The notes below the pieces were generated by a model. The model searched no databases, had not been told where the DNA came from, and saw nothing but the letters and a program-made list of their open reading frames with translations. Positions 1 to 64,000 of a DNA stretch of 64,000 bases are shown here, in pieces. Both the position numbers and the translations under genes were made by a program. Each line of letters begins with the position of its first letter. The stretch's first letter is position 1. The DNA is from an uncultured Acidobacteriota bacterium (GTDB lineage: Bacteria > Acidobacteriota > Polarisedimenticolia > J045), in NCBI GenBank assembly GCA_963800865.1, contig CAWDCL010000004.1:1935339-1999338 (forward strand), in the 5' to 3' direction.

Positions 1-1
1 C

Positions 2-958
2 GATCCCGAGCGGGCCGCCGATCTGAACCGCCAGCGCTCCGTCGTCGCCGTGCAGCGGGACCGCGACCGGCGCCTCGAGTCGCTGGTCGCCGACGCCGAG
101 ACGCTGCTCGAGCTGGACCGCGAGGGGGAGGGGGTCGACGCGGAGTTCGAGGAGACCCTGTCCCGACTGGAGCCGGCGCTGACGGAGGTCGAGGTCGGGA
201 CGATGCTCTCGGGCCCCGAGGACCACAACAACGCGTTCCTCGAGATCCACCCGGGAGCGGGCGGGGTCGACGCCCAGGACTGGGCCGAGATGCTGCTCCG
301 GATGTACGTCTACTGGGCCGAGAAGGGGAGCTACCAGGCGGAGCTGCTCGACCGGCTCGAGGGGGACGGCGCCGGGATCAAGAGCGCCACGCTGCGGATC
401 GTCGGTCCCGACGCCTACGGCTGGCTGAAGGCCGAGCGCGGCGTCCACCGGCTGGTCCGGATCAGCCCGTTCGATGCCCAGGCGCGGCGCCACACCGCGT
501 TCGCGTCGGTCGACGTCATCCCCGAGGTCGACGACACGATCAAGATCGACATCCAGGACAAGGACCTGAAGGTCGACACCTACCGCAGCTCCGGCGCCGG
601 GGGACAGCACGTCAACGTCACCGACAGCGCGGTCCGGATCACCCACCTTCCGACCGGCATCGTGGTCACCTGCCAGGACGAGCGGTCCCAGCCCCGGAAC
701 CGCGAGAAGGCGATGCGCGTCCTGCGGGCGCGGCTCCACGAGCGGGAGCGGGAACGGCAGGAGGCCGAGCGGCAGACCAAGGCCGGGGACAAGAAGGAAA
801 TCGGCTTCGGAAGCCAGATCCGGTCCTACGTCCTGGCCCCTTACAGAATGGTAAAGGACCACCGGACGGACTACGAGATGGGGGACGTCGACCGGGTCCT
901 GAACGGCGATCTGACCGGGTTCATGAAGGCCTGGCTGCTCGCCAAGGCCAAGTCCTGA
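2..958 (+). CDS. prfB: Peptide chain release factor 2 (5' end outside the window)
   Basis: [25 protein letters not shown] (SPF = RF2 specificity motif) and [10 protein letters not shown] (GGQ). The frame is open back to the window edge. Confidence 0.97.
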
Positions 959-999
959 CCCCCCGGCGGGACGCTCCGCGAACGAATCCAAACGCGAGC

Positions 1000-1028
1000 T
1001 TGCGTCCCCGAACGCCGGTCCCTATAAA
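1000..1028 (+). promoter_or_regulatory. Putative sigma70 promoter of the hrcA operon
   Basis: TTGCGT-N17-TATAAA upstream of hrcA; AT-rich hexamers stand out in this GC-rich DNA. Confidence 0.6.
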
Positions 1029-1073
1029 TCCAGCAGGAGCTTCATCTTCCGACCGAAGCCGGGGGAGAGGCGT

Positions 1074-2156
1074 GTGACGCTCGACCAGAGGGCCGTGGAG
1101 GTCCTCCGCATCGTCATCGAAGAGCACGTGAAGAGCGGCGAGCCCGTCAGCTCGCGGCGCACGGCCCGCCTGCACGCGGAACAGCTCTCCCCGGCGACGA
1201 TCCGCAACATCATGGCCGACCTGACCGACGACGGTTACCTGGAGCAGCCGCACACCTCCGCCGGCCGCGTCCCGACCGACCGCGGCTACCGGTTCTTCGT
1301 CGACGACGCGCTCGGGAACAAGATCCGCCTGCCGGCCCGCGAGGTGCGGCAGATCAAGGACCTGCTCGCTTCGACGCGGGAGCTCGACGAGCTGCTCTCC
1401 CGCGCCACCCGCCTGCTCGCCGACATGACCCACCAGGTCGGGGTCGTGCTCGCGCCGGACCTGGAACAGGCGGTGCTCGAGCACGTCGACTTCGTCCGGA
1501 TCGGACCGCACCGCCTGGTGGCGATCTTCGTCAGCCGCACCGGCATCGTCACCCACCGCGTGCTCGAACTGGACGAGGACCTGTCGCAGGAGGGGCTCGA
1601 CCGCCTGGGCGCCAAGCTGCGCCAGCACCTCGTCGGCTACACGCTGCCCGACGTGCGGCGCCGGATGATCGAGATGTTGCGCGAGGACCACGAGTGGGCC
1701 CGCCGGATCGGCCGCGAAGCGGTCGGCCGCGTGATCGGGTTCCTCGAGAAGCCGTTCCCCGAGGAGGCCGGCGAGCTGCGCCTCGAGGGGACCGCGAGCC
1801 TGCTGGAGCTGCCGGAGTTCGGGGACGTGCAGCGCCTCCGCGACGCGCTGCGCACGCTCGAGGAGCGGACGCAGCTGGTCCGCCTGCTCGACCGCTGCCT
1901 CGCGTCGCCCGGGGTCCGGGTGATCATCGGCGCCGAGACGGAAGATCCGGCGCTGGCGCTGATGGCGGTCGTGGCCAGCCCCTATCGCGCCGGCCGGAGC
2001 GCCCGCGGCCTCGTCGGAGTGGTCGGGCCCCGCAGGATGGAATACGCGCGCGCCGTCGCGATCGTCGACGAGCTGGCGCGCACGATCACCGAGATCCTCA
2101 ACGCGGAGGAGCGCGAGCGGGGACCGGAACAGCGTCAGCCCGGAGCGGAGGAATGA
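1074..2156 (+). CDS. hrcA: Heat-inducible transcription repressor HrcA
   Basis: N-terminal wHTH with SPATIRNIMADL and QPHTSAGRVPTDRGYRFFVD; C-terminal GVVGPRRMEY; lies before grpE-dnaK-dnaJ. Confidence 0.96.
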   Translation: MTLDQRAVEVLRIVIEEHVKSGEPVSSRRTARLHAEQLSPATIRNIMADLTDDGYLEQPHTSAGRVPTDRGYRFFVDDALGNKIRLPAREVRQIKDLLASTRELDELLSRATRLLADMTHQVGVVLAPDLEQAVLEHVDFVRIGPHRLVAIFVSRTGIVTHRVLELDEDLSQEGLDRLGAKLRQHLVGYTLPDVRRRMIEMLREDHEWARRIGREAVGRVIGFLEKPFPEEAGELRLEGTASLLELPEFGDVQRLRDALRTLEERTQLVRLLDRCLASPGVRVIIGAETEDPALALMAVVASPYRAGRSARGLVGVVGPRRMEYARAVAIVDELARTITEILNAEERERGPEQRQPGAEE

Positions 2157-2691
2157 TGGATCGCGGCGAAGACGATACGAGCTCGGGCGTCATCATCGAG
2201 TTGATCGACGACGAGCCGGCAGTCACCGCGCCGCGGATCCCGCCGGCGCAGGCTGCGACCGTCCCTGCGGCACGCGCGGCCCGGCCCCCCGGGCCGAGCA
2301 TGGTCCGCGCCCGGGAGGAGTCCTACCGCGACGGGATCCGCTCGACGCTGCGCCAGATCCTGCCGGCGCTCGACTCGCTCGAGTCGTGCTACCGCGAAGC
2401 GACCGACCAGGCGTCGCTGCAGCAGGGCGTGCGGATGGCGCTGCGGGAGCTGTGGGACGTCTTCCGTGCCTACGAGCTCGAACGGATCGAGGGCGACGGC
2501 ACTCCCTTCGATCCGGCGCTTCACGAGGCGGTCCAGGTCACCGAGAGCGACCGCGTGCCGCCCGGCACGGTGCTCGAGGTGATGCGCGTCGGCTACACGC
2601 TGGGGGGCGAACTGGTCCGTCCGGCGATGGTGAGGGTCTCGATCGCACCCGGCGGGTCGAAGGGACACGACCCGTTCCAGGAGGAGAGCAG

Positions 2692-2695
<4 letters not shown>
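2153..2695 (+). CDS. grpE: Nucleotide exchange factor GrpE (divergent N-terminus)
   Basis: ATG overlaps the hrcA stop; FDPALHEAV and GYTLGGELVRPAMVRVS GrpE motifs; operon position. Confidence 0.9.
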
Positions 2696-4512
<1,817 letters not shown>

Positions 4513-4569
4513 ACCGGCGCGCGCGCCGCGGCGTGAAGCGGCGCGCGCGACCGGGTATAGTCGCGGGCC

Positions 4570-5727
4570 GTGACCACGAAGAAGCGTGACTACTACGAGG
4601 TCCTGGGCGTCCCGCGCACCGCCGGCGCCGAGGAGCTGAAGAAGGCGTACCGCCGCCGAGCGCTCGAAGTGCATCCCGACCGCAATCCCGCCGACCCGCA
4701 CGCGGAAGAGCGATTCAAGGAACTGACCGAAGCGTACGCCGTGCTGGGGGACCCGGCGCGCCGGGCGCGCTACGACTCGGGGGGATTCGACGCGGTCGGA
4801 GGCGCGCCGGGTTTCGATCCCTCGATCTTCGAGGGGATCTTCGGCGGACAGGGCTTCTCGTCCCTGGACGACCTGTTCGAGCAGTTCTTCGGAGGCGGTG
4901 CGCCGGGAAGCCGGGGAGCCGGGCCGCGGCGCGGGGACGACCTGCGCTACGGGCTCGAGATCGCGCTCGAGGACGCCGCGGCGGGGACCGAGATCAAGCT
5001 CCGGCTCCCGCGCTCGGAAGGGTGTCCCAAGTGCGAGGGGACGGGCGCCGCCCCGGGCGGGCTCGCGACCTGCGCGACCTGCCACGGCCGGGGCTCCGTC
5101 GTGGCGCGGGTCGGGTTCGTCCAGTTCGCCCAGACCTGCCCCGCCTGCGGGGGGCGGGGGCGCACGATCCGGAAGCGCTGCGGCGAGTGCGAGGGCGACG
5201 GGCGGATCGCGACCGAGCGGACGGTGCGGGTGCGCATCCCCCCCGGCGTCGACGACAAGACCCGGGTGCGCGTCGCGGGGGAAGGGGACGGCGGCACCCT
5301 GGGCGGCCCGCCCGGCGATCTCTACGTCGACATCGCGGTCAAGCCGCACGCCGTCTTTGCGCGCGACGGGGCGGACATCCATGCGACCCTGACGGTCGGA
5401 TTCGCGGACCTCGTCCTTGGCGGCCGCTTCGAGGTGCCGACGCTCCACGGCCCGGCCCCGGTCGAGATCGAGCCGCGGACGGCACCCGGAACGGCGATCG
5501 TCCTGCGCGGTCGCGGGGTGCCGCGGCTCGGCCGGAGCGGCCGCGGGGACCACGTGGTGCACGTCACGGCCCGCCCGCCGAAGGAGCTGGAGGGGCGCGA
5601 GCGCGAGCTCTGGGACGAATTGCACGCGATCGAGCGCGCGCGGCGCACGGCAGCCGAAGCGGCCGAACCGGAAACCGACCGCAACCTGTTCGAGCGGGTC
5701 AAGGACTTCCTCGGTGGCGAACGATAG
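4570..5727 (+). CDS. dnaJ: Chaperone DnaJ
   Basis: J domain with HPD, G/F-rich region, four CxxCxGxG repeats, C-terminal domain. Confidence 0.97.
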   Translation: MTTKKRDYYEVLGVPRTAGAEELKKAYRRRALEVHPDRNPADPHAEERFKELTEAYAVLGDPARRARYDSGGFDAVGGAPGFDPSIFEGIFGGQGFSSLDDLFEQFFGGGAPGSRGAGPRRGDDLRYGLEIALEDAAAGTEIKLRLPRSEGCPKCEGTGAAPGGLATCATCHGRGSVVARVGFVQFAQTCPACGGRGRTIRKRCGECEGDGRIATERTVRVRIPPGVDDKTRVRVAGEGDGGTLGGPPGDLYVDIAVKPHAVFARDGADIHATLTVGFADLVLGGRFEVPTLHGPAPVEIEPRTAPGTAIVLRGRGVPRLGRSGRGDHVVHVTARPPKELEGRERELWDELHAIERARRTAAEAAEPETDRNLFERVKDFLGGER

Positions 5728-6610
5728 GCTCCGTGTCCCCGGGACCTGGTACCGCGTTCGCGCGAGCCTGCCGCGGGCGGCCGAGGATGCCGTGCTCGGT
5801 GCCCTGCACGGGGCCGGCGCGACCGGCTCGGCCATCCGCCCCGCCGGCCCGCGGCGGGTGATCTGCGAGGCCTGGTTCGACGATGCGGCCGCGGCTGCGG
5901 CGGGGCTCGAGGCGTTGGGCGGCATTTCCGGCACGAAGCTCGACGGCGACGGCCCGCAGCGGGTGCAGGACGACGGCTGGCTCGACGCGTCGTCGCGCCG
6001 CCGGCCGCCGCTCCTCGCGGGGCGCTTCGCCGTGGTCGACCGCCCGCCCGCGGAGGACTCCGGCGCCGTGGCGCTCGGGGGCCGCGAGCTGCTCGTGATC
6101 CCCGCCAGCCGGGCGTTCGGGACCGGCGAGCACGCGACGACGCGGCTCTGCCTCGAGCTCCTGTCGGAGCGGGTCCGGCCGGGCGACACCGTGCTCGATC
6201 TCGGCACCGGGTCGGGGATCCTCGCGATCGCGGCGGCGCGGCTCGGGGCGCGGCGGGTGCTCGCACTCGACATCGATCCGGCGGTGCTCGAGGTGACGGC
6301 CGAGAACGTCGCGGCGCACGGCGTCGCGGGGACGGTGGAGCTGGCCGCCGGGAGCTGGAGTGCGCTGGCGCCGGCCGCCCTCTACGATGTCCTGGTCGCC
6401 AACATCCACCGCACGGCGCTGGTGCGCGGAGCGCGCAGCCTGGCCGCGCACCTTCGTCCGGGCGCCCGGGCGGTCCTCTCGGGCTTCCTTCGCGCCGACG
6501 AGGACAAGGTCGAACGGGCCTGGTCCCGCGCCGGGCTGCAGCGCGAGGCCGTCCAGCGCGACGGGGAGTGGGTCGCAATGGCGGTGGCCGGGGAAGGGGT
6601 GGAGCGGTGA
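5714..6610 (+). CDS. prmA: Ribosomal protein L11 methyltransferase
   Basis: AFGTGEHATT, VLDLGTGSGILAI, VANI and LSG motifs; follows dnaJ. The GTG start at 5714 is inferred. Confidence 0.88.
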   Translation: MANDRLRVPGTWYRVRASLPRAAEDAVLGALHGAGATGSAIRPAGPRRVICEAWFDDAAAAAAGLEALGGISGTKLDGDGPQRVQDDGWLDASSRRRPPLLAGRFAVVDRPPAEDSGAVALGGRELLVIPASRAFGTGEHATTRLCLELLSERVRPGDTVLDLGTGSGILAIAAARLGARRVLALDIDPAVLEVTAENVAAHGVAGTVELAAGSWSALAPAALYDVLVANIHRTALVRGARSLAAHLRPGARAVLSGFLRADEDKVERAWSRAGLQREAVQRDGEWVAMAVAGEGVER

Positions 6611-9165
6611 GCGGTTCGATGCGATCGCGCAGGGGCGGGTACTGGATCCTCGCGACGGGGTGCGTGGTCGCGGGCCTGCTCGCGGGCTGCGGTGGCCGCC
6701 CGGCAACGCCGGCCGGGCCGGTCGATCTCGCCGCCGCACGAGCGCAGCTGGAGGCGGGTGACGCGCTGGGCGTCGTGGCCCTCCTGCGCGACCGCGCGGG
6801 CCAGGATCCCGAACGCGTCGAACTGCTGGCGGCAGCGTATGAAGCGATTCCCGGCGCGGACATCGAGGCCGCGGCCCGCCTGGCGCCGCTCGGCAACTCG
6901 AACGACCCGCGGCTCGTTCTCGTCGCGGCGCGCGCCGCGGTGCGATCCGACGGCCTCGCCGAAGCGGAGACGATGCTGAAGGGCCTGCTCGCGAAGCAGC
7001 CCGCCGCGGAAGAGGTGGCGATCGAGTACGCCAAGCTCCTCGGCCGCATGGGACGGCACGACGATGCGCTCCGGGTGCTCGAGCCGTTCACGCGCGACGA
7101 GCCCCGGATCCTCAACCTCCGCGGCTACTCCGAGCTCCTCGCCGGCCGGCCCGAGGCGGCGCGCGCGCTGCTCGAGCGCTCCGTGTCCGCGGCTCGCGCC
7201 GCGGGGCAGGAGTACGCGCCCGCGCTCTATCACCTCGGTCTCTACTTCCGCTGGAAGGGCGAGCCCGCCACGGCGCTCGACTACTTCCGGCGCGCCTGCG
7301 GCGCCAGCCCGTCGCTGCTCGGGGCGCATTACCAGTGGATGGCCACTGCCGAACAGCTGGGGCTGGCCGAGGACGCCGCGATCGCGCGCGGCGCCTTCGG
7401 GCGGATCTACAGGACGGCGTTGACCCGGGCCGGCGCATTCAAGGAGCCGAAGGTCCCCGCCCCGGAGGCCATCGATCGGACGACGAAGATCGAATCCCGA
7501 CCCGTCGCCGAGGGAACGTCCTTCCGCCGCCGCTTTCCGGCCGGGGTGTCGGTCGAGGTCGCCTGCCGCACTCCGGTCAAGGGGACGGCACGCTTCGTCG
7601 CGCGGATCGAGAGCGGTCCCGGCGCCGGCACGGTCCTGCTCGACGTCGTGCACGAGAGCGGCCCGGACGGCGAGAGCTGGATCCCGCACAACGTCGCGAT
7701 CCCGCCCGGCGCGGCCGGTGCCGAGGCCGAGCTGCTGTTCGAAATCCGTTCCACTGCGTGGCTCGCCGGGTGGCGCGGGCTCGCGCCGGCGGCCGGCTCC
7801 GCGTTCTCCGAACCGCAGAAGACCGCCGGTCCCGGGCCGCGGTCCGCCGATCCGCGCCCGAACGTGCTGCTGATCTCGCTCGACACGCTGCGCGCCGATC
7901 GGCTCGGGCGCTACGGCAACGATCGTACGACTTCGCCCGCGATCGACGCGCTGGCGAAGCAGGGCGTGAGCTTCGAGCGGGCCGAGGCTGCGTCGAGCTG
8001 GACCCTGCCGTCCCACTACTCGATCTTCTCCGGCCTCACCCCGGCGGCCCACGGCGTGCTGCCGGACCTCGAGGCGACCCGCGGCTTCATGTGGGCCGAC
8101 CGGATGGTCCAGCTCCGCGGCTCGGGACGCGAGGTGATGGTCACCGAGGCGTTCAAGGAAGCCGGGTACCGTACCGTCGGCGTGACGGAGAACGGCTGGC
8201 TGGCGGGCCGCTTCGGCTTCGGCCAGGGGTTCGACCTCTACCGTGCCGACATGCTCGGCAATCTCTGGCGGACCCTCGGCGCGACGATGGCCGAGCTCGA
8301 GGCCCACGGCGAGGGCGGGCCCTGGTTCCTGTTCGTGCACACCTACACCCCGCACCAGCCGTACCACGCGCCGCGGCCGTTTCGCCTGCGCTGGGCCGAC
8401 CCCGAGTCGGGCGGGCTCGCGTGGCCCGACGCGCTCGTGCCGATGGAGGAGTACCTGCGCTTCCGGGCCGAGGTCTTCCTGCCGGCTCCGTCCGACGTCC
8501 AGGCCTTCCGGGATCTCTACGACGGCCAGGTCGCCTGGTCCGATTCACTCGTCGAGCGGCTCGTCTCCTGGCTGGACCAGCGGGGTCTCGCCGAGCAGAC
8601 GATCGTGATCGTGCTTTCGGACCACGGCGAGGAGTTGTTCGAGCGCGGCGAGTTCGACCACATCAACTCACTGTACGAGGAAGTGACCCGTGTCCCGCTC
8701 GTCATCCGTGCGCCCGGCCGTGTGCCGGCCGGCCGCGTGGTGGCGGGCCCGGTGTCGTTGATCGACGTGCCGGCGACGATGCTCGACCTGGCCGGGCTGG
8801 GAGAACGGCTGGGGCTCGGGAGCTCGCTCCGCGCGGCCTGGGACCGGGGGGAGTCGCGCCCGGCTTTCGCCCAGACGATCGGTCTCCGGAGCGAGCCGGT
8901 GGAAGCGGTCTGGGACGGGTCGCTCAAATACCTGCGGCGCGAGCGGGCGGGTGGCCTCGCCGAGCTGCTGTTCGACCTGGCCCGCGATCCCGCCGAGAAG
9001 ACCGACATCGCCGCCTCTCGGCCCAACGACCTCGCGCGGCTGCGGGGGCTGCACGAGGCGCACATGCGGGAGGCCGCGACGATCCGCAAGGACCTCGGGA
9101 CGGTCGCCGAGCAACTCGACCCCGAGACCGTGGAGCGCCTGAAGAGCCTCGGCTACGCCCGGTAA
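6607..9165 (+). CDS. Lipoprotein with TPR repeats and a C-terminal sulfatase/alkaline-phosphatase-superfamily domain
   Basis: Lipobox LAGC; TPR-like helices; PNVLLISLDTLRAD, WTLPSH, HTYTPHQPY, SDHGEE, LFDLARDPAE and terminal LKSLGY. Start could be GTG 6607 or ATG 6619. Confidence 0.85.
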   Translation: MSGSMRSRRGGYWILATGCVVAGLLAGCGGRPATPAGPVDLAAARAQLEAGDALGVVALLRDRAGQDPERVELLAAAYEAIPGADIEAAARLAPLGNSNDPRLVLVAARAAVRSDGLAEAETMLKGLLAKQPAAEEVAIEYAKLLGRMGRHDDALRVLEPFTRDEPRILNLRGYSELLAGRPEAARALLERSVSAARAAGQEYAPALYHLGLYFRWKGEPATALDYFRRACGASPSLLGAHYQWMATAEQLGLAEDAAIARGAFGRIYRTALTRAGAFKEPKVPAPEAIDRTTKIESRPVAEGTSFRRRFPAGVSVEVACRTPVKGTARFVARIESGPGAGTVLLDVVHESGPDGESWIPHNVAIPPGAAGAEAELLFEIRSTAWLAGWRGLAPAAGSAFSEPQKTAGPGPRSADPRPNVLLISLDTLRADRLGRYGNDRTTSPAIDALAKQGVSFERAEAASSWTLPSHYSIFSGLTPAAHGVLPDLEATRGFMWADRMVQLRGSGREVMVTEAFKEAGYRTVGVTENGWLAGRFGFGQGFDLYRADMLGNLWRTLGATMAELEAHGEGGPWFLFVHTYTPHQPYHAPRPFRLRWADPESGGLAWPDALVPMEEYLRFRAEVFLPAPSDVQAFRDLYDGQVAWSDSLVERLVSWLDQRGLAEQTIVIVLSDHGEELFERGEFDHINSLYEEVTRVPLVIRAPGRVPAGRVVAGPVSLIDVPATMLDLAGLGERLGLGSSLRAAWDRGESRPAFAQTIGLRSEPVEAVWDGSLKYLRRERAGGLAELLFDLARDPAEKTDIAASRPNDLARLRGLHEAHMREAATIRKDLGTVAEQLDPETVERLKSLGYAR

Positions 9166-9220
9166 CGGCCGGGCCGAAAGTCACGGCCCCGAAAGGCCGG
9201 GCCGGCACGGAGGCCGGCCC
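9166..9220. terminator. GC-rich hairpins between convergent genes
   Basis: gggccg/cggccc and gggccggc/gccggccc inverted repeats between two stop codons; no U-tract. Confidence 0.3.
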
Positions 9221-10789
9221 CTACGGTTTCTTGGCGTTGAGCCCGTCGAGCGACTTGCGGGCCGAGGTGCGAACGAAGGCCGCTTCGTCCTTGAGCAGCG
9301 CTTCGAGCAGCTCCTTGGCCTTCGGTCCGCCGACCTTGCCCAGCGCGACCGCCGCCGCCTGCCGCACGCCCGGATCGGTGTCCTTGGCGAGCTTGCCCAG
9401 GGCGGCCAGGGCGTCCGCTCCCCCGATGTTCCCCAGCGCGCCCGCGGCCGCGATGCGGACCTGCTTGGATCCCTTCCCCTTGTCCTCCGCCGCCTTCACG
9501 AGGACCGGGACCTGCTTCGGACCGCCGATCTGGCCGATCCCCTCCAGCGCCATCGAACGCACGTTGGGATCCGCGTCGGAAGCGAAGGCCACGAGGGCGT
9601 CGGCGGCCGGCTTGCCGATCCCGGCCAGCGCGCCCGCCGCTTCCATGCGGACCGACGGGTCGAGGTCGGTCGTCAGCGCCGAGAGGTCGGGCACGGCGCG
9701 CTCCTTGAGCAGATCGGCCAGGACGGAGACGGCCGTCGCGCGCACGGCCGAGTCCTTGTCGTTCTTCAGGACGTTCCGCACCGCCTCGGCGACCGTGACG
9801 TCGCCGACCTTCGTATCCGGCTTCGCGATCTTGTCCAGCGCACGGAGCGCGGTGCGACGAAGCCGCGGGTCGGAGTCCGAGAGCTGCTTGACGAAGAGCG
9901 GCACCGCCTGCTCGTCCTTCATGTCGACCAGTCCCTGGGCGGCGCCGAGCCGTACGGCGAGGGAGGGATCGGACATCGCGGCCCGCAGGACCGGAAGCGC
10001 CTCGGGGTTCTTGATCTTTGCGAGCGCGCGCGCGGCGCCGGCGCGGACCGCGTCGGAGGGGCGGCCCTTGTTGGCCTTCAGCGCCTCCTTGCTCGGCTTG
10101 GGGACGATCAGGATCAACTCGCGAACCGCCTCGGGCGTCCCGATCGTGGCCAGCGCCTCGGCGGCTGCCGGCTCGGCGGCGAGGTCGCCCATCGTGCGTG
10201 CGATCCGGCCGAGTTCCGCGACCGACTGCGGGTCGCGCGCCGCCTGGCAGGCGAGGACCGCCGAGCGGACGACGCTCTCCGACGGGTCCTTGAGCGCCTT
10301 CCGGAAGATCGCGTTGGCCTCCGGGTCGCGCGGGAACCCCTCGCGCAGGGTCTGGAGCACCTCGATCCGCGCGCCGAAGTCCGGATCCTCGGAGGCGGCG
10401 CGGCAGAGATCCTTGGACCGCGGCTTGTCCCACATCCGGCACGCCGCGCGGATCGCACCGTCACGGACGACGGTGGAATCGTCGTTATAGAGCTTCTCGA
10501 GCAGGTCGGTCCCCTTGTCGCCGAGGATCTCCTGGATGGCCCAGACCGTCTCGGCCCGCACCTCCGGCTCCGAATCGTTGACGAGCTCCTCGAGCAGCGG
10601 ACGCGCCGCGGCGGGGGACGGCTTGAGCCGCATCAGTTCCCGCACGCCGGTGACACGGTCCTGCTTCGTGTCGGAGGCAAGCCGCTTCTGCACGGGCTTC
10701 AGGTCCACCTCGGCCGCCAGGAGCAGCCCGGTGGGAAGTGCCAGAGCAACGACCATCACCAGCCTGTGCCCGCGGTTCATCGTCATCAT
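9221..10789 (-). CDS. Secreted HEAT (PBS-lyase-like) repeat protein
   Basis: Hydrophobic signal-like N-terminus, then many ~31-aa D-x-D-P-x-V-R-x-x-A-x-x-A-L repeats. Confidence 0.85.
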   Translation of the reverse strand: MMTMNRGHRLVMVVALALPTGLLLAAEVDLKPVQKRLASDTKQDRVTGVRELMRLKPSPAAARPLLEELVNDSEPEVRAETVWAIQEILGDKGTDLLEKLYNDDSTVVRDGAIRAACRMWDKPRSKDLCRAASEDPDFGARIEVLQTLREGFPRDPEANAIFRKALKDPSESVVRSAVLACQAARDPQSVAELGRIARTMGDLAAEPAAAEALATIGTPEAVRELILIVPKPSKEALKANKGRPSDAVRAGAARALAKIKNPEALPVLRAAMSDPSLAVRLGAAQGLVDMKDEQAVPLFVKQLSDSDPRLRRTALRALDKIAKPDTKVGDVTVAEAVRNVLKNDKDSAVRATAVSVLADLLKERAVPDLSALTTDLDPSVRMEAAGALAGIGKPAADALVAFASDADPNVRSMALEGIGQIGGPKQVPVLVKAAEDKGKGSKQVRIAAAGALGNIGGADALAALGKLAKDTDPGVRQAAAVALGKVGGPKAKELLEALLKDEAAFVRTSARKSLDGLNAKKP

Positions 10790-10959
10790 CGAAGTCCGTG
10801 CCTCCCCGGGAACCCGTGCCGTCCGCGCCGGCCCCGATACGGCTCAAGGCGCGGGAAGAGACTAGCGGCGCCCCGGATGCGGCGCCAGCGAGCGGCGGCC
10901 GCTGCCGGGGGCGGTCTCCGCCCTTGTCCGCAGAGCTCTTCGGCCGCCCGCGCCGTTTG

Positions 10960-10989
10960 TTGACCCCCGGGAACGGGCCGTGGTAGGTT
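10960..10989 (+). promoter_or_regulatory. Possible sigma70 promoter for the pgsA operon
   Basis: TTGACC-N18-TAGGTT with an upstream TG. Confidence 0.4.
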
Positions 10990-11095
10990 CCGACCGGTCC
11001 GGCGGCGCGCCGGCCCCCGCGCGGGCGCCGTCACCGGCCCCGAGCGGGCACGGGCGAACGGGCGCGCGGTGCCGGGTCGCCGGACTCGCGAGCCC

Positions 11096-11710
11096 ATGAA
11101 TCTCCCGACCAGTCTGACGCTGCTGCGCATCCTCTTCGTGCCGCTCCTCGTGGTGGTGCTGCTCGCGCCCCCGTGGCACTGGACGAAGGTCCGGTTCTTC
11201 GGCGACGAAGGCCCGCCCGCGCGCGAGCTGCTGGGGGTCGTGATCTTCCTCGTCGCGACCATCACGGACATCCTCGACGGTTATCTCGCCCGTCGGCGCA
11301 ACGAGGTGACGACGCTCGGCACCCTGCTCGACCCGATCGCCGACAAGCTCCTGATGTCGGCCGCCTTCATCTCCCTGGTCGAGATGAAACTGGCCCCGGC
11401 CTGGATGGTCGTGATCATCGTCGGGCGCGAGTTCCTGATCTCCGGCATGCGCTCGATCCTGGCGACCCGGGGCTACGCGCTGCCGGCGTCGGCCTGGGGC
11501 AAGGCCAAGACCGTCTCCCAGGTCGTCGCGATCCTGCTGCTCATCCTGACCGACACGATCCACCGCCTGTCGGGGTTCGACTGGCTGGGGATCGGCGCGC
11601 TCTGGATCGCGATGCTGCTGACGATCGCGTCGGCAGTCGGGTATGTCGGGGAATTCGTGCGGCTCTACCCGTCGCTCGCCACGGGTCCGCCCGGACCGCG
11701 GCCGGACTGA
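11096..11710 (+). CDS. pgsA: CDP-diacylglycerol--glycerol-3-phosphate 3-phosphatidyltransferase
   Basis: MNLPTSLTLLRI start; DILDGYLARR...GTLLDPIADK CDP-alcohol phosphotransferase motif. Confidence 0.95.
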   Translation: MNLPTSLTLLRILFVPLLVVVLLAPPWHWTKVRFFGDEGPPARELLGVVIFLVATITDILDGYLARRRNEVTTLGTLLDPIADKLLMSAAFISLVEMKLAPAWMVVIIVGREFLISGMRSILATRGYALPASAWGKAKTVSQVVAILLLILTDTIHRLSGFDWLGIGALWIAMLLTIASAVGYVGEFVRLYPSLATGPPGPRPD

Positions 11711-11719
11711 GGCCGCAGC

Positions 11720-12391
11720 ATGGGCTGGGGCACGCACGTTCGACGGCAGCTGCTCGCGGGGTTCTTCTTCCTGCTCCCGCTCGGCGTGTCGATCTGGTTC
11801 TTCTTCTTCATGATGGCGCTGATCGACCGGCTGGCCGCCGACGAGCTGCGCGGGCTGCTCCACGCGCCGGGCGAGTCGACGCGGGTCGAGGTCTGGATCA
11901 CGCGGCTGCTGGCGCTGATCCTGACCCTCGTCGTGCTCTACTTCGTCGGCCTGTTCGGGACCCACGTCATCCGCCCGCAGCTGTTCGAGGCCGGAGAGCA
12001 GTGGATCTCGCGCGTGCCGTTCTTCGGGGCGGTCTATCGCGCCACGCGCCAGATCTCGGACGCGCTGCGGGCCGGCGGCGCCGCGGCCTTCCGGCGCTGC
12101 GTCCTGATCGAGTACCCGCGGGCCGGGATCTTCACGATCGCGTTCGTCAGCAATACCCGGACGTTCGAGGCCGGGCGGCCCCCGCGCCGCGTCCTGGCGG
12201 TCTTCCTGCCGACGACTCCGAACCCGACCTCCGGCTTCTTCCTGCTCGTCCCCGAGGAGGACACGATCCCGCTCGACCTGACCGTCGAGGAGGGGATCAA
12301 GGTGATCGTGTCGGGAGGGATCTTCATGCCCGACCGGCTCCCGGTTCGCGGGCCGGACGCGCCCGGACCGAGGAGAGCGGAGGAACCATGA
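11720..12391 (+). CDS. DUF502 family membrane protein
   Basis: Two TM segments; VLIEYPR and FLPTTPNPTSGF signature. Confidence 0.9.
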   Translation: MGWGTHVRRQLLAGFFFLLPLGVSIWFFFFMMALIDRLAADELRGLLHAPGESTRVEVWITRLLALILTLVVLYFVGLFGTHVIRPQLFEAGEQWISRVPFFGAVYRATRQISDALRAGGAAAFRRCVLIEYPRAGIFTIAFVSNTRTFEAGRPPRRVLAVFLPTTPNPTSGFFLLVPEEDTIPLDLTVEEGIKVIVSGGIFMPDRLPVRGPDAPGPRRAEEP

Positions 12392-13686
12392 GGATTCCGC
12401 AGGCCAGCCTCATCGCGATCGGCGACGAGCTCGTCTCGGCGCGCCGGCAGGAGTCGAACGGTCCGGCGCTCGTGGCCTGGCTCGAGGCGCTCGGCTGCGA
12501 GGTCCGCGCGCGCGTGCTGGTGCCCGACCAGGCCGACGCGATCGAGGCCGCGGTGGCCGCGGCGCTGGCCGGCGGTTCCGAGCTGGTCGTGCTGTCGGGC
12601 GGGCTCGGCCCGACCCACGACGACGTTGCGCGCCAGGGGATCGCCGCCGCGCTCGGGCGCCCGCTGATCCTCGACGAGGCGGTCCGGGCGTCGATCGAGA
12701 GCCGTTACCGCGAGCGCGGTCTCGAGATCCCTCCCGAGGTCGCGCGCCTGGCGCTGCGGCCGGAGGGGAGCGAACTGGTTCCGAACCCGATCGGCATGGC
12801 GCCCGGCTTCGTGGCCAGGCACGCCGGGGCGACGATCGTCGCCCTGCCGGGGGTGCCGCGCGAATTCGAGACGATGTTCGAGCGCAAGCTGCTCCCGGAG
12901 TTGAGGCGTTCGCTCGTCTCGGCCCTGGCGCGGCGCAGCGAGACGCTGCACGTCGTCGGACTGACCGAGGCCGAGGTCGACCAGCGCGTCGCCAGCGCGG
13001 TCGAGACCGGCCCCCGGCTGTCCGTCAGCTTCGCCTCGCAGCGCAGCGAGGTGGAGGTCCTGGTCACGGCGCGGGCCGAGACGGAAGCGGAGGCGGCGCG
13101 GGCGCTCGAGCGGGCCAATGCGCGGCTCGAAGGGGCGCTGGGCGACCTGGTCTACGGACGGGGCGAGGACACCCTCGTCGGTGTCGTGGGGCGCCTGCTC
13201 GGCGCGCGCGGCTGGATGCTCGCGACGGCCGAGTCGCTCTCCGGGGGGCTGCTCGCCAAGCGGATCACGGACCAGCCGGGGTCTTCCCGGTTCTTCCGCG
13301 GCGGCGTCGCCGCCTACCACGACGACCTGAAGCGCTCGCTGCTCGACGTGCCGGCCGAAGTGCTCGAACACTGCGGCGCGGTCAGCGGCGAGACGGCGCG
13401 CGCGATGGCGGAAGGCGCGCGCCGCCGGATGAACTCCCCGGTCGCGGTCTCGACGACGGGGATCGCCGGACCCACCGGGGGCTCGACCGAACGACCGGTC
13501 GGGCTCGTCTACCTCGCGGTGGCCTGGCCCGACGGGTTGCGCGTGCTGAGGTTCCTCTTCCCCGGCAACCGGAACGAGATCCGCAGCGCGGCCTCGGCCG
13601 CGGCGCTCGACGAGACGCGGCGCGCGCTGGCCGGCTTGCCCCCGCTGGGACTGGCGGTCGAGGAGCGCGGCGGGGACACGGGTTGA
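12388..13686 (+). CDS. cinA: Competence/damage-inducible CinA (molybdopterin-binding domain plus NMN deamidase)
   Basis: IGDEL, SGGLGPTHDD, LPGVPRE; C-terminal TAESLSGG, GAVS, TGIAGPTGG. Confidence 0.93.
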   Translation: MRIPQASLIAIGDELVSARRQESNGPALVAWLEALGCEVRARVLVPDQADAIEAAVAAALAGGSELVVLSGGLGPTHDDVARQGIAAALGRPLILDEAVRASIESRYRERGLEIPPEVARLALRPEGSELVPNPIGMAPGFVARHAGATIVALPGVPREFETMFERKLLPELRRSLVSALARRSETLHVVGLTEAEVDQRVASAVETGPRLSVSFASQRSEVEVLVTARAETEAEAARALERANARLEGALGDLVYGRGEDTLVGVVGRLLGARGWMLATAESLSGGLLAKRITDQPGSSRFFRGGVAAYHDDLKRSLLDVPAEVLEHCGAVSGETARAMAEGARRRMNSPVAVSTTGIAGPTGGSTERPVGLVYLAVAWPDGLRVLRFLFPGNRNEIRSAASAAALDETRRALAGLPPLGLAVEERGGDTG

Positions 13687-14258
13687 TGGGGATGAGGCTC
13701 TTCTTCGCGGTCCCGGCCCCCGCCGCGGTGCAGGGCGCCCTGGCCGAGTGGGGGCGCGAGGCGCGCCGGCGCGGGGACGGCTGGCGCTGGGTCGACCCGG
13801 CGACCATCCACCTCACGCTGCGGTTCCTGGGCGAGACCGACGCGGCGCTCGTGGCACCGCTCGTCGAGGCGGCGCAGGCGATCGCCGGGCGGGAGCCGCG
13901 CCACGCGGTCACCGCGCGCGGATGGGGCGTCTTTCCGAGCCCCGCGCGGCCGCGGGTGCTCTGGGCGGGACTGGCCGGCGAGCTCTCGCAGCTCGCTCGA
14001 CTGGCCGGGGCGCTGGAGGCGGAGGCCCGCCGGCGAGGCTTCGCGCCGGAGGAGCGCGGCTTCCGCGCGCACCTGACGCTGGCCCGGGCGGTCCGCGACG
14101 CGCAGCCGCGGCTGCCCGGCCGGCCCGACGACGAACAGCCCGAGTTCGGGCCGTTCCCGGTGGACGAGCTGCTGCTCGTCCAGAGCCACCTCGGACCCGG
14201 GGGAGCGGTCTACGAACCGCTCGCCCGCGTGCCGCTGGGCGGCGGCGGGACGCCGTGA
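13686..14258 (+). CDS. thpR: RNA 2',3'-cyclic phosphodiesterase (2H family)
   Basis: MRLFFA start, two HLTL motifs, PRVLWAG; follows cinA. Confidence 0.93.
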   Translation: MGMRLFFAVPAPAAVQGALAEWGREARRRGDGWRWVDPATIHLTLRFLGETDAALVAPLVEAAQAIAGREPRHAVTARGWGVFPSPARPRVLWAGLAGELSQLARLAGALEAEARRRGFAPEERGFRAHLTLARAVRDAQPRLPGRPDDEQPEFGPFPVDELLLVQSHLGPGGAVYEPLARVPLGGGGTP

Positions 14259-14911
14259 GCGCCGCGCTCGCGGCCGCCGTTTCGTTGCTCGCCGGCTACC
14301 TGCCGGGCTCGATCCCCTTCGGCCTGCTGCTGGTCCGCGCGGTGCGGGGGAAGGACCTCCGCGCCCACGGTTCGGGGAACATCGGGGCGACCAACGCGTT
14401 GCGCACCGCGGGGCGGGCACTGGGCCTCGCGACGCTCGCGCTCGACGTGCTGAAGGGGGCCGTCGGCTACTACCTCGCGCTTCGCGCCGGGCAGGCCCTC
14501 GGGGCGCCGTGGCCGCAGTTCTGGGCCGCGCTCGGCCCGGTCGCCGGCCACTGCTTTCCCGCCTGGCTGCACTTCGCCGGCGGAAAGGGGGTGGCCACGG
14601 CGCTCGGCGTGCTGGCCGTCGCCGAGCCGCGGGTGCTCGGGCTGGCGGCGCTCGTCTTCTTCGCGCTCGCCGTGCCGACGCGGCGCGTGTCGCTCGGCTC
14701 GATCGGCGCCGCCGTCACGGCGACGGTCGCCGCCTTCATCCTGCCTGGCCCGGGGCCGCGCGGGGGCCTCGACCCCGGCCTGGCCTGGGGCATCCTCGCG
14801 GCAACCGCCATCGTGGTGTTCCGGCACCGCACGAACATCGGGCGCCTGCTGCGCGGCACGGAGCCGCCGATCGGACAGAAGGCCGAGGGACTCGACGAGG
14901 ATCGCGCATGA
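14255..14911 (+). CDS. plsY: Glycerol-3-phosphate acyltransferase PlsY
   Basis: GSIPFG, GSGNIGATNALR, GH..P....F.GGKGVAT, HRTNI.RL..GTE. Confidence 0.95.
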   Translation: MSAALAAAVSLLAGYLPGSIPFGLLLVRAVRGKDLRAHGSGNIGATNALRTAGRALGLATLALDVLKGAVGYYLALRAGQALGAPWPQFWAALGPVAGHCFPAWLHFAGGKGVATALGVLAVAEPRVLGLAALVFFALAVPTRRVSLGSIGAAVTATVAAFILPGPGPRGGLDPGLAWGILAATAIVVFRHRTNIGRLLRGTEPPIGQKAEGLDEDRA

Positions 14912-15924
14912 CCGAGAAAGCAGCGGTGCTCGGGGCCGGTTCCTGGGGGACCGCGCTCGCGGTGCACCTCGGGCGGCGCGGTCCGGTGGCGCTCTGGGCC
15001 CGCGCGGCGGACGAGCCCGAGCGGATCGCGGAGCACGGCGAGAACCGCCGCTATCTGCCGGGGGTGCCGCTGTCGCCGGGAGTGTCGGTCACCGGCGAGG
15101 TGGCCCGGGCGCTCGACGGTGCCGGCGTGGTGGTGCTGGCGGTCCCGACCCAGTTCGTACGGGGGTTCCTCGAAGCACACCGCGCCGCCGGCTCCTGGCA
15201 GCCGCCGATCGCGATCGCGGCGAAGGGGATCGAGGTCGGCACGCTGGCGCTCCCCTCCGCGATCGTCGGGCAGGTCCTGGGAGAGCCGGCCGAGGCGCGC
15301 TCGGTCGCCCTCTCCGGGCCGTCGTTCGCGCGCGAAGTGGTCGACGGCGAGCCGACCGCAGTCGTCGCGGCGTGCGCCGATGCGGCGCAGGCCGAGCGGG
15401 TGCAGCAGCTCTTCAGCCACGACAACCTGCGCGTCTACACCAGTCCCGACGCGGTCGGCGTGCAGCTCGCGGGGGCGCTGAAGAACGTCGTGGCGATCGC
15501 GGCCGGCGTACTCGACGGCCTCGGGAACGGGAGCAACGCGCTGGCCGCGCTGATCACGCGCGGGAACGCCGAGATCTCCCGCCTCGGCGTCGCGATGGGG
15601 GCCCGGCGCGACACCTTCATGGGCCTGGCCGGGATGGGCGACCTGGTCCTCACCTGCACCGGGCACCTCTCGCGCAATCGCCTGCTCGGGCGCGAGCTGG
15701 CGCGGGGCCGGTCGCTTGCGGAAATCGTCGGCGGGATGAACATGGTGGCGGAGGGGGTCGAGACGACCCGCGCCGCAGCGGTGCTGGCGCGCAACCGGGG
15801 AGTCGAGATGCCGATCGTCGACCAGGTCCACGCGATCCTCTTCGAGGGGATGGAACCACGCCGGGCGCTGGCGGCACTGCTCGCGCGTCCGCTGCGGGCC
15901 GAGACCGAGGACTCCCAGCCGTGA
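14908..15924 (+). CDS. gpsA: NAD(P)H-dependent glycerol-3-phosphate dehydrogenase
   Basis: GAGSWGTALA, LSGPSFA, GALKNVVAI, GMGDLVLTC, SRN. Confidence 0.96.
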   Translation: MTEKAAVLGAGSWGTALAVHLGRRGPVALWARAADEPERIAEHGENRRYLPGVPLSPGVSVTGEVARALDGAGVVVLAVPTQFVRGFLEAHRAAGSWQPPIAIAAKGIEVGTLALPSAIVGQVLGEPAEARSVALSGPSFAREVVDGEPTAVVAACADAAQAERVQQLFSHDNLRVYTSPDAVGVQLAGALKNVVAIAAGVLDGLGNGSNALAALITRGNAEISRLGVAMGARRDTFMGLAGMGDLVLTCTGHLSRNRLLGRELARGRSLAEIVGGMNMVAEGVETTRAAAVLARNRGVEMPIVDQVHAILFEGMEPRRALAALLARPLRAETEDSQP

Positions 15925-16724
15925 TCGACACCCATTGCCACATCCTCCCCGGCCTCGACGACGGAGCGCCGGATGACGCCGTCGCGCTCGCCATGGCGCG
16001 ACAGGCCGTCGCCGACGGCGTTTCGGCGATCGTCGCGACCCCGCACATGCGGGAAGGGGATTACCTCAACGAGCGACCGAAGGTGGTCGAGGCGGTCGAC
16101 CGCTTCCGCGAACTGCTGGCGCGGGAGGGTGTGCCGCTCGCGATCGAGCCCGGCTCCGAGGTGCATCTCTCCACCCGCCTGGCCGAGCGGATCGTCGAGC
16201 GCCGGATCCTGGCCTATGGGGATCGCCAGCCCGAGGAAGGCCGGCCGGCCTACCTGCTGCTCGAGTGCCCCTACCGCACCCGGCCGATCCGGCTCGACGA
16301 GACGGTCTTCGAGCTCCTGCTCGGCGGGATCGTGCCGGTGATCGCCCACCCCGAGCGGATCCGCTGGTTCCAGGAGGATCCGGCGCGCTACGAGGCGATC
16401 GTCGCGCGCGGCGTCCTGGGACAGCTGACGACCTCGAGCCTGCTCGGCACCTTCGGCAAGCCGACGCAGGCGCTGTCCGAGTCGTTGGTCCGGCGCGGCC
16501 TGGTCCACCTGCTGGCCAGCGACGCGCACGACACGAAGTACCGGCCGCCCCTGCTCGCGGCGGGACGCCGGCGGTGGGCCGACCTGGCGGGGGAAGCGTC
16601 GGCCGCCGCGGCGACCGCCGGAATCCCGCGCGCGCTCGTCGAGGGGCGCACGGTCGAGGTCGCGCCGCCGCGGGCCGAGCCGCGGCCCCGCGGTCTCTGG
16701 GAGCGGCTGCTCGGTGGCCGCTGA
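15921..16724 (+). CDS. CpsB/CapC-family PHP protein-tyrosine phosphatase
   Basis: IDTHCHILPGLDDG, ATPH, IAHPER, ASDAH motifs. Confidence 0.9.
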   Translation: MIDTHCHILPGLDDGAPDDAVALAMARQAVADGVSAIVATPHMREGDYLNERPKVVEAVDRFRELLAREGVPLAIEPGSEVHLSTRLAERIVERRILAYGDRQPEEGRPAYLLLECPYRTRPIRLDETVFELLLGGIVPVIAHPERIRWFQEDPARYEAIVARGVLGQLTTSSLLGTFGKPTQALSESLVRRGLVHLLASDAHDTKYRPPLLAAGRRRWADLAGEASAAAATAGIPRALVEGRTVEVAPPRAEPRPRGLWERLLGGR

Positions 16725-16761
16725 GCGATCCGGTATCCTCCCCCGGTCCAGGAGGTTTCGC

Positions 16762-17517
16762 ATGGGAACAAGGTCCGTGGCCGCGCTCGTCGCCCTGGCC
16801 GGGCTGGCGGCCGGATGCGCCTCATCGAGCGCCCCGGCGCCGACCGAGTCCGGCCCGCTGCAGCACTACCAGATGGCGCGGATGTACTTCGAGCAGGGGC
16901 GGACCGACGACGCGCTCAAGGAGATCGACATCTCGCTGCGCAAGGACGACGCGCTGCCGCAGGTCCACTTCTACCAGGGGTTCATCTACTACAGCCTCGG
17001 AGACCCGGCGAAGGCCGTCCCGGCGTTCGAGGCGGCGATCCAGCGCGACCCCTATTACACCGACGCGCGGATGTACCTCGCCGCCTCCTACGAGGAGCTG
17101 GGGCGGCCGCAGGACGCCCTGGCCGAGCTCGACCGCGCGCTGACCAACAAGACCTACCCGACGCCGGAGAAGATCCTGGTCAACAAGGCGCTGATCCTGG
17201 CCCGGCAGAAACAGTACGAGCCGGCCCTGGCGGCGCTGCGCCAGGCGATCGATCTCAAGCCGCGGTACTACCGCGCGCACTTCGAGACGGCGCAGATCCT
17301 CGAGACCACCGGCCGCGGGAAGGAGGCGCTCGCGGCCTACGAGGCCGCGGCGCCGGGATACGTCGAGGACGCCGGGTTTCACCTCGCCTACGGGAGCGCG
17401 CTGTTCCGCGCGCGGCGCGAGGCCGAGGCGAAGGTCGAGTTGAAGCGTGCGATCGACCTGGCGCCCGGCTCGACGGTCGCGGGCAAGGCGAGCGAGCTGC
17501 TGGGGGTGATCGACTGA
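16762..17517 (+). CDS. TPR lipoprotein (PilW/PilF-like)
   Basis: AGGAGG SD, lipobox AAGC, consecutive TPR repeats, Y.TPE motif reminiscent of PilF. Confidence 0.75.
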   Translation: MGTRSVAALVALAGLAAGCASSSAPAPTESGPLQHYQMARMYFEQGRTDDALKEIDISLRKDDALPQVHFYQGFIYYSLGDPAKAVPAFEAAIQRDPYYTDARMYLAASYEELGRPQDALAELDRALTNKTYPTPEKILVNKALILARQKQYEPALAALRQAIDLKPRYYRAHFETAQILETTGRGKEALAAYEAAAPGYVEDAGFHLAYGSALFRARREAEAKVELKRAIDLAPGSTVAGKASELLGVID

Positions 17518-18452
17518 TGTTCGGACGGTTGCGCCAGAAGATCGTCGACGGGCTGAAGAAGACGCGCGACGCGATCGCCGACCGCGTCGAGCGGATCGCG
17601 TCGGTCGGGCGCCCGGTCGACGATGCGCTGCTGGACGAGCTCGAGGAGGTGCTGGTCGCCGCCGACCTGGGCCCGGAGCTCGCCGCCGAGCTGCGCGGAC
17701 GGATGGGGACGCGGCTGCGCGGCCAGGCGGTGGACGGGCCGGCCCAGGTGATGGACGTGCTGCGCGAGGAGATCCTCGCGCTGCTACCGCCGCAGGTGCC
17801 CGAGGTGCGGCCGGCAGCGCCGCCGCGCGTGACCCTCGTCGTCGGCGTGAATGGTTCGGGCAAGACCACCACGGCGGGGAAGCTCGCGGCGCTGTGGGGC
17901 CGCGAGGGGCGCAAGGTGGTCGTCGCCGCGGCCGACACGTTCCGCGCCGCCGCGGTCGAGCAGATGGCGATCTGGGCCGAGCGCACCGGGGCCGCGGTGG
18001 TGCGCTCGCAGCCCGGGGCGGACCCCGCGTCGGTGGCGTTCGACGCAGCCCGCGCGGCCCGTTCCCGCTCCGCCGACGAGCTGCTGGTCGACACCGCGGG
18101 GCGCCTGCACAACAAGAAGCCGCTGATGGACGAGCTGGCCAAGATCGCGCGCGCCGTCGCGAAGGAGGTCCCCGGGGCGCCGCACGAGACCCTGCTCGTG
18201 CTCGACGGGACGACCGGCCGCAACGCGGTGATCCAGGCCCGCGAGTTCACGCGCGTCGCCCCCGTGACCGGACTCGTCCTGACCAAGCTCGACGGGACCG
18301 CGCGCGGCGGCGTGGCGGTCTCGATCGGGCGCGAGCTGGGAATCCCGGTCCGTTACATCGGGGTCGGGGAGGGAGCCGAGGACCTGCTCCTGTTCGACCC
18401 CGAGGAGTACGTGCAGGGCCTGCTCGCGCCGGCGGGCGCGAGGGGCGAATGA
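17517..18452 (+). CDS. ftsY: Signal recognition particle receptor FtsY
   Basis: GVNGSGKTTT, DTFRAAA, DTAGRLH, TKLDGTARGG. Confidence 0.97.
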   Translation: MFGRLRQKIVDGLKKTRDAIADRVERIASVGRPVDDALLDELEEVLVAADLGPELAAELRGRMGTRLRGQAVDGPAQVMDVLREEILALLPPQVPEVRPAAPPRVTLVVGVNGSGKTTTAGKLAALWGREGRKVVVAAADTFRAAAVEQMAIWAERTGAAVVRSQPGADPASVAFDAARAARSRSADELLVDTAGRLHNKKPLMDELAKIARAVAKEVPGAPHETLLVLDGTTGRNAVIQAREFTRVAPVTGLVLTKLDGTARGGVAVSIGRELGIPVRYIGVGEGAEDLLLFDPEEYVQGLLAPAGARGE

Positions 18453-19561
18453 GCCGGTCCGCCGCCGAGGCGTGGCTGGCCCGCGCACTCGAGCTGGCGG
18501 AACGGGGAGGCCGCGCCACCGCCCCCAACCCGCGCGTCGGGGCGGTCATCGTGAGCGGCGGAGAAGTCGTCGGCGAGGGCTGGCACCAGGCATGCGGCGG
18601 GCTGCACGCGGAGGCCTGGGCGCTCGACGCCGCCGGGGCGCGCGCCCGCGGGGCAACGCTCTACAGCTCGCTCGAGCCCTGTCCCCACGAAGGACGCCAG
18701 CCGCCATGCGTCGAGCGGATCGTGCGCGCGGGGGTGGCGCGCGTCGTGGTCGGCCTCGTCGACCCCGATCCGCAGGTTGCGGGCGCGGGGATCGCCGCGC
18801 TGCGCCGCGCGGGGGTCGAGGTCGAACTGGCGGAAGGGGGGCTGGCCCGCGCCGCGGGACGCCTGGTCGAGGAGTACCTCGTGCACCGCCGGGAAGGCCG
18901 GGCCATGGCCGCGCTGAAGGTCGCGGCGACGCTCGACGGCCGGATCGCCGACCGGGCCGGCGCGTCGCGCTGGGTGACCGGGGAGCCGGCGCGCGCGGCC
19001 GGACGCGCACTGCGCGCCCGGTACGGGGCGATCCTCGTCGGGGCCGGCACCGTGCTCGCGGACGACCCGCAGCTGCTCCCGCCCGACCTCGACGAAGGCG
19101 GGCCGTTCCTGCGCTGCGTGGTCGACGGTGCGCTGACCGTGCCGGCCGGCGCGCGCCTCCTCGCGGCGGAGCGCGAGCGCGCCCCGGTGCTGGTCTATTC
19201 GGCCCCTGACGCCGAGCCGGCGCGCCGGGCCGCGCTCGAGCGGGCCGGGGCCCGCGTCGTCGCGCTCGGGCCGCCGGGCGGCCCGGTGCCGCCGGGCGAG
19301 ATCCTGCGCGACCTCGCCGGCCGCGGGATCCTGGGGGTGCTGGTCGAGGGCGGGGGCGTGACGCACGGGCACTTCCTCGAGGCCGGCGTCGCCGACAAGC
19401 TCCACTGGTTCCTCGCGCCGCGCCTGCTCGCCGACCCCGCGGCGCGACCGGCGGTCGCCGGTCCCGGCCGGACCCTCGGCCGGGCCTGGGAGGGCGCCTT
19501 TGCCGAGGTGACGCGGCTGGGGGAAGATCTGCTCCTCACCCTCTACCCGGGCGGAGCGTAG
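18449..19561 (+). CDS. ribD: Riboflavin biosynthesis deaminase/reductase RibD
   Basis: [22 protein letters not shown] zinc motif, VEGGG. Confidence 0.95.
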
Positions 19562-19563
19562 GC

Positions 19564-20172
19564 GTGTTTACCGGACTCGTGCACTCCAGGGGGCGACTCC
19601 TCGCGACCCGCCGCCACGGCAGCGGGCTCCGCCTCGACCTCGCCCACGCCCTCGGGGGCGGACCGCTCGAACGGGGCGAGAGCGTGGCGGCGGACGGCGT
19701 CTGCCTGACCGTGATCGAGGCCGGGCCGGAGCGGTTCGCGGCCGAGCTGTCGCCCGAGACGCTGTCACGCACCGGCGGTGCGGCGCGCTGGCGGACGGGT
19801 CGCGAGGTCAACCTGGAGCGTGCGCTCGAGGCGGGCGGACGGATCGGCGGACACGTGGTCCAGGGACACGCGGACGGCCTGCTGCGCATCGTCGGCTGGA
19901 GGCGCTTGCCGGGGGGGTGGGTCGAGGCCCGCATCGAGCTGCCGGCGCCGGCCCGCGACTGGATCGTGGAGAAGGGCTCGGTCGCGCTCGACGGCGTGAG
20001 CCTGACCGTCTCCCGGGTCGGCGGCGCCTGGTTCGAGTGCGCGCTCGTCCCGACCACGCTGGAGGCGACGACGCTCGGCGCGCGGCGCCCCGGGGACCGG
20101 CTGGTCGCCGAGTTCGATCTCCTGGCCAAGGTGGCCGCGCAGGCGGTGGCCCGCGGCGGGGGACGGGCCTGA
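19564..20172 (+). CDS. ribE: Riboflavin synthase (alpha chain)
   Basis: MFTG start, [34 protein letters not shown]. Confidence 0.95.
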
Positions 20173-21374
20173 TGCCGTTCGCTTCGATCGAGCAGGCGCT
20201 GGCCGAGCTCCGGGCCGGGCGGATGATCGTCGTCTGCGACGACGAGGACCGCGAGAACGAGGGCGACCTCACGATCGCGGCGGAGAAGGTCACCCCCGCG
20301 GCGATCAACTTCATGGCGACCCACGGGCGCGGCCTGGTCTGCCTGGCGATGACGGAAGAGCGGCTCGACGAGCTGCAGGTTCCGCTGATGGTGCGCGAGA
20401 ACCAGACCCGCTTCCAGACGGCGTTCTGCGTCTCGATCGAGGCCCGCTGCGGGACGACGACCGGGATCAGCGCGGGCGACCGCGCGGCGACGGTCCAGGC
20501 CGCGATCGACCCCGGGACGCGTCCGGAGGACCTGCTCCGCCCGGGGCACATGTTCCCGCTGCGAGCGGTCCGGGGCGGCGTGCTGCGGCGGGCGGGACAG
20601 ACCGAGGCCGCGGTCGACCTGGCGCGGCTGGCGGGGATGTACCCGGCCGGGGTGATCTGCGAGGTCATGAACGACGACGGCACGATGTCGCGCGTGCCCG
20701 ATCTCGAGCGATTCTGCGCCCCCCACGGTCTCCTGATGATCACGATCGCCGACCTGATCCGCTACCGGATGCAGCACGAGCGGCTGGTCACGCGGGTCGC
20801 GGCGCCGACACTGCCGACCGACATGGGCGAGTTCCGGCTCTTCGCCTACGAGAACCTGCTCGACGGCCAGACCCACCTGGCCCTCGTGCACGGCGACGTG
20901 GGCGGCGACGAGCCGGTGCTGGTGCGGGTCCACAGCGAGTGCCTGACCGGCGACGTGTTCCACTCGCGGCGCTGCGACTGCGGCGACCAGCTCCACCGCG
21001 CGATGGAGGCGGTGACCGGCGCCGGGCGCGGGGTGATCGTCTACCTCCGGCAGGAAGGACGCGGGATCGGGTTGGCCAACAAGCTGCGCGCCTACGAACT
21101 GCAGGAGAAGGGACTCGACACGGTCGAGGCCAACCTGCAGCTCGGGTTCGCGGCCGACCAGCGCGACTACGGCGTGGGGGCCCAGATCCTGGCCGACCTC
21201 GGGGTGCGGCGGCTGCGGCTGCTGACCAACAACCCGAGGAAGTTCGTGGCGCTGTCCGGGTTCGGGCTCGAGGTCGTGGAGCGCGTTCCGCTCGAGGTCG
21301 CGCCGCACGCGGTGAACGCCCAGTACCTCCGGACCAAGCGCGAGAAGCTGGGGCACATCCTGGGCCAGAGCTAG
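20172..21374 (+). CDS. ribBA: Bifunctional DHBP synthase / GTP cyclohydrolase II
   Basis: [46 protein letters not shown]. Confidence 0.97.
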
Positions 21375-21397
21375 GGCCCGTTTCCCGCCGGAAGTGC

Positions 21398-21425
21398 TTG
21401 ACCGGGCGGGAGATTCCGCTAGTCT
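21398..21425 (+). promoter_or_regulatory. Possible sigma70 promoter for the ffh operon
   Basis: TTGACC-N16-TAGTCT upstream of ffh. Confidence 0.45.
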
Positions 21426-21466
21426 TAGTCGTTTGCGCGCGCCGTGCCGGCGCGGGGGATAGGCCT

Positions 21467-22795
21467 TTGTTCGACGCCCTCACCGAACGCCTTCGAGGCG
21501 TTCTGGACAAGATCCGCGGAGGCGGAAGGGTCACCGAGGCCGATCTCGACGCGGCCCTTCGGGAGATCCGGGTTGCCCTCCTCGAGGCGGACGTGTCCTT
21601 CAAGGTGGTGAGGGACTTCCTCGCCCGGGTCCGCGAGAAGGCGCTCGGCGCGGACGTGATGCAGAGCCTGACCCCGGGTCAGCAGGTGATCCGGGTGGTT
21701 CGCGACGAGCTTCTCGGGCTGCTCGGCGGCGGTGCGGCGATGCGGCCGTTGGCGATCGCCTCCCGGCCGCCGTCGGTCTACATGCTCTGCGGCCTGCAGG
21801 GCTCGGGCAAGACGACCACGATCGGCAAGCTGGGTCGCTGGCTGAAGAAGCAGGGGCGGCACCCGCTGGTCGCGCCGGTCGACCTGCAGCGCCCGGCCGC
21901 GGTCCTGCAGGCGATCCAGGTCGCGAAGGGCGCGGACCTCGCGGTCTACGAGCACGACGGGACCGGCACCCCGGTCGAGCGGGCGCGCGAGGCGGTGCGT
22001 CACGCGCGGCAGAAGGGATTCGACGTCGTGCTGCTCGACACCGCCGGGCGGCTGCACGTCGACGAGGAACTGATGGAGGAGCTGGCCGCGCTGCGCACCG
22101 CGGTCGAGCCGGCCGAGATCCTCTACGTCGCGGACGCGATGACCGGGCAGGACGCCGTCCGCTCGGCCGAGGCGTTCAAGGCCCGGGTCCCGCTGACCGG
22201 CGTGATCCTGACCAAGCTCGACGGCGACGCCCGCGGCGGCGCCGCACTCTCGGTCGCCGCGATCACGGGCGTCCCGGTCCGCTTCGCGGGCGTCGGCGAG
22301 AAGGCCGATGCGTTCGAGGTCTTCGACCCCGAGCGGATGGCCGGCCGCATCCTCGGCATGGGCGACGTGCTCGGCCTGATCGAGAAGGCCGAAGAAGCCT
22401 TCGACGTCGAGTCCGCGCGGAAGCTCGAACAGTCGCTGCGCAGGAACCAGTTCTCGCTCGAGCAGTTCCGCGACACGCTGCGCCAGGTGCGCCGGATGGG
22501 GCCGCTCGAGTCGGTGATGGGGATGATCCCCGGCGTTCGGCTTCCGGCCGACGCGAAGGTCGATTCCCGGCGGGTCGTGCGGATGGAAGCGATCGTCGAT
22601 TCGATGACGATCCGCGAGCGGCGCGACCACCGGGTGCTGAACGGTTCGCGGCGCAAGCGGATCGCGCGCGGATCGGGCACTTCGGTGCAGGAAGTGAACC
22701 AGTTGCTGAAGCAATACCTGGAGATGCGCAAGCTCTTCCAGCAGATGGGACCGTCCCCCAGCAAGGGGCAGCTTCGCCGCCTGCTCGGCCGCTAG
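21467..22795 (+). CDS. ffh: Signal recognition particle protein Ffh
   Basis: TTG start (MFDALTERL), ALLEADV, GLQGSGKTTT, DTAGR, RILGMGD; M domain with SRRKRIARGSG. Confidence 0.97.
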   Translation: MFDALTERLRGVLDKIRGGGRVTEADLDAALREIRVALLEADVSFKVVRDFLARVREKALGADVMQSLTPGQQVIRVVRDELLGLLGGGAAMRPLAIASRPPSVYMLCGLQGSGKTTTIGKLGRWLKKQGRHPLVAPVDLQRPAAVLQAIQVAKGADLAVYEHDGTGTPVERAREAVRHARQKGFDVVLLDTAGRLHVDEELMEELAALRTAVEPAEILYVADAMTGQDAVRSAEAFKARVPLTGVILTKLDGDARGGAALSVAAITGVPVRFAGVGEKADAFEVFDPERMAGRILGMGDVLGLIEKAEEAFDVESARKLEQSLRRNQFSLEQFRDTLRQVRRMGPLESVMGMIPGVRLPADAKVDSRRVVRMEAIVDSMTIRERRDHRVLNGSRRKRIARGSGTSVQEVNQLLKQYLEMRKLFQQMGPSPSKGQLRRLLGR

Positions 22796-22823
22796 GCGCC
22801 GCGCACCGGCACACGGAGACGTC

Positions 22824-23075
22824 ATGCTCAAGATCAGGCTTCGCCGCGAAGGCTCGAAGAACCACCCCTACTTCCGGATCGTCGTCTCCGACTCGCGGAA
22901 CACGCCGACCGGGCCGATCGTCGCGACGATCGGGCACTACGCCCCCAAGCGCCAGCCGGCCGGCGTCGAACTCGACCTCGAGGCCTACGACGGCTGGATC
23001 AAGAACGGGGCCCACCCCTCCAACACCGTGCGCGTGCTGGCCGACGCCCGGCGCCGCGGCGTCTCGATCGGCTGA
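22824..23075 (+). CDS. rpsP: 30S ribosomal protein S16
   Basis: MLKIRLRREG...YFRIVVSDSR, W...GA.PS.TV. Confidence 0.95.
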   Translation: MLKIRLRREGSKNHPYFRIVVSDSRNTPTGPIVATIGHYAPKRQPAGVELDLEAYDGWIKNGAHPSNTVRVLADARRRGVSIG

Positions 23076-23082
23076 GGCGGCC

Positions 23083-23340
23083 GTGAACCAGGACCTCAGG
23101 ATGAAGGCCTTCCTCGAGCAGCTCGTGAAGGCGCTCGCGGCGCATCCCGAGCAGGGAGAGGTGCATCTCCTCGACGGCCGCCGGGCGACCCGATTCGAGA
23201 TTCACCTGCCGGCGGGCGAGCGCGGCCCGCTGATCGGCAAGGAAGGCTCGACCATCAAGGCGATCCGCACGCTCGCCGCCATCTCGGCCCACCGGCACCG
23301 CCGGCGCTTCGAGGTGGAGATCGCGGGACCCGGAGAGTGA
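23083..23340 (+). CDS. khpA: KH-domain RNA-binding protein
   Basis: LIGKEG GxxG loop; canonical position between rpsP and rimM. Confidence 0.85.
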   Translation: MNQDLRMKAFLEQLVKALAAHPEQGEVHLLDGRRATRFEIHLPAGERGPLIGKEGSTIKAIRTLAAISAHRHRRRFEVEIAGPGE

Positions 23341-23347
23341 GCGCGGC

Positions 23348-23938
23348 ATGAGTGCGGCCAGGCTGGTGATCCTCGCGCGCGTCCGGCGGCCCTGGGGGCT
23401 GCGCGGGGAACTCCTGCTCGATCTCCACACCGACTGGCCCGAGGACCGGTTCGTGCCGGGGGCCGCGATCGAGCTGGCCTGGGACGATGGACGGACCGCG
23501 CAGGCGACGGTGCGCGAGTTCCGGCAGACCGGCGTCGGCCCGCTGCTCTCGCTGGAGGGGGCGGACGGGATCGGCGAAGCGCGGATCTATGCCGGCGCGT
23601 CGATCGTCGCCGATGCGGAGCGCCTGCCACGCCTGGCCGAGGAAGGGGACTGGCAGCACGCCGACCTCGTCGGGCTGACCGTCACGCTGCGCGACGGGCG
23701 GCGGGTCGGCGTCGTGGAACGGATCGAGGAGGGGGCGGCCTCGGATTTCGCGGCGGTACGGCTCGACGGAGGCGGCGAGGCGCTGCTGCCGCTCGTCCCG
23801 GCCATCGCGGTCGCGATCGATCCGGCCGGCGGACTGCTGGTCGTCGATCCGCCGGCCGGCCTGCTCGATCCGGAGCCGGTCGAGGCCCCCGACACCGTCC
23901 GCGCGGCCTCCTCGCAGCGGGTGCGGAGGCCGGCGTGA
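23348..23938 (+). CDS. rimM: Ribosome maturation factor RimM
   Basis: [18 protein letters not shown]-barrel end PPAGLLD; synteny. Confidence 0.92.
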
Positions 23939-24678
23939 CCCGTTCCGGCCCGTTCGAGTTCGTCGTCGTGACGATCTTCCCCGGGATGTTCCCGGGTCCG
24001 CTGGAGTCCGGCATCGTGGGCCGCGCCTTCGCGCGCGGCGACCTCGCGCTGCAGACGATCGACCTGCGCTCGTTCGCGAGCGGCAGCTACCGGCAGGTCG
24101 ACGACGCGCCGTTCGGCGGCGGGGCCGGGATGGTCCTGATGGCCGAGCCGATCTACGGCGCGATCGAGTCGATCCGGGCCGAGCGTCCGGAGCTGCGCAC
24201 GCGGGTCGTGCTGCTCGACCCGGCGGGGCGCCGTCTGACGCAGCCGGTGGCGCGCGAGCTCGCGGCCTGGGACCGCCTGGTGCTGCTCTGCGGCCGCTAC
24301 GAAGGGGTCGACGAGCGGGTCCGGGCGCTGGTGGACGAGGAGATATCGATCGGCGACTATGTCGTCTCGGGGGGCGAGCTCCCGGCGATGGTCGTCATCG
24401 ACGCCGTGGCGCGGCTGGTGCCGGGCGTCGTGGGAGAACCGCAGTCCGTGGTGCAGGAGTCGTTCGAGGAGCGGCTCCTGGATCACCCGCAGTACACCCG
24501 GCCCGCGGAGTTTCGCGGGATGAAGGTGCCCGAGGTCCTGCTCTCGGGACACCATGCCGAGATCGAGTCCTGGCGGCGGCGGATGGCCTTCGAGCGCACC
24601 CGCGAACGCCGGCCGGACCTGCTCCACGAGACGACGTGTCAGAGGCCCCATGCGGGCGAGAGCGAGGCAGAGAGATGA
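23935..24678 (+). CDS. trmD: tRNA (guanine37-N1)-methyltransferase
   Basis: [42 protein letters not shown]. Confidence 0.97.
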
Positions 24679-25034
24679 GCGACCAGTTGATTCGCAGCGT
24701 CGAGGCACCGTATCTCAAGGACGAGGTGCCGGATTTCCGCTCCGGCGACACGGTGCGCGTTCACGTCCGGGTCCGCGAAGGCGAGAAGGAGCGCATCCAG
24801 GTCTACCAGGGCGTCGTGGTCGGCCGCAAGAGCGGCAAGCACACGACCCGCGCCTCGTTCCGCGTGCGCAAGATCAGCAGCGGCGTCGGCGTGGAGCGCG
24901 TGTTTCCGCTGCACTCGCCGCTGGTGGCGAAGATCGAGGTCGTGCAGCGCGGCCTGGTCCGGCGCTCGAAGCTGTACTACCTGAGGGGCCTCTCCGGCAA
25001 GGCCGCGAGAATCCGGGAGCGCCGCCAGGCCTGA
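24675..25034 (+). CDS. rplS: 50S ribosomal protein L19
   Basis: [40 protein letters not shown]. Confidence 0.97.
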
Positions 25035-25037
25035 CCG

Positions 25038-26882
25038 GTGGCCGACGACCGCCGTCAACTCCTCGAAGAAGCCGAGCGACAGGCCCGGAAGGGGAACCTG
25101 TCGGCTGCGGCCACCTGCTACCGGAAGCTGCTCGAGAAGACGCCCCACGACGCCGGCCTCCTGCAGCGGCTCGGGGACGCGCTGGCCCGGAGCGGGCAGG
25201 ACGCCGAGGCCCGCGCGACGCTCCGCCGCCTGGCCGACCTGCACTGGAAGACCGGGCTGCGGTCGCGCGCGATCGCCTCGCTGCGCCGCGCCGTGCGGCT
25301 CGGGCAGCCCGATCCCGAGGCGCTCGAGCTGCTCGGCGATCGCTGCCTCGAGGCCGGGCTGGCGGCAGACGCCCGCGAGCCCCTGCTCGAGGCGTCCGCG
25401 CTCCGCGAGCAGGCCGGAGAGGTCGTCGAGGCCGCGGGGATCCTGGAGAAACTGATCCAGGCCCTGCCGCGCGATCTCACGGTGCGCGAGCAGCTGCTGC
25501 GGCTGACCGCCGGCCACGGCGCCCCCCGGCTGCACGTGCGCGCGCTCTGCCTCGCGGCGGAAGGGCGTGCGTACGCGGGACGGGCGAGCGAGACGCTCGA
25601 GGCGCTGGCGCAGGCGCTCGACCACGGCGGCGAGGACCTTCCGGCGCTGGAGTTCCTTCCCGCGATCGTCCCGGCGCTCGCCACGCTCCCCGCGTCCGCA
25701 TTTCCCTCGCGGCTGGACGGAGTCGGCGCCGCCGCGGCCGCGGCCTGGATCGTGCTGCGCGCCGCGGCGCTGACCCAGCTCGGCCACGCCGACGCGATCA
25801 CGGAACTGCGCGCCGCGGCCGACGAAGGAGAGCCGTTTCCGGCGCGCGCCCGGCTCTGGGCCGGCCGCGTCTTCCTGTCGCACCTCATGCTCTCCCACGC
25901 CGAGACCGCGATCGACGGCGCGGCGGCCGAACTGCAGGACCGGGCCGAGCTCCGGCAGGAGGTTCTGGACGCACTTGGCGCGCTCCTGGCGCGCAGCCCC
26001 GGCAACGAGCTGGCGGAGGCCTGGAGATCGCGCTACGCGCCGGCCGCTCCCGCGCCCGCGGAGCGCAAGGGACCGGGGCGCAGCGCGCGTCCGGCCGAGC
26101 CCGCACCCGCCGCGCCGCGCAGCGAGGAACCGTTCCCCCCGGAGATCGTGGCGAAGTTGGTCGAGGCGCGATCGTTTCTCGACCACCGCCTCCCCGATCG
26201 GGCGCTCGAGGCCCTGACCTCGATCCCGGCCGCGTGGCGCGAGCGCGAGGAGGTGGCCGCGCTGGTCCGGACCGCCGCCGCGGCGGCAACCCGCCGCTCC
26301 GAGTCCTCCAACACCGGTCGGACGAGGCCCGAACCGCCGCCGCCGCTGCGCGCGGATCACGAGGCCGACGAGGACGGCCTGCTGCTGGTGCTCGACCTCG
26401 ACGGCGCCGATGCCGGCCGGGCAGCCGGCGTCGCTCCTCCGGCGCCTCCCGCCGCTCCCGGGCCCGGCAGCCCCGACCTGCGCGAGCTCGACCGCGCGCT
26501 CCGCCAGTTCATGTCGGAGGAGGACGCCGAGACCGAGTACCAGATGGCGATCGGCCTGCTCGAGATGGAACTCAACGAGCAGGCGATCCCGCTGCTGGAG
26601 AACCTCCTGACGAGCCGTGACCGTGCGGCCGATGCCGCACTCTCGCTGGCCCGGCTGCACGAGGACCTGGGGGACCGCGAGGCCGCGGAGCGGGCCGCAC
26701 GGGCCGGGCTCGAGGTCACGGGCGACGACCGTCCTTCGCAGCGCGCGCAGCTGCTCTCGGTCTACGCCGAGCTCTGCGATGGACGCGGGGCGGGCGAGGA
26801 GGCCGCGGCAGCGCGCGACGAGCTGACGGCGATCCTCCTGGCCCATCCCGAGCTGCAGGGACCCGGGGAGAGCGGGCCGTGA
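25038..26882 (+). CDS. TPR-repeat protein with Pro-rich linkers
   Basis: N-terminal TPR helices, low-complexity linkers, C-terminal EDAETEYQMAIGLLEMELNEQAI TPR block. Confidence 0.7.
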   Translation: MADDRRQLLEEAERQARKGNLSAAATCYRKLLEKTPHDAGLLQRLGDALARSGQDAEARATLRRLADLHWKTGLRSRAIASLRRAVRLGQPDPEALELLGDRCLEAGLAADAREPLLEASALREQAGEVVEAAGILEKLIQALPRDLTVREQLLRLTAGHGAPRLHVRALCLAAEGRAYAGRASETLEALAQALDHGGEDLPALEFLPAIVPALATLPASAFPSRLDGVGAAAAAAWIVLRAAALTQLGHADAITELRAAADEGEPFPARARLWAGRVFLSHLMLSHAETAIDGAAAELQDRAELRQEVLDALGALLARSPGNELAEAWRSRYAPAAPAPAERKGPGRSARPAEPAPAAPRSEEPFPPEIVAKLVEARSFLDHRLPDRALEALTSIPAAWREREEVAALVRTAAAAATRRSESSNTGRTRPEPPPPLRADHEADEDGLLLVLDLDGADAGRAAGVAPPAPPAAPGPGSPDLRELDRALRQFMSEEDAETEYQMAIGLLEMELNEQAIPLLENLLTSRDRAADAALSLARLHEDLGDREAAERAARAGLEVTGDDRPSQRAQLLSVYAELCDGRGAGEEAAAARDELTAILLAHPELQGPGESGP

Positions 26883-26913
26883 CCCGCATCGCGCTCCGCC
26901 CGGACGGCTCGCA

Positions 26914-27735
26914 ATGACGGACGCACCGCTCCTCGCCACGCTCGCAGGCGGTTCGGAGGAGGGCGCCCGCGCGATGGCACGCGACGAGAGCCTGGTCCGC
27001 TACCTGGTGCGCACCGGGACGCCGACGATCGTCCTGCGCGGCCACGGATGGCTCCGCCCGACTGTCAGCCTGGGACGGGGACAGGCGCCTCCCGCGGGGC
27101 TGCCCGCCGAGGCGGCGGCGCTCGGTGTCGACGTCGTCCGCCGGCCGACCGGGGGGGGATGGCTGCTCCACCTGCCGGGCGACCTGGCCGTGACGATGGC
27201 GCTTTCCGGTCCGCTGCGGGCCGGGGAATTCCGCCGCGCGGCGCGGTCGACGTCGCAGGCGATCGCGCTCGGGCTCGCAGCCTGCGGGCGCCCGGCGCTC
27301 GTCTTCACCGGATTGACCCGTCCCGCCGCGCGGGCCGAGGTCTGCTTCCAGCGGGCCGATCGCGACGAGGTCGTGCTGGGCGCGACGAAGGTCGCCGGCG
27401 TCGCGCTGGCCCGCTTCGGGCAGGCGGCGATGGTGCAGGCCGCGTTGCCGCTCGCGGCGGCCCCGCCGGAACTGGGCGGGTTCGCCGCGCGCTGGGACGC
27501 GAACCGCGCCCCGGCCGCGGCCGAGTGCGTGGGCATCGACCGCGAGGCGCTCTGGCGCGGCACGGTCGACGCACTGGCGCGCATCGTCGACCTTCAGCCC
27601 CACGTGTGGCACTGGCCGGGTCCCGCGCTCCGCGACGCGGAGGACCTGCGCGTCCGCGTCTACGCCGATCCGTTCACCCGTGGACGCACGGAGACGGTGG
27701 CTCCGCAGGGCGACGTGGGCGGCGGCGCGCGATGA
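26914..27735 (+). CDS. Lipoate-protein ligase / octanoyltransferase family protein
   Basis: MARDE, PTVSLG, VVRRPTGGG, KVAG (catalytic Lys) of the BPL/LplA/LipB fold. Confidence 0.8.
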   Translation: MTDAPLLATLAGGSEEGARAMARDESLVRYLVRTGTPTIVLRGHGWLRPTVSLGRGQAPPAGLPAEAAALGVDVVRRPTGGGWLLHLPGDLAVTMALSGPLRAGEFRRAARSTSQAIALGLAACGRPALVFTGLTRPAARAEVCFQRADRDEVVLGATKVAGVALARFGQAAMVQAALPLAAAPPELGGFAARWDANRAPAAAECVGIDREALWRGTVDALARIVDLQPHVWHWPGPALRDAEDLRVRVYADPFTRGRTETVAPQGDVGGGAR

Positions 27736-28448
27736 GCCGGCGCGCGGCCGCCGGCGCGCTGGTCGCGTTGCTGGCGCTTTCGTGCCGCAGCCTGCCCGCG
27801 ACGTCGCCCGCCGGCGGCAGCACCGGCACGGTTCCGCTGCAGGTCGTGCACCGGGCCGCCCGCAGCGCGTCCGGCGCGCTCACTCCCGCCGCCGCGGCCG
27901 GGCTCGCGGACGGCGCCGCGCTCGCCGCGTTCCCGGAGCAGTTGCCGCTCGACGCCTGGACCGCGGTCGCGCGTGGCCGGGGCGAGATCGTACTGATCGC
28001 GGCGCCGCCGGGTGGCGCGATCGCGGAGGCGGTCGTCGACCGGCTGCGGGCCGCCGCCGCGGGCCGCCTGGTCGTCGTCTGCGACTCGCCCGCCGACATC
28101 GAGGCGAAGGAGCTGCGCGAGGCGGCCGTCGTGCTCGTGGTCTCGCCGGCCTGGACCGACGGGGCCGTGGCTCCCGATCCGCAGCGCGTCGCAGCGGAGA
28201 TCGCGCAGCGGGGTGGCGCACGCCCGCGGCTGGTCGTCGCGGACCTCACCACGGTGCAGATCGGGGAGGAGACCTGGCCGGCGGACCAGATCGTCGCGGG
28301 AACCGATCCGGCGCGGGTGGGACTGGTGACCGAGTTCGTGCTCGCCGCGCGCGCGGCGCGCGCGCTTCCCGACGCGGCCGCGATCGCGAAGCGCCGTGGC
28401 CTGCCCGAGGAGGCGGCACATTGGGAGGTCGCGGTGATCGCCGACTGA
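27732..28448 (+). CDS. Hypothetical lipoprotein, possibly a degenerate DUF362-like fold
   Basis: ATG overlaps the upstream stop; lipobox ALSC; C-terminal PRLVVAD...IVAGTDPARV...AKRRGL. Confidence 0.6.
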   Translation: MSRRAAAGALVALLALSCRSLPATSPAGGSTGTVPLQVVHRAARSASGALTPAAAAGLADGAALAAFPEQLPLDAWTAVARGRGEIVLIAAPPGGAIAEAVVDRLRAAAAGRLVVVCDSPADIEAKELREAAVVLVVSPAWTDGAVAPDPQRVAAEIAQRGGARPRLVVADLTTVQIGEETWPADQIVAGTDPARVGLVTEFVLAARAARALPDAAAIAKRRGLPEEAAHWEVAVIAD

Positions 28449-28470
28449 TCCCGCTCCGCGCGGCCCGGGC

Positions 28471-31119
28471 TCAGCGCAGGTCCAGGTCCTCTTCCAACGG
28501 CTGGACCCGCCGCGAGCGGTTGACGCGGATCGCGCGCGCGGTCCCCGAGCCGCCGCTGCCGTTCTCCCGGTCGATCTGCGCGGCCTCGCGGGCCAGGGGG
28601 AGGCGCGTGACGTAGCGCGCCCATCCGTCCGCATCCCAACCGAGCGGGATCGAGGCCACGGCGAGCATCGGTCCGGTGGCCTCGCCTGAGCCCTCGGCGA
28701 CGCGACGGGCCGCCGTCCAGGTCAGGGTCTGACCTCCCGGCGAGATCGAGAAGCGATCCGGTGACTGCGCGACCAGGCGCGCGGCCTCCTCGGGCGTCAG
28801 CGCGAGGGTGCCGTTCGCGCGGAGCGTGTAGCGCTGGAGCTGGAGCGGCAGCTCGACCCGGGCGAGGTCGGCACTGCGGCACTCGCGCACCGGTTCCTTT
28901 CCGCTCGGCAGCAGTTCCGTCACGGTGGCGCCGCAGCCCGGGGCCGACCCCGGCAGCAGGCCGGTCCGGCCGTTCAGCTCGACCGTCGTGAGGCCGGCCG
29001 GCACGGCGAAGCGCTCGACGGGGGCGTCGGCGAGCGCCTCCTTCAGGAACGCGGTCCAGATCGGCAGCGCGGCCGTCGCCCCCGTCTCGCCGCGCCCGAG
29101 CGTCTTGCGCTGGTCCAGTCCGACCCACACCCCGACCACGAGCCGCGGGGTGTAGCCGATGAACCAGGCGTCCGAGTAATCGTCGGTCGTCCCGGTCTTG
29201 CCGGCGACCGGGAAGCCCAGCGAGAGCGCGTCGCGCGCGGTGCCCCGCTCGACCACCCCGCGCAGCAGCGAGGTCATCATCCCGGCGACCTCCGGCGACA
29301 GGACCTCGGTCGTCTCCGGTTTCACGGACCAGGCGGTCGTTCCGTCGGGGTTGACCACCCGCCGTACCAGTTGCGGCGTCACGAGGATGCCGCCGTTGTC
29401 GAACGCGCCGTACGCTGCGACGAGGTCGAGCAGCGTCACCTCGAACGCGCCGAGCGCCAGCGAAGGGTAGGGTTTGAGGTCGGTCGCGATCCCGAGCCGG
29501 CGCGCGAGGTCGACGGCGGGGTCGTAGCCGAGGGCATTGAGCAACTTGACGGTCGGGATGTTCCGCGAGTGCTCGAGCGCCGAGCGGAGCGTGACCAGCC
29601 CGGCGAACTTGCGGTCGTAGTTCTGGGGCGCGTAGGCCCCCGGCGATCCGGGGTCCGACAGCACGATCGGTTCGTCGAGCACCAGCTGGTTGGGCGTGAA
29701 ACCGTTCTCGAGCGCGGCCGCGAAGATGAATGGCTTGAACGCCGAGCCCGCCTGGCGCTTGGCCTGGACCGCGCGATTGAACTCCGAGCGCCCGAAGTTC
29801 CGGCCGCCGACCAGCGCCAGGACTTCTCCCGTTGCCGGATCGAGCGCGACCAGCGCCGCCTCGACCTCCGATTCGCCGGCCAGCCGCGCCTTCGTGATCT
29901 GGCCGCCCGGGGTCGCCTCGAGGACCCGGATCTTCGTCAGCGTCCGGGGCGGGAGGGCGCGCTCGAGGCGCGTGATCCCGCTCCACGCCACTTCCGGCAT
30001 CCCGAAGGTCAGGCGCTGGTCGCTGACGCGCAGCAGCGCCGACTCCGCGCTCGAGGAGAGCACGAGCGCGGGGAGGATGTCGCCCGCGCGCGGGGCGCGC
30101 TGCCACGCCGGGTCGTCGAAGCCGGCAGGATCGGTCCCCTCCGGCAGCGGGACGCGCGGCGCGGGGTGCTTCCAGCGCTTGGCGTACGATTCGAGCCCGG
30201 CGGCGACCGCCCGCTCGGCGGCGGCCTGGAACGCGGGGTCGAGCGTCGTCTCGACCATCAGCCCGTCGCGGTAGAGCGCGTTGTCTCCGAACTGGCGCGC
30301 GACGCGGCGGCGCACCTCCTCGACGAAGTAGGTCGCCTCCGCAGCTCGCAGCCGGGGCTTGACGAGCCCGAGAGGGGACTTCTTGGCCGCCGCAGCGAGG
30401 CGCTCTTCGAGATAGCCCTCGCGCACCATCCGGTCGAGGACGTGGTTACGGCGGCGCATCGCACGTTCCGGGGACTTGATCGGCGAGAGCGACTCCGGTC
30501 GCTGGGGGAGGCCGGCCAGGAGCGCTGCCTCGGCCAGCGAGAGGTCGGCCGCACCCTTGTCGAAGAAGTAACGGGCGGCCGCCTCGAAGCCGTAGTTCCC
30601 GTGCCCGAGGTAGATCCGGTTGGCGTAGAGCTCGAGGATCTCGTCCTTCGAGTACTGCTTCTCGAGCAGCGCGGCCAGCACCGCCTCGCGCAGCTTCCGG
30701 CTGACGGTCTTCTGCGGGTGGAGCCAGATCCCGCGCGCCAGCTGCTGCGAGATCGTGCTCCCCCCCTCGAGGCCCCAGTCCAGCGAGAGTGCGCTGTTGA
30801 CCAGCGCGCGCGCGATCGCCTGCGGATCGATTCCGACGTGGTCGTAGAAGCGCGGGTCCTCGGTCGCAAGCAGTCCCTTGATCAGCCACGGACTCATCCG
30901 CGAAAGCGGGACCGAGGTCCGGCGCTGCTCGGCGAAGCTCCAGTAGCGCTCGCCATCGCGATCGAGCAGGATCGTCGATTGCGGCAGTTCCAGCGCCGAC
31001 AGCTGTTCGAGGCCCGGGATGTCGCGCGACAGGACGACGGCGAACGCGATCCCGCCGAGGGCGGCGATGGCGTAGAGCGCGGCGAACAGCAGGAGGGTAC
31101 GGCGCGGCGGCAGCTGCAT
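28471..31119 (-). CDS. Class A penicillin-binding protein (PBP1A family)
   Basis: N-terminal TM; transglycosylase EDPRFYDH.GID, GGSTISQQL, RKLRE; transpeptidase SAFK, SRN, KTGT. Confidence 0.95.
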   Translation of the reverse strand: MQLPPRRTLLLFAALYAIAALGGIAFAVVLSRDIPGLEQLSALELPQSTILLDRDGERYWSFAEQRRTSVPLSRMSPWLIKGLLATEDPRFYDHVGIDPQAIARALVNSALSLDWGLEGGSTISQQLARGIWLHPQKTVSRKLREAVLAALLEKQYSKDEILELYANRIYLGHGNYGFEAAARYFFDKGAADLSLAEAALLAGLPQRPESLSPIKSPERAMRRRNHVLDRMVREGYLEERLAAAAKKSPLGLVKPRLRAAEATYFVEEVRRRVARQFGDNALYRDGLMVETTLDPAFQAAAERAVAAGLESYAKRWKHPAPRVPLPEGTDPAGFDDPAWQRAPRAGDILPALVLSSSAESALLRVSDQRLTFGMPEVAWSGITRLERALPPRTLTKIRVLEATPGGQITKARLAGESEVEAALVALDPATGEVLALVGGRNFGRSEFNRAVQAKRQAGSAFKPFIFAAALENGFTPNQLVLDEPIVLSDPGSPGAYAPQNYDRKFAGLVTLRSALEHSRNIPTVKLLNALGYDPAVDLARRLGIATDLKPYPSLALGAFEVTLLDLVAAYGAFDNGGILVTPQLVRRVVNPDGTTAWSVKPETTEVLSPEVAGMMTSLLRGVVERGTARDALSLGFPVAGKTGTTDDYSDAWFIGYTPRLVVGVWVGLDQRKTLGRGETGATAALPIWTAFLKEALADAPVERFAVPAGLTTVELNGRTGLLPGSAPGCGATVTELLPSGKEPVRECRSADLARVELPLQLQRYTLRANGTLALTPEEAARLVAQSPDRFSISPGGQTLTWTAARRVAEGSGEATGPMLAVASIPLGWDADGWARYVTRLPLAREAAQIDRENGSGGSGTARAIRVNRSRRVQPLEEDLDLR

Positions 31120-31228
31120 CGCCCGATTCTAGCCCCGGCGGCCGGGGGTCGCCGGGGGGCTTTACAGGCCGCCCGCCGCGTGCGAGAACCGTCGCCTCGC
31201 GCACCGGCGGCGCGGAGGGGCAGGCTGC

Positions 31229-32551
31229 ATGGGGCGCAGGGCGGGGAAGGTCGACGGGCGCACGGTCTGGTCGTGGGCACTCTACGACTGGGCCAACTCG
31301 GCCTTCGCGACCACCGTCGTCGCCGGCTTCTTCCCGGTCTTCTTCAAGGATTTCTGGAGCGCGGGGACCGAGCCGACGGTCAGCACGTTCTGGCTCGGCG
31401 TGACGCTCTCGCTGGCCGGGCTGACGGTCGCCGTCACGGCGCCGGTGCTGGGCAGCTTCGCCGACGGCGGGGGAGCCCGGAAGCGCTCGCTCGCGCTGTT
31501 CGCGGCGCTGGCGATCGCGATGACGGCGACCCTCCCGGCGATCCCGCGCGGCGCCTGGCCGGTCGCGGCGACGGTCTACGGTCTCGGGTACGTCTTCTGG
31601 CTCTGTTCGCTGGTCTTCTACGACTCGCTCCTCCCGTCGGTCAGCGACCCGGAGAACGTCGACCGCGTCTCGAGCCTGGGGTTCGGCCTGGGCTACCTCG
31701 GCGGCGGCCTGCTGTTCGCGTTCAACGTGCTGATGACGCTCCGGCCCGAGCTCTTCGGGCTCGTCGGGCCCGGCGCCGACGAAGCGGCCCGCGCCGCCGG
31801 GACGCTGCGCGCGGTCCAGTTCTCGTTCCTCACGGTCGCCGCCTGGTGGGCCCTGTTCTCGATCCCGCTGCTGGTCGCGGTGCCGGAGCCGGGCGAGTCC
31901 GGGCGGGTGCCCTTCGGCGTAGCGCTGCGGCGCGGCCTCGCGCAGCTGCGAGACACGTTCCACGAGGTGCGCCGCTATCGCGTCGTGTTCGGCTTCCTGG
32001 TGGCCTACTGGCTCTACATCGACGGCGTCGACACGGTGATCACGATGGCCGTCGACTACGGGAAGTCGCTCGGGTTCCCCACGGCGACGCTGATCAGCGC
32101 GCTGCTGCTGGTCCAGTTCGTCGCCTTCCCCTGCGCGCTGGCGTTCGGCTGGGCCGGCCAGCGCTTCGGGCCGAAGCGGCCGATCCTGGCCGGGATCGGC
32201 GTGTACATCGTCGTCACCGCGCTCGCCACCCAGCTGACGGTCGAGCCGTGGATCGTGGGGGGGGTCTCGTTCAGTCCCTTCTACGTGCTGGCGATCCTGG
32301 TCGGGCTGGCGCAGGGCGGCGTGCAGGCGCTGTCGCGCTCGCTCTACACGCGGCTCATCCCGGCGGAGCGTACGGCGGAGTTCTTCGGGTTCTACAACAT
32401 GGTGGGTCGCTTCGCGGCGATCATCGGACCGTTCCTGGTCGGCGTCGTCGGCCGCTTCACCGGCAGCCCGCGCGCGGGGATCGGTTCGATCGCGCTGCTG
32501 CTCGTGGTCGGCGGCGCGCTGCTGGCCCGCGTCGACCTCAGGGACCCGTAG
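31229..32551 (+). CDS. MFS transporter (UMF1/ATG22-like family)
   Basis: WALYDWANSAF, FYDSLLP, GYLGG, YIDGVDT, QALSRSLY, EFFGFY; about 12 TM segments. Confidence 0.9.
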   Translation: MGRRAGKVDGRTVWSWALYDWANSAFATTVVAGFFPVFFKDFWSAGTEPTVSTFWLGVTLSLAGLTVAVTAPVLGSFADGGGARKRSLALFAALAIAMTATLPAIPRGAWPVAATVYGLGYVFWLCSLVFYDSLLPSVSDPENVDRVSSLGFGLGYLGGGLLFAFNVLMTLRPELFGLVGPGADEAARAAGTLRAVQFSFLTVAAWWALFSIPLLVAVPEPGESGRVPFGVALRRGLAQLRDTFHEVRRYRVVFGFLVAYWLYIDGVDTVITMAVDYGKSLGFPTATLISALLLVQFVAFPCALAFGWAGQRFGPKRPILAGIGVYIVVTALATQLTVEPWIVGGVSFSPFYVLAILVGLAQGGVQALSRSLYTRLIPAERTAEFFGFYNMVGRFAAIIGPFLVGVVGRFTGSPRAGIGSIALLLVVGGALLARVDLRDP

Positions 32552-32558
32552 GGGCCGG

Positions 32559-32635
32559 CCTCTGTGCCGGCCCGCGCCCTCTGTGGCGGCCCGCGCCCTC
32601 TGTGCCGGCCCGCGCCCTCTGTGGCGGCCCCGCGC
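32559..32635. repeat. Tandem repeat, 4 x 19 bp (cctctgtg[c/g]cggcccgcgc)
   Basis: Directly visible; units alternate C/G at position 9 and the last unit has one extra C. Confidence 0.9.
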
Positions 32636-32653
32636 CCAGCGCCGTCCCCGGCC

Positions 32654-33520
32654 CTACGGGTGCCCCCAGCCCAGCTTGCTGCGCAGCACGCTGAAGAACG
32701 AGCGCCCGGGCCGGCGCACCAGGGTCGTTGAGAAGGCGGCGCGCTCGACCGTCACGCTCTCCCCGGGGAGGAGCGGGAACGCGACCTGGCCGTCCATCGT
32801 GACCTGCACCGTCGTTCCCGGGCGCCCCTCGGGCAGCACGACCCGGATCCGGGTCGATCCGGGCAGCACCAGCGGGCGCTGCGAGAGGGAGTGCGGGCAG
32901 ATCGGCGTGACGAGCAGGGCGTCGACCGAGGGGACGACCACCGGTCCGCCCGCCGACAGGCTGTAGGCGGTCGAGCCGGTCGGCGTCGACAGGATCAGGC
33001 CGTCGGCGCGGTAGTCGGTCACCCACTCGGCATCGATGTAGAGCGAGAGCGTGAACAGCCGCACCGCGCTCGAACTGGAGATCACGACGTCGTTCAGCGC
33101 CAGGTGCTGGTCGCGCGGCAGGTCGTCGTTGTGCGAGACCGCCAGCATTGGACGCCGCTCGAGCGGCGCCCGACCGGCGAGCGCGGCCGCCAGGACGTCG
33201 TCGATTTCATCGCAACGCAGCTCGGTGAGGAAACCGAGGTGCCCGAGGTTGATCCCGAGGATCGGCGTCTCGCGCGCCCCGATCGCGCGGGCCGAGGCGA
33301 GCAGCGTCCCGTCGCCCCCGATCACGACCGCGAGGTCGGCGCGCTGCGCCCCTTCCTCGCGCGACACGAACGACGTCAGCCCCAGCGTGCGGGCCGTGTC
33401 CTCGTCGGCGAGCGGCTCGCAGCCGAGCCGGTCGAGGCTCGAGAAGACGCGCCGCAGGACGGCCGGTGCGTCGGGGTGCGGCTTGCTGAAGACGGCGACC
33501 GCACGCTGGTCAGCTGGCAT
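32654..33520 (-). CDS. nadK: NAD kinase
   Basis: GGDGT, GINLGHLGFL, ALND, DGLILSTPTGSTAYSLSAGGP. Confidence 0.96.
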   Translation of the reverse strand: MPADQRAVAVFSKPHPDAPAVLRRVFSSLDRLGCEPLADEDTARTLGLTSFVSREEGAQRADLAVVIGGDGTLLASARAIGARETPILGINLGHLGFLTELRCDEIDDVLAAALAGRAPLERRPMLAVSHNDDLPRDQHLALNDVVISSSSAVRLFTLSLYIDAEWVTDYRADGLILSTPTGSTAYSLSAGGPVVVPSVDALLVTPICPHSLSQRPLVLPGSTRIRVVLPEGRPGTTVQVTMDGQVAFPLLPGESVTVERAAFSTTLVRRPGRSFFSVLRSKLGWGHP

Positions 33521-34325
33521 CGCGCCGGACCTCCTCGTCGACCAGCCTATCAAAGGCCGCCGCGCCGATCCCGGGGCCCCGCGCGGCGAGCAGGAAAACC
33601 TCGCGGTTTCCCTTGGGGCCGGCGACCCGCGAGGCCGCCACGGCGGCGGGCCCCCAGCCCCGTTCCTCGAGGAAGCGGCCCACGCGCACGACGGCCCGGC
33701 CGCGCAGCTCCGGATCGCGGACGACCCCGCCCCGGCCGACGAGCGGGGGCGAGAGCTCGAACTGCGGCTTGACCAGGAGGAGCAGCCGGCCTGCAGCCGC
33801 GAGGAGCGGCAGGACCGCCGGCAGGACGAGGGTCAGCGAGATGAAGGACAGGTCGGCCGTAGCGAGGTCGTAGGGGGGAGCGACCTGCCCCGCCGCGAGG
33901 TAGCGCGCATTGCAGTGCTCGACCACCAGGACCCGGGAGTCGGCGCGGAGCGCGGCGTCGAGCAGGCCGTGGCCGACATCGACCGCCGTGACGTGCGCCG
34001 CTCCGCGCCGCAGCAGGACGTCGGTGAAGCCGCCGGTCGAGGCCCCGAGATCGAGGCAGCGCCATCCGGCCGGGTCGAGGCCGAGCTGGTCGAGGGCCGG
34101 GGCCAGCTTGAGGCCGCCGCGCGAGGCGTAGAGCCGGTCTCCCTCCGTCAGGCCGAGTTCGGCGCCCGAAGGGACCGGTGTCCCCGGCTTGTCGCTGCGC
34201 CGCCCGTCCACGAGGACGCGGCCGGCGAGGACCAGCGCCTGGGCCTTCTCGCGGGAGGGGGCGAGCCCGGCCTCGACCAGCGCCAGGTCGAGGCGCCGCC
34301 GGGGAGGCCGGGGCGCCCCGCCCAT
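33510..34325 (-). CDS. tlyA: TlyA family rRNA 2'-O-methyltransferase
   Basis: S4 domain RLD..L; SRGGLKL, DLGASTGGFTD, LSFISL, VKPQFE, GPKGNRE. Confidence 0.95.
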   Translation of the reverse strand: MGGAPRPPRRRLDLALVEAGLAPSREKAQALVLAGRVLVDGRRSDKPGTPVPSGAELGLTEGDRLYASRGGLKLAPALDQLGLDPAGWRCLDLGASTGGFTDVLLRRGAAHVTAVDVGHGLLDAALRADSRVLVVEHCNARYLAAGQVAPPYDLATADLSFISLTLVLPAVLPLLAAAGRLLLLVKPQFELSPPLVGRGGVVRDPELRGRAVVRVGRFLEERGWGPAAVAASRVAGPKGNREVFLLAARGPGIGAAAFDRLVDEEVRRDAS

Positions 34326-35224
34326 CACCGGCTCCGGTCGACGGCCGCGCGCACGAGGGCGAGCAGCGGATCCGCCGCTGGACCGAGCGACGCCAGCCCG
34401 GCGAGGGCTTCGTCCCGCAGCGTGGCCGCGCGCTGCAGCGCGGCGTCGAGCCCGACCAGCGCCGGCCAGGTCGCCTTGCCCTGCGCGAGGTCCTTGCCCG
34501 CGGTCTTGCCGAGCTGCGCGGTGGACGCCGTCAGGTCGAGGATGTCGTCCTGGATCTGAAACGCCTCGCCGACCAGCGCTCCGCTCGCGACGAGCCGCGC
34601 GCGCAGTGATTCCGGGGCTGCGGCCGCGAGCGCGCCGAGCTCGAAGCAGGCGACCAGCAGCGCACCGGTCTTCATCCGATCGATCCGGGCGACGGCGTGC
34701 GCGTCGGCCGGCCGCCCGGCGGCGGCGAGGTCGAGCGCCTGGCCACCGGCCATCCCGGCCGGCCCGGCCGCGACCGCGAGCGCCACGACCTGCGCCGCGA
34801 TCGTCGCTCCCGGGACCGGACCGCGGGCGAGCACCTCGAACGCCCGGGTCTGCAGCGCGTCGCCGGCGAGGATCGCCATCGCTTCGCCGTAGACCTTGTG
34901 GGTCGTGGGGCGTCCGCGGCGCAGGTCGTCGTCGTCCATCGCCGGCAGGTCGTCGTGCGCGAGGCTGTAGGAGTGGATCATCTCGATCGCCACGGCCGCC
35001 GGCAGCGCCGTCTCGACCGCCCCGCCGCAGGCGCGGCAGGTGGCGAGCGTCAGCAGCGGGCGCAGCCGCTTCCCCCCGCCGAGGAGCGCGTAGCGCATCG
35101 CTTCGAGCAGTTCCGCGGCCGCACCCGCGAGTTCCTCCGGCGCGGCCAGGGCCTCCTCGAGCCCGCGCTCGACCTGCGCGCGCCAGGCGGCGAGCGTGTC
35201 GGTGTCGGGCCGGGCGGCACTCAC
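34325..35224 (-). CDS. ispA: Farnesyl/geranylgeranyl diphosphate synthase
   Basis: [43 protein letters not shown]. Confidence 0.95.
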
Positions 35225-35493
35225 GGCGATTCCGGGGGCGGTTCGAACGGCACGGCGACGGCCTCGCCCGTCGCGCTTCGAACGAGCGCCTCGACCTTCA
35301 GCTCCGCGGCCTGCAGCTGCGCCTCGAGCGCGCGCGCCAGCGTCACTCCCTCCTCGAACAGCGCCAGGCTCTCTTCCAGCGGCAGCTCGCCCTGTTCCAT
35401 CGCGCCGACGATCGCCTCGAGCCGTGCGAGGGAGCGTTCGAACCCCTTGTCGTCGCCGGCGGGCGGAGCCGCCGGCCCGGTCCTGTCGACCAT
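35221..35493 (-). CDS. xseB: Exodeoxyribonuclease VII small subunit
   Basis: [26 protein letters not shown]; strong AGGAGG SD. Confidence 0.93.
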
Positions 35494-35536
35494 GCCTCCT
35501 CCTCGCTTTCCCGGCCCCGGTCTGCCTCGGCCGGGG

Positions 35537-36946
35537 TCATTCATCCGCGCCGCCCGCCGCCGGCTCGCCGAGCGGACCGTCCACCGTTGCGGCGAATGCT
35601 CCCCGGGCCAGCCGCACGGCGACCCGCTCCCCGGGCGCGAGCGATGTCGCGTCGCGCACTACTGCCGCGGGCTGGCCGGACCGCGTGACGAGCGCGAAGC
35701 CGCGGGCCAGCACCGCCAGTGGCGACAGCGCGTCGAGCTGCGCCGCCAGCGCGCCGCACCGGCTGCGGCAGGCTGCGAGCCGCCGCCCCGCTGCGCCGCC
35801 CAGGGCGGCGCGGGCGACGGCGAGGCGGTGGCGCCGCGCCGCGAGCCGTGCGCGTTGCCCCTCGGGAGCCAGGCGCGCGGCGAGCGCGCCCAGCGCGCGG
35901 CGGCGGCGCTCGAGCACGGCCCGCTGCGCCAGTTCGAGGCGGTGTTCGAGATCGGCGGCGTGCGCCGCGAGCCGGCTCAGCGCCAACGGGACGGCCCCCA
36001 GGGCGCGGGCGCCGGCGAGCGGCGCGAGGCGGGCGCGGGCGCGGTCGATCCGGCGGCGCGCGGCCCGGGCCAGGCGCGACGCCCCGGAGGCGACGCGGGC
36101 CGCCAGCTCGACCTCGGCGCGCACCACGACCTCGGCCGCGGCCGAAGGGGTCGGAGCGCGCAGGTCGGCGGCGAAGTCGGCCAGCGTGGTGTCGATCTCG
36201 TGCCCGACGCCGGTCACTACCGGCGTGCGGCAGGCGACGATCGCGCGCACCACGCGCTCGTCGTCGAAGGCCGCCAGGTCCTCGCGCGCTCCGCCGCCGC
36301 GCACGACCAGCAGCAGGTCGAGGCCGCACGCGTCGGCCGCGGCGAGCGCGGCGGCGATCTCCTCGGGAGCCTTCGCCCCCTGCACGGTCGCCGGCACGAC
36401 CAGCACCTGCAGGCCCGAGACGCGGCGCGCCAGGACGCGCAGCACGTCGCGCAGCGCCGCGCCGTCGGCCGAGGTCACGACCCCGATCCGGCGGGCCAGC
36501 GCGGGCAGCGCCTGCTTCCGCCCGGCGTCGAACAGCCCCTCCGCGGCGAGCCGGGCCTTGAGCTGCTCGAAGGCCAGCGCGGCCGAGCCGGCCCCGACCG
36601 GCTCGAGCGCCGAGACCGCCAGCTGGAACCGGCCCTGGACCGCGTAGACCGAGGGGAGCGCGAGCGCGAGCACCTCGAGGCCGTCCCCGGGGGCGAAGCG
36701 GACGCGCAGGTTCTCGCGCCGGAACATCGCGCAGGAGATCGAGGCCCGCCCGTCGGTCAGCGAGAAGTACCAGTGCCCGGAGCCGTGGGCGACGAAGCGC
36801 ACGATCTCGCCCAGGACCCAGACCGGGCCGATTCCCTCGCGGAGCTGCGCGTCGGCCAGCTCGTTCAGCTGGGTGACGGTGAGCGGCGCGAGGCGCGAGC
36901 CGGGCAGGGGATCGTCACCGTCCGGCGAGTGCGCGCCGGGAAGCAT
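35537..36946 (-). CDS. xseA: Exodeoxyribonuclease VII large subunit
   Basis: [42 protein letters not shown]. Confidence 0.96.
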
Positions 36947-37734
36947 CAGGCGCCCCCGGCCCCGCGCGCGATCCGGCGCACCGCCGTCGCGCGGCCGCTC
37001 CCCTCGTCGATCTCGAACAGCGCGCCACGCAGGCCGGGCTCGGCGTCCGAGGGGTCGGCGTGGCCCGGCCGGCTGGTCAGGAAGCGGCGCAGGGCGGCGT
37101 CGCGCTGCATCCCGATCACGCCGCCGTACGGGCCGGTCATGCCGAGGTCGGTGATGAACCCGGTCCCTCCGGGAAGAACCCGGGCATCGGCGGTCTGGAC
37201 GTGGGTGTGGGTCCCGAACACCCCGGCGACGCGGCCGTCGAGGTAGGCGGCGAGCGCCAGCTTCTCCGACGACGCCTCGGCGTGGAAGTCGACGACGATC
37301 GCGTCGGCCCGGCCGGAGAGCTGTTCGAGGACGCGGTCCGCGGCGCGGAACGGATCGTCGACCGGCGGCATGAAGACGCGCCCCTGCAGGTTGACGACCG
37401 CGATCCGCAGGCCGGCCAGCGAAGGCGCGACGAGGAAGCCGCGGCCGGGGCAGGGCTCGGGGTAGTTGAACGGCCGCAGCAGGCGCGGCTCGCGCTCGAG
37501 CAGCTGGTCGTGCCCCTTCTGGGCCCAGACGTGGTTGCCGGAGGTCAGGCAGTCGGCGCCCGCCTCGAGCATCGCGCGCGCGCCGGCCGCGTCCACGCCG
37601 CGGCCGCCCTTGATGTTCTCGACGTTGATCACGACGAACGCCGCGTCGTGTTCCTCGCGCAGCCGCGGCAGCCACTGCGCCACCGCGCGCCGCCCGGTCT
37701 CCCCGAAGACATCCCCGATCGCGAGCAGGTTCAT
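36946..37734 (-). CDS. ymdB: YmdB-like (TIGR00282) metallophosphoesterase
   Basis: [40 protein letters not shown]; follows rny. Confidence 0.95.
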
Positions 37735-37752
37735 GGCGCGCCGCGGCCGCGC

Positions 37753-39315
37753 TCAGACCGCGTAGCTGACGGCGCGGGTCTCGCGGATCACGACGACACG
37801 GATCTGGCCGGGGTAGTCGACGGTCTTCTCGATCTCGAGGGCGAGGTTACGGGCCATGAGCAGCGCCTGCTCGTCGGTCGTCGCCTCGGCCCGCACGTGG
37901 ACCCGCAGCTCGCGGCCGGCGCGGACCGCGGTGGCGCGCTCGATCCCCTCGTGCGCGAGGGCCATCCGCTCGACCTCCTCCAGCCGGTCCATGTGGCGCT
38001 GCAGGTTGTCGTTCCGTGCGCCGGGTCGCGAGACGACGATCCGCCGGGCAGTGGCCAGCACGACCCCTTCCGGCGTACGTGGCGCATCGTTGGGCTGCGC
38101 CAGCAGGCGGATCGGGTGGGTCACCGCGGGCTGCTCGCCGAAGCGGGTCGCGAGGTCGGCGCTGGCGATCGCCGGGTGCTGCAGGAGCGGCACCTTGTCG
38201 GCGCGGGCGACGTCGTGGAGCAGGCCCGCGCGCCGCAGCGCGTCGCCGGACAGGCGCAGCTCGTCCCCCAGCTCGCCCGCGATCAGGGCCACCTCGCGCG
38301 CGCGCTGGAGCAGGCTCTGCCCGTGGTCGGTCACGAACGACAGCCGGCCGAGCAGGAGGACGAGGCGCTCGTGAAGGCCGGTCATCCCCAGTTCGAAGAT
38401 CACCGCCTCGCCCCGCTCGCGCGCCTCCTCGTCGGCCTCCGAGCGCGACTTCTCGACGACCTCCTCGATCCGTGCCGGGTGGATCCGGCCGTCCTCGACC
38501 AGCTTCTGCAGCGAGCGCGCGGCGATCGTGCGCCGCAGCGGGTCCCACGAGGAGAGCAGGATCGCGTGGGGCGTGTCGTCGACCAGGAAATCGACCCCGG
38601 TGGTGTGTTCGAGCGCGCGGATGTTGCGTCCCTCGCGCCCGATCACGCGTCCCTTCATCTCGTCGCTCGGCAGCTCGACGAGGGAGATCGTCCCCTCGAC
38701 GGTGACCGCCCCGCGGACCGACGCCATCGCGCGCAGCACCAGCTCGCGCGCGCGCTCGTCCGCGGCAAGGCGGGCGCTCTCCTCGGAGCGGGCGACATGG
38801 CGAGCGACCTCGCCCGTGAGCTCCCGCTCGAGGGTGGCGATCAGGCGCTCCCTGGCCTCGTCGGCGGAGAGCCCGGCCACTTCCTCGAGCCGGCTACGGA
38901 TCTGGTCCTCGCTGCCGGCGATCCGCGCCTCCCGCTCGTCGAGCCGCGTCGAGCGGGCGTCGAGGGCGCCGGCGCGCTCGGCCATCTCCTCGGCCTTCGC
39001 GTCGAGCGTCGCGCCGCGCTCCTCCAGCTTGTGACGGCGGTCGGCCAGCTCGGCGGACCGGCGCGTGACCTCCTCGTCCTTGCGGGTGGCCTCGGCCTCG
39101 CGTTGGGCGATCCGCTCGCGGAGCCGTCGCTCCTCGTCGACCACCCGCCGGCGGACCTGTTCCTCCACCCGGCGCTCGAGTTCGAGCTCGAGCTGGGTGA
39201 GCCGCTCGATCTGCTGCGAGAGCTGGCGCGAGCGCCGCGCGGCCAGGATCGCCAGCACGGCGACGGCGACCACGAGGGCCGCGTCGAGGATGCCAAGCCA
39301 GAGCAACGGGTTCAT
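37753..39315 (-). CDS. rny: Ribonuclease Y homolog with a degenerate HD domain
   Basis: N-terminal TM, long coiled coil, KH motif LPSDEMKGRVIGREGRNIR, DGRIHPARIEE, RAGLLHD, C-terminal YPGQIRVVVIRETRA. Confidence 0.93.
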   Translation of the reverse strand: MNPLLWLGILDAALVVAVAVLAILAARRSRQLSQQIERLTQLELELERRVEEQVRRRVVDEERRLRERIAQREAEATRKDEEVTRRSAELADRRHKLEERGATLDAKAEEMAERAGALDARSTRLDEREARIAGSEDQIRSRLEEVAGLSADEARERLIATLERELTGEVARHVARSEESARLAADERARELVLRAMASVRGAVTVEGTISLVELPSDEMKGRVIGREGRNIRALEHTTGVDFLVDDTPHAILLSSWDPLRRTIAARSLQKLVEDGRIHPARIEEVVEKSRSEADEEARERGEAVIFELGMTGLHERLVLLLGRLSFVTDHGQSLLQRAREVALIAGELGDELRLSGDALRRAGLLHDVARADKVPLLQHPAIASADLATRFGEQPAVTHPIRLLAQPNDAPRTPEGVVLATARRIVVSRPGARNDNLQRHMDRLEEVERMALAHEGIERATAVRAGRELRVHVRAEATTDEQALLMARNLALEIEKTVDYPGQIRVVVIRETRAVSYAV

Positions 39316-39340
39316 GCGGTCCGCCGGTCGATCGATCGAG

Positions 39341-39546
39341 GTGACCGGCAGATCGGGACGGTGGGCGGATGCGGGATTGATGCCTGGAGGACCAGGTGGG
39401 TGCCCTCCCGCGGGCTTAGGCTTCCTTCGAACGCGGCGCGCAAGGCGCCGAGAAGGCCTGCACACCCTCCGCGGAGTCCGGGCTCCCGAGGTGGTGCTGT
39501 TGGCTCAAGCGCGATCCGCCGGCACGCAATCCTGACCTGCCGGACC
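39341..39546 (-). ncRNA. ssrS: 6S RNA
   Basis: Lies between zapA and rny (canonical). Terminal stem ccggcaggtcagga/tcccgatctgccgg; 6S-like motifs cttgagccaac...gggagc...ggaagccta...gggcacccacctgg; has its own promoter. Ends approximate. Confidence 0.85.
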
Positions 39547-39551
39547 GAGGC

Positions 39552-39580
39552 AGTATGCGGGGCTGCATCGAGGGGGTCAA
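39552..39580 (-). promoter_or_regulatory. sigma70 promoter of 6S RNA
   Basis: TTGACC-N17-CATACT on the minus strand just upstream of the predicted 5' end. Confidence 0.7.
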
Positions 39581-39600
39581 CCACCGCCGGAACGCGCGCG

Positions 39601-39942
39601 TCAGCCGCGCGGTTCGTCGACCGGTTCGATCGCGGCGGCGAGCTGCAGCAGGCTCTCCTCGAGCCGCCGCGCGCGCTGCCCGACCGCCCGGGCGCGGGTC
39701 AGCCAGGCCTCGCGCCGCTCCTCGTGTTCCGACGCGAGGTTGAGCGCGGCGAGCACCGCGACCTTGAAGTCGTCGCGCAGCCCCGACGCGCCCGCCACCT
39801 CGGCCAGCGCGTCGTCGACGCGGGCGGCCAGGGCGCGCAGCAGCGCCGGGTCCTCGCCGCGGAGCCGGTAGAGCCGGCCGGCGAGTTCGACCTCGACCAC
39901 CTGCGCCGCCGGCCGTGCGGGCGGAATTCCGTTCTCCGGCAT
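39601..39942 (-). CDS. zapA: Cell division protein ZapA
   Basis: VEVELAGRLYRL, LAARVD, VAVLAALNLA; GGAGG SD and TATAAT upstream; synteny with 6S/rny. Confidence 0.9.
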   Translation of the reverse strand: MPENGIPPARPAAQVVEVELAGRLYRLRGEDPALLRALAARVDDALAEVAGASGLRDDFKVAVLAALNLASEHEERREAWLTRARAVGQRARRLEESLLQLAAAIEPVDEPRG

Positions 39943-39967
39943 CACGCGAAGGTCCTCCGGGGAGGGG

Positions 39968-40017
39968 ATTATACGGGGTCGGGGGGCGAGCCCGGGGCCG
40001 GGGATCGAGGATACAAT
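39968..40017. promoter_or_regulatory. Divergent -10 elements for zapA (TATAAT, minus) and pheS (TACAAT, plus)
   Basis: attata at 39968-39973 and tacaat at 40012-40017 in the short divergent gap. Confidence 0.55.
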
Positions 40018-40051
40018 CCGCCGTTCTGCGCGGCAGGCGCGGGAGGTCGGC

Positions 40052-41587
40052 GTGGGCGCGGTCTTGCGCGAAGTGGAAGTGCGGGTGCTGGAGGCCCTTC
40101 CGCCGGAGCGGGAGGCGATCGGGGTCGAGGACCTGGCGCGCGCCCTGGAGCTCGACCAGAGCCCGGTGGCGGGCGCGGTCGCGACCCTCGCGGAACGCGG
40201 CCTGGTGACCGTCCTCGAGGAGTCCGAGGACGAGTACCGCGTCGGTGCCAAGGCGGCCGCCTGGCAGGGGGCCGTCTTCCCGGAGCGGCGAGTCGCGCGA
40301 GCCCTGGTGGCGGCGGGCGGCGAGGCCGACATCCCGGCGCTCGCCGCGGCCTCGGGGCTGTCGGCGAAGGAGGTCGGCGAGTCGCTGCGCTGGCTGACCC
40401 AGCGCGGGTGGGCCGCCAAGGACGGGGCGCGGCTGCGCGCGACGGAGGCCTGGACCGGCACGGAGCCCGCGGCGGAGCCCGACGAGCGCCTGCTGCAGTT
40501 CCTCGTCGAGCACGGGCCCGCGCGCCGGGATGCGGTGCTGGCCGCCGGCGAGGCGCTCGACGCCGCGCTCGAGCGGCTGGCCGCGCGGGCCGGGGTCGTC
40601 GAGCGCCGCGAGCGGCGCCGGCGGCTGGTCGCGATGACCGTTGACGGCGCGGCGCTCCGGGCGGGAGGGGTCGAGTCCCGCCGCGAAGTCAACGAGCTGA
40701 CCACCGAGCTGCTGGTGTCGGGACGCTGGCGCGAGGCCGAGTTCCGCGCGTACGACGTCAGCCTGCCCGGTCCCGCGCTGGTCCCGGGCAAGGAACACCC
40801 GTTCCGGCGGATCCTCCACGAGACCCGGCGGGTCTTCCTCGAGATGGGGTTCGAGGAGACGAAGAGCCCGTGGGTCGAGTCGGCGTTCTGGGACTTCGAC
40901 GCCCTGTTCCAGCCGCAGGACCACCCGGCGCGCGACATGCAGGACACTTTCTACGTGGCGCGTCCGGAGCGCGCAGCGCTGCCCGATCCCGCGCTGGTCG
41001 AGCGCGTGCGCCGCACCCACGAGGACGGCGGCGACACCGGCTCGATCGGTTGGCGGACGCGGTGGGACCCGGCGCTGGCCGAGCGCTGCGTGCTGCGCAC
41101 GCACACGACGGCTGCGACCGCGCGCGCGCTTTACGCCGACCCCCGGCCGCCGCGCCGCATCTTCTCGGTCGGCCCGGTCTTCCGGCGCGAGACGATCGAC
41201 TACAAGCACCTGCCGGTCTTCCACCAGGTCGACGGGATCGTGATCGACGCCAACGCGTCGTTCGCGATGCTGCTGACGCTCCTGGCGACCTTCTACCGGA
41301 AGATGGGGTTCCCGCGGATCCAGTTCCGGCCCGCCTTCTTCCCCTACACCGAGCCGTCGGTCGAGGTCTTCGTCTACCTCGAGTCGCGCCGGGACTGGGT
41401 CGAGATGGGCGGGGCCGGGATCTTCCGGCCCGAGGTCACCGAGCCGCTCGGCTGCACCGCGCCGGTGCTGGCCTGGGGTCTCGGCCTCGAGCGGGTGGCG
41501 ATGTTCCGCTTCGGCCTGTCGGACATCCGCGAGATCTACCTCGCCCACCTCGAGTGGCTCAAGGAGACGCCGCTGTGCCGATCCTAG
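40052..41587 (+). CDS. pheS: Phenylalanine--tRNA ligase alpha subunit, archaeal/eukaryotic type
   Basis: 511 aa with N-terminal wHTH-like domains; LTTELLVSGRW, FWDFDALFQPQDHPARDMQDTFY, LRTHTT, FRRETIDYKHL, FFPYTEPS, GAGIFRPEV, AWGLGLER. Confidence 0.95.
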   Translation: MGAVLREVEVRVLEALPPEREAIGVEDLARALELDQSPVAGAVATLAERGLVTVLEESEDEYRVGAKAAAWQGAVFPERRVARALVAAGGEADIPALAAASGLSAKEVGESLRWLTQRGWAAKDGARLRATEAWTGTEPAAEPDERLLQFLVEHGPARRDAVLAAGEALDAALERLAARAGVVERRERRRRLVAMTVDGAALRAGGVESRREVNELTTELLVSGRWREAEFRAYDVSLPGPALVPGKEHPFRRILHETRRVFLEMGFEETKSPWVESAFWDFDALFQPQDHPARDMQDTFYVARPERAALPDPALVERVRRTHEDGGDTGSIGWRTRWDPALAERCVLRTHTTAATARALYADPRPPRRIFSVGPVFRRETIDYKHLPVFHQVDGIVIDANASFAMLLTLLATFYRKMGFPRIQFRPAFFPYTEPSVEVFVYLESRRDWVEMGGAGIFRPEVTEPLGCTAPVLAWGLGLERVAMFRFGLSDIREIYLAHLEWLKETPLCRS

Positions 41588-43396
41588 GGATCCCGCTCGA
41601 CGAGCTCTTCGCGCGCTTCGGCGCGACCATCGAGCCCGCCGAGCTCGAGCACCAGCTGCACCGCTTCGGCTGCTCGGTCGAGGGCTGGGCGACCGCCTAC
41701 CGCTGGCGCTGTCCCTCGTGCGGCACGCTCTCCGAAGGGGGCGAGGACGCGGCGCCGCCGCCGGCCTGCGAGGGCTGCGGGGCCGACCTGCGCTCCGCCG
41801 CCACGCCCGCGGCGCCGGCCGGCCAGGTCCAGGTGCTGCGGATGGAACTGCTCGCCGTGCGGCCCGACCTGTTCGGCCCGGAGGGGCTGGCGCGCGGGCT
41901 GCGGGGCTTCCTGCGCCGCGAGTCGGGCGCGCCGCGCTACCGGGTCGAGCCCGGGACCTTCACGGTCGACGTGGACCCCGCGCTGGCGGGGCCGGGCGTG
42001 CACCGCCCCCGGATCGTGGCCGCGATCGTGCGCGGGCTGACGCTCGACGACGCGCGGCTGCGCGGCCTGATGAAGCTGCAGGAGAACGTCCACTGGGCGC
42101 TGGGCCGCGACCGCAAGCTGGCCTCGATCGGCGTCTACGACCTGGCGACCGTCGCCGGTCCCGCGCTCTCGTACCGCGCGGTCGAGCTGGACGGCGTGCG
42201 CTTCGTGCCGCTGGGTTTCGATCCGGCGCAGCCGCACGCCGCGCTGACGCCGCGCGAGATCCTGCAGAAGCACCCCAAGGGGACCGCCTACGCCTGGCTG
42301 CTGGAAGGGAACACCAGGGCCCCGCTGCTGGCCGACGCGAAGGGGGGCGTGCTGTCGATGCCCCCGATCATCAACAGCGAGGCGACGCGCGTCACGACCG
42401 CGACGAAGGACGTCGTGATCGACGTCACGGGATTGGCCGACCGCCACATCGACAAGGCGCTGGCGATGGTCGTCACCAGCCTGCTCGAGGCCTGCCCGGA
42501 CGCGCACGCCGAGACGGTCACGGTCCGCTACGCGGACGGGACGCGCGTCACGCCCGACCTCGCGCCGCACGAGGTCGTCCTCGATCCGGTCGCCGCCGGC
42601 CGGTTGATCGGCGTGGCGTGGACCGCCGACGAAGTCGCCGAGCTGCTGCGCTTCATGCGCCACGATGCGTCGGTGGCCGACGGCCAGGTGCGCGTGCTGG
42701 TCCCGGCCTGGCGCTCGGACATCCTGCACCCGCGCGACCTGGTCGAGGACGCGGCGATCGCTCACGGCTACGACCGGATCCCGGCCGTCGGCCTGGCGGC
42801 GGCGACGATCGGCCTGCCCGAGCCGCGCGAGGAGGACGCCGCGCGGGCGCGCGTGGCGCTCGCCGGGATGGGCTTCCTCGAGGTCATGACGCTCGCGCTG
42901 ACCTCGGAGGAGGCGACCTACCGCAAGACCGGACTGCCCGACGACGACCGCCAGGTCAGGATCGAGAACCCGATCTCGATCGAGCAGACGATGGTCCGGG
43001 TCTCGGTCGTGCCGGGACTGCTGGAGACGCTGGCGATCAACCTCGGGCCACCCGTACCCGCAGCGGATCTTCGAGGTCGGTCTCGTGGTGCACGCCGACG
43101 CGTCGCGCGAGACCGGCGCGGCGGAGACGATGGTCGCCGGCTGCGCGCTGGCGGGCGACGGGTTCGGCTACGCCGACGTGCGCTCCACGGTCGACGCGCT
43201 GCTGCGCGAGACCGGGCGCGACGCCGGCGGGACCAACTTCCGCGCGCTGGACTGGCCGCTCTTCATCCCGGGCCGCGGGGCCGAGATCCTCGATGGGGCG
43301 GGGGAGCGGATCGGGGTCGTGGGCGAGGTCCACCCCGAGGTGCTGACGCGCTACCGGATGATCCACCCGGTCGCGCTCGCCGAGATCACCCTCTAG
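41575..43396 (+). CDS. pheT: Phenylalanine--tRNA ligase beta subunit, archaeal type (apparent +1 frameshift near 43045)
   Basis: RPDL..PEGLAR, KLQENVH..LGRDRK.ASIG.YD, VLSMPPIINS, R.DILHPRDLVED.AI..GY. The HPYPQRIFEVG and FIPGR/GEVHP C-terminus is in the next frame. Confidence 0.9.
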
Positions 43397-44534
43397 GCGC
43401 GCCGCGCACCGCGTAGATCAGCAGCCGGGCCTCGATCCCGCTGATCGTCAACGGGATCCGGCGCTCGGCCTTGAACCCGAGGTGCCGGGTGATCGCGGCG
43501 TTTCCGGACAGCGCGGCGAGCGTCCAGCCCGCGAGCCGTTGCCGCGCCAGCGTTCCGAGTCCGCGCCACGCGCCGGCGGCCTCGTCGGCCAGCCGCAGCC
43601 CCCACGGCGGGTTGGTCAGGACGAGGCCCGGGCCGTCCGGCGGCTCGACCGTCTCGATCTCGGCGCATTCGAGCTCGACGTGGCGCCCGAGTCCCTGGCG
43701 CTCGAGCGCGGCGCGCGCCTCCGCCAGCGCGCGCGGGTTGCGGTCCGAGGCGAGGAACGGGGCGTGCAGGGGAATCCGCTCGGGACGCAGTTCGCGGGCG
43801 ATCGCCTCGAGCGGGAGGCTCGCGAACGGAAGCAGGGCCGAGACGGCCAGCGAATCCGGCGGTCGCTGCGGCGGGATCCCGAGCGCAAGCGCCGCCGCTT
43901 CGGCGACCAGGGTTCCCGTTCCGCAGAACGGGTCGAGCAGCGGGCGCTCGGGATCGACGCCGGCCAGCAGGGCGATCCCCGCCGCGACGTCTTCCCGCAG
44001 CGGCGCGACCCCCTGGCGTCCGGTCCCCCGCGCGTGGAGGCTGTGGCCTCCGAGGTCGATCCCGGCCGACGCGGCGCCGCGCTCGAGCCGGAAGTCGACC
44101 AGGATCCGCGCCCCGCGCGGGTCGACCGGCGGGGCCGCCAGGCCGCGCGCGGCAAAGCGGTCGCGAATCGAGTCCTTGACCAGCCGCGCGGTGTGGAGCG
44201 GCGAGCGCAACTCCTCCGTGGTGCCGGTGACGCGGACGGCCCAGGCGACCTCGCGCGGCAGCCACTCCTCCCAGGCGATCCGGGTCAACTCGGGCTGAAA
44301 CCCCTCGGCTTCCTCGGGGAGCCCCGTCGCGAGTTCCAGGATCACGCGCGGCGCCGAGCGCAGCCCGAGCGTCAGCCGCGCCCCCAGCAGCAGGTCGCCC
44401 GGCACGCGCACCGCGCCCCGCGCCGCGGACAGCGGCTCGGGGCCGCCGAGACGGCGCACCTCGTCCGCCACCGCCGGCTCGAGGCCGGCGGTCACGGCGA
44501 GGCGGAAGACGAGAGGGGCCGCCGTAACGCTCAG
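43386..44534 (-). CDS. THUMP-domain RNA methyltransferase (RlmL-like, single MTase domain)
   Basis: [36 protein letters not shown]. Start codon uncertain (CTG 44534 or GTG 44495). Confidence 0.85.
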
Positions 44535-44884
44535 GCGAGCGCGGCGCGCGCCTTGTCGACGAGCTGCGTGAAGGTCTGCGGCTGCTGCAGCGCCAGGTCG
44601 GCCAGAACGCGCCGATCGAGCTCGATGCCGGCCCTCTTCAACCCGTCGATGAAGCGGCTGTAGGAGATCCCGTTGGCGCGCGAGGCGGCGCCGATGCGGG
44701 TGATCCACAGCGCGCGGAAATGGCGCTTCTTCTGCTTGCGCCCGGCGTAGGCGAAGAGCAGGGAACGATCGACCTGCAGCTTCGCGATCCGGTAGCAGTT
44801 GTGCTTCGAGAGGTAGTAGCCCTTGGCACGGGCCAGGATCTTGCGCCGGCGGTCGCGCCGGTTGGTACCCCGTTTCACGCGCAT
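44531..44884 (-). CDS. rplT: 50S ribosomal protein L20
   Basis: [33 protein letters not shown]...[13 protein letters not shown]. Confidence 0.97.
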
Positions 44885-44959
44885 GGTGCGTTCTCCTTTC
44901 TCACCCTGGCCGGACGGGGAAGACCGGCTTCAGGTGACGCGGCGAGCCGAGCTCGGCCG

Positions 44960-45164
44960 TCAGGGGCGCCCGTAGGGGAGCATCCCGATGAAGTTCTTCT
45001 CGTCGGCCTTGCGAGATGAACGTCTCGGTGTCCAGGTGGCGGCGCCGCTTGCTGTCCTTCTTGGTGAGGATGTGGCTCTTGTTGGCCTTCGAGCGCTTGA
45101 GCTTTCCGTTGGCGGTGATCCGGATTCGCTTGGCGGCTCCCCGGTGGGTCTTCATCTTCGGCAT
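44960..45164 (-). CDS. rpmI: 50S ribosomal protein L35 (apparent 1-nt insertion near 45012)
   Basis: [13 protein letters not shown]...HILTKK; the canonical tail [14 protein letters not shown] lies in the +1 frame and stops at 44960. Confidence 0.92.
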
Positions 45165-45197
45165 GGCGGACTCCTGTGGGTGCCTTCTCGTGCGGGT

Positions 45198-47138
<1,941 letters not shown>

Positions 47139-47271
47139 CCTGACGCTCCCTTGCTCCGTCCTGCTTGCGGCGCGCCGGTGATGGGAACGGCGCCGCCGCC
47201 CGGTTCGGCCCAGCCCGCGGACATGTCCCCGGTCTTTCGATGGGGAAGGCCCGTCTGCCGGGCCCCGGGAC

Positions 47272-47346
47272 TGGTAGGCGCGGGCGGTTTCGAACCGCCG
47301 ACCTCTACCGTGTCAAGGTAGCGCTCTCCCACTGAGCTACGCGCCT
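47272..47346 (-). tRNA. tRNA-Val(GAC)
   Basis: aggcgcgtagctcagtgggagagcgctaccttGACacggtagaggtcggcggttcgaaaccgcccgcgcctacca: cloverleaf, TTC loop, encoded CCA. Confidence 0.97.
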
Positions 47347-47423
47347 CTACGCCTGCCGCAGAAAACCGGCGGGCGGCATCACACCCACGCGGCGCTCGCA
47401 CGCCGGCAGGGGCGAAGCCGGGG

Positions 47424-47452
47424 ATGCTATCAGCCCCCCCGGGGGGTGTCAA
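47424..47452 (-). promoter_or_regulatory. sigma70 promoter of tRNA-Val/thrS
   Basis: TTGACA-N17-TAGCAT with an extended TG on the minus strand. Confidence 0.75.
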
Positions 47453-47604
47453 TCCGCGCCCGGTCAGCAGTTACGGGAGTTGCCCCCTCTGGTTGCCGGG
47501 GGCCGCCACCGTCCGCTAACATTCAACGGTTCGACCCGCGCCGAATCGTCCTTTGCCTGACTTTCGCCTGCCGCCGGGACGGCGCGCCGGGACCGGAGCA
47601 CTCG

Positions 47605-48753
47605 ATGGAATCCATCCTCGCCCTCGAAGACGGCCGTGTCTTCCAGGGGAAACGGTTCGGTGCTGTCGGCAGGGTCAGTGGCGAAGTCGTCTTCAACACC
47701 GGCATGACCGGCTACCAGGAGATCCTCACCGATCCGTCCTATGCCGGCCAGCTGGTCTGCCTCACCGTGCCCCACGTCGGGAATACCGGCGTCAACTCCC
47801 AGGACCCCGAGGCCGACCGGATCCAGGCGGCCGGCCTGATCGTGCGCGAGGGCTCGACGACGGCCTCGTCCTGGCGCGCCGACGGCGACCTCCCGCAGTA
47901 CCTCGTCTCGGCCGGCGTCGTCGGGATCAGCGGGATCGACACCCGCGCGCTGACCCGCCACCTGCGCTCCGCCGGCGTGATGCGCGGCCTGCTCGCCACC
48001 GACGGGACGGGCGCCGAGGAAGCGGTCGCCCTCGCCCGCTCCGCCCCCGCGATCGGCGAAGTCGACCTGGTGGGACGGGTGACCTGCGCACGCTCGCACG
48101 CCTGGCGCGAGGGCCGCTCCGGATTGCTCGGCGCCTTCTCCGAGGCGCCGGCGATGGGACCGCACGTCGTCGCCTTCGACTACGGGATCAAGCGCAACAT
48201 GCTCCGGTTGCTGGCCGACTCCGGATTCCGCCTGACGGTCGTCCCGGCCCACACCTCGGCCTCGGAGGCCCTGGCGCTGCGCCCGGACGGGATCTTCCTC
48301 TCCAACGGACCCGGCGACCCCGCGGTCTGCCGGTCCCAGATCGAGACGATCCGCGCGCTGCTGGGACGGGTGCCGATCTTCGGGATCTGCCTCGGCCACC
48401 AGCTCGCGGCGCACGCGCTGGGAGGAAGGACATTCAAGCTCAAGTTCGGCCACCGCGGGATCAACCATCCCGTGCGGGACGAGCGCACCGGCCGGGTCGC
48501 CATCACCTCGCAGAACCATGGCTATGCCGTGGCCGACGAGGGGCTGCCGGACGTCGTCGAGGTCACGCACCGCAGCCTCTACGACGGGACCGTGGAGGGC
48601 CTGGCCCACCGCGAGCTGCCGTTCTTCAGCGTGCAGTACCACCCCGAAGCGGCGCCGGGGCCCCACGACGCGTGGGACCTCTTCGGCCGCTTCGCCCAGA
48701 TGATGGCCGCCGGGCGTCCGCATGTTCCGTCCGTGCGGTTGCGCTCGGCATGA
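47605..48753 (+). CDS. carA: Carbamoyl-phosphate synthase small subunit
   Basis: [56 protein letters not shown]. Confidence 0.97.
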
Positions 48754-48778
48754 GCGCCTTTTCGCGGAGAGGGTAAGG

Positions 48779-49924
48779 ATGGCCGACTGGAAGTCGCCGA
48801 TGCGCGCGGATCCCTCCGAGTGGCTGGTGCTCAACGCCGGGGCGCCGCTCAAGTACCGCCTGCTGACCGAGCTGCACAACCTCACCGTGGCCGACCCCAA
48901 CGTCGCCAAGCTGCGGCAGGAGTGCATCGCCTGGCCGGCGGCGAAGCAGGAGATGCGTTACCAGCGCCAGGACGGCTCGTGGGGCGGCGTGGCGCTGGGG
49001 GGCGATCCGCGCAAGACCGATCGCTCGACCGAGCGCACGCTCTGGTGGCTCTACGAGCTGACCTGGGATCGCGAGTCCAAAGAGGTGCGCAACGCGGCCA
49101 AGATGCTCAAGAGCTTCCTGACCCACAAGAAGGACATCCCGCTCTTCGAGTTCAAGACGCAGGTCAAGCAGGACCCGCTGCGCGAGCGGCACTACCGCTG
49201 GCTGCTCAAGATCGCGGCGCTCCCGCTGCTCGCCCGCGGCGGCTACCTCGAGGACAAGGTCCTCGACGCGGTCGAGGAGCTGATGAACAACGTCATGTCG
49301 TTCGTCAGCGACCCGGTCTCGCGCCGCCCGGTCGAGCACGTCGGCGTCGGCCTGCCGCAGCTCCGGCCGGAGGCGTTCCGGCAGCACTACGTCTTCATCC
49401 CCGACATCTACATCCTCCGGACCTTCGCCCACGTGCCGATGATGCTCGACTCGCAGCGGGCGCGGAACATCCTCAAGAAGATCTTCGACTACGTGCTGTC
49501 GCCGGACTACCAGGACCTCGGCTACGACATCGGGTCGATCCGGACGGCGCGCGGCTCGATTCCGCGGAGCTTCGGGATCCAGCTGCGGCCGATCGAGGAA
49601 TACACCGAGAAGGGGAACCTCGAGGAGCTGTTCTACCTGCTCGAGCAGTTCGCGCGGCTGGGGCTGATCAACCGCTACCCGACGCTGATGGGCTACCTCG
49701 AGTGGCTGCTGGCCCAGCAGCAGAAGGACGGGCGCTGGGACCTGCCGCAGAAGTACTTCGGCGCCAAGCCGCTCTACCAGTCGTGGGTCCGGCTCGAGAA
49801 GGACTGGAAGAGCCCCAACCGGCGGATCGCCGACGTGACCTTCCGGATCATGCTGATCCTGCGCTACCAGTGGGAACGGCAGATCAAGATGCTCGACCGC
49901 GGCGCCGACATGTATGCCTTCTGA
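48779..49924 (+). CDS. Hypothetical protein with QW-like (prenyltransferase/squalene-cyclase repeat) motifs
   Basis: Strong GC3 codon bias; [11 protein letters not shown] and [12 protein letters not shown] motifs; helical pattern. Confidence 0.75.
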
Positions 49925-51978
49925 CCGGCCCGCCGGTGCGCCGGCGTTCCTGGTCTCGCGCGCCGTCCGGCGCCGGGCGCACGAGGTCGCGATCGGCGAC
50001 GTGATCGTCGGCGGGCGGCACCCGATCGCGGTCCAGTCGATGACCACGACCCGCACCGCGGACGCCGCGGCCACCGCCGCCCAGGTCGCCGCGCTGGCGC
50101 GCGCCGGCTGCGCGATCGTGCGCGTGACGGTCCCCTCCAAGCCGGACGCCGAGGCGCTCCCGGAGATCCGGCGGATCCTGGCGCAGGAAGGGGTGACGGT
50201 CCCGCTCGTCGCGGACATCCACTTCACGCCGAACCTCGCGCTCGCCGTGGTCGACCTGGTCGAGAAGGTGCGGGTCAATCCCGGGAACTTCGCCGACCGC
50301 AAGAGCCTGAAGGGCGAGGCCTACGACGACGCGCGCTGGGAGCAGGACGTGCAGCGCCTCTACGAGCTCTTCGCGCCGCTCGTCGACCGCGCGCGGGAGC
50401 GCGGCGTGGCGCTGCGGATCGGCACCAACCACGGCTCGCTCTCGGACCGGATCGTGCACCGCTTCGGCGACAGCCCGCTGGGGATGGTCGAGTCGGCGCT
50501 GGAGTTCGTCCGGATCGCGGAGGACCGCGGCTTCGACCGGATCGTGATCTCGATGAAGGCCAGCAACCCGCAGGTCATGGTGCGCGCCTACCGGCTGCTG
50601 GTGGACCGCCTCGACCGCGAGCACCGGCCGTACCCGCTGCACCTCGGCGTGACCGAGGCCGGGGGCGGCGACGAGGGTCGGATCAAGTCGTCGGCCGGGA
50701 TCGCGACGCTGCTGGCCGACGGGCTGGGCGACACCGTGCGGGTCTCGCTCACCGAAGACCCGGTCAACGAGGTGCCGGTGGCGCGGGAGCTGGTCCGGCA
50801 GTTCGGACTGGGCGGGACTCTGCCCGGAGCGGACGTTGAGACGACGGGTCCGCTCGAGCGCGGCGGGAATCCTCCGGTCGAAGTCGTCGAGACGCGGGAC
50901 CCGCTCGACCCGGTGCGGCGCCCCGCGGCGCGGATCGAGGCCGGTCCGATGGCGTTTGGCGGCGACGAAGTGCCGCGCGTCGAGCTGGTCGGTCGCGGCG
51001 GGCGGGGCGCGCGAGGCGGCGGCCCTGCTGGCGCTGCGGCCGCCGGTCGAGGTGGTCGACGTGCCGGTCGCGGACGCTGCCGGGCTCGACGCCGCCGTCG
51101 CGTTCCTCGCGCAGTTTCCGGCGGGGGTGGTGACGCGCTCGCTCACGCTGGAGAACGCGCAGGCGCGTGCCGCGGCCTTCGCGCGCCGCGCGGCGTGGGC
51201 CTCCAGGGTCGACCGGCTCACCCTCGTGGTGGGTGAGGACGAGTCATTCGGCGCATCCCTCGCAGCGACCGGCGGCCTGCCCGTCCTCGTGCTGCTGCGC
51301 ACGGACGGCGCGCCGGGCGCCGCGGGGACCGAAGCGATCGCGCGCTTTGCGTCGGCCGTCGCCGGCCTCGCCCCGGGCGTGATGGCCGGATTGCAGCTTG
51401 GAGAGCGCGCTGCGCCGATCGAGTCCAATCGCCTGCTGGCCGCGTGCCTCGACCGGGCCGGCTCGCGGGCGCCGATCGTGCTCGGCGATCGACCGTCTGC
51501 GGCCGGCGACGACCGCCGGGTCGGCGTCGCGGGGCGGCTCGGCTCGCTGCTGCTGGACGGGATCGGCGACGCGGTGCGGCTCCCCGCGGGGCCCGACGCG
51601 GCGGCGACGGCGAAGCTCCTGCACGACGTGCTGCAGGCCGCGCGCCGGCGGCTCGAGCGCGCCGACTACATTGCCTGCCCGTCGTGCGGGCGGACGCTCT
51701 TCGAGCTCGAGGAGACGACCGAGCGGGTGCGGCAGCTGACCGCGCACCTGAAGCTGAAGATCGCGGTGATGGGGTGCGTCGTGAACGGGCCGGGCGAGAT
51801 GGCCGATGCCGACTTCGGCTACGTCGGGTGGGGCGCGGGGAAGGTGGCGCTCTTCGTCGGCCGCGAGCTGGTCGAGCGTGACGTGCCGTCGGCCGAGGCG
51901 CCGCAGAAGCTGGTCGACCTGATCCGCTCGCGGGGGCGCTGGACCGACCCGGAACCCGCGCCGGAAACCGCTCCGTAG
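49914..51978 (+). CDS. ispG: HMBPP synthase IspG, long form with insert domain (apparent +1 frameshift near 50988)
   Basis: [48 protein letters not shown] in frame 1; [27 protein letters not shown] in the next frame. Confidence 0.92.
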
Positions 51979-52129
51979 CGCGATCCGGTCCGGATTCGCA
52001 CCGGGTTCGGCCAGCGTCCGGACGGGCTGGCCGATCGTCGGACAGCGTGACCCGCACGCGGCTTTCGGCCGAGCGCCGACGGAAACCCGAAACCCCTTTC
52101 TTACTTCGACTTGCCGGTGTTCAGCAGGC

Positions 52130-52145
52130 TGGCACGGGGGTTGTA
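52130..52145 (+). promoter_or_regulatory. Candidate sigma54 (-24/-12) promoter
   Basis: TGGCACG-GGGG-TTGTA versus consensus TGGCACG-N4-TTGCW (one mismatch, at the -12 C). Confidence 0.45.
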
Positions 52146-52320
52146 ATAGGGATGTTCGCTACCGAGAGCCGCCCTCACGAAACCGGAGTGGCCCGACCCT
52201 CCGGACTTGCGGCTCGGAAAGGACTCGCGCGCCCCTGACCCTCTCCTCTTCGGGACCTCCGCACCCTCGGGGCCCTGGCCGATCCCCCCGGCCTGGGCCC
52301 CAAAATCTTTGCGCGCCTGG

Positions 52321-52854
52321 TCAGTCCAGCGGCTTCGCCTCGATCGTCAGGCTCGTCACTGCCCCCTTGATGTCCGAGAAGCGCGCCACCGTCAGCGGCT
52401 TGCCGGGGACGAGCAGCACGTTCAGCTCCTGGCGGAAGGTCGTGACGATCGGCTGCTCGGGGGCGCCCGGAGCAGGACCGCGCAGCGAGGAGTCATCGCA
52501 CGCGCCTTCGACCACGATCCGTCCGTCCTTCAGCCGATCGCACTTCAGGTACGCCACGAACCCGACGTTCTGGTAGGTGAAGCTGGTGTCGTGACCGGCG
52601 TGGCCCCCTTCTCGGACGCCGCATTGAAGGTCGTCGCCGGGATCGGGAAGCGCGTTCCGACCGTGAGCTTGGTCCGCTCGCCCGAGCGACAGACCATCGA
52701 GAAAGTCCTGGCCTGCTCGGGCTTGCCTTCGCGCTCGGCGGCGACGCTGATCGTGAGCTGGATGTTCTCGGGGGTGGGAGAGGATTGCGCGAGGGCGAGG
52801 GGCGGCGCAGAGTGCGGCGCAGAGCAGGGCGAGGACGGTCGCGCGGGTCGGCAT
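52321..52854 (-). CDS. Small secreted protein with a secretin-like beta domain (two apparent compensating frameshifts)
   Basis: GGAGG SD and signal peptide; reconstructed KLTVGTRFPIPATT...TSFTYQNVGF...DGRIVV motif resembles the secretin core. Confidence 0.6.
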   Translation of the reverse strand: MPTRATVLALLCAALCAAPRPRAILSHPREHPAHDQRRRRARRQARAGQDFLDGLSLGRADQAHGRNALPDPGDDLQCGVREGGHAGHDTSFTYQNVGFVAYLKCDRLKDGRIVVEGACDDSSLRGPAPGAPEQPIVTTFRQELNVLLVPGKPLTVARFSDIKGAVTSLTIEAKPLD

Positions 52855-52933
52855 CGTCGAGATCCTCCAGCGCGCGTCCGGCGCGCTCGATGAGACTACG
52901 GACCGGCGCCGCGCCGTGTCTAGTTCGAGCGGC

Positions 52934-53857
52934 TCAGGCGCGGCGCGCCGTCGCCGCCAGCCAGGCCGCGCCGCGCACCCCGCTGGCATCGCCGTGGGCC
53001 GGCGGCAGCAGGCGCGTGTCGACGCGGTCGGAGAAGACCCACTGCGACCAGAGCGCGGGCACCCGCTCGGTGAGCTGCGGCAGCCGCGAAAGCCCGCCAC
53101 CGAGCACGATCGCGTCGGGATCGAGCAGGTTGACGACGTGCGCCAGCGCGCGCGCGAGGCGCTCGGCGTGGCGCTCGAGCGCCAGCGCGCACGCCGCGTC
53201 GCCGGCCGCGGCGCGGGCCGCGATCTCGGCAGCGGAGAGCGCGGCGCCGTCCGCGCTCCCGGTCGCCCGCGCGTGATCGCGCGCGAGCCCCGGTCCCGAG
53301 AGGAAGGTCTCGATGCAGCCGGCGCGCCCGCACCAGCAGGGCGGGCCGGGCCGCTCGTCGTCCCGCGGCCAGGGGAGGGGATTGTGGCCCCACTCGCCCG
53401 CGATCGCGTTGGGGCCGGCGAGCAGCCGCCCGTCGACGACGATCCCGCCGCCGACGCCGGTCCCGAGGATCACGCCGAAGACGACGCGCGCGCCCGCGCC
53501 CGCGCCATCGGTCGCCTCGGAGAGCGCGAAGCAGTCGGCGTCGTTCGCCAGCGCCACCGGCCGGCCGAGCGCTCGCTCCACGTCGCGCCGGAAGGGGCGC
53601 CCGTTGAGCCAGGTCGAGTTGGCGTTCTTCACCAGCCCGGTCGCCGGCGAGATCGCCCCAGGCATCCCGATCCCGACGCGGCAGCGCGCCATCACCTCGT
53701 GCTCGAAGCCCTGGACCAGCTCGGCGATCGCAGCCAGCGTCGCCTCGTAGTCGCCCCGCGGCGTCGGCACGCGGCGCCGCGCCAGCTCGGTCCCGTCGGG
53801 TGCGAGCGCGATCCCCTCGATCTTCGTGCCGCCGAGATCGATCCCGACCCGGTTCAT
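52934..53857 (-). CDS. ROK family sugar kinase (Mak/fructokinase-like)
   Basis: GIDLGGTK, NDA, GTGVGGG, GEWGH, CWCG..GCIE, GDASGVRGAA. Confidence 0.93.
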   Translation of the reverse strand: MNRVGIDLGGTKIEGIALAPDGTELARRRVPTPRGDYEATLAAIAELVQGFEHEVMARCRVGIGMPGAISPATGLVKNANSTWLNGRPFRRDVERALGRPVALANDADCFALSEATDGAGAGARVVFGVILGTGVGGGIVVDGRLLAGPNAIAGEWGHNPLPWPRDDERPGPPCWCGRAGCIETFLSGPGLARDHARATGSADGAALSAAEIAARAAAGDAACALALERHAERLARALAHVVNLLDPDAIVLGGGLSRLPQLTERVPALWSQWVFSDRVDTRLLPPAHGDASGVRGAAWLAATARRA

Positions 53858-54552
53858 GCGACGAGCCCTTCCCGCGCCGCTGCCGCCCGGGCGGCGGACG
53901 CGAACGCGCGGACGCGGTCGAGACTCTTGCGGCCGGCGGCGTCCTCCACCCCGGTGTGGGCGTCGACCCCGGCCGGCCGCACCGCGGCGACCGCCGCGGC
54001 CACGTTTGCGGGGGTCAGCCCCCCGGCAAGGATCAGCGGGCGCGGCGAACGCGAAGCGAGCCGGGCGCTCACGCCCCAGTCGTGCGTCCGGCCGGTGGCG
54101 CCGCGGGCGCCGCTGGCGGGGTCGAAGGTGTCGGTGACGAACGCGTCGACGAGCGGGGCGAGGCGCGCGACGCGCTCGGCGAGCAGCTCTTCCGGCGCCG
54201 CGCCGATCACGAGGCTCTTCCAGAGCGCGAGCTCCGGCGCGAGCCGTCGCAGCTCGACGATCTCGTCCCTCGCCGGCTCGCCGTGGAGCTGGACGGTGCG
54301 GGCCCCGATCGCGCGCGCCAGCGCGGCGATCTCGTCGGCGCGCTCGAGGTAGGTGATCAGCACGGCGTCGATCCCGGGCGGGAGCGTGGCCACGAGCGCT
54401 GCGGCGGAACGCTCGTCGCAGTCCTCGGCGTGGACCGGCAGCCGCAGCGGAAAGCCGACGTGTGTCGCGCCCCCCTCGACCGCGGCGCGGAGATCGGCCG
54501 CGCCGGCGATCCCGGCGACCTGGATCACGAAGCGCCCGGCGGGCCGCGGCAC
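53854..54552 (-). CDS. Phosphoribosylanthranilate isomerase (TrpF)-like protein
   Basis: VQLHGE, D...G.TG.THDW, LILAGGLTPANV, GVD..TGVE...G.K; the N-terminal KICG is replaced by QVAG. Confidence 0.85.
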   Translation of the reverse strand: MPRPAGRFVIQVAGIAGAADLRAAVEGGATHVGFPLRLPVHAEDCDERSAAALVATLPPGIDAVLITYLERADEIAALARAIGARTVQLHGEPARDEIVELRRLAPELALWKSLVIGAAPEELLAERVARLAPLVDAFVTDTFDPASGARGATGRTHDWGVSARLASRSPRPLILAGGLTPANVAAAVAAVRPAGVDAHTGVEDAAGRKSLDRVRAFASAARAAAAREGLVA

Positions 54553-54553
54553 G

Positions 54554-55267
54554 TCAGCGACCTTGGCGCGCGCCGTCGCGCGCGGAGGGTCCGAGCGTGA
54601 CCAGCGGCGCGAGGTAGGTAATGACGTGCTGCGCCACGATCCGCTGCCCCTCGGCGGTCGGGTGGATCCCGTCGGCCTGGTTGAGCTCCGGGTGCCCGGC
54701 GACCCCTTCGAGCAGGAACGGCACCAGCGGGAGATCGAGCTTCCGGGCCAGCCGCGGGTAGATCGCGGCGAAGCCGCTGGCGTATTCGCCGCCGTAGTTG
54801 GGCGGCATCAGCATCCCGGCCAGCAGCACCCGCGCCCCGGCGCCGCGCGCCTTGGCGACGATCGCGGCCAGGTTGGCTTCGATCGCTTCGAGCGGCTGCC
54901 CGCGCAGCCCGTCGTTGGCACCCAGCGCGACGACGACCACCTGCGGCCGGTTCTTCAGCACCCAGTCGAGGCGCCGCAGGCCGCCGGCCGTGGTGTCGCC
55001 CGAGACGCCGGCATTGACCGCGCGGATCGGCGTGCCGCGCTCGGCGAGGGCGGCGGCAACGAGCGCCGGGAAGGCCTCGTCCGCGGCCAGGCCGTAGCCG
55101 GCGGTCAGGCTGTCGCCGAGAAAGACGATGACCGGCGGCGATCCGGCGGCCGGGGCGGGGGCGGGAGAGGGCGGCGCCTGGGCCGCCGCGAATCCGGGCG
55201 CGGGGCCCGGCGCGAGGGCGGCCGCGCCGGCCAGGCTGGCGACGATCGCGAAGCGGCGATACAACAT
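54554..55267 (-). CDS. tesA: GDSL/SGNH arylesterase (TesA-like), exported
   Basis: Signal peptide; GDSLTAGYGL, NAGVSGDTT, LGANDGLRG, QADGIHP. Confidence 0.92.
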   Translation of the reverse strand: MLYRRFAIVASLAGAAALAPGPAPGFAAAQAPPSPAPAPAAGSPPVIVFLGDSLTAGYGLAADEAFPALVAAALAERGTPIRAVNAGVSGDTTAGGLRRLDWVLKNRPQVVVVALGANDGLRGQPLEAIEANLAAIVAKARGAGARVLLAGMLMPPNYGGEYASGFAAIYPRLARKLDLPLVPFLLEGVAGHPELNQADGIHPTAEGQRIVAQHVITYLAPLVTLGPSARDGARQGR

Positions 55268-55291
55268 CCAGCCCTCCCGGAAACCGTGACG

Positions 55292-55987
55292 ATGAACCCC
55301 GTGCCGCGCCTCGAACTCCGCCGCCTGACGCGCCGCCTGCCGTCGGGCGGGCGCGAGCTGACGATTCTAGACAGCGTCGACCTCTCCATCGACCCCGGCG
55401 AGTGCGTCGCGATCCTCGGGCCGTCCGGGAGCGGCAAGTCGACGATGCTGGCCCTGATGGCCGGGCTCGACCGGCCCTCCGCGGGCGAGGTCCTGATCGA
55501 CGGCGCCCCGATCCAGGATCTCTCCGAGGACGCCCTCGCGCTGCTGCGCCGCCGGACGATCGGCTTCGTCTTCCAGTCCTACCAGCTGCTCGCCAACCTG
55601 ACCGCCCTCGAGAACGTGATGCTGCCGGTGGAGCTCGCCGGCGCCGCCGACGCCCCCGCGCGGGCCGGCGCGCTCCTGGCCGAGGTCGGGCTGGCCGAGC
55701 GGGGGCACCACTATCCCTCGCAGCTCTCGGGCGGGGAACAGCAGCGGGTCGCGCTGGCCCGCGCCTTCGCCGCCGCGCCGCCGCTGCTGCTGGCCGACGA
55801 GCCGACGGGAAACCTCGACAGCGCGACCGGGGCGCGCGTGCTCGACACGCTGATGGCGCTGCGCGCGCGGCACGGCACGACGCTGGTGATGGTCACGCAC
55901 GACCCCGCGATCGCCGCCCGCGCCGACCGGCAGGTTCACCTGCGCGACGGCCGGATCGAGCGCATCACGGCGGGCGGCGCGGCGTGA
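55292..55987 (+). CDS. ABC transporter ATP-binding protein (YbbA-like)
   Basis: GPSGSGKST, LSGGEQQRVA, LADEPTGNLD, VTHD; divergent from tesA as in the known tesA/ybbAP arrangement. Confidence 0.93.
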   Translation: MNPVPRLELRRLTRRLPSGGRELTILDSVDLSIDPGECVAILGPSGSGKSTMLALMAGLDRPSAGEVLIDGAPIQDLSEDALALLRRRTIGFVFQSYQLLANLTALENVMLPVELAGAADAPARAGALLAEVGLAERGHHYPSQLSGGEQQRVALARAFAAAPPLLLADEPTGNLDSATGARVLDTLMALRARHGTTLVMVTHDPAIAARADRQVHLRDGRIERITAGGAA

Positions 55988-58536
55988 GGCTGCGCGCGTT
56001 CGGCGCCTACGCCCGGCGCGAGGCGCGCGGCGCCCTGGGGCGGATGGTCTTCTTCGCCGCCTGCCTGTCGGTCGGCGTGGCGGCGATCGTCGCGGTCGCG
56101 GGGCTCTCGCGCGGCCTCGCCGACGGGATCCGGGGCGAGGCCCGCGCGCTGCTCGCGGCCGACCTCGTCGTCTCGGGGAGCCGCCCGATCCCGCCCGAGC
56201 TCGATGCGCTGCTCGCCGGCACTCCCGGGGTGCGCCGCACCGACGTCCGCGAGCTGGCGACGATGGCGGCGGCCCCGGGGGCCGACGGCGCCCCCGGCCG
56301 CAGCCTGCTGGTGCAGCTCAAGGCGGTCGACGGCGCCTACCCGTTCTACGGCCGGCTCGAGCTCGATCCGCCGCGGCCGCTCGGGGAGCTGCTCGCCGCG
56401 GACGCGGCCGTGATCGGCCCCGAGCTCGCCAGCCGGCTCGAGCTCTCCGTTGGCGACGCGCTGCTGCTCGGCGGGGAGCGGTTCCGCGTCGCCGGGATCG
56501 TCCGCTCGGAGCCCGATCGCGTCGTGGCCGGCTTCTCGATCGGGCCGCGCGTGTTCCTGAGCGGCGCCGGATTGACCCGCGCGGGCCTCGACACGCGCGG
56601 CAGCCGCGTCGAGCACAAGGCGCTGCTGGCGCTGTCCGGCGACCCGCCCGAGGCGGTCGACGCGCTCGCGGAGCGGATCCGGTCCGGGCTCCCGGACGCG
56701 ACCTGGTTCGACGTCGACACCTACCGCGAAGGGCAGCCGGCGCTGCGCGAGGGGCTGAAGCGCGCGGAGCGTTTCCTCGGGCTGGTCGCGCTGCTGTCGC
56801 TGCTGGTCGGCGGGATCGGCGTCGCGCAGTCGGCCCGGGCCTGGATCGCCGGGCGGCTCGACGCGATCGCGGTGCTGCGCGCGCTCGGGGTGCGGCCGCG
56901 CGAGGTCTTCTCGATCTACTTCGCGGAGGCGGCGCTGCTGGGGCTCGCCGGGAGCCTGGCCGGGGCCCTGCTCGGGCTGGGCCTCTCCGCGCTCGCACCG
57001 CTGCTGCTGCGGGACCTGCTGCCGGCGGTGCCGGTGCGCTTCTTCAGCCCGCTCGCGATGCTGCGCGGCGTGGCACTCGGGACGATCGTCGCCGCGGCCT
57101 TCAGCGTGCCGTCCCTGGCTGCCGTCTGGCGCGTGCCGCCGGTCCGCGTGCTGCGCCGCGATGCCGAGCCGCTGCGCACGCCGTGGCCGGTCCGGCTGGC
57201 GCTCGGAGCGATCGTGCTGAGCGGCGTCCTCGCGGCCGCCTGGGCGCAGGCCGGCTCGCTGCGCACCGCGGCCGCCTTCACGGCCGGGATCGCGGCGACG
57301 GTCGCCGCCCTCGCGGCCGGCGCGTGGGCCGTCGCGCGCCTGGTCGGACGCGGGCCGCGCGGCGCGGCGCCGGTCTGGGTGCGCCACGGCCTGGCGGCGC
57401 TGGCCCGGCCGGGCGCGGCGACGCTGGGGGCGATCGTCGCGCTCGGCCTCGGCGTGACGGTCGTGCTGGCGATGCAGATCGTGCAGTCGCGGCTGGCCGG
57501 GCAACTCGGTGCGGACGTCCCGACCTCGGCCCCGACCGCCTTCATCGTCGACATCCAGCCCGACCAATGGGGCGCGCTCCGCGCGCAGCTGGAGAGCGAG
57601 GGGGCGGAGGGGATCGAGAGCGCGCCGGTCGTCGTCGGACGCCTCGCCGCGATCGACGGCAAGCCGCTCGCGGAGATCGCCGATCCGAAGACGAAGCCGA
57701 GCGACTGGGAGGACGGCCGGCGCCGCTGGGCGCTGACCCGCGAGCAGCGCATCACCTACCGCGCCGGGCTGCCGGACGGAAACGAGCTGGTCGCCGGCAC
57801 GCTCTGGTCGGATCCGGACCACCCGGAGCTGTCGGTCGAGGAAGAGTTCGCACGCCAGCTCGGCGTCGGCGTGGGGTCGTCGCTCACGCTCGACGTGCAG
57901 GGGGTCGCGCTCGAGTTCCGGGTGACGAGCATCCGCCGGATCGAATGGAAGACCTTCGGCATCAACTTCTTCCTGCTGGCCGAGCCGGGCTCGCTCGACG
58001 ACGCGCCGCAGTTCCGGCTGGCGACGCTGCGCCTGCCGGCGGATCGCGAGCTGGCGGTGCAGGACCGGCTCGCCGCGGCCTTTCCCAACGTCACGCTGAT
58101 CAACGTGCGGCAGATCCTGGACCGGGTCTCCACGGTGATCGGGCGGATCGGCCAGGCCGTTCGGTTCCTGGGGCTGTTCACCGTCGTGGCCGGGGTACTG
58201 ATCCTGGCCGGTGCGGTAGGCGCGACGGCGGCCCGGCGCGCGCAGGAGGTGGCCGTGTTGAAGACGCTCGGCATGACCCGCGCCGGCGTTGCGGCGGTCT
58301 TCTCGCTGGAGTACGCGCTGGTCGGGCTGGTCGCCGGGACGATCGGTGCGGTCGGCGCCGCGGCGCTGGCGTGGGCGGTGCTGACGCGCGGGATGGAGAT
58401 CGCCTGGCGCTGGCCGTGGGGAACGCTCGCCGCGGGGGTCGTCCTGGCCGTGCTCCTCTCCGTCGCCGCGGGGCTGGGCGCCAGCCGCGGGGCGCTGGCC
58501 CGGCGGCCGATCGAGGTCCTGCGCGCGGAGCTGTGA
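55984..58536 (+). CDS. ABC transporter permease (YbbP/FtsX-like, duplicated)
   Basis: ARALLAADL, KAVDGAYPFYG, AFIVDIQPDQ, INFF, FPNVT; two FtsX-type TM blocks. Confidence 0.9.
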   Translation: MRLRAFGAYARREARGALGRMVFFAACLSVGVAAIVAVAGLSRGLADGIRGEARALLAADLVVSGSRPIPPELDALLAGTPGVRRTDVRELATMAAAPGADGAPGRSLLVQLKAVDGAYPFYGRLELDPPRPLGELLAADAAVIGPELASRLELSVGDALLLGGERFRVAGIVRSEPDRVVAGFSIGPRVFLSGAGLTRAGLDTRGSRVEHKALLALSGDPPEAVDALAERIRSGLPDATWFDVDTYREGQPALREGLKRAERFLGLVALLSLLVGGIGVAQSARAWIAGRLDAIAVLRALGVRPREVFSIYFAEAALLGLAGSLAGALLGLGLSALAPLLLRDLLPAVPVRFFSPLAMLRGVALGTIVAAAFSVPSLAAVWRVPPVRVLRRDAEPLRTPWPVRLALGAIVLSGVLAAAWAQAGSLRTAAAFTAGIAATVAALAAGAWAVARLVGRGPRGAAPVWVRHGLAALARPGAATLGAIVALGLGVTVVLAMQIVQSRLAGQLGADVPTSAPTAFIVDIQPDQWGALRAQLESEGAEGIESAPVVVGRLAAIDGKPLAEIADPKTKPSDWEDGRRRWALTREQRITYRAGLPDGNELVAGTLWSDPDHPELSVEEEFARQLGVGVGSSLTLDVQGVALEFRVTSIRRIEWKTFGINFFLLAEPGSLDDAPQFRLATLRLPADRELAVQDRLAAAFPNVTLINVRQILDRVSTVIGRIGQAVRFLGLFTVVAGVLILAGAVGATAARRAQEVAVLKTLGMTRAGVAAVFSLEYALVGLVAGTIGAVGAAALAWAVLTRGMEIAWRWPWGTLAAGVVLAVLLSVAAGLGASRGALARRPIEVLRAEL

Positions 58537-58542
58537 GCGGGC

Positions 58543-59937
58543 TCAGGTCTCGATGTCGTCCAGCCGGTTCTCGAAGCGCGTGAACTGCTTGACGAAGAAG
58601 AGCGGGACGTACCCGGTCGGGCCGTTGCGCTGCTTGGCGACGATGATCTCCGCCATCCCCTCCAGCCCCTTCTCGACGACCTTCGCGTCGTCCTTCTCGT
58701 AGACTTCCGGCCGGTAGATGAAGACCACCACGTCGGCGTCCTGCTCGATCGCGCCCGACTCGCGCAGGTCCGAGAGCTGCGGCTTGTGGTCGCCCTGGCG
58801 CTGGTCGGGGGCGCGCGAGAGCTGGGAGAGCGCGATCACCGGGACGTTCAGTTCCTTGGCCAGCCCCTTCATCGCGCCGCTGATCTCGGAGATCTCCTGC
58901 TGCCGGCTCTCGACCCGCCGCTCCGAGCGCATCAGCTGCAGGTAGTCGACGACGACCAGGTCGAGGCCGTGCTCGGCCTTCAGACGCCGGGCCTTGGCCC
59001 GGATCTCCATCGGCGTCACCGCCGAGGAGTCGTCGATGTAGAGCCGGGTGCGATCGTAGGTCTCGAACGCGGCGACGAGCCGGTCCCATTCCTCGCGGTT
59101 GAGCCGCCCGGTGCGCAGCTTGTAGAGGTCGATCCGGCCCTCGCCGCAGAGCAGGCGGTAGAACAGCTGCTTGGCCGCCATTTCGAGCGAGAAGATCGCG
59201 ACCGACGCGCGCTCGTGGACCGCCGCGTGCTGGGCCATGTTGAGCGCCAGCGTCGTCTTGCCCATCGACGGCCGCGCGGCGAGGATGATCAGGTCGCCGC
59301 CCTGCAGCCCGGCGGTCATCTGGTCGAACTTGGTGTAGCCGGTGGCGAGGCCGGTGATCGCCTCGCGCTTCTCCGCCATCTCCTCGATCGAGCGCAGGGC
59401 CTCGTGGGCGATGCTCTGGACCGGCACGAGCCCGCCGCGCCGGCCGGTTTCCTGCAGCCGGAAGAAGCGCTGCATCGCCTCGTCGAGGATCTCGACCGCC
59501 GGGCGGCCGGCGGCCGCCGACTCGGCCCGCAGCGAGTCGGCCAGGTGGAGGGTCTGGCGCAGCAGCGACCGGTCGTGAACGATCCGGGCGTAGACCGCGG
59601 CGTTCGTGGCCCGCGGCAGGCCGTCGATCAGCGAGGCGACGTAGGCCGAGCCCCCCGCGCGTTCCAGCGTCGTCTGCCGGTCCATCTCGGCGCAGACGGT
59701 GACGGCGTCGATCGCCTCCGCCCGGCGGGAGAGCGCGACCATCGCCTCGAAGACGCGGCGGTGCGACTCGCGGTGGAAGTCCTCCGGATTGAGGATTTCC
59801 AGGGCCGGGTCGAGCGCGGCCGGCTCGAGCAGCACGGCTCCCAGCACGGCCCGCTCGGCCTGCTCGTCCCACGGGAGTCGAAGGTCCCCGCGTTCGGCGG
59901 CGGGGCCGCCGGATGGTGTCGGTGCCGGAGCGCTCAT
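58543..59937 (-). CDS. dnaB: Replicative DNA helicase DnaB
   Basis: AERAVLGA, AARPSMGKT, FSLEM, VDYLQLM, LSQLSR, SDLRESGAIEQDAD, KQRNGP. Confidence 0.97.
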   Translation of the reverse strand: MSAPAPTPSGGPAAERGDLRLPWDEQAERAVLGAVLLEPAALDPALEILNPEDFHRESHRRVFEAMVALSRRAEAIDAVTVCAEMDRQTTLERAGGSAYVASLIDGLPRATNAAVYARIVHDRSLLRQTLHLADSLRAESAAAGRPAVEILDEAMQRFFRLQETGRRGGLVPVQSIAHEALRSIEEMAEKREAITGLATGYTKFDQMTAGLQGGDLIILAARPSMGKTTLALNMAQHAAVHERASVAIFSLEMAAKQLFYRLLCGEGRIDLYKLRTGRLNREEWDRLVAAFETYDRTRLYIDDSSAVTPMEIRAKARRLKAEHGLDLVVVDYLQLMRSERRVESRQQEISEISGAMKGLAKELNVPVIALSQLSRAPDQRQGDHKPQLSDLRESGAIEQDADVVVFIYRPEVYEKDDAKVVEKGLEGMAEIIVAKQRNGPTGYVPLFFVKQFTRFENRLDDIET

Positions 59938-59994
59938 GATCAAACCGTGACCCCGCCGGGAGAGTATCGGCGGACGGCATAGAATACCCCTGTC

Positions 59995-60367
<373 letters not shown>

Positions 60368-60411
60368 GACACCTTTCGCCGGCCGGGCTCACGAGGAGGA
60401 CGCCGAGCGCC

Positions 60412-61641
60412 ATGATCGACCTGGCCACGCTGCACGACGACGTCGCCGCGGAGGTGGCGCGGCAGGCCCCCCGCCTGGCCACGCTGGCCCGCGACCTGCA
60501 CCTGTCGCCCGAGCTGGGCTGCAGCGAGTTCCACGCGGTGACGCTGCTCTCGGGGACGCTCGAGGAGGAGGGGTTCCAGGTCGAGACCGGGATCGCCGGG
60601 CTGCCCACCGCGTTTCGCGCCGAGCGACGGGTCGGGGAAGGCCCGGCCGTCGCGTTCCTGGCCGAGTACGACGCGCTGCCGAATCTCGGTCACGCCTGCG
60701 GCCACAACCTGATCGGGGCCGCGGCCTGCGGGGCGGCGATCGGGCTGGCCCGGGTGCTCGGAGTCGTACCGGGGAGCGTGGTCGTCTTCGGCGCCCCGGC
60801 CGAGGAGACGATCGGCGGCAAGGTCGTGCTGGCGACGCGCGGCGCGTTCGACGGGATCGACGTGGCGCTGCTGGCTCACCCGGGGAGCGAGGACCGCGCC
60901 GCGGTGACGAGCCTCGCCTCCTGGTCGGTCGAGGTCACCTTCCACGGCCGGACGGCCCACGCGGTCGCGTCGCCGGAGCAGGGGATCAACGCGCTCGACG
61001 CGATGATCCAGCTCTTCATCGCCCGCGACGCGCTGCTCAAGGCGCTGCGGCCCGAGGTCCGGATGCCGGGCGTGATCCTCGAGGGCGGGGTGCGCGCCAA
61101 CGTGGTCCCGGACCGCGCGCGCGCGCGGTTCAGCCTGCGCGCGGCCGATGCGGAGTACCTCGTCGAGACCGTGGCCGCGCGATTCCGCGGCGTGGTCGAC
61201 GGCGTCGCCCGCGCGAGCGGCACCAGCGCGACGATCGTGCCGATCGACAACCTCTACGACGAAATGGTGAGCAACCCGGTGCTGGCGGCAGCCTACGAGG
61301 TCGAAGCGCGGCGGGCCGGGCTCGACCCGCGCCCCGGACCCGGCGGGACGATCGGCTCGCTCGACATGGGGACGCTCTCGCACCTCGTGCCGGCGCTGCA
61401 CCCGACCTTCCGCATCACCGGGCAGCCGGTCCCCACGCACACCCCCGAGTTCACCCGGGCCGCGGGCTCGCCGCTGGCGATCGAGGCCACCGGCCGCGCG
61501 GCGCTGGCCCTGGCCCGGACCGGTCTGGCCGTGCTGAGCGACCCGGACCTGCTGGCGCGGGCGCAGGCTGCGCATCGCGCGGCGATCGGGGCCTGGCGGC
61601 GGATCGACGCGCCGGTCATCACGGAGCAGGGCGGGCCGTGA
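60412..61641 (+). CDS. M20 family amidohydrolase (ACY1L2-like)
   Basis: PELG..E, AEYDAL, GHACGHN, PAEE..GGK, GINALDA, GSLDMG. Confidence 0.92.
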   Translation: MIDLATLHDDVAAEVARQAPRLATLARDLHLSPELGCSEFHAVTLLSGTLEEEGFQVETGIAGLPTAFRAERRVGEGPAVAFLAEYDALPNLGHACGHNLIGAAACGAAIGLARVLGVVPGSVVVFGAPAEETIGGKVVLATRGAFDGIDVALLAHPGSEDRAAVTSLASWSVEVTFHGRTAHAVASPEQGINALDAMIQLFIARDALLKALRPEVRMPGVILEGGVRANVVPDRARARFSLRAADAEYLVETVAARFRGVVDGVARASGTSATIVPIDNLYDEMVSNPVLAAAYEVEARRAGLDPRPGPGGTIGSLDMGTLSHLVPALHPTFRITGQPVPTHTPEFTRAAGSPLAIEATGRAALALARTGLAVLSDPDLLARAQAAHRAAIGAWRRIDAPVITEQGGP

Positions 61642-62549
61642 AGCGTCGTGTGCCACCGCCGGTCCCACCCGGGGGACGGATCGCGGTCGTGGCGCCGGGA
61701 TCGTCGCTGCGGGACCCGGACGCGGTGCGAGCCGGGATGCGGCGCCTGGCGGGCTGGGGCTACGAGCCGGTCCCCGGGCGGTTCCTCTTCTCGCGCCAGG
61801 GAGACCTTGCCGGCCGCGATCCCGAGCGCCTCGCCGACCTGGCCTGGGCGCTGACCGACCCGTCGATCGACGCGGCGTGGGCGGCGCGCGGGGGCTGGGG
61901 AACGGCTCGCCTGCTGTCCGGTCTGGATTTCGGCGGACTGGTCCGGCGGCCGCGCTGGCTGATCGGTTTCTCGGACCTGACATCCCTCCAGCTCGCGCTC
62001 TTCCAGCGCGGCGTCGCTTCCTGGTATGCGCCGACCGTGGCCGATCTTGCGGACCCGCGGCGATTCGGCGCCGCCGACCTGCGCGCGATGCTCGCGTCGC
62101 CGCAGGCCCCGCGCACCCTGCGCGGCCGGGCCATTCCCGGCTCACGGAAGCGCGTCGCAGGCCCGCTCGCCGGCGGCTGCCTGTCGCTCCTCGCCGCGGC
62201 CGCGGGGACGCCGTGGCAGCCCGACCTGCGGGGCGCCGTCGTCTTCCTCGAGGAGGTCGGCGAGGCGCCGTACCGCGTCGACCGCCTGCTGTGGCAGGTC
62301 CGCGCGGCGGGGATGCTGGACGGCATCGCCGGCCTGGCCCTCGGGCAGTTCACGGCCTGCAACCCGCTCCCGGGACGCGCTTCGCGACCGCTCTCGGCCG
62401 TGCTGCGCGAGCACGTCGAGGCGCTGGGTGTTCCGGCGCTGTCGGGACTGCCGATCGGCCACGGTCCGCGGGCCCGCGCGGTGCCGATCGGGTACCGCGC
62501 GACGCTCGATCCCGGCGGCGGGACCCTGAGCCTGCGTCCTCCGGGCTGA
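61638..62549 (+). CDS. LD-carboxypeptidase (S66 family)
   Basis: RGGWG, GFSD (Ser), LEEVGE (Glu), IGHG (His) triad. Confidence 0.9.
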   Translation: MKRRVPPPVPPGGRIAVVAPGSSLRDPDAVRAGMRRLAGWGYEPVPGRFLFSRQGDLAGRDPERLADLAWALTDPSIDAAWAARGGWGTARLLSGLDFGGLVRRPRWLIGFSDLTSLQLALFQRGVASWYAPTVADLADPRRFGAADLRAMLASPQAPRTLRGRAIPGSRKRVAGPLAGGCLSLLAAAAGTPWQPDLRGAVVFLEEVGEAPYRVDRLLWQVRAAGMLDGIAGLALGQFTACNPLPGRASRPLSAVLREHVEALGVPALSGLPIGHGPRARAVPIGYRATLDPGGGTLSLRPPG

Positions 62550-62555
62550 CGCCCG

Positions 62556-63356
62556 ATGCCGAACGACGCGCCGGTCACCGCGCTCGTGGTCGCCTATGAC
62601 GGCCGACCGTTCGCCGGCTGGCAACTCCAGCCCGACGCGCCGACCGTGCAGGGAACGCTCGAGTCGGCGCTGGCAACGATCCACGGTGCCCCGCGCAGCG
62701 CGGTGGCGCTCGTCGGCGCCGGCCGCACGGACAGCGGCGTGCACGCGCTCGGACAGGTGGCGACCTACCGCGCGCCGAACCGGCGCGAGCTGCCGGAGCT
62801 GCTGCACGCTCTCGCCGGGCTGCTCCCGGACAGCGTCCGGGTCGTCGAAGCGCGCCGCCTGCCGGCCTCGTTCCACGCCTGCCGCTCGGCCACCGGCAAG
62901 CTCTACCGCTACCGGATCGTCAACCGCCGGATCGCGCTGCCGTTCGAGAGCCCGTGGGCCTGGCTCGTCCGGCCGCCGCTCGACGTGGCGGCGATGCGTG
63001 CGGCGGCCGCAGCGCTCGTCGGCCGGCACGATTTCTCGGCCTTCGCGTCGGCGGGAGGGCAGCAGGAGAGCGGCCTGCGTACGCTCCATCGGCTCGACCT
63101 GGCCGAGCGCACCGGCGACATTCTGGAGCTGGATGCCGAGGCCAACGGGTTCCTCTACCGCATGGTCCGCAACCTCGCCGGCTTCCTCGTCGACGTCGGC
63201 CTCGGCCGCCGCCGCCCGGACGAAGCCGAAGCGGTCCTGGCTTCGCGCGACAGGCGGCGGGCCGGCGGCACCGCGCCCGCGCAGGGGCTCTGCCTGGTGC
63301 GCGTCGACTACGGTCCGGAGTGGGACGAGGCCGAGGGCGCAACTCTCCTGTTTTGA
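62556..63356 (+). CDS. truA: tRNA pseudouridine(38-40) synthase
   Basis: YDG..F.GWQ.Q, AGRTDSGVHA.GQ, G.HDFSAF, FLYRMVR, TAPAQGL.L. Confidence 0.96.
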   Translation: MPNDAPVTALVVAYDGRPFAGWQLQPDAPTVQGTLESALATIHGAPRSAVALVGAGRTDSGVHALGQVATYRAPNRRELPELLHALAGLLPDSVRVVEARRLPASFHACRSATGKLYRYRIVNRRIALPFESPWAWLVRPPLDVAAMRAAAAALVGRHDFSAFASAGGQQESGLRTLHRLDLAERTGDILELDAEANGFLYRMVRNLAGFLVDVGLGRRRPDEAEAVLASRDRRRAGGTAPAQGLCLVRVDYGPEWDEAEGATLLF

Positions 63357-63414
63357 GCGGGTTCGGCGGGATGCTACATTCCCCGGGGCCGAGCCGGGCG
63401 GCGCGAGGAGTCCG

Positions 63415-64000
<586 letters not shown>

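Follow-up and report, generated by a model that had tools for sequence, protein, structure and literature searches.

rny-A and its locus

The window, which is the whole 64,000-nucleotide stretch of DNA that we analyzed, contains a gene for an RNase Y-like protein (rny-A, or A for short). It is preceded by zapA and the 6S RNA and followed by ymdB and the genes of exonuclease VII (Table 1). The original prediction described this as the canonical zapA-6S-rny-ymdB context, and we agree: ZapA and YmdB are recognized by Pfam, and the 6S RNA lies between zapA and rny. Contigs from the RNA libraries of three studies place the 6S RNA at 39345-39527, 39346-39515, and 39343-39525. rny-A begins 30 nt downstream of the 3' end of this RNA, at the first start codon past that end (the ATG at 39315). 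The near-identical RNA-library contigs at the locus cover only the 6S RNA, and none of them lie over rny-A; pieces of contigs over rny-A and ymdB (90-99% likeness) stem from a single run whose kind is uncertain. This expression sample consisted of three runs that are labelled as RNA and one that we guessed to be RNA, which together contained about 5% of the sampled words.

Table 1. Features of the rny-A locus, in positions of the window (aa, amino acids; residue numbers are those of the rny-A protein)
Feature	Position	Strand	Evidence or remark
xseB-like small ORF	35221..35544	-	Product (phmmer query) matches the corresponding place in single-copy and further A-type loci
xseA (exonuclease VII large subunit)	35537..36946	-	PF02601, 297.5 bits
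ymdB (metallophosphoesterase)	36946..37734	-	PF13277, 315.3 bits; start 18 nt past the rny-A stop
rny-A (A, P0001), RNase Y-like paralog of 520 aa whose HD metal site is dismantled	37753..39315	-	Open frame; stop codon 37753-37755
rny-A C-terminal domain, residues 436-520	37756..38010	-	Aligns with TIGR03319 to its end
rny-A degenerate HD domain, about residues 330-430	38026..38328	-	Marginal Pfam HD match, 23.6 bits (cut-off 22)
rny-A ligand positions	R338 38302-38304; H367/D368 38212-38217; H380 38176-38178; L405/A406 38098-38103; R424 38044-38046	-	Mapped on the canonical paralog B
rny-A KH domain, about residues 205-275	38491..38703	-	PF00013 (KH_1), 25.6 bits (cut-off 21.5)
rny-A RNase_Y_N coiled coil, residues 14-197	38725..39276	-	PF12072, 50.4 bits (cut-off 32)
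rny-A N-terminal hydrophobic helix, residues 3-26	39238..39309	-	LLWLGILDAALVVAVAVLAILAA; helical in AF2 model
6S (SsrS) RNA, directly upstream of rny-A	39345..39527	-	RF00013, 49.6 bits at 39377-39508; RNA-library contigs
zapA	39601..39942	-	PF05164, 47.1 bits

The protein has the same length and the same order of domains (transmembrane, coiled coil, KH, HD, and C-terminal) as ribonuclease Y of the B. subtilis type (TIGR03319, Rny/YmdA), and it shares about 40-45% identity with the canonical forms from other phyla. It matches TIGR03319 from end to end with 446.6-447 bits and so just misses the equivalog threshold (454.35). The view that all parts outside the HD domain are retained is borne out by the hydrophobic residues 3-26, by the matches to PF12072 and PF00013, and by the full-length alignment to TIGR03319. 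Residues 3-26 are presumably a membrane anchor, by analogy to the architecture of B. subtilis RNase Y (as given in the available text of PMC3997798). In the AF2 model, long helices span residues 3-146 and 151-209. The GxxG motif of the KH domain is intact (G226-R-E-G229), and both G226 and G229 are invariant across 73 aligned sequences. The NCBI labels on members of the A clade (see below) are only "Rnase Y domain-containing" or "DUF3552 domain-containing."

Single-copy acidobacterial RNase Y is encoded at the same zapA-6S-rny-ymdB locus as rny-A. We found that zapA, ymdB, or xseA/B adjoin A in 38 of 38 loci from the bacterium's class and in nine of nine loci from other lineages, as compared to 18 of 20 loci of single-copy rny and none of the 43 loci of the second paralog, B. 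Within the class, ymdB adjoins A at 33 of the 38 loci, and so does xseA (33 of 38). Among the loci that were tested for it, the 6S RNA was found in five of eight single-copy loci, five of 11 A loci, and not in the one B locus. By its position, A is the ortholog of the ancestral rny gene of the Acidobacteriota, which is a new result.

Paralog B and other ribonucleases

A second rny (B) lies in the same genome about 565 kb away from A, at G000:C4:1407511-1409037. It has the canonical motifs and scores 560.8-561.1 bits against TIGR03319. The genome also encodes two homologs of RNase E/G (338.8 and 254.2 bits) and an RNase J-like protein (329 bits, which is under the cut-off of 400). The suggestion that a paralog or another RNase could do the cleaving is thus plausible, as the genome has an intact rny (560.8 bits) as well as these three genes. 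Specificity factors of the YlbF/YmcA type were not found in this genome, which is 96% complete. We also considered the metallophosphoesterase and SpoIIE/PP2C genes beside B as a clue to its partners, and rejected them: this neighborhood is conserved only within one family, f1 (14 of 34 B loci in the class and none of nine elsewhere).

Loss of metal ligands from the HD domain

Of the seven ligands in the H..HD..H..HH..D site, A keeps three (H367, D368, and H380), and the other four are replaced, two of them by arginine (R338 and R424). The original prediction quoted the motifs GQSLLQR, HDVAR, PIRLLA, and TARRIVVSRPGAR, all of which are present in the translation (the second within LLHDVAR), and stated that the first His, the HH pair, and the final Asp are gone. 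Mapping A to its canonical paralog gives R338, L405/A406, and R424 at these positions, in agreement with that statement. The third His of the motif, H380 (in "QHP"), is kept as well, which was not mentioned. The replaced ligands set A apart from ribonuclease Y of the B. subtilis type, as do its score (447 versus a cut-off of 454.35) and its coexistence with a canonical rny. In the available text of PMC3997798, the His/Asp motif of the HD domain is described as necessary for the activity of RNase Y.

The substitutions were also said not to be explained by indel errors, and they are not sequencing noise either: the residues at the seven ligand positions are identical in all five genomes from this genus. 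The losses are common to the clade and old: no A copy has the full set of ligands (0 of 47, sampled from the class and from four other groups of family rank), as compared to 42 of 43 B copies and all 20 of the single-copy acidobacterial rny. In family f1, which has 23 A copies, the first His is replaced by Arg, the HH pair by Leu plus Ala or Ser, and the last Asp by Arg in every copy (23/23 for each). The Asp of the HD dyad varies within f1 (Glu in 14 copies, Ala in four, and Asp in five), as would be expected if this position no longer binds metal, and H380 is missing from two of the 23 copies. Eight residues are newly fixed in the A copies of f1, each at 96-100%: R338, A370, R371, S385, L405, A406, T422, and R424.

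Beyond f1, the A copies show other sets of residues at the ligand positions (HE, HK, HG, or HA for the dyad; LH for the HH pair; and E, N, K, or C for the last Asp). The ligands have been lost stepwise from lineage to lineage, which is also a new result. The loss of the last Asp alone does not prove inactivity, because 12 of 150 representatives of the family differ solely by D->N at this position and because Asn stands there even in the B-like copy of one genome (G043). Among the best 150 representatives of 50%-identity clusters, 25 have at least two ligand changes, and the named members that we retrieved for these degenerate clusters are all acidobacterial. When genomes were scanned with P0339, a strongly degenerate representative, the matches were all canonical rny from many phyla, at 44% identity or less, which is uninformative about degenerate copies outside of the Acidobacteriota.

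Distribution and phylogeny of the two paralogs

Of the 41 genomes of the class, 40 have two or more matches to rny, and the pair of A and B is also present in four further acidobacterial groups at the family level. In a sample of the phylum, 29 of 111 rny-bearing genomes had two copies (these genomes all belong to five lineages), and the other 82 had one copy with over 600 bits. These tallies take in some unpublished genomes (G034 in both of them, and G061 and G085 in the phylum tally).

In the phylogenetic tree, A is nested inside the single-copy acidobacterial rny (SH-aLRT of 90), and the A copies from the class and from f32 form a clade (99). The 31 rows of B group apart as a clade of their own (99), which in this quick tree lies outside the clade of A and acidobacterial single-copy sequences. 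A tree in which A and B were forced into one clade was not rejected (AU test, p = 0.257). The stem that leads to the A copies of f1 is long (0.84), and both of the arginines arise there.

Selection and predicted structure

The claim that the gene is kept under selection holds up: the dN/dS of the HD region of A is 0.04-0.15 across 14 within-genus pairs. For the HD region of B, it is 0.00-0.11 (10 pairs). We read dN/dS domain by domain, and the whole-gene values are partly inflated by extension of the stop-to-stop open reading frames 5' of the start (as in genus g4, 0.30). By mean column conservation, the HD domain scores 0.79 in the A copies of f1 and 0.80 in B; within f1, the C-terminal domain of A scores 0.77. 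All 47 A copies have an open frame and no internal stops.

The AF2 model of A has a mean pLDDT of 83.9, with 86-95 in the KH domain and 85-96 in the HD domain (blocks are mostly at 85-96). A Foldseek search with this model gave matches to KH domains and HD-containing matches to the beta subunit of glycyl-tRNA synthetase (GlyRS beta), PPX/GppA, 1xx7, and 2pq7. GlyRS beta chains top the list (8ie2_F, E = 5.4e-4, and 7eiv_C), with low TM-scores (0.19) because the matches are to single domains. A sequence search of the PDB found no solved RNase Y: A itself had no match at E of 0.01 or less, and P0122 matched only a KH protein (2e3u, E = 0.0013). Overall, A has the marks of a pseudoenzyme, namely ligands that are lost while the fold is retained (pLDDT of 85-96), purifying selection, and long retention.

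A probable pseudo-RNase Y

We consider it likely that rny-A is an old pseudo-RNase Y. In this scenario, the lineage gained a second rny with an intact catalytic site (B), by duplication or by horizontal acquisition; A, the copy at the ancestral locus, then lost its HD metal site, and purifying selection would since have kept it as a protein that does not cleave. Rather than a nuclease, its product is probably a helper that binds RNA. RNase Y needs divalent metal(s). With both end ligands of the motif (His and Asp) and the HH pair gone, and two guanidinium groups replacing them, the pocket should not hold the metal(s), so A would not cut RNA. A would sit at the membrane and bind single-stranded RNA through its KH domain. 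By their aligned positions, R338 and R424 would occupy the former metal site, and this arginine-lined pocket might bind a phosphate of the RNA. A would then be a substrate-binding or regulatory subunit, and the cleavage would be left to B, the two RNase E/G homologs, and the RNase J-like protein.

The likeliest form of such a helper is a heteromer of A and B that is held together by the coiled coil and the C-terminal region, by analogy to the homodimer of B. subtilis RNase Y and to RNase J1/J2. We would put this at slightly short of an even chance. The RNase Y of B. subtilis is described as forming a dimer by its N-terminal coiled coil and probably by its C-terminal region as well (PMC9775385, in the text available). 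The predicted complex of A and B has an ipSAE of 0.34 (0.36, 0.31, and 0.34 in separate runs), as compared to 0.01 for the best control, which lends weak support to a heteromer. At least 69% of the contacts are shared between runs, and the pLDDT of the partners is at least 69. Of 157 solved complexes, 116 reach the mark that we used for ipSAE, as do two of 215 mismatched pairs, which are rough counts because we made the alignments ourselves; passing values of 0.60 or less include just 18 of the 157 solved complexes but both of the mismatches. The score may also reflect only the ancestral homodimer interface of paralogs that self-associate.

A more specific and rather speculative version is that the metal-free phosphate-binding pocket (R338 and R424) senses the 5' end or the backbone of the RNA. 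A would hold the substrate while B cuts it, so that the two genes would make up a membrane-bound holoenzyme, with A standing in for specificity factors of the YlbF/YmcA type. The proposed division of labor between protomers resembles that of RNase E, whose 5'-sensor and active site work in trans, and can also be likened to the changed specificity of RNase J1/J2.

Alternatively, A might be independent of B: a membrane-tethered RNA-binding protein or scaffold that is tied to its operon partners (for instance by working with YmdB or on zapA-6S transcripts) and forms no complex with B. We consider this unlikely, even though the ipSAE of 0.34 is weak, the neighborhood of B is conserved only in f1 (14 of 34 class loci and 0 of 9 elsewhere), and A has ymdB next to it at 33 of 38 class loci and the 6S RNA ending 30 nt upstream. 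Stand-alone pseudonucleases also have a precedent in fungal Ssd1 and RNase II-like proteins (available text of PMC8097288 and PMC8934651). However, the zapA-6S-rny-ymdB arrangement is older than the loss of the ligands. Active single-copy rny share it, so the linkage of A to ymdB and the 6S RNA is inherited and is not specific to the dead copy. Furthermore, two genomes of f1 (L021 and L023) have lost ymdB from the A locus and have kept A, and A and B strictly co-occur.

It is less likely still that A is an endoribonuclease with a rebuilt site, in which case A and B would be two active RNases with different specificities. The metal could be held by H367, D368, and H380 with water, or catalysis could be metal-independent, with His as the acid and base and Arg stabilizing the transition state. 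(Arginine can take part in phosphoryl transfer.) A remodelled site is formally possible because the HD dyad and H380 are kept in the window's genus and because the Pfam HD model is still passed, marginally (23.6 versus 22). Also, R338 and R424 are invariant in f1, and the HD region of A is as constrained as that of B. But the Asp of the dyad drifts within f1 (to Glu in 14 copies and Ala in four, with Asp in five) in an otherwise fixed pocket, and such variation should not occur in a residue that is catalytic or bridges metals. H380 is missing from two of 23 copies, and the ligand sets differ again beyond f1, so the A copies as a whole have no one alternative site in common. To our knowledge, no HD-domain enzyme works without the H..HD..D core.

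Finally, we give practically no weight to the idea that A is a pseudogene in the making or that its substitutions are artefacts of assembly or sequencing, which could have accounted for the TIGR03319 score slightly under the cut-off and for the vague ("domain-containing") names at NCBI: it is refuted by the distribution of the paralogs across the class and beyond, by the ligand table (no full set in 47 A copies, and the same replacements in 23 f1 genomes from 12 genera), and by 47 of 47 open frames with dN/dS of 0.04-0.23 for A.

Relation to known systems and annotation

RNase Y is the main endonuclease that initiates RNA decay in many bacteria, and its choice of substrates is poorly understood. 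A looks like a natural, anciently conserved, and catalytically disabled RNase Y that is always found together with an active one. As a ready-made separation-of-function variant, it could reveal what the scaffold (the transmembrane, coiled-coil, KH, HD, and C-terminal parts) does apart from cutting and whether the protomers cooperate. It is also a clear case in which the copy at the ancestral locus has degenerated and the enzymatic function has stayed with the extra copy. We found no description of a pseudo-paralog of RNase Y in searches of the full-text literature (subscription journals lie outside their coverage).

RNase J1 and J2 from Bacillus subtilis, of which J2 is a weak enzyme, are likewise two paralogous RNA-decay nucleases in one genome, and they offer a model for how A might modulate B. 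The hetero-oligomer of J1 and J2 has a cleavage specificity that differs from those of the single enzymes (PMC3997798, in the text available). These proteins have the beta-CASP fold, whereas A and B have HD domains, and the complex of A and B is weakly predicted.

In GlyRS beta, an HD domain of the RNase Y type has been exapted for contact with the tRNA (at the discriminator) instead of hydrolysis, according to the available text of bioRxiv 10.1101/2023.05.29.542759. This domain is related to that of RNase Y and is set within a synthetase, while A keeps the whole architecture of RNase Y. The fungal pseudonucleases of the Dis3/RNase II type, such as Ssd1, are inactive paralogs that are retained for RNA binding, as we propose for A (PMC8097288 and PMC8934651, as available). 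Unlike A, Ssd1 is eukaryotic, has an unrelated fold, and has no membrane anchor.

Outside of f1, five of the six A-type copies that we scanned pass the TIGR03319 cut-off (509-665 bits), and some of them have been deposited as "ribonuclease Y." Because of this, these genomes seem to hold two active RNase Y genes, which is a practical problem for annotation.

A degenerate RNase Y at the ancestral rny locus

The window gene rny-A had been put forward as encoding a candidate pseudo-nuclease, and that reading is now supported and sharpened. Judging from sequence comparisons, its product (A, protein P0001) appears to be an ancient, selected pseudo-RNase Y that has lost most of its metal ligands, remains at the ancestral rny locus, and is always accompanied by an intact paralog (B, protein P0122).

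All four motif readings quoted in the original prediction are found as written in the translation of A, which confirms the observation. A longer open reading frame, beginning with a GTG at 39465, would run into the 6S RNA gene, so the ATG at 39315 is the likely start. A matches the NCBIfam model for ribonuclease Y (TIGR03319) from end to end (residues 13–519 on model positions 7–513) with 447 bits, which is 7 bits short of the curated cut-off of 454.35 bits. Pfam identifies RNase_Y_N (50.4 bits), KH_1 (25.6 bits), and a partial, marginal HD domain (23.6 bits; the cut-off is 22). The G+C content of the window is about 74%.

Locations of the features discussed (G000 is the window's own genome; the first two rows use window positions)
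Feature	Location	Strand	Remarks
rny-A	37753–39315	-	unbroken frame, 520 codons (P0001)
6S RNA	39343–39527	-	contigs of three RNA-labelled runs; partial Rfam match 39377–39508
rny-B	G000:C4:1407511–1409037		~565 kb from rny-A, same contig
Two RNase E/G-family genes and an RNase J-like gene	G000:C4:649151–649960, 1644063–1644866, 2127155–2128786

The 6S RNA gene lies upstream, with its 3' end only about 30 nt from the start codon of rny-A. Contigs from RNA runs in three studies cover 39345–39527 (0 differences), 39346–39515 (0 differences), and 39343–39525 (3 differences). These contigs put the length of the 6S RNA at about 183 nt, beyond the partial Rfam match, and show it to be present in environmental RNA libraries. 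Between its 3' end and the rny-A start, we noticed by eye an inverted repeat at 39321–39345 (- strand) with a 6-nt stem (CCGGTC...GACCGG), which may form a hairpin that serves in processing or resembles a terminator.

Ligand loss is shared and graded

The HD domain of RNase Y has seven metal-ligand positions (H..HD..H..HH..D), which in A are R338, H367, D368, H380, L405, A406, and R424. We fetched the loci, extracted and aligned the open reading frames, and tabulated these positions for A, B, and single-copy genes. All 20 single-copy acidobacterial genes have the full set, and so do 42 of the 43 B copies; only the B-like copy of genome G043 departs from it, with Asn for the last Asp. None of the 47 A copies is complete, and the degree of loss depends on the lineage (see table). 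Within f1 (the window's family), the Asp of the HD pair is Glu in 14 genomes, Ala in four, and still Asp in five, which are the five genomes of the window's genus. The substitutions are thus common to the clade, with the f1 replacements found in 23 of 23 copies. On these alignments, recent decay of A is excluded, given that the pair is old and that A is degenerate, to graded extents, in all of the lineages.

Ligand positions in A copies, by lineage
Lineage	n	State
f20 (L087, L089)	2	last Asp to Asn, sole change
f34, f17	1 each	HD retained; third His, first His of HH, and last Asp gone; in f17 also second His of HH
f32	5	HD to HE or HK; HH to LH; D to E
Other families of the class	15	first His retained; HD Asp lost (15/15); at most one His of HH; last Asp lost (14/15)
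f1	23	first His to Arg (23/23); HH to Leu plus Ala or Ser (23/23); last Asp to Arg (23/23)

An intact paralog accompanies A

Searching the window's genome with TIGR03319 gave two full-length matches, A (446.6 bits) and B (560.8 bits), which share 33% identity across their whole length. B has 532 amino acids, carries the motifs GQNVLEH, LLHDIGK, GTHPEIG, ESHHDD, and AAADALSGARPGARR, and retains all seven ligand positions. The genome also encodes two RNase E/G homologs (338.8 and 254.2 bits) and an RNase J-like protein (329 bits, under its cut-off of 400). A paralog that could do the cleavage, as had been supposed, therefore exists in B, with the RNase E/G and RNase J-like genes in addition. It is unusual for one genome to carry so full a complement of decay-initiating endonuclease families: two RNase E/G, one RNase J-like, and two RNase Y-type genes. 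No YlbF/YmcA-family protein (PF06133) was found in this genome (96% complete); a PSP1/YaaT-like gene is present. The B locus (L001, L064) is flanked upstream by a gene for a 456-amino-acid calcineurin-like metallophosphoesterase and downstream by one for a SpoIIE/PP2C phosphatase, in f1 only.

At least two rny-like matches occur in 40 of the 41 genomes of the class Polarisedimenticolia (counting the window's own and the unpublished G034); the other, G032 (89% complete), has a B-type match only. We also sampled 151 acidobacterial genomes, each at least 85% complete and including the unpublished G034, G061, and G085, for matches with E ≤ 1e-40. There was a match in 111 and none in 40. Eighty-two genomes have a single copy, every one above 600 bits, and 29 have two: 13 of 13 in the window's class, 11 of 11 in f32, 3 of 3 in f20, and one each in f34 and f17. 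No genome in this sample had the degenerate copy alone, with G043 as a borderline case.

In G043 (f17; 2.4 Mb in one contig), both copies (L091 and L092) lack the last Asp, which is Asn in the B-like copy and His in the A-like copy, and their scores of 417 and 328 bits are both under the TIGR03319 cut-off. This lineage may be without any fully canonical RNase Y.

Locus and ancestry

We surveyed the loci using phmmer, with the window's ZapA, YmdB, XseA, XseB, and PheS as queries. zapA, ymdB, or xseA/B was nearby at 38 of 38 A loci in the class (YmdB at 33, ZapA at 33, and XseA at 33; the misses are mostly on truncated contigs), at 9 of 9 A loci in other lineages, and at 18 of 20 single-copy canonical loci, but at none of the 43 B loci. 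Among the loci tested for a 6S RNA between zapA and rny, 5 of the 8 single-copy loci and 5 of the 11 A loci have one, and the single B locus has none. The ancestral arrangement is therefore zapA-6S-rny-ymdB-xseAB, and A, which remained in it, is the copy that lost its active site. The zapA-6S-rny-ymdB context noted originally matches this ancestral locus. In two sister genomes of f1 (L021 in G006 and L023 in G005), ymdB is gone, so that rny-A is followed directly by xseA, and A persists there although its usual partner in the operon is missing.

In a tree of 90 rows (IQ-TREE quick, LG+G4), A nests among the single-copy acidobacterial genes (SH-aLRT 90; 99 for the A clade of the class plus f32). 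The B copies from all five lineages form one clade (SH-aLRT 99), whose position relative to three outgroup lineages is not settled by the tree. A topology constrained to unite A and B cannot be rejected by the AU test (p = 0.257). B could be either an old duplicate or a transfer. The f1 stem is 0.84 for A versus 0.34 for B, with similar terminal branches; this pattern is what rapid change along the A stem and a later return of constraint would leave.

Selection and fold

A is indeed kept under selection, as had been claimed. Within genera, Nei-Gojobori dN/dS for the HD region is 0.04–0.15 for A (14 pairs) and 0.00–0.11 for B (10 pairs), and the KH region of A gives 0.00–0.14. Averaged over its columns, conservation of the HD domain is 0.79 for A in f1 versus 0.80 for B. 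The replacement residues are fixed in f1 (R338, R424, and L405 at 100%, A406 at 96%), as are A370 and R371 (HDIGK has become H-x-x-A-R), S385, and T422. In a relic under drift, new residues would not become fixed; the pocket looks as if it is under a new constraint.

An AlphaFold2 model of A (from an alignment of 73 sequences) had a mean pLDDT of 83.9 and a pTM of 0.49, with the KH, linker, and HD blocks mostly at 85–96. Foldseek matches in the PDB include the HD-containing GlyRS beta (8ie2_F and 7eiv_C), PPX/GppA, 1xx7_E, 2pq7, and many KH domains. Morellet et al. used the HD hydrolase 2pq7 to infer where B. subtilis RNase Y binds its metal (PMC9775385). The HD domain of GlyRS beta is described as a homolog of that of RNase Y, exapted for contact with the discriminator base of tRNA (bioRxiv 10.1101/2023.05.29.542759), and is thus a precedent for an RNA-contacting, non-hydrolytic HD domain of this type.

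A possible partnership of A and B

RNase Y cleavage is reported to require Mg, for which Mn or Zn can substitute (PMC9775385). A keeps the architecture of RNase Y; with its ligands replaced, it would be unable to hold the catalytic metal and hence to cut RNA. It would stay anchored in the membrane and bind RNA via KH, and phosphate may bind in its Arg-lined pocket. B, the two RNase E/G homologs, and the RNase J-like protein would supply the cleavage. B. subtilis RNase Y is described as dimerising via its coiled coil and probably also its C-terminal region (PMC9775385), which makes an A-B heteromer a natural hypothesis; we put its chances at slightly under even. The complex prediction gives it weak support (a score of 0.34 versus 0.01 for the best control; runs share at least 69% of contacts; partner pLDDT of at least 69). 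Of 157 solved complexes, 116 reach the mark for this score, as do 2 of 215 mismatches; it is reached at 0.60 or below by only 18 of the 157 and by both mismatches. As A and B are paralogs of a self-associating protein, this pass may mirror the ancestral interface alone. The closest functional analogy is the RNase J1/J2 pair, a hetero-oligomer reported to have altered specificity (PMC3997798).

Annotation and related proteins

A full-text literature search turned up no account of a degenerate RNase Y paralog. Database names are inconsistent: f1 members are "Rnase Y domain-containing" or "DUF3552 domain-containing", and the degenerate cluster of P0250 is deposited as "ribonuclease Y". Among six A-type copies scanned from outside f1, five exceed the TIGR03319 cut-off (L037, L076, L086, L087, and L094, which score 509.1, 524.5, 538.8, 602.9, or 665.1 bits) even though one to four ligand residues are missing; L092 has 328.4 bits. 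Degenerate copies that pass an equivalog cut-off or are named ribonuclease Y are an annotation hazard in these lineages.

In a representative library of 1.84 billion proteins, P0001 has 1327 matches with E ≤ 1e-30. The best 150 of these comprise 107 with all seven ligands, 16 with one change, 25 with at least two, and 2 fragments; this ranking is biased towards relatives of the degenerate query, so it shows how diverse the degenerate group is and does not measure what fraction of the family it makes up. For 12 of those 16 (including P0289, P0301, P0302, and P0330), the only change is the last Asp to Asn. This form, which the f20 A copies share, may be a recurrent RNase Y variant that is possibly still active. 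Another RNase Y homolog, P0041 (644 amino acids, from a metagenome), has a tandem duplication of the segment from the HD domain to the C terminus, with HDIGK, HH, and AADA intact in both repeats.

Follow-up and report, generated by a model that had tools for sequence, protein, structure and literature searches.

Archaeal-type phenylalanyl-tRNA synthetase genes at the ancestral pheST position in an order of Acidobacteriota: a very probable replacement

Why does a bacterial genome have genes for a phenylalanyl-tRNA synthetase (PheRS) of the archaeal type, in inverted orientation, at the very place of the usual bacterial pheST genes? The question was raised by a window of 64,000 nucleotides, that is, the whole stretch of DNA analyzed here (GCA_963800865.1 CAWDCL010000004.1:1935339-1999338). 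It belongs to a metagenome-type assembly of an uncultured Acidobacteriota bacterium, for which 96.27% completeness and 1.34% contamination are reported. A preliminary description, made from the sequence alone, had proposed an old replacement of the native genes in situ. The features of the locus are listed in Table 1, with positions counted from the first nucleotide of the window.

Table 1. Features of the pheST locus and its flanks in the window
Feature	Position	Strand	Basis and remarks
ymdB-like phosphoesterase	36946..37734	-	PF13277, 315.2 bits
rny (RNase Y), start approximate	37753..39285	-	TIGR03319, 445.5 bits, just below the cut-off of 454.35; Pfam RNase_Y_N, KH, HD
6S RNA (ssrS), partial (model positions 36-151 of 187)	39377..39508	-	RF00013, 49.6 bits (gathering score 46.4)
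zapA, divergent from pheS	39601..39942	-	PF05164, 47.3 bits (cut-off 23.8)
pheS upstream region	40010..40046	+	-10-like GATACAAT at 40010-17; Shine-Dalgarno-like GGGAGG at 40041-46; putative function
pheS, archaeal/eukaryal-type alpha subunit	40052..41587	+	intact ORF, 511 aa
pheT, archaeal/eukaryal-type beta subunit	41575..43396	+	GTG start; two frames in the assembly; 606 aa with one base skipped
CxxC-x15-CxxC zinc-ribbon-like insert (Cys46, 49, 65, 68), N-terminal B1 region of PheT	41710..41778	+	alignment
1-nt insertion shifting the pheT frame (GGG run then C)	43045..43048	+	sequence; comparison with relatives
RlmL-N-half-like UPF0020 RNA methyltransferase, start approximate	43386..44420	-	PF01170, 91.1 bits; NF008748, 172.5 bits, under cut-off
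rplT (L20)	44531..44884	-	ORF translation; tblastn, 54-58% identity to class-mates
rpmI (L35), end approximate	44960..45164	-	PF01632, 76.3 bits; private 1-nt insertion near 45012
thrS	45198..47138	-	Pfam tRNA-synt_2b, HGTP_anticodon, tRNA_SAD, TGS
tRNA-Val(GAC), head of the conserved cluster	47272..47346	-	ARAGORN, Rfam

The only PheRS genes of the genome

The length of PheS and its N-terminal winged-helix-like domains, as first described, were borne out by the ORF and by a Pfam profile search. HTH_IclR (33.3 bits, residues 11-53) and TrmB (30.8 bits, residues 5-63) match the N-terminus; with MarR-type matches included, the winged-helix matches span residues 5-63 and precede the class II core, which is matched by PF01409 (289.8 bits, residues 234-505). 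The translation also contains the motif noted at first, FWDFDALFQPQDHPAR. On NF003210, the archaeal-type PRK04172 model with a curated cut-off of 350, PheS scores 536.5 bits, and residues 5-509 correspond to profile positions 4-494 of 496. The closest relative of PheS is 90% identical over 100% of its 511 residues.

The N-terminal part of PheT alone scores 350.7 bits on TIGR00471 (pheT_arch, cut-off 282.65), and P0129, an intact relative that is 91% identical to the window PheT, scores 422.6 bits. In contrast, both miss the cut-off of 402.65 of TIGR00472 (pheT_bact), with 85.8 bits for the window PheT and 110.9 bits for P0129. At E <= 0.01, the Pfam matches of PheT are B3_4, B5, and PF17759 only; tRNA_bind and FDX-ACB have no match in either piece of PheT at this threshold.

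Among solved structures, the best sequence match of both subunits is human cytosolic PheRS 3L4G (280.6 bits for alpha, query residues 177-510; 220.8 bits for beta, residues 78-605), and the P. horikoshii PheT fragment 2CXI matches the beta subunit with 185.6 bits. The window enzyme has the same domain set as these two, although residues 1-77 of PheT, which carry a four-cysteine (Cys4) insert, lie outside the match to 3L4G. The bacterial chains (T. thermophilus 1PYS/1B70 and E. coli 3PCO) share the reaction, the class II core, B3/4, B5, and the catalytic-like module, but the window enzyme has neither FDX-ACB nor OB, and their scores are much weaker (about 135-142 bits for alpha and 64-69 bits for the best-scoring beta).

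The scores on NF003210, TIGR00471, and pheT_bact thus agree with the first impression of an archaeal/eukaryotic rather than bacterial architecture, and by these models pheS and pheT encode an archaeal/eukaryal-type PheRS. The predicted enzyme would be an (alpha-beta)2 PheRS and the sole phenylalanyl-tRNA synthetase of the cell. In its alpha subunit, winged-helix domains at the N-terminus would precede the class II catalytic core; its beta subunit would be built from B1, B3/4 (the editing domain), B5, and the catalytic-like module, without the OB (B2) and FDX-ACB anticodon-binding domains.

The genome-wide profile counts are one for PF01409, one for B5, and zero for FDX-ACB (PF03147). Thus, pheS and pheT are the only PheRS genes of this genome, which holds no bacterial-type pheST elsewhere at its reported completeness. 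FDX-ACB is likewise present in none of the 23 genomes of the window's order, while all 18 class-mates sampled have it. That the window PheRS would aminoacylate tRNA-Phe and edit Tyr-tRNA-Phe has indirect support from its sole copy, from the presence of a tRNA-Phe(GAA) gene in the genome, and from the many PheT columns without any variation among 11 aligned bacterial sequences of several phyla.

The frame break in pheT

The GTG start of pheT at 41575 lies within the end of pheS, with an overlap of 13 nt. As for the claim of a PheT of about 606 amino acids without OB and FDX domains, the domain absence stood, and the length is obtained if one base is skipped, but the gene is not one open frame in the assembly. 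The first frame continues up to 43047, and the next frame runs from 43049 to a TAG at 43394-43396. Where the proteins of relatives have LAINLGHPYPQ, the window reads AAC CTC GGG CCA CCC, with one surplus base at 43045-43048. The break cuts the PF17759 match in two, into profile positions 7-91 and 106-214. Aligned with the 606-residue relatives P0126 and P0129, the read-through PheT shows no internal gaps; it was read from 41584, so the first three residues are unmatched.

Is the frameshift real? In favor of this, the surplus base stands in the assembled sequence and the genome's own pheT gene call (P0125, 613 aa) continues in the wrong frame, its tail being out of frame. Nevertheless, it is very unlikely that the gene was recently inactivated by mutation or that a +1 frameshift is programmed here. 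The genome has no other pheT, so that a loss of its function should kill the cell. The surplus base is private to this genome and missing in the four same-genus genomes (G001, G002, G003, and G004). Moreover, all four contigs spanning the break, which come from three sequencing runs and represent related strains rather than the source sample (the best run compared holds 0.54 of the sampled words), are one base shorter there; run X4 has no coverage of the break. As to programmed frameshifting, the CTC-GGG-CCA context is not known to be a frameshift site, which counts against it.

Two other essential genes within 8 kb, rpmI and ispG, are each broken by a private 1-nt insertion of their own, and a systematic error of the assembly accounts for this better than lesions in three essential genes would. 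The rpmI insertion is private with respect to G001-G004 (the comparison covered five loci, the second of G002 ending before the site), and the conserved C-terminus of rpmI carries on in another frame. The few-contig genomes G003 and G004 have breaks elsewhere in the same genes. GC3-based gene calling and frame-switch counts over the window were too noisy for an estimate of the frameshift rate, and the four same-genus genomes were compared instead. Since the pheT insertion is absent from the relatives and similar private insertions occur in rpmI and ispG, the frame break is almost certainly an assembly error. Due to such single-base insertions in the assembly, the public gene call for the window pheT carries a wrong C-terminus.

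Relatives and source of the enzyme

PheS and PheT phylogenies agreed with the profile models. In the PheS tree, the window protein and the PheS of four class-mates, which is of the bacterial type, are parted by a branch of 1.29 with a support of 100. In both the PheT and the PheS trees, the order is monophyletic (support 100) within a large bacterial clade of the archaeal-type enzyme that covers about ten phyla. This clade stands apart from all archaeal rows with a support of 92 in the PheS tree and of 99-100 in the PheT trees. The PheT trees have no root or are rooted with few archaea, and several of their rows, including that of the window, deviate in composition. As sister of the order, one tree has a polytomy and another a metagenome protein (support 92).

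The nearest sequences outside the order are from Myxococcota-type MAGs, with 58-59% identity for PheS and 52-53% for the N-terminal part of PheT. The corresponding values for Hadarchaeota are 42% and 40-44%, and other archaea are lower for PheS. A homologue search with a Hadarchaeota PheT query, meant for archaeal diversity and superseded by a search of representative genomes, returned named matches that are Hadarchaeota-like except for one with a Hodarchaeaceae label, plus two subsurface-metagenome entries.

The Cys4 insert may be a clue to the source. Its four cysteine residues are invariant in all 11 aligned bacterial PheT sequences, and the motif was found in 79 of 85 bacterial rows versus none of five archaeal rows; a Hadarchaeota PheT is without the motif. 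The insert is zinc-ribbon-like in sequence and is regarded here as a putative zinc ribbon. One Spirochaetota single-cell genome in the set also carries it.

Could the ancestor of the order have taken pheST directly from an archaeon, as has been proposed for spirochaetes? The enzyme is of the archaeal/eukaryal type, and such transfers do seem to occur in the phylum, since G128, another acidobacterial lineage, groups with Nitrososphaerota or Thermofilaceae sequences and has no Cys4 insert. For the window's order, however, a direct archaeal origin is very improbable: both subunits lie inside the bacterial clade and apart from the archaeal rows, the Cys4 insert of that clade is present here and absent in all five archaeal loci, and bacterial relatives are more identical than archaea. 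The donor was most probably another bacterium, one with an enzyme of this zinc-ribbon branch (an informal grouping, with no published name in the searched literature), and not directly an archaeon. Other Acidobacteriota gained an archaeal-type PheRS independently.

The Spirochaetaceae (Spirochaeta, Borrelia, and Treponema) have an archaeal-type PheRS that was placed next to Thermococcales (Andam and Gogarten 2011, PMC3191353). As described in that paper, the replacement defines one clade whose sister families retain the bacterial form, and the alpha subunit has about 510 residues and the beta subunit under 620, versus about 340 and 800 in bacteria; the window's case resembles it in both respects (PMC3191353). 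The position differs: the spirochaete enzyme was placed beside Thermococcales (PMC3191353), whereas the window's lies in a separate bacterial Cys4 clade, in trees that are without classical Treponema and Borrelia sequences.

How widely is the enzyme distributed? A phyletic scan was performed with TIGR00471 at E <= 1e-60, which among 14 control genomes was positive in the four archaea only. Archaeal-type PheT was found in all 23 species of the order, which represent 12 genera. Class-wide, 23 of 119 species are positive, all of them within the order, and none of 96 species in 18 other families is; in a sample of the phylum, 10 of 401 have the archaeal type. The trait is thus a clean, datable marker for one acidobacterial order. 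In species-representative genomes, a relative is encoded by at least 524 stretches from roughly ten phyla, which adds evidence that archaeal-type PheRS is widespread in bacteria. The preliminary description had called this type best known in bacteria from spirochaetes, and the bacterial spread is far wider than that. The spirochaete case alone was found in the searched literature on archaeal-type PheRS in bacteria. Marker-gene sets that expect pheT_bact would probably score the order as missing a marker.

The slot between rplT and zapA

In seven class-mate loci, the gene order is tRNA-Val-thrS-(infC)-rpmI-rplT-pheS-pheT-zapA-6S-rny-ymdB, with all genes co-directional and pheST of the bacterial type. 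In 7/7 of these loci, pheT and 6S enclose a zapA homologue; the six loci scanned all have a full-length 6S RNA at the matching position and a tRNA at the head of the cluster. In eight genomes of the window's order, the archaeal-type pair is inverted in the same slot, and both flanks (rplT at one end, zapA-6S-rny-ymdB at the other) are kept exactly in 8/8. Thus, the synteny comparison and the flank gene matches confirmed the co-directional ancestral order and the inversion of pheST between rplT and zapA-6S-rny, as first described.

The methyltransferase gene stands between rplT and pheT and is convergent with pheT, their 3′ ends sharing 11 nt. Other genera of the order have extra genes between pheT and the methyltransferase gene, which makes it uncertain how the insert was originally arranged. 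The infC gene is outside the cluster in this genome, about 228 kb off on the same contig.

Upstream of pheS, a -10-like TACAAT at 40012-40017 is followed by GGGAGG and by the GTG of pheS at 40052. On the minus strand, a TATAAT for zapA can be read at 39973-39968. A consensus promoter scan called a promoter-like site only before 6S (39580-39552, minus strand) and no full sigma-70 promoter for pheS, and an Rfam scan found no known RNA leader upstream of pheS. Hence, the earlier claim that pheST has its own -10 stood as far as the element is concerned, but no full promoter was called. The pair may be transcribed from its own promoter region. Since it lies on the opposite strand with an extra gene alongside, pheST is no longer in the rplT transcription unit.

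A metagenome-type assembly with 1.34% reported contamination might in principle have joined genes of another organism to this contig by a binning or assembly error. Such a chimera is hardly conceivable here. The genes are flanked by native genes on a contig that measures 3.27 Mb or more, the same arrangement is present in seven other genomes of the order, and the GC3 of pheS and pheT (0.955-0.98) equals that of the flanking genes. This resemblance in GC3 and the presence in all species of the 12 genera also fit the claim that the replacement is old.

Is the slot then a coincidence, the foreign pair having landed anywhere, the native pair having been lost, and a later rearrangement or chance having brought the newcomer between rplT and zapA? 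The region has been rearranged, judging from the inversion of the pair, the methyltransferase gene (plus further genes in some genera) that separates it from rplT, and the departure of infC from the cluster. In addition, archaeal-type pheST lies away from rplT and thrS in four other acidobacterial lineages and in most other phyla. However, the exactness of both flanks in all eight genomes of the order compared argues against chance. As a rough estimate that was not computed, a random insertion into a genome with some 4,500 genes would hit one of the two junctions of this operon about once in 2,000. An archaeal-type pair also lies directly after rplT in eight Planctomycetota loci. I regard the coincidence as improbable, if somewhat less so than the real frameshift or the direct archaeal origin.

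It is very probable that, in the ancestor of the order, an archaeal-type pheST from the bacterial zinc-ribbon branch replaced the native bacterial pheST in its ancestral slot, the pheT break being an assembly error. The replacement would date to the common ancestor of the order, which is a single acidobacterial family. The pair would have come to sit between rplT and zapA-6S-rny on the opposite strand, divergent from zapA and convergent with the order-specific methyltransferase gene. It may have been inserted beside the native operon, which was then lost, or the exchange may have been one recombination event. In the sense of position, not mechanism, the proposed in-situ xenologous replacement is supported by the trees, the absence of the native copy, and the conservation of both flanks.

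Xenologous gene displacement in situ was reportedly described by Omelchenko et al. in 2003 as a foreign essential gene at the native position in a conserved gene array from which the native copy is gone. The window's case, with its foreign affinity, lost native copy, and flanks conserved on both sides, resembles it in that a foreign essential pair stands at the native position and the native pair is gone; it differs in that the pair is on the opposite strand with an extra gene alongside. It is a clean case of an essential-gene swap by horizontal transfer, not an unprecedented one, and a well-documented example in which an essential gene of translation was exchanged in its own place on the chromosome.

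A broader speculation, which I find possible but rather doubtful, is that the archaeal-type PheRS of bacteria represents one old undescribed bacterial lineage, marked by the Cys4 insert, that moves from phylum to phylum and takes the place of the canonical bacterial enzyme, with the rplT-pheST junction as a preferred landing site. In Pirellulales-type Planctomycetota, the pair after rplT is co-directional, whereas it is inverted here; within this speculation, the difference would suggest displacement anchored on the ribosomal-protein flank rather than random insertion.

Was the methyltransferase gene acquired together with pheST? It is present in 23/23 genomes of the order versus 1/18 class-mates (33% identity), and among the relatives sampled it is order-restricted, the same pattern as pheST. 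Among the loci of the relatives set, no methyltransferase gene was found beside pheST in other phyla. Three of five candidate-donor-like genomes hold copies of only 33-41% identity, outside the fetched pheST loci. Since the gene never adjoins pheST in the other-phylum loci examined, its co-transfer is unproven.

In the order, tRNA-Phe(GAA) carries the usual bacterial bases U20, G34-A35-A36, and A73, and it is 96% identical to that of G033, a class-mate of family f11 with the bacterial enzyme. These bases and this match show no switch of tRNA-Phe identity with the new enzyme. Positions 26 and 45 are unlike those of most class-mates but like those of families f2 and f11, and being common to these families they do not indicate a switch either. 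The archaeal-type enzyme would thus charge an unchanged, bacterial-looking tRNA-Phe.

Enzyme type and the frame break in pheT

The genes of the slot, the interval from rplT to zapA-6S-rny in which other families of the class Polarisedimenticolia (class-mates) keep a bacterial-type pheST, are listed below.

Features of the slot and its surroundings (window positions)
Feature	Position	Strand	Remark
rny, ymdB	after 6S RNA	-	in that order
6S RNA	39377-39508	-	after zapA
zapA	39601-39942	-	beyond pheS
pheS	40052-41587	+	intact ORF, 511 aa
pheT	GTG start at 41575	+	starts 13 nt inside pheS; 606 aa if read through the frame break
Zinc-ribbon-like insert of PheT	41710-41778	+	CxxC-x15-CxxC, four-Cys motif, B1 region, residues 46-68
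RlmL-like methyltransferase gene	43386 to ~44420	-	RlmL-N-half-like UPF0020 RNA methyltransferase; between rplT and pheT
thrS, rpmI, rplT	between tRNA-Val and methyltransferase gene	-	in that order
tRNA-Val	47272-47346	-	cluster head, followed by thrS

The preliminary description had assigned the pheS product to the archaeal type with N-terminal wHTH domains, and this was confirmed. PheS scored 536.5 bits against the archaeal-type model NF003210 (cut-off 350), and a Pfam-type profile search found the class II PheRS core (residues 234-505) preceded by winged-helix matches (residues 5-63). The parallel claim, a PheT of about 606 aa lacking OB and FDX domains, held for length and domains, although the assembly has no single open frame for it. 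When read through, PheT shows no internal gap in an alignment with relatives of 606 aa (the read-through used for alignment started at 41584, leaving only the first three residues unmatched), and a domain search detected neither OB nor FDX-ACB in it. The N-terminal part alone passes TIGR00471 pheT_arch (350.7 bits; cut-off 282.65) and fails pheT_bact (85.8 bits; cut-off 402.65). Existing standard models give both genes their right names.

The assembled pheT shifts frame after 43047, with one base too many in the GGGC at 43045-43048, where the PheT of relatives reads ...LAINLGHPYPQRI... across the break. Five observations lead me to regard it as an assembly artefact. At 43044-43048, all four covering contigs from three public runs have one base fewer (the site is uncovered in a fourth run); these contigs come from related strains, the best run containing 0.54 of the window's sampled words. 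The insertion is private to the window's genome in a blastn comparison with loci of four same-genus genomes. Further private, uncompensated 1-nt insertions lie in rpmI near 45012 and in ispG near 50990, the conserved protein picking up in the next frame past each. Frame breaks also occur in two further few-contig assemblies of the genus, G003 (L028) and G004 (L029/L037), at other places in pheS, pheT, rpmI, carA, the methyltransferase gene, and rny; these look like uncorrected indel error. Finally, pheT is single-copy in the genome. In this stretch of the assembly, spurious single-base insertions seem to occur about once every few kb.

Judging from homology to 3L4G and from what is generally known of PheRS, the alpha subunit would activate Phe and then transfer it to tRNA-Phe, the beta subunit would provide the B3/4 editing site, and the tRNA would be bound via the N-terminal domains of alpha, not via the bacterial B8 domain. 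The tRNA-Phe of the organism is of the ordinary bacterial kind and almost identical to the tRNA-Phe of a class-mate whose enzyme is bacterial, so its sequence indicates that the enzyme swap came without an identity-element change.

The pheST slot and its neighbours

The genome (4.91 Mb in 5 contigs, that of the window being at least 3.27 Mb; 96.27% complete) has one PF01409 match, one B5 match, a split PF17759 pair, and no FDX-ACB match, and no bacterial-type pheST was found elsewhere in it. FDX-ACB is likewise found in 0/23 genomes of the order (the J045-lineage order of the window's genome, a single family), versus 18/18 class-mates sampled (17/17 without G034). The window is 74% G+C, and its close homologues with names are from Acidobacteriota MAGs.

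Read along the minus strand, the window has tRNA-Val-thrS-rpmI-rplT-methyltransferase and, past the plus-strand genes pheT and pheS, zapA-6S-rny-ymdB. It had been proposed that a co-directional thrS-infC-rpmI-rplT-pheS-pheT-zapA-6S-rny is ancestral and that pheST lies inverted in the same slot. This agrees with seven loci of class-mates, belonging to six other families, which have thrS-rpmI-rplT-pheS-pheT-zapA on one strand with a bacterial-type pheST (still 6/6 if L027, from G034, is left out). The genes rny and ymdB come next in six of the seven, neither being detected in L027, and a 6S RNA and a tRNA at the cluster head were present in all six loci (of the seven) scanned with Rfam. The gene infC lies between thrS and rpmI in six of the seven loci. 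In the order, infC is outside the cluster, in the window's genome ~228 kb away (G000:C4:2207015-2207518, L161). A class-mate, G030, likewise has infC outside the cluster.

In eight genomes of the order (G000, G003, G004, G008, G009, G011, G017, and the record behind L038), the archaeal-type pair is convergent with a methyltransferase gene adjoining rplT, and in seven of the eight it is divergent from zapA (the stretch fetched from G011 takes in the rplT side only). Other genera have additional genes between pheT and the methyltransferase gene: G009 has a sigma-54 activator gene and G008 has M16 peptidase and SRAP genes; the gap in G017 has the same 3.9-kb size as in G008. The methyltransferase gene is present in 23/23 genomes of the order versus 1/18 class-mates, there at 33% identity (1/17 without G034). 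Its product matches Trm14, the archaeal tRNA m2G6 methyltransferase model, weakly at 62 bits, below cut-off.

The suggestion that pheST has its own -10 was borne out in part. The pheS-zapA spacer of 109 bp has a TACAAT at 40012-40017 facing pheS and a TATAAT at 39973-39968 (minus strand) facing zapA, but a consensus promoter scan reported neither as a complete promoter.

The 6S RNA of the order (in the window and at L017 6952-7078) matches only Rfam positions 36-151 of 187, at ~50 bits, while those of the six class-mate loci are full-length matches of 58-98 bits; in the order, the terminal stem has either diverged or become shorter. Elsewhere in the window, at 33042-37246, the two long plus-strand ORFs tried had no Pfam match, and GC3 periodicity suggests genes on the minus strand instead.

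Distribution and origin of the archaeal-type pair

Distribution was scored by TIGR00471 at E <= 1e-60, which among 14 control genomes gave matches in four archaea only. All 23 species of the order, from 12 genera, were positive, as against 0/96 in 18 other families (23/119 for the class); therefore, by parsimony, one replacement is placed on the stem of the order. Sampled evenly, the phylum had 10/401 positives, of which five belong to the order and five to four families outside it. A homologue search matched at least 600 stretches, at least 524 of them encoding a relative of the query. The top 80 matches came from Acidobacteriota, Myxococcota, Vulcanimicrobiota/Eremiobacterota, Eisenbacteria, Planctomycetota, Nitrospinota, WOR-3, Fibrobacterota, one Spirochaetota single-cell genome, MAGs labelled Proteobacteria or Actinomycetes, and five archaea.

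The textbook case of an archaeal-type PheRS in bacteria is that of Spirochaetaceae (PMC3191353). A full-text literature search returned no account of a wide bacterial spread of this enzyme or of the order. In eight Planctomycetota loci (L094, L097, L100, L103, L108, L111, L115, L116), an archaeal-type pheST follows thrS-rpmI-rplT co-directionally, a non-bacterial enzyme in the canonical bacterial position, whereas the window's pair is inverted. Four other acidobacterial lineages have the pair away from the rplT site, as do most of the remaining loci. In-situ displacement is a known concept; Omelchenko et al. reportedly dealt with in-situ xenologous gene displacement in 2003. Type, copy number, synteny, and distribution support the proposed replacement of the bacterial pheST in its native slot as essentially right, a well-supported new instance of an already known sort of event.

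In an 85-row FastTree of PheT, a clade with support 100 unites 79 bacterial rows to the exclusion of the archaea; the order is likewise a clade (support 100) and has a long stem. After the addition of ~150 representatives, drawn from 1.84 billion searched proteins, the bacterial clade (44 rows) still has a support of 99, and the named ~550-aa proteins around it are archaeal (Nitrososphaerota, Methanomassiliicoccaceae, Euryarchaeota, Bathyarchaeota/Thermococci). An IQ-TREE quick tree (41 rows, LG+C20) gave the same picture. A PheS tree, rooted with four bacterial-type PheS from class-mates, is congruent with the PheT trees; therefore, both subunits moved together. The highest identity gives only a hint of a Myxococcota-like donor for the order, whose sister group is uncertain and varies among trees. 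I hold it possible, but rather doubtful, that the archaeal-type PheRS of bacteria is one old bacterial lineage with rplT as its preferred landing site.

Of the remaining acidobacterial lineages, two are placed next to a small group of Planctomycetota including Ca. Uabimicrobium, two inside a Pirellulales group, and one (G128) with archaea. A single acidobacterial clade was rejected by the AU test (delta lnL 337.9, p-AU 0.006), a test weakened by the choice of the group after the first tree. The PheS and PheT of G128 (L034/L159, from another acidobacterial family) group, as long branches, with sequences of Nitrososphaerota or Thermofilaceae and are without the Cys4 insert; this PheRS may be a separate, direct archaeal acquisition, subject to the usual warning about long branches.

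The Cys4 insert was not found in a PheT of Hadarchaeota, and the match to human PheRS beta begins at residue 78, leaving the insert uncovered. Its four cysteines are invariant in 11 aligned bacterial PheT, and the motif occurs in 79 of 85 rows of archaeal-type PheT from bacteria (one genome twice) versus none of five archaeal rows.
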